A program made the translations under genes and the position numbers. Positions 1 through 64,000 of a stretch of 64,000 nucleotides of DNA are shown in pieces. Numbering within the stretch: the stretch's first letter is position 1; every line of letters begins with the position of its first letter. This stretch comes from Camelus ferus (lineage: Eukaryota). The notes beneath the pieces were generated by a model that did not search any database, was not told where the DNA came from, and was given only the letters and a program-made list of their open reading frames with translations. Where the stretch lies: NCBI RefSeq assembly GCF_009834535.1, contig NC_045696.1, positions 1,800,001 through 1,864,000 of the forward strand, given 5' to 3'.

Positions 1-122
1 CCAGAAGCCCACCCTGCCGGCGCCTGGACCTTGACCTGCAGCCTCCAGAGCAGCGAGAGCAAAGGTGCCTGTTGTGGAAGCTGCCCGTCTGTGGCATCTT
101 GTCATGGCAGCCCGAGCTGACT
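1..122 (+). mobile_element. MaLR (MLT1-type) LTR 3' fragment
   Basis: ...GCAGCCTCCAGA...TGTTGTGGAAGCTGCCCGTCTGTGGCATCTTGTCATGGCAGCCCGAGCTGACT resembles the MLT1 3' end. Confidence 0.6.
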
Positions 123-151
123 TCCCTCATAAAAATAAAAGCTAATTTTTT

Positions 152-288
152 GGTTGGCTTTCTAGTTTTCAGGGGGCCTGGTAATTAGGCTTATTTATTT
201 ACTTTTTTTGATGGAGGTACCGAGGGTTGAACCCAGGACCTTGTAACGCACGCCAGGCACGTGCTCTACCCCTGAGCTATGTCCTCCC
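152..288 (-). mobile_element. tRNA(Ala)-derived SINE (camelid Vic-1-like)
   Basis: Reverse complement GGGAGGACATAGCTCAGGGGTAGAGCAC...GGTCCTGGGTTCAACCCTCGGTACCTCCA with A/B boxes. Tail AAATAAATAAGCCTAATTACC. Degenerate AATAAAAGC... target-site duplication on both sides. Confidence 0.8.
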
Positions 289-357
289 TAATAAAAAGCA
301 AACTTTTTACAGCTGGGAGGACGCGGTGGCGCCTGGAGCCCTGCCACCCGCACTCAC

Positions 358-18629
<18,272 letters not shown>

Positions 18630-19516
18630 GCCAACGGCCCTGCTCCAGCTCCACAGCTCCCGCTCCCTCTGGACGGGCTTTTCTCCAGCTTTCGAGGCTG
18701 AGAGGTCTGGAGGCAGGCCACGGGGACCACTGCAAGGGGCTGGGGGGATGAGGCACGTGTTCCCTCATGGGTAGCCCGTCCACGTGTCCATCTGCACAAT
18801 TTCCTGACTGCCTGAGCTCGGTCCCCATCGGGCACTGGGCAGTCGAGGCACTGGCACATCCCAGGGGCCCAGGAGCCATTCATAACAGGACAACTCAAGT
18901 CACTGTGATGCACCAGAGAAAGAGCGCCAGCCCCACCCCACCACTCCCAGATGCCTGGCAACGCCCACGAGCCCAAGGATGGGGCAGGGGGTCGGGGTAG
19001 GGGGGGACTGCCTGGTCGTCACACATGGTGCACATTCTGGGGTCCAAGCCTCATGTGTCCAGACATTCATTCACTTATTTTGTTTTCCAAAAAAGATGGG
19101 GAGGGGCACGGCTCTCTGCTCTGAGACACAGGCCCTCGAAACACAACAGGTCTCCGTTTCTCCAGCCCTTCCCTCTGGCTCTGACCTGCTCTCCATCACC
19201 GGGGCCCCAGGAAGCAGCAGTTTACAAATGGGAGAAGACAAACACGTGTAAACCCCACAGGCCTTCCCTGGAGCCATGGGTGCCCATGGGTGCCCATGGG
19301 TGACATCCCGTGACGTCGCCCTTGATGTCACCCCATGTCACCAAAGGTACCATCCAGGGAGGCAGCCCCCCAACCCCTGCTCCAAGGGTGTGAACGGGGC
19401 CGCCTGGCCAGAGAGCAGATCACAAGGTCTCCCCCACCCCCACCCTGGAGCCCTTTCTGGCCACATCCTCTTCCCACACGTGACAGTGACTGCCGGACAG
19501 TCTTTTCTCTGCCCGC

Positions 19517-20012
19517 TGTTGGGGCCCAGCGTAGCTGGCCCCAAAACATGACTCAAAGGCGTACTGATTATCTTAAAGTTACTTCAGAAACGGCCGACAC
19601 AAGAGGGACCCCTGCCCCTCCTCTCCGTCTCCCTAAAAGCAGGAAACTAACCCCCCATGTGTAAGGACATAGAAGGACACCCTGTCGCCAGAGACAGGGA
19701 TTCAGGCCGAGAAGCCTGGGCAAACCGCCCTCGTGACGCCTTTCCTTGGCGGCCCCGAGCCCAGACCGCTCAGATGCTTCAGTCATCGGGCACGCAAAAC
19801 CCAATGTCAGCTGCTGTTTCTTTGTCTAAAAAGTATAAAGCTGCTCCTTTGGCCACATTTTAGGGTTCACTTCTGTGGGGCCTCCAGGCACACGAATTCA
19901 AATTCAGGCTTCTTTTTCTCCTGTTAACCTGTCTTGTGTCAATTTTACGATTAGTCCAGCCACCAGAACCCAAGAGGGCTGGAGGGGGAAGTTCCCCACC
20001 CCCGCCCCCACA
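19517..20012 (+). mobile_element. ERV1 solo LTR (MER34/MER39-like)
   Basis: TG...CA ends, TATAAA at about 19834, TTTTTCTCCTGTTAACCTGTCTTGTGTCAATTT U5-type motif. Confidence 0.65.
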
Positions 20013-20339
20013 GCATCGTCCAGCTGCAATACGTGGTCACCGCGCACCAGGAGGATGCAGGGGACTCGTCGGGAAGGGAGGCGCCCGCCCAGCTCTCACC
20101 GGGTCCACCGGGCCCACCTGGCCCACCTGGCCCACACTCTTCAGGGCCACTCAGTTCAGTGCTGGGCCTTGGGGTTGAGTCACCTGGTCGCTGGCACTCA
20201 GGGCTCAGGCCACCCCTCCTCTGTGCCCTCGCTCCTCCCCCTGGGCTCCTCCCTCCCCGCTTGCCCCTGTGCCAGGGTCCCCCCAGATGCCCACACCAGC
20301 TCAGAGGAAGGGAGCTAAACCTCCCTCACATGAAGCGCC

Positions 20340-21120
20340 AGGATAACACAGAGCGCTGGCAGCAGGACCGGGTGCTGGAGCCACAAACACCCGCAGAAGG
20401 GGAGGCAGCTCTGGAGCTGAGCACGAGGCAGAGCCGGAAGAGTCCGGTGGGCAGGGGCCCTGGAAAAAGCCTCCCCGACCGTGGACAGACAGGAGTCTCC
20501 TGAGAGAAGAGCTAAGTGGTCACCAGCAGGGTGCTGGTAGAAACGTGACTAAAGGCCATTCTGCTGAAATCTCAGATGGAAAGGAGGACAGTGTGATTGG
20601 AAACTGGAGGAAAAACAGTCGTGTTATAAAGGGGCAAAGAGCGTGGCCAAATGGTTCCACATACTGGTGTTTTGTGGAAGAGAGAACTTGTAAATGACGA
20701 AAGTGGAATCTGGTTGAGGAAACAGCTAGCCAAAGATGCACATACAGACTGGCTTCTCCTGAAAGCTCCCAGTGCAATGCAGGGAGAGAGAGAGGGCTTA
20801 AAGACGGAACTGTTCATCAAAAAGGATGCAGAATTTAGAGATCTGGGCGGCCTATCGACACTGAAAGCGGTGAGAAAGCTCGTGCAGGAGAGAGGATGGG
20901 GGGGCAGCCGTACTTGGTAACGATGCAGGGGTGGCTGGTCATCTCAGGAAGCTGGGAGCCCTTCATCCAGCTGGGGGAACGCACCGGTCATCTCAACAGA
21001 AGCCGGGACCCATGTCCACACAATAGAAGACTGAGCCTGAGGCATTTCGGAGATCAGGGGCTGCCCTGCCCCGGGAGGGCGTGTGGGACAGAATGATTTC
21101 AAAGGAGGGGTCGCAGCTGC
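20340..21120 (+). mobile_element. MaLR internal (MLT/MST-int) fragment
   Basis: AAAGGCCATTCTGCTGAAATCTCAGATGGAAAGGAGGAC...ATTGGAAACTGGAGGAAA signature. Confidence 0.65.
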
Positions 21121-21929
21121 CATGCACCCCTCCCATCTTGGGCTCAGCTCCCCAACCCTCCCCACCCATGTCCCCCTGTCCAACAGTCTAGGCCCTGGGA
21201 CAGTCCAGAAACCCAGGGCTGACCATGAGCTTACAGAGTCCCCCACCCAACCTTTCCTAGGGTTCTTCTCCCCTAAATCGTATCATCAGTTGCTCTCTTC
21301 ACAAATCATCGAGAAGCAGATTTGTCCCCGTTTCACAGCTGAAATTTTCCACAAGCAGTTAGTATGGGTGTGTTGAGAAAACTCTAAAAGTAAGTGACTT
21401 CCGGGGGTGAGGGGGCGGATCTACAACATAGGCCTGAATACACAAGTCACACCACACGCACACCTATAGACATCACCTAGCAGGATCCTCGAGGGGCCCG
21501 TGACGGTGCTGCTACAGAGTGAGGGGCATGAGCAGGAGCAACGAGTGACCTCCAAATCAGGACCAGAGGGGCTCAGGAAGACAAGGCTCCTCCTGGTACC
21601 CTGCCCACCCCAGCCCAGAAGACTTACCAGGAGATAGAAGCCCCGGCTGGCCAGGCACACTGGACTGTGTGTGTGGGGCTGGCCTGGGCACACTGGCTGC
21701 GGCTGGATGTGCACCCCTCTCTCTACTTCTCTAAACCCTGTAGCTGCTCTGGCTCCAGCATCCTCTGAAATCCTAGCTGTGAAAGCATTTTCCAGACTAT
21801 AAATAGCCACATGCGGGTGAGGGGAGAAGGAAGTAGCAGCCACAGAAGCGGGCCATGAGGTCTTGGGGGGTAGGTGGAGTTCAGAGCAAGAGCCTGAAAT
21901 GGCCAAGTCCCTGAGCTCCCCACGACCGG

Positions 21930-22700
21930 GCTCGGCGCTCTGGTCAGACCGCACCCAGCCCTGTCGCGGCGCCGCGGCGCAGCCCGGCGGATGCCCGCAC
22001 CCTGCTGCGTGAGTCCCTGCGCTCCGCGCCACCACAGACCGGCTGCACCCACGCACCCGGCACCCGAGCCCGCGCCCACCCCTCTGCGTCCCGGCTCACC
22101 CAGACCCGCGAGCCCGCATTCGCCCCGGAGCCCCAGCCGCGCCCCAGCTCCCGCCCCCCAGCCTGCGCTCTGCTTGTGCCCGCTGCCCGACCCGCAGCCC
22201 TGCCCACCGGCGCACCCTCCGCTCCAGCGCCGCCCGCCGCCTCGTCGCCGCACGTCCTCCATCCCCGGCGCGCGTACCTGCTCCGAGAGGTGCCCGCGCC
22301 CGCGCGTCACCCGCGCCGCTGCGCAGGACGGCCGCCCTGGCCCCGCGGGGCCGCCCGCATCTCGGGCCAACGGCGCCCCGCAATGCGCTCTGCGTCATGG
22401 CTCCGGGGAGCGCAGCCCGCCGCGTCCCGCACCCGCGGCTGGAACCAGACACTCTCACCGAAGCCGGCGCGGGCCGACCTCCCGAGCGCCCCCACCTCCC
22501 GCCGCGAGCTGTGGGTCCGCCTCCCAGGGGATACCTCCTCCCAGGGGGCTACGGAGAGCGCCTGCCCCGTGCAGCGATTCTCCGCGGGAAGGGCCGGAGC
22601 TGGGCAGGGGTTGTGTCAGCGGGGGCGGGAGACCCCGTGGGCCTGGGGCCTGGGGAGCTACTTCCCCCAGCGGCGGGCCGGTGCCCTCGCCATCTTCCTG
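21930..22700. promoter_or_regulatory. CpG island about 3.5 kb upstream of the TRPM2 ATG (probable upstream TRPM2 promoter or non-coding exon)
   Basis: Very high CpG and GC density; minus-strand donor-like sites at 22277 and 22099. Confidence 0.65.
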
Positions 22701-24269
22701 GGGGACCCAAGGCCAGGAGACCATGCCGGGTAAGGCAGGACTAAAAGGGGCAGGAGGAGCGGGAAAGATGTGACCACACAGCATCACCCTGGCAGGTGCT
22801 GGCCACTGGGCCCCACAATGCCTGATTTCGACCCTCCTGGCTGGAGGACTGAGGACTGAGTTCTGACTCCTGAAAACCTGTTCTCAGTTTTCCCTAAAGG
22901 TCCAAACTCCCTGGCCACAACTCTCTCACCCTGCAAAGGCTCTCTGCCCTCTCCTTCCAGGCTGCCAGCCCACAGTGCCCCACAGCCACTCCTGGGCCCC
23001 CAGGGAAGTGAACAGGGTCCCGTTGCCTCTCTGATACCGAGGCCCAGAGGCTGCCAACTGACCCCTCATTTCCTCCCCTGAGTGCACTGACCAAGTGTCC
23101 AGACACCTGCCCAGAGCACCCTCCTCTGGAGTGCCCTTTGCCCCCACCTGCCCCTGCTCTCTGCTAGGAGCCAGCTGGCAGCGCCACAGGTCCACCGGCC
23201 AAAGGGTGGCCCCGGCGTCATTCCCCCACTATTGGGAGGTCTCTGAGCAGCTTGGGAAAAGTGTGAGACCCATCAGAGCCGCTTGTACAGCCCTGGTTTG
23301 TTTTGTTTTTTCAAAACACTATGATACACGTGAAGGTAGCTGGAGCCTCTCCTCCAAAGCGGTTGGCAGCATGGAATTAAAGAACAGCAACGTGGGACTC
23401 GTGCCCCGGCTCCAGCCCGCAGGCCCGCACGCTGCAGGGCACAGCCCCCGCCCAGCCCTGCTGCGTTCTCCGGGCCCAGCAAGCAGTGAGTGGCCGCCCA
23501 GGAGTGAGCCTGCCGCAAGCGGCATCTGAGACCCCAGTGAACAGGCAAAGGAAGCGGAGACCCACCCGTGTCCGTGGCTGGTTGTGGGCAGCTGTGTCCA
23601 GACTCTCACCCAGTGCTCCTTCCCTGATGCCCTCTGGCCCGAGAGCCATCTCATTGACGGAAAGCGTACGGGGTACAGTTAATATTTCACAAGACAGCAG
23701 TAACTGCAGATCCGTCCGATGGACAGGCACGGACGGGCTGGCTTTTGTTTCTAAGTATCCCAGGGCCTCCATGGGAACATCGCTTGAGGTGAAGTATTTC
23801 ATGAATCAGGCTTCTGATGAAACATCTGTACCCACACTGTCCCCATGGGGCTCCTTCCCTTCTAAAGAACCACATGTTTCACAAGAAGGCCACATTCTAT
23901 CTGTTGGACACCCTGCAAGAGCCATTCTGAAGGCTTCCCGTCAGAACAGAAAGCAGGAACCAGCAGCAGAGACAGCAAGTGCCGACCTGGATGGACGGTC
24001 GTTTCAAGCTCAGAGAAGGGAAGGCAAGGCTGAGGACTGCGTCATAGTGCGGACAGCGTGTCCAGGATACAAAGCCCCCAGCCCTGGCCGCAACAGAAGG
24101 CCACAATCCCTGAAAAAGACAGAGATCTGATCCGTGAGCATGGCCACTCTGGTCATGAAGAATACACCAGAGCAGAGAAGCCAGGTTGCCGGCTCCTCGG
24201 AGAAGAATGAAGGGAGGCAGGGAGGGCCTGAGGGATGGAGGGTGCGGCCAACATGGCCAGAGCCTAGAG

Positions 24270-24488
24270 CAGGGGCTGCAGACGTCTTCTGTGTAGGGCC
24301 AGAGGGTAACTAGTTCAGGCTTTGCAGGTGACGGTCTCTGCTGGAGCTACTCAGCTCTGCCCATGCAGCCAGAAGGCAGCCACGGGCAAAACATCAGTGA
24401 GCGGGTTGGCCGTGTGCCGATAAAACTTTATTCACGAGAACAGGCAGTGGCTGGATCTGGCCAGTGGGCTGTGCGTTGCTGACCCCTG
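24270..24488 (+). mobile_element. MER58A-like hAT MITE, apparently full length
   Basis: CAGGGG...CCCCTG terminal inverted repeats; 8-bp TSD GCCTAGAG/GTCTAGAG; internal ATAAAACTTTATT motif. Confidence 0.85.
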
Positions 24489-25999
24489 GTCTAGAGAGAG
24501 GACCAAGAGAAGTGGGCTCCGGGCCGGGGAACAACGTTGTTGTCCTTCATCACTTCACTTCCGAGGTCAGCAGATGACCTGCATTCCAGAAGCATCTTAT
24601 CATAAAGGACTGCCCACAGGAGCAAGTGGCCATGGTGGTGCTGCACAGGGGTGTGAAGACTGTGGCCGCCCTAGTGCCACGGGCCTGCCCAGAAAGCTGG
24701 GCCAGGTGGCCCATTCATTCTACAGCAACCATGGGGAGAACAAAGCTGGAAATGACCCCACGTCTGAACAATCTCTCAGGACACTGAGTAAAATGAATAA
24801 ACACAGGCCGTTCTTCTCTGCTACAAGTCCATTCTGTGGTTTGCTGCAGAGTCCATCCGTCCTGACCACTCTGTGCACTGGCCAGGGTCACCTGGCAGGG
24901 GAGGAATGGGGAGGGCAGGGAGGCCCGTTCACTTAGCAGGTTCCCCCCTGCCACATGTCAGGCTCCCCATGTCTGTTTGCAGTCCTCATGACCCAGTGTG
25001 GCAGGAAACCTCCTCACTCCCCAGAGATGATGGAGTGGGGACTCCGGGACCTGCCAGGGCTGGTATGTGAATGCCTCTGCAGACCCTGCATGCATCTCGG
25101 TCAGCCAGCCCACAGTCGTTTCCTGAAGCCTCACCACAGGCAGGCCGTCTAGGGGCTGGGGCTCTGGGAAAAGGAGGTGCTCAGACCCACAGTCCAGGGG
25201 AAGAACAACAGAGACCACCTCAGGTCATGATAAACACTGAGGAGTCAGGGTAGGGGGGCGGGGCTTGGGCAGGAGCTGGAGACAACGGGGCTGGTGTCAG
25301 GCCAGGCTGGAGGGCCCTTCTGAGCTGGGCTGGGAGGAAGTAATGGATCGAGCTGGAAGAATCTGATGAATGGCATCTGAACCCAGGGACAAGCAGGTGC
25401 AAAGGCCCTGAGGTGAACTCAAGTTGTGTGTCTGAGGACCAAGAGGCATGCCATGGTGGCTGGTGAAGTGTGCCGGCAAGTGTGGCAGGAAATGAGGGGA
25501 GGTGGGCAGGGGCCAGATCTCTCAGGATCTTCTGGCCCCTTGATCAGCTGCCTATTGCACGGGACCCTGTGCTGGTGGATCAAACTGCAGTGAGCCCTCA
25601 AACCGTGGTGCTGGCTGAGGCCCCGGGAAGGAAAGCCAAACCCAGAACGAGAGAGTGTCTGTCCTGCCCAGGTGCATCTCAGTCCCGTCTCCCCGTCCCT
25701 CTGTCCAAGCCGCAATGGCCTCCCCCTCCCTGATCACCAGCTAGCACTGGACTGGCTGAGGACAGAGGCTGATGGCCGTCAGGTAGCTAAGGCATTGCCC
25801 TCCCAGGCTGTCCAGCGTCTCATCTGTGCTGGACACCCCAGTGGCCTAAGTGTGGGGTTTGAGAATCTTCACACTATGGCCCACCCTAGTGCCTCTTCCA
25901 GACCTTCTTGTCCCCAATTCTCCAGTCTTACCTCTTTCCAGCCCCCTATCAGAGGGTAAGGCCATTCCTGCCCTCCCGTGAATCCACTTGTGGTCAGTG

Positions 26000-26450
26000 C
26001 CCTCCCCCAACACAGAGCAGAGGAGGAGGCGCTCCACGTGGGGCCCGGGACCTCCTGCTCACCTACGCATCTTGCTTATGTGCCAAGGCTGTGAAGCCAT
26101 TTCCTCGGGTTGTTCCTACAGCTGGTAACCGTGAGAGCTGAGGGAACATCGCCCCTAGACCAAGATGAGGACTGCTCACTGCTTGCTGGAAAAGGGTGGA
26201 GCCAGAGCCCTCTGCTCCTTCCTGGTATTCCTGTGCACCCGAAAGCGTGTGCAGCAAGCATCCACCGAGCCCCCTGCGTTACTCCCATGAAACTCAGGGG
26301 TTAGGGAACTGATGCAAATGTGCCAAAGCCATGAGGAATAAACTGACTTTTGTCTCTGACCCAGGAGTCAGTCTCCTGCTGGCATTTGTGAAGGAGTAAC
26401 AGGCTTAGGGACCTGCAAGCGGGGTCAAACCAAGTCCCAGGCCAACACCT
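26000..26450 (+). mobile_element. Old ERV LTR remnant
   Basis: AATAAACTGACTTTTGTCTCTGACCCAGGAGTC R/U5-like motif; boundaries uncertain. Confidence 0.45.
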
Positions 26451-27081
26451 GGCCGTTGCAGGCATCAGCCTTCACCTCTGTCCTCCAAGGCCACCTGAGA
26501 GAGACATCCAGCAGCTCTGTCCATTTCCACCCACACCCTGAGCAGGCCACCCTTACCAGCTGATCAGAGGAGCCCCCGTGTGGCCACAGGCACTGGTACA
26601 ATGGTGGAGGCGGCATGGGGGACTGGGCCACCTGTGCTCCAGCTTTCTGCGCCCTGCCCCACACCCCCCTCACACCCGGTTCCACTCACCTGGGACTCTT
26701 GCTGGGCCCACGCACCCCGAGGCAGAACCCAGGCATGGAAGATGGGTCTCAGGGCGAGAATCTGACTGATAAACTCTTCACAACACTGCATGTCCCAGCA
26801 AAACACAGCGCCCAGGACAAAACACAGAGCGCACAGCAGTTGTTAAACTACTGTGTGGGAGTGCTTTTCTCTTTTTCCAATTCCTTACATCGTTTTTACG
26901 ACAAAAATGGTGGGGCTGGATGGGATGGAAGGTCCTATAGCAAAATCCCACTCTCCCCCACTGAATCACCACTCCTCGTCCTGCCACGGGCCTCTCCTAC
27001 AGGCAGGTCCTCCATCAGCCTCCGGGACCCTGGGCTTCAGATGTTGCTGTGATGTCCTGGGAAAGCAACCTTTGACCTCCG

Positions 27082-27450
27082 TGAAAGAAAAAGTTATTCT
27101 GACATATGTTAAAAGGATAAGGAAGACTTTACTCCAGATTATTGCAATTAGAGGAGAGAGACTGGGCTGAACTCCAAGTTCAACAAGGAAAAGGGGGGTT
27201 TATGAGAGAGGGGTCCATAGATAGAAAGTTACTAAGAGACTTCAAGGGCAGGGGATGTTGCTAAAGACAGGCCAAGAAGACAGATACCACTTGGGGGAAC
27301 GAGGAGCTTAATCAGATGATGAGGGCGATCAGAGACCAAAGGTGGGGGTGACTTAGCAGGATCTTTGCTAAGACTGGGCTGGGCAGGCCAAAGACAGGAC
27401 CAGGGCCTAGTGGAGAGAGCTCCCCTAGGAGGCTAAGTTTGGTCTTGTCG
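27082..27450 (-). mobile_element. ERV1 LTR (MER31-like)
   Basis: Minus strand begins GACAAGACCAAACTTAGCCTCC...CTCTCCACTAGGCCC and ends ...TTTCTTTCA. Confidence 0.6.
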
Positions 27451-27459
27451 CCTCTAACA

Positions 27460-28005
27460 GGTCTGAGATCCCACATACCTGTCTTAATGTACCGTGCTGC
27501 TGTGAACGAAAAGCTGCCTGCCATGTCAGTAAACAAAGGATGCGGCGGCCATCAGGTCATCACCCATGACCACAGCCCCGGTGAGCCAAGGGAACTCAGG
27601 AGGGAGACAAGCGGGCAGCCCGGCCTCTGCAGCCACCCCCAGCGGTGCCCCCGAGGGGACTCAGGATGTGGAGGAACAGAACACGGGCCCTGGACAGCTA
27701 GGTGCACATCAAAGGAACAATTTCTAAGAGCCCAGACTTTGCACTTTCCCACACAGAAAAGTGCTAAATCCCTTGACGTGAGAGGTCTCGTTTTCTTCAG
27801 TTAACAGTCATTTTTTGATGTTCCAACCACCTGGTCTTTGCTGCAAAAACTCCTATATCCTGGCTTCTACCTTGCCGCTTCGGGGCCGTCCCTCAGAGCT
27901 CCCTCGGAGCTCCGGGAGGCCGCATCCCAGCCCGAGTCCTCAGGAGGGTGCCATGAATAAAACACAAGTCTCAGCCTTTAAGACGCCCTTTTTTTCCAGC
28001 GGACA
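27460..28005 (+). mobile_element. ERV1-type solo LTR directly upstream of the CFAP410 promoter
   Basis: AGTAAACAAAGGATG, GACTCAGGATG, TATAT at 27854, AATAAA at 27956, ends ...GGACA. Confidence 0.6.
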
Positions 28006-28249
28006 CCGCCCAAGTAACCTCTGACTTCTAAAATGTTCCAGTACTCGTGAGGTCTCGCGGCTGGCCCGCACCTTTGGCCCCGCCTCCTTGCCTTGAATGC
28101 TGAGGGGCAGGGGGTCAACACAGCCCTAGGGACTGCCCTGGCTGTCTCCTCTCGATGCTTTAAATCTCTGTAATTCAGGGCAGTTTAGAGCCCACCATTC
28201 CAAACGCTCGGGGCTGGGGGCTGGGGGCAGGTCCCACCCCGTCGCAGCA

Positions 28250-37033
<8,784 letters not shown>

Positions 37034-37295
37034 CTCTGGGCGGGGCTGCCAGGCCCTCCTCCCAGGACCCTGTGCTGAAGGCCAGCATCTTCCCGAGCAC
37101 CTGGGGGTTGGAGGCACAGCCGTGGCCTCGCCCCAGCACACGGGGCTGCGTCCTCAGGCAGCAGAGCTCTCGCTGTGGACGGGGGCCGCGGGGAAGGCAG
37201 GTGCCAGTGGGCGGACCCGCCCCTGTGCCCTCCTTGGCGGCAGGGCCCACCTTGCCGTGGCCTCCCTGAAGGGGGACTTGGCGGCCACTCTCCGT

Positions 37296-37301
37296 AATAA
37301 A
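37296..37301 (+). terminator. CFAP410 polyadenylation signal AATAAA
   Basis: AATAAA about 260 nt after the stop codon, followed by GT/T-rich sequence. Confidence 0.7.
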
Positions 37302-40300
37302 TGTTTTCCCAAAGTCTGATTTGGAAGCAGACGTTTCCCAAATGCCAGGCGGGGCCTGGACGTTCCTGGTAAAGGGGAGAGCCGTCGCTCAGGCGTGTTT
37401 TCTGTGTCAGTTCTCTGGCTCGGCCACGGGATGGATGTCTGTGGACTGTGGGAGGCTCCCAAAACAACGTCAGCCTTAGGGACAGGCTGCCTGCCACCTC
37501 TGGGGGCGTTCTGTCTCCCTTTTTGGGAGCCCAGCACGACGCAGAGGGTCTGCGCTGCCCATGTGTGAGAAGGTTCAGACGGACAGGCCGCGCTTCTGCC
37601 TGGGGACCCAGGTATGGCCACGGGAGAAGCAGCTGCGTGGGAAAGGACAGCCTTCCAGAGACTGTCCCACGTTTCTTCCTTTAGGAAGAGTCGCAGCCTT
37701 GCCGTGGTGCCCAGGTTGTGGGCGGTGACCCCCCCGTGCCCCAGCAGAAGGGGAGGAGGGTGACCTGCGAGCCGCTTGGGGAGGGCCGCTCCTGCTGGGT
37801 TGGACGGCGGGGCCTGTGGCAGAGCGGGTGTCTCTCCACCCCCTCGCCCTGCCGTCGGGGAGCGTCTGTGTCCGGCAAGGGCATGTCAGGTGTGTGAGGG
37901 CTGCACAGACCCAAGGGGGACTGACCACAGCGTGCCAAGGAGCCAGGGGCAGAGGCGCCTGGGAGCCCACCAGCGGCTGGGTGGAGAAGCACTCCTCCTG
38001 GGGCAGCCGTCACGAGGTGGAAGGTAGTCGCAGACCGGCCTCGTGGGAACCCCGGGGAAGGCAGTGCGCCACCTGTGGGGCCCTTCGAGGTCTCAGGGCA
38101 GGGGGCAAGCTCCCACGGCGGGAAGAGGGGACGTCCCACTCGGGGCACCTTTGGCAAGCAGCCGCCAGCCCCGTGCACAGGCCTTCTCCTGTAATTGTGG
38201 GGTCCAGACACTCTCAGTGAAGCCCGTCTTGCTGTGAATGAGTCGGGGGTGGTGATGTTGCGTCAACACCCTCCCCCTCCCCACCCACTGGGCACAGCTC
38301 GCATCCACCTCCCCCCGCCCCATGACCTGGGGCGCCTCCATCCGGGACCCTTGAACTGGACCCCTGATGGGGTGACCTGCCCACCTCAGCCCCTTGCCTC
38401 CACCCCACCCTCCGCCTTCACCACTCCCTCCCCAGAGTCTCCAGCCACCTTGCTGGTTCCGCTCCCACCTGCCTGCTCTCCCGGTGCCCCTTTGAAGCCT
38501 TCAGGCTGAACGAGAACAGTACACCCAGATCCGGCCTGGCCTGGATCCCGGGGCCTCCAGTCTTTTAACAGGGTCGCGTCGCAATCCCTGCTCTGACCGT
38601 CCCCCCAGGTGACCCTGGAGGCGGGGTTCCCCAGCAGAGTGGGCGCTGGCAGTACACCCGTGTGTGTGTGTTCTCTTGGCCCGAGACCCAGGGCACGTCG
38701 CTCAGCTGAAATGCTGGTCGGTGCAGCCAGAGGCGAGCCAGACGTGTCCTGTTCTCCCTACGAAGCTGCTGCCTAGGAACAAGGGTGTCGCTCTGTCTCA
38801 GGCCACACCGGCAGGTCACCCGGGCCAGCAGCCAGTGTGCTGCCCTGCAGGATGCAGCACTCATCTGGTCCTGACCTGACGTGGGGCACTGAGTGGGCCA
38901 GGCCACAGCATGACCACAGCCAGGAGGTGGGAGGTGGCCGCTGCCCCTTCACTGGAGCCTCCCACGTGCCCAGCTGCTGGGTGGGTGGGGACCCCAACCC
39001 TGAGCCACAGACCCTCCTCTCTGCCCCGACCCCCAGGTCAGGAGGTGAGCTCCGAGCCCGGGGAGAGGCACAGCGCAGTGCCCTCTGGGGTGACGTTCAG
39101 GAGGGGCTGGGGGGAAGGAGCCTTCTGGTGGGGGGAGGTGCTTGCTCATCTCCCCCGTGCCCAGGGCCGCCCTGTTTGCAGGAGGACACGGGAACTTCTG
39201 ATGGTCACCCCTCGGGAAACATTCGTGGGGGTCCCCGTCCCCAGAGGGGGCTGTGGTGTGCTCACAGGCTCCCTGTGGGGGTTCTTGAATCAAATCACTT
39301 CGGAAATTAGAGAAGAAACAAGGAATCTTTGCAGCCAGGTTTCTCCGAAGACAGTGGTTCTCCACAACTCTGGGAGTGGACCCGGGATTCAGTGTCTTCC
39401 TGGGGAGCCTGCGGTTCCAAAGGCCCCACAGGGCACGGGAACACAGGGTACACTGAGCAGGATGCCACTGTGGCGATCACCCAGCCCAGCTAGGAGTGGA
39501 CACTCACGGTGGCCTCACTGAGTGAGATGTGGGCCACGCGTTCACCCTCCCAGCAAAGGGACTGGTTTGCTGGCCTGTGCAGGCCCGCATGAGGGTCAGG
39601 CCTGCCTGCACCCCTGTGCCCCTGTGGCCCGCCCAGCCAGCCAGGACGGCGGGCACACAGGACCCTGCACTCGGTCTAGCCCCGCTGTCCCTGTCCTGAG
39701 TTCACCCTTGTTCAACAAGGGACCTGGTCTCTGGGAAGTCGGCATCCTTCTGCTCCTGCAGGCTGTCACTTTTTGTTAGGAGGAAATATCCTTTCTACAT
39801 AAACGGGCAAAAGCTGCCAGTAAGAGCACCACGGGAGGGAGGGGGGCGGCCATAGCTTCCCCCACGCCGTCCACAGGGACTGGCAGGCAAGGCAGAGTCG
39901 GAAAACACAAACCTGTGACTCCCAGCCTGGCCAGGGGTGCAGTGTCTGTGTCAGCCAGCCCTCAGGATGTCAACAGGTAGGAAAGCTGAAACATTGTCAC
40001 TGCACTGCCCCCATGCGGCCGATGGGTGAGGCTGCAAAGTGAGCACCCCAACACGTGAGCTCCCCTCACTGGACCATCCGACTGAGGCAAACGTGCTGCG
40101 TGAGGCTTTGATGTCCCCTGGCCGGGCTGTCGGGGGCTGGGACCGTGTCTGAGGGGCTCCCCCCCCACATTTAGGCCTTCAGGGGTGGGCCCCCACCCCG
40201 CAGTCGTGCTGTGCGTGCACCTGTGCGCTGGAGCCTCTGGGGCAGCCTTCCGGAAATGCTCTCCAGCACCCGCCGAGCCCCGCCGCCAGCAGTACAGGAA

Positions 40301-43070
40301 AGGGCTCCAATTAAACTGACCGCGCAAGCGTCTGCTTGGGTGTGTGCTGCTCAGGGTTCCATCACCCCCATAAGACGACTCCTGGGCGGCGTTCCCTGCA
40401 AAGCTCACAGAAATAGCAGTGTTTTCCAGGGCCTGAAATTGGAGCCTTCGCTTGGTGAGACAACGCGAGGACTGAGACGGAAAACATGCATCTGTGGTCG
40501 GCCTGCCCTGGCTGCATCCCTAGTGGACACCAGGCTTGGAGCGGGCCCTAGGGCTCGCCCTCCCGCACACGGGGCACGGTGGCTTCAGGGGAGCTGCCCA
40601 TCAGGGCCGCCCTGGGCTTCAAGCGGTCATCAGGGTTGAGAGGGGCTCTGGGTTCAGGTCTTCCTGCTCCTCCCAGCCAGGCGGCCCCAGCCCAGCAGGA
40701 CTGAATGGGGGCTGTAGGAACCGTGGGGTTTGGGCTGCTTCCCAGGGCAGGTGGGATCATTGCCTCTGCTCTCTCGACCACGTATACACCTGGCCAGCTC
40801 TGCAGTGCTCAGCAGACCCCACTCGGCCCCTCCCAGGGTGCTGCCCTGGCCTCAGGCAGCCGGGGAGTGATGCCCAATTCCTGGCTCACCCCATTCCTGG
40901 GCCGGCAGCTCCCCTCCTTCCCCAGCCATGTTCCCTCAGCTGCGCCCTTGGCCTCACACCCCACCCCCACCCTGTTCTGAGAAACTGCTGGGCACATGCT
41001 TTCCTGCAAGTGAGGCTCAGGCTTGTTGTCTGGGGGGGGTGGGATCCCAGGTGGCCCCAAGGTCCTGCTGGACCCCTGGTGTGTACACCCTACGTGAACC
41101 CCACCTTGAGTGGGAGAGGGCAGTCTGTGAACATGAGGGACATGCTGCCTTCTATGGCCAAGGTGAAGGGGTTTCACAGATGTAGTTAAGGCCCCTAATC
41201 AGCTCACTGAGTTAACAAAAGGGAGTGTCATGGTGGGCCTGCCCTAATCAGGTGACCCCAGCCCTCCCTGATAGGCCTCACAGGATCAGGGCTGAGGCAG
41301 CTGAGGGCTCCCCTCCCTGGGCTCAGAGACCTTCTTGCTGCCGTCAGAATTCTGCCAGCAGGAGCTCAGAAGAGCTGAGGTCCAGGTGGGACCACACCCT
41401 TCATTTGGGGAGCCCAGGGGCTGGCTGATAAGAGGAAGCGGTGACAAAGGAGCTGAGCAAGGGTTGGGCCCTGACACCCAGGTCCTCCTGCAGCTGCCAC
41501 AGCCTCTGCCTTGGCCTCCTTGCCACAGGATGGGTGGCTGCTAACACCCTTCCGCCATGTCCCTCTTTCCAGCCTGGGAGGCAGCCTCCTGTGTGCCCAG
41601 TGTGGGCACGCCCCGAGGAGGGCTGCGTGGCCCCGGGAAGGCGGCAGCAGGCCTGGGAGGACATGCCCTAGCTGGCAGAGGCCAGCGAGGGGCTGGGGCC
41701 TGCACTGTTTACCACATCTCCAAACGGCACATTTAAGCAAATCCAGTCCAAAACCCCTGGAAATTTAGCTCCGCCACCTCCTTCCCCAGGCTGGGCATTG
41801 GGTGCCCTGGGAGGGCCTCACCCCAGCACTGCAGGGGTCCAGGGGTACTGGGCAGCACCTGGGCCGGCATGGCATCCTGGCTGGATGTGGATGCGTGGTA
41901 AGGACAGGACACGGTGGTACACGAGACAGGGTCCCTGCCACCCGAGCTCAGCCTCCCAGCCCACGGGAGCGCGCACACACATGCACACGTGGGCTCACAC
42001 GTGCACACGTGGGCTCACACGTGCACAGGGATGCTCACACACAGGCACACACCCAGGTTTCTGGGCCCTGGGAACTGGCCTCTAGTCTCTCCAGAGGCTC
42101 CGCCTCTTGGGGGACTGTCCCTCCTCGGCCTGCCCCAGGACACCCCCCCCATTGCTCGTAGCAGGCAGTGAGACCGCAGGGGCCCAGCTCCAGAAATGGG
42201 CACCCAGGGGCCCCAAGCTCGCAGCAACAGGGTGAGGCTGGCGTGCCCCCAGCGCAGGATCCGCCCCGCCAGGCCTGCTGCCCCCTGGAGTGGCCAAGCT
42301 CCCTGCCAGGGTCTGTGGGGACAAGTGGGCAGCACGAAACGGAGGGAGCCGCCCGGCCAGCCTAGGCCCCACCAGGACACTCCCTTCTCAGGGACCTTCA
42401 ATCGGCCCCATGGATCCCAGAACCTATCCTGACCTCCGCAGGCCCCGAGGGCAGGAATGCAGGCCAGAGCAGCCCTGGACTAAGCGCCTAGGTCCCCAGC
42501 GGGAACAGACGTGGATGCGCAGCCAGCTCTGGGTGACAGGGACCCGCCAGGCGCGGACCACGGGGCTGACATCCAGCTTGTCCTCCCAGGGGCCCTGGTG
42601 TGGGCACCATGCTGCCCCACCCTGGGAACTTCCAAGGGATCAGCCCACAGCCCACAGAGGTGACAAGTTTCTGGCTGCCTCCCCTCCCCTCAACCACCCA
42701 CAGTGTCTCCTGGGACGGTCGCTCCCATTAGCCACCTGCCCCAAGACCCCAGCCCAGGCTGTCTGGGGTAACGTGCCGTGTCAGACTCCAGGCCTGGGAA
42801 CCAGCCTCAGAAAGCCTCCCAAGATGGAGGAAGGACAGGCCTGTCACCCCTCAGGACAGGGCAAGGGGGCTCAGGTCACCATGGCCAGGGTGGGGCTGCT
42901 GGTCCTAGGAGGGGAGTGTGGCCCCAGAAGGCGCATGTCCCTGAGACCCAGCCCAGTCCTGAGGCCAAAGGTGGACCCTAGACCTGTGCGTGTAAGGTGG
43001 GGGCTATCAACCAGCACAGGTTCCGCAGGCCCTGCTCCCGAGTCTGCGAGCACTCCACAGTCGGGGGCAT

Positions 43071-43076
43071 TTTATT
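43071..43076 (-). terminator. PFKL polyadenylation signal AATAAA
   Basis: TTTATT on the + strand, about 375 nt downstream of the PFKL stop codon. Confidence 0.75.
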
Positions 43077-43451
43077 TCTAGAAAAAGTGACAAGCTCTGC
43101 TTAGCCAGTACACCCAGGAGCAGGATCGCAGTGGGGCCCACGGGGCACGACCCCCTTCCCACGTGCACAGAGCCTCCAGCACCAGCCCCCCCACGGCTAA
43201 TGAGGGCATGGACCACATGGGGGCCTGAGGCACTGGGGCAGCAGTGTCCACAGACGCCCCCACATGCCCCTGGACTGGAAGCGGGTGCCCGAGGTCCTCT
43301 GTCCTGGGGGAGAGCTGAGGGGCAGCAGGATGGGACTGGAGCTGTGAGAGCCCGGAGCCAGGCCTGCACGCCGCCCGCCGGCCCCCCGCCTGCCTGCCCG
43401 CAGACCCAGGGAAGGAGGGAGTGGGGAGGCGGACACAGGTGTGGACGCACT

Positions 43452-62358
<18,907 letters not shown>

Positions 62359-62950
62359 CTGCGAGGGAGCAGGGAGACGCCCGTCAGTGGAGACTTGGGG
62401 TGTCGGGGCCCTGGACCTTCGCTCCCCGCATCTCAGGGGACACTGAGCCAGGAGCCCAAGCCCAGCACAGGGCGAACCCCACCCCAGTGTCATTCCAGCT
62501 TCCAAGCATTTGGAAATAAGCTGCCCAGGAAGGTCCCCACCTGGACTGGATTCCTCCAGAGTCTGGAGAACAGGCAGGTGCAAACCTGCCACATTGTGTC
62601 TGGCCTCAGCCTGCCTCGTGCTCACTTGTGGCCCCTGCTGCTCAGCACCACACCCCTCCTACTCCTGTGACCAGACCCTGACCTGGGGGAATCTCAGCAA
62701 GTCGGGTGTACGACCCCAGGATGAAAGAGGAGACAGGTGGGACACAGGGGGCAGCAGCCTTCCAAACCCACCCTCAGCCTCTGCTGGACTCTGGGCCACC
62801 ACACTGGGGGGCAGCTCAGGGGATACCTGAAAGTCAGTGTCCCTTGGCCCTGGGGCCATAAACCCCCTGCCCCACGGCCTGGAGAGTGGCCTTCATAGAA
62901 CAAGGAAGGACAACACCCCCCCCCCTAAGGCTAGGGTCTGGGACTGTTGG

Positions 62951-63500
62951 TGTTGCCGAATATCGTGTTCCAGCTCAGTTGTGAACAGCTACCTGAATCC
63001 AGGCGAGAGACCAAACAGCCCTCGGACAGACGGAGAACTCAGGCTTGTTACACCAAAAGGCCCACAGGAGTTAACACTCCAAGCTCTGGACCCGTCTGTA
63101 GGGTTACACCGGCTTTTATAAGCTGCCAGTTTACACTTTGCAACATCATATGCAAATGAGGTATAAGGAAAGTTGACTAATTAAGAACAAGCTTTGTAGA
63201 AATGGACCAATTAGGAGGGCGAGAAATAACCAATCAGAAGTGAGCTCCATGCAAATGAAGTACTACAAATGGACCAATCAGAAGTTAGGGAAATGAACCA
63301 ATCAGGAGTTAGGGAAATAACTAATCAGGAGTGAAGGAAATAACCAATCAGAAGTGAGCTCAGGGAACCAATAGAATTTTAGGCGTAAGTAAGCCGTTTC
63401 AGAGGCAAAAAGTGAGATACAGCCTCTGAGCCAGGGAACCGGATGGTGCTGGCAGGAGAGTAGTGGCCCTGCCTGTCTTTTTATGGGGCTTCCTGCCTCA
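62951..63500 (-). mobile_element. ERV1-type solo LTR (550 bp) in PFKL intron 1
   Basis: Minus strand runs TGAGGCAGG...CGGCAACA. 4-bp TSD TTGG/CTGG with one mismatch. TATAAAAG at 63120-63113. CCAAT tandem array. Confidence 0.8.
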
Positions 63501-64000
63501 CTGGGGGGGGTCTGGCGGCCTCCGGCAGTCAGCTAAATGGCCTCATGCACACCGGGGCCACCAGGCTCGGGGGTCACCTCGCTTCCTTGACCCCTGGCCC
63601 CAGCCCCTGTCTACAGCAGCTACCCTGCAGTATAGGCTTCCTGGAAAGACAGACAATCGTGGGGCAGGAAGAGAGCGCAGCTCACAAGAAATACTCAAAA
63701 GAGTCCAATGGAACCTCACTCCCGTTTCCTTGCAGGTCAGTTCCCGCGGGCCTGGCCCATAGTAGGGCTCACAAGGCACAACCCGAGGAAGCCCCATGGG
63801 CGGCCCCACGGGGGACAGGTGCACCAGCAGTAGCCCAACGCGGCAGCCCCTGCTGCTGTCTGAGGGTGGGACGGGGCCTCCAGGTGGCCTGACGCGCACA
63901 GCTGCAGCCCCCTCAAGCCCAGAGAATGCTAGGTCAGATACCAGGTCAGATGCCAGGTGGGTGGCCCTGTGCGGGCACCCGGGGCAGGCCCAGCCCCCAC

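What the first reader, a model, noticed from the sequence alone, without database searches (positions are those of the whole stretch)
62951..63500. Sense-oriented solo LTR in PFKL intron 1 built like an alternative promoter (CCAAT array, octamers, TATA, splice donor, decayed polyA signal)
Seen: a 550-bp TG..CA element with a near-perfect 4-bp TSD, in PFKL's orientation, about 590 bp upstream of exon 2. It has six CCAAT boxes (63207, 63230, 63274, 63298, 63344, 63368) plus a CTAAT variant (63321), mostly 23-24 bp apart. It also has two ATGCAAAT octamers (63150, 63249) and an intact TATAAAAG (63120-63113). Where the LTR polyA signal is expected (~63044-63050) the minus strand reads TAACAAG, not AATAAA. 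A donor CAG|GTAGCT lies at 62993/62992. Known: CCAAT binds NF-Y, ATGCAAAT binds POU factors (OCT1/OCT4), and CCAAT-rich LTRs such as primate LTR12 act as alternative promoters. Inference: a ~100-nt LTR exon spliced to exon 2 (which begins GC ATG AAT) would skip exon 1 and start at Met30 in human numbering. The product would be an N-truncated PFKL lacking the TSGGD loop, possibly in germ cells or embryos.
Basis: partly seen in the sequence, partly recalled or inferred. Interest (0 to 1): 0.7.

Follow-up and report, generated by a model that had tools for sequence, protein, structure and literature searches.

The report
Camelid LTR exon spliced into PFKL
An old retroviral remnant inside the camelid gene for a key glycolysis enzyme (PFKL) is spliced onto the gene's second exon in one reproductive-tract RNA sample, so it probably acts as a second, tissue-limited promoter whose message would encode a clipped and most likely inactive enzyme.

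Summary
Observation confirmed and its main prediction met. 62951-63500(-) is a solo LTR of a high-copy family: DNA depth is about 3,000 times the flanks and other copies diverge sharply at 63500. It lies upstream of PFKL exon 2 in a camelid. All stated motifs are in place; they look like family traits, not local inventions. The exact predicted GT-AG junction (62993 to 62358) appears in 1 of 4 runs laid: a reproductive-system RNA run, depth 123 against 15 unspliced. The junction contig carries this copy's own letter in the decayed polyA signal. In that run intron depth falls from about 15 downstream of the LTR to 0-3 upstream, as expected if RNA starts in the LTR. Limits: one contig, 26 letters on the short side, start site not seen, cassette-exon use not excluded, exon 1 outside the window. 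The first AUG would be Met30, which removes the first strand and the Gly25 loop of the catalytic domain, so the product is probably inactive. This is a new member of a known kind (LTR alternative promoters). Four literature searches and four look-ups of this scan's notes found no earlier report.

The parts
62951..63500 (-). Solo LTR, 550 bp, class I (ERV1/gamma-like) by anatomy; member of a high-copy camelid family
   Evidence: ends; DNA-type run X14: depth 35,000-45,000 against 12 in the flanks; 28 contigs diverge at 63500 with agreement 0.38
62947..62950 (+). Target-site duplication, downstream copy
   Evidence: 3 of 4 match with 63501-63504
63501..63504 (+). Target-site duplication, upstream copy
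63207..63372 (-). U3 array of six CCAAT boxes plus one decayed box (63321) in ~23-bp tandem units
   Evidence: other copies read an intact box at 63321 (table 3)
63150..63157 (-). Octamer 1 (POU-type site; binding not tested)
63249..63256 (-). Octamer 2
63113..63120 (-). TATA box, with a TGTAA motif upstream at 63135-63131
   Evidence: RNA-to-DNA depth ratio of the family rises about 6-fold downstream of this box
62993..63090 (-). Inferred LTR-derived first exon (R plus part of U5), about 100 nt, no ATG. 3' end shown, 5' end inferred
   Evidence: junction in X2; the same contig reaches at least 63044-63047; no ATG in 63120-62993
63044..63049 (-). Decayed polyadenylation hexamer; most other copies carry the canonical signal here
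   Evidence: table 3 (X14: 728.5 of 747.8 depth differ at 63044, 692.2 of 747.8 at 63047); this copy's letter is held by the local contigs of X2 and X6
63031..63033 (-). R/U5 border: polyA site used by other copies of the family
   Evidence: table 7: 7 raw reads of X21 with T-run loose ends at 63032 (agreement 0.62; reads from other copies)
62987..62995 (-). U5 splice donor CAG|GTAGCT; weak, but the best donor inside the LTR
   Evidence: score 4.1; PFKL's own 20 donors score 2.5-11.8; best of 31 GT sites in the LTR; used in X2
62359..62992 (-). 634-nt GT-AG intron between the LTR exon and PFKL exon 2
   Evidence: table 5: joint 62357-62992, skips 634, CT..AC (cut +1), depth 123.2, 1 contig, X2 only
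62285..62358 (-). PFKL exon 2; Met30 ATG at 62356-62354
59281..59358 (-). PFKL exon 3 (used as the expression yardstick)

Best explanation
A class I endogenous-retrovirus solo LTR sits in sense orientation 593 bp upstream of PFKL exon 2 in camelids and works as a tissue-restricted alternative promoter and first exon. (1, shown) The LTR is a fixed or common insertion of a high-copy family. (2, inferred) Its inherited CCAAT/octamer array and TATA box start RNA at about 63090 in cells where the family is active. (3, sequence shown, effect inferred) In other copies RNA ends at about 63032; this copy's polyA hexamer has decayed, so RNA runs on 39 nt to a U5 donor. The same decay would spare normal PFKL transcripts from being cut short, which may be why a sense insertion was tolerated. 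(4, shown in one run) The donor splices to exon 2. (5, inferred) The first AUG is Met30, giving a 751-aa protein without strand 17-22 and the Ser23-Gly25 loop, most likely inactive or unstable. The net effect is probably neutral or a mild dampening of PFKL, not a working new enzyme.
For: Junction at the exact predicted bases with GT-AG ends in X2, depth 123.2 against 15.5 for the unspliced contig, absent from DNA-type run X14. At 63044, X2 depth carrying the window's letter is 679.8 minus 556.6 = 123.2, the same contig, so the LTR side comes from this copy. The X2 intron contig starts at 62332 and the X6 one at 62331, the one-base shift expected if an exon ending in CAG competes at this acceptor in X2 only (table 8; inference from 31-letter words). 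The X2 bin over exon 2 (30.7) is fully explained by the junction plus the intron contig (30.67). X2 intron depth is 14.7-15.5 downstream of the LTR and 0-3.3 upstream; X6 12-20 and 28; X14 12.2 and 12.7. Family RNA/DNA ratio is about 6 times higher downstream of the TATA box in both RNA contig runs (0.91 vs 0.15; 0.12 vs 0.02). No good acceptor between TATA and donor (scores 0.2 or lower; 17 of 20 real acceptors score 6 or more). Pfam PFK starts at residue 18; strand E17-22 in the model; S23 and G25 nearly invariant in 32 sequences.
Against: One contig in one run of one study; X6 (another reproductive-system study) and X21 show no junction; 4 of 24 listed runs were laid. The short side is 26 letters, under the tool's 31-letter rule for bridging; the tool marks 'between: not known', and 4 letters fit either side. 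No start site was seen (table 6 empty; contigs cannot show starts or strand). The positive control, the exon 2-3 joint, is not listed in any RNA run (human-like records are filtered; 6 joints hidden), so absences and the upstream hole in X2 are weak. The exon 1-exon 2 junction could not be measured. The only exact camelid Met30-start protein on record is one alpaca model, and such forms are also annotated in bats and rodents, so it is no support. No protein evidence.
Confidence: 0.7

Rival explanations
1. The LTR piece is an internal cassette exon of the normal transcript (exon 1 to an LTR acceptor, then the U5 donor to exon 2), acting as a poison exon, not a promoter.
For: A junction alone cannot tell a first exon from a cassette. 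Three fair acceptors lie in 5' U3 (63423, 63425, 63448; scores 3.7-6.5). Of the 26 AG sites in the LTR only one gives an open in-frame cassette (45 nt, too short for the junction contig), so cassette use would shift the frame or add a stop. Early removal of the upstream intron could also give the depth step in X2.
Against: X2 depth with the window's letter is below 123 at 8 of 10 listed U3-side positions, though assemblers drop rare variants, as seen even in X14. Acceptors near the R region are poor. Family RNA rises downstream of the TATA box. A decay target at 7-34% of exon 3 depth would be unusual.
Confidence: 0.15
2. The junction is an artefact: reverse-transcriptase template switching at a 4-letter match, or an assembly chimera between an expressed family copy and exon 2.
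For: 4 letters fit both sides; a single contig; 26-letter short side; heavy family RNA in X2.
Against: Canonical GT-AG at a donor predicted before the data were seen; 8 times deeper than the unspliced form; carries this copy's own letter at 63044; a CAG|G match is normal for splice sites; the independent depth step and contig-start shift agree.
Confidence: 0.07
3. The LTR promoter is a selected, regulated switch whose short protein or transcription has a job in the reproductive tract, such as a dominant-negative or scaffold subunit, or interference with the normal promoter.
For: High junction level and few upstream-intron contigs in X2; two changes in the polyA hexamer; LTR present in all 3 contig runs laid; precedents Dicer1-O and Cdk2ap1-deltaN.
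Against: The lost piece is core fold, not a dispensable N-terminal arm: 19 of 19 solved chains matched keep at least 15 residues before this Met. This copy is about 5-10% diverged from other copies, so two changes in a hexamer need no selection. It has also lost one CCAAT box.
Confidence: 0.12

Closest known systems
Mouse Dicer1 MTC solo LTR (Dicer1-O), and ERVL/MaLR 'promoter plus first exon' platforms (PMC5538554, passages read)
   Same: Intronic sense solo LTR supplies promoter and splice donor near its 3' end and yields an N-truncated host protein; that paper also notes sense intronic inserts are under-represented.
   Different: Those are class III LTRs of rodents; this one is class I-like by anatomy and camelid. 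Dicer1-O is an active enzyme with a shown role; here the cut removes catalytic core and no function is shown.
Mouse MT2B2 promoter of Cdk2ap1-deltaN (10.1101/2021.03.24.436683, abstract read)
   Same: A species-specific LTR drives an isoform that starts at a downstream AUG.
   Different: That LTR is essential and the isoform is conserved across mammals; neither is shown here.
Human ERV9 LTR12 (PMC11853044, passages read)
   Same: U3 built of tandem repeats carrying CCAAT boxes; acts as alternative promoter.
   Different: LTR12 has 5-17 units of about 41 nt with GATA and MZF1 motifs and a weak or atypical TATA, and is a human ERV family. Here the units are about 23 nt with octamers and a canonical TATA. 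Analogy only; no sequence comparison was possible.
Pig PERV LTRs (PMC10968565, passages read)
   Same: Gamma-type LTRs of an artiodactyl with NF-Y CCAAT boxes and listed Oct-1 sites.
   Different: No sequence relationship tested; this element is an old solo LTR.
ALK-ATI (LTR16B2) and ENTPD1 (MER39B) (PMC11007075, passages read)
   Same: Solo LTR gives the start and part of a first exon, changing the N-terminus.
   Different: Human genes; no PFKL or camelid case in the passages read.

Membership tests
ERV solo LTR | TG...CA ends | tested here: met
   3' end reads ...CAACA, close to the pattern in PMC3601003
ERV solo LTR | Interspersed multi-copy repeat with sharp ends | tested here: met
   about 3,000-fold DNA depth (not a copy number); 28 contigs diverge at 63500; single-copy depth on both flanks
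ERV solo LTR | U3-R-U5 order: TATA, then polyA signal and site | tested here: met
   TATA 63120-13; hexamer position 63049-44; T-run loose ends at 63032 in other copies
ERV solo LTR | Target-site duplication | tested here: inconclusive
   3 of 4 match, 5% by chance; no empty site seen, as all three contig runs hold the LTR
Class I (ERV1/gamma-like) ERV | 4-bp duplication, R of about 60-70 nt, TGTAA upstream of TATA | tested here: inconclusive
   All three fit, but the 4-bp rule is recalled and none is diagnostic alone
Class I (ERV1/gamma-like) ERV | Internal pol phylogeny, primer site, or a Dfam/Repbase match | not testable with these tools
   No genome held; two metagenome scans gave no true copy
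LTR12/ERV9 | About 41-nt U3 repeats in a human ERV9 element | tested here: not met
   Units are 23 nt; host is a camelid
LTR-derived alternative promoter / first exon | Spliced RNA from the LTR into a host exon | tested here: met
   run X2 only; one contig, 26 letters on the short side
LTR-derived alternative promoter / first exon | Transcription start inside the LTR | tested here: inconclusive
   Indirect only: depth step and R-side enrichment; no start site seen
LTR-derived alternative promoter / first exon | Promoter activity or factor binding shown directly | not testable with these tools
   Needs CAGE, chromatin or reporter data
Exapted LTR with a host function | Stable product and a phenotype on loss | not testable with these tools
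   No protein data; folding models too weak to judge

The most novel reading that the evidence does not exclude
In a camelid reproductive tissue the LTR takes over much of PFKL transcription and makes a catalytically dead subunit lacking 29 residues. [quoted passage not shown]
Probability: 0.12. Interest if true: 0.78.

Novelty: new member of a known kind. Interest (0 to 1): 0.5.

Why it matters
LTR-driven first exons are well known, but nearly all studied cases are in human and mouse. This one is in a core glycolytic enzyme of a livestock lineage, was predicted from sequence alone, and was then found at the exact bases in public RNA. It makes two things testable: whether decay of an LTR's polyA signal turns a harmful sense-oriented intronic insertion into a working promoter, and whether camelid reproductive tissue uses a truncated PFKL message to tune glycolysis. 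If the product is simply degraded, the case is a modest addition to the catalogue.

Tried and rejected
No whole genome is held, so copy number, family name and full-length relatives could not be obtained. No other copy lies in the window. Metagenome scans: 0 hits and 2 hits that match only the 20-letter pattern, i.e. chance. The alpaca 751-aa model XP_031536712.1 was rejected as support: it is labelled isoform X1, which would fit an annotation lacking exon 1 (inference), and Met30-start forms also occur in other mammals (7 among the 120 proteins, counted; more 751-aa forms). AlphaFold models of the full and cut proteins were both low in confidence (pLDDT 57.9 and 55.4); only the local strand call was used. 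Run X21 (1 in 100 of a single-cell run) had no read at 99% or more and no depth on the PFKL exons, so it says nothing about this locus. The first splice-score run had 2 donors and 3 acceptors misplaced and was redone; only scores are used, and the matrix rests on 20 sites. No in-frame ATG extends the reading frame into the LTR exon; the three ATGs upstream of the TATA all stop inside the LTR. The PFKL structure paper (PMC11345425, passages) has no occurrence of G25 or Gly25, so that residue's ATP contact is recalled. Scan notes: 0 near, 1 other LTR note in this genome, 0 by sequence, none on PFKL by words.

Full report
Observation. Six CCAAT boxes compare with 1.27 expected in 2000 shuffles, and two octamers were reached in 0 of 2000. 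The boxes sit in a 23-bp tandem array, so they are not independent events. The flanking duplication matches at 3 of 4 places, which has a 5% chance for fixed ends. The exon 593 bp downstream translates identically to human PFKL residues 30-53. Exon 1 is not in the window, so 'intron 1' rests on homologues, whose proteins have 29 residues before this Met.

Host. Exon 4 is 100% identical to a dromedary PFKL, and one 780-aa protein is shared by four accessions filed under Camelidae. The window is therefore from a camelid; I did not fix the species. No whole genome is held.

It is a real LTR. I searched RNA runs with 62975-63125 (24 runs listed, 20 holding part of it, 10 studies) and laid 4 of them on 59260-64000. 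In X14, which behaves as DNA (flat depth of 12 through exons; its kind is not on record), depth over the element is 35,000-45,000, about 3,000 times the flanks (the tool warns this is no copy number). 28 contigs diverge at 63500 into unrelated flanks. Of 2,224 records laid, 921 are 90-95% alike and 657 are 95-99% alike, so this copy is old; with recalled mammalian rates that suggests some 10-30 million years. Contigs bridging 62951 show the LTR at this site in all three contig runs (X2, X6, X14), whose long flank contigs differ from the window by about 0.2-0.4%. In X21, 7 raw reads from other copies end in T-runs at 63032, which places the family polyA site about 12 nt after the hexamer. Most other copies carry the canonical hexamer there; this copy differs at two places. 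Other copies also read an intact box at the CTAAT site. None of the listed differences falls in the six CCAAT cores, the octamers or the TATA (131 rows were hidden), so the promoter build looks inherited. The anatomy (4-bp duplication, recalled rule; R of about 60 nt; TGTAA upstream of TATA; PMC3601003 passages) fits class I. Camelid genomes hold many ERV1 elements (PMC8605555 passages), but the family could not be named.

The predicted splice exists in one run. Table 5 lists a joint 62357-62992 skipping 634 bases with CT..AC ends at cut +1. On the minus strand this is a GT-AG intron from 62992 to 62359, exactly the predicted junction. It is in X2 (RNA-Seq, labelled reproductive system) at depth 123.2, against 15.5 for the unspliced contig, and in 0 of the other 3 runs. 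Four checks support it. First, at 63044 the X2 depth carrying the window's letter is exactly 123.2, so the junction contig holds this copy's decayed hexamer and does not come from another copy. Second, the X2 bin over exon 2 is fully explained by that contig and the intron contig (30.67 computed, 30.7 seen). Third, the X2 intron contig starts at 62332 and the X6 one at 62331, the shift expected when an exon ending in CAG competes at the acceptor. Fourth, intron depth in X2 is about 15 downstream of the LTR and 0-3.3 upstream, whereas X6 has 12-20 and 28 and X14 has 12.2 and 12.7. Family RNA relative to DNA is about 6 times higher downstream of the TATA in both RNA contig runs. The junction is 7-34% of exon 3 depth, depending on which exon 3 contigs passed the filter.

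Limits. This is one contig in one study. Contigs show no start or strand. The exon 2-3 joint, my positive control, is not listed in any RNA run, probably because human-like records are removed, so absences are weak and exon 1 use could not be measured. X21 was uninformative for this locus.

First exon or cassette. The donor is weak (4.1; PFKL's 20 donors score 2.5-11.8; rank 11 of 97 GT sites in the stretch) but the best of 31 in the LTR. Acceptors between the TATA and the donor score 0.2 or lower. Fair acceptors lie only in 5' U3 and would give exons of 431-456 nt with stops. A first exon is more likely, but a poison cassette is not excluded.

Product. There is no ATG between the TATA and the donor, and the ATGs further upstream stop inside the LTR, so the first AUG is Met30, with G at -3. 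The Pfam PFK domain begins at residue 18, a strand is modelled at 17-22 (low overall confidence), S23 and G25 are nearly invariant, and all 19 solved chains matched keep at least 15 residues before this Met. By offset Gly25 equals bacterial Gly11, an ATP-site residue (recalled; not found in the passages of PMC11345425). The 751-aa form is thus probably inactive or unstable. The exact camelid 751-aa sequence exists only as one alpaca model, which I do not count as support.

Comparison. It works like the mouse Dicer1 MTC and Cdk2ap1 MT2B2 promoters and has a CCAAT-repeat U3 like LTR12 and PERV, but it fails the LTR12 repeat test and has no shown function. Searches for PFKL with 'alternative promoter' and LTR (0 papers), retrotransposon and 'chimeric transcript', 'alternative first exon' and camel with 'retrovir' gave nothing relevant by title (2 listings each, not opened). 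The library lacks most subscription journals, and no supplements were read.

Verdict. Real solo LTR, about 0.97; junction real and local, about 0.9; start inside the LTR, about 0.75-0.8; selected function, about 0.12. New member of a known kind; interest 0.5.

Noticed in passing
window 57056-57052 (-), PFKL exon 7: The reading frame shifts by one base at residue 231 against the intact camelid protein P0122 (exon is 110 nt). Probably an error in the window's sequence; no reads were laid there.
   Followed up: partly
window 14196-14290 (+), 16857-16940 (+), 212-287 (-): tRNA-like short elements. ARAGORN calls two of them tRNA genes; the first two look like the camelid Vic-1 SINE (name recalled), so these calls may be SINEs.
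   Followed up: no
window about 12450-15230 (+): A-rich, low-GC stretch that looks like rearranged L1 fragments ending in a polyA signal, with a GAAG run at 13308-13374 (L1 identity by eye).
   Followed up: no
window 62951-63500, other copies of the family: The family itself seems transcribed and polyadenylated: R-side enrichment in X2 and X6, T-run ends at 63032 in X21. DNA contigs show U3 repeat-number variation among copies (tables 5 and 7).
   Followed up: partly
window 63553-64000 against 61168-62916, run X6: Intron depth drops from 28 upstream of the LTR to 12-13 downstream, the opposite of X2. This may be the normal fall along an intron or some termination within the LTR.
   Followed up: no
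P0124, P0087 (human PFKL models): Human PFKL also has annotated forms with a different N-terminus joined just before Met30, so this acceptor takes alternative upstream exons in other lineages.
   Followed up: no
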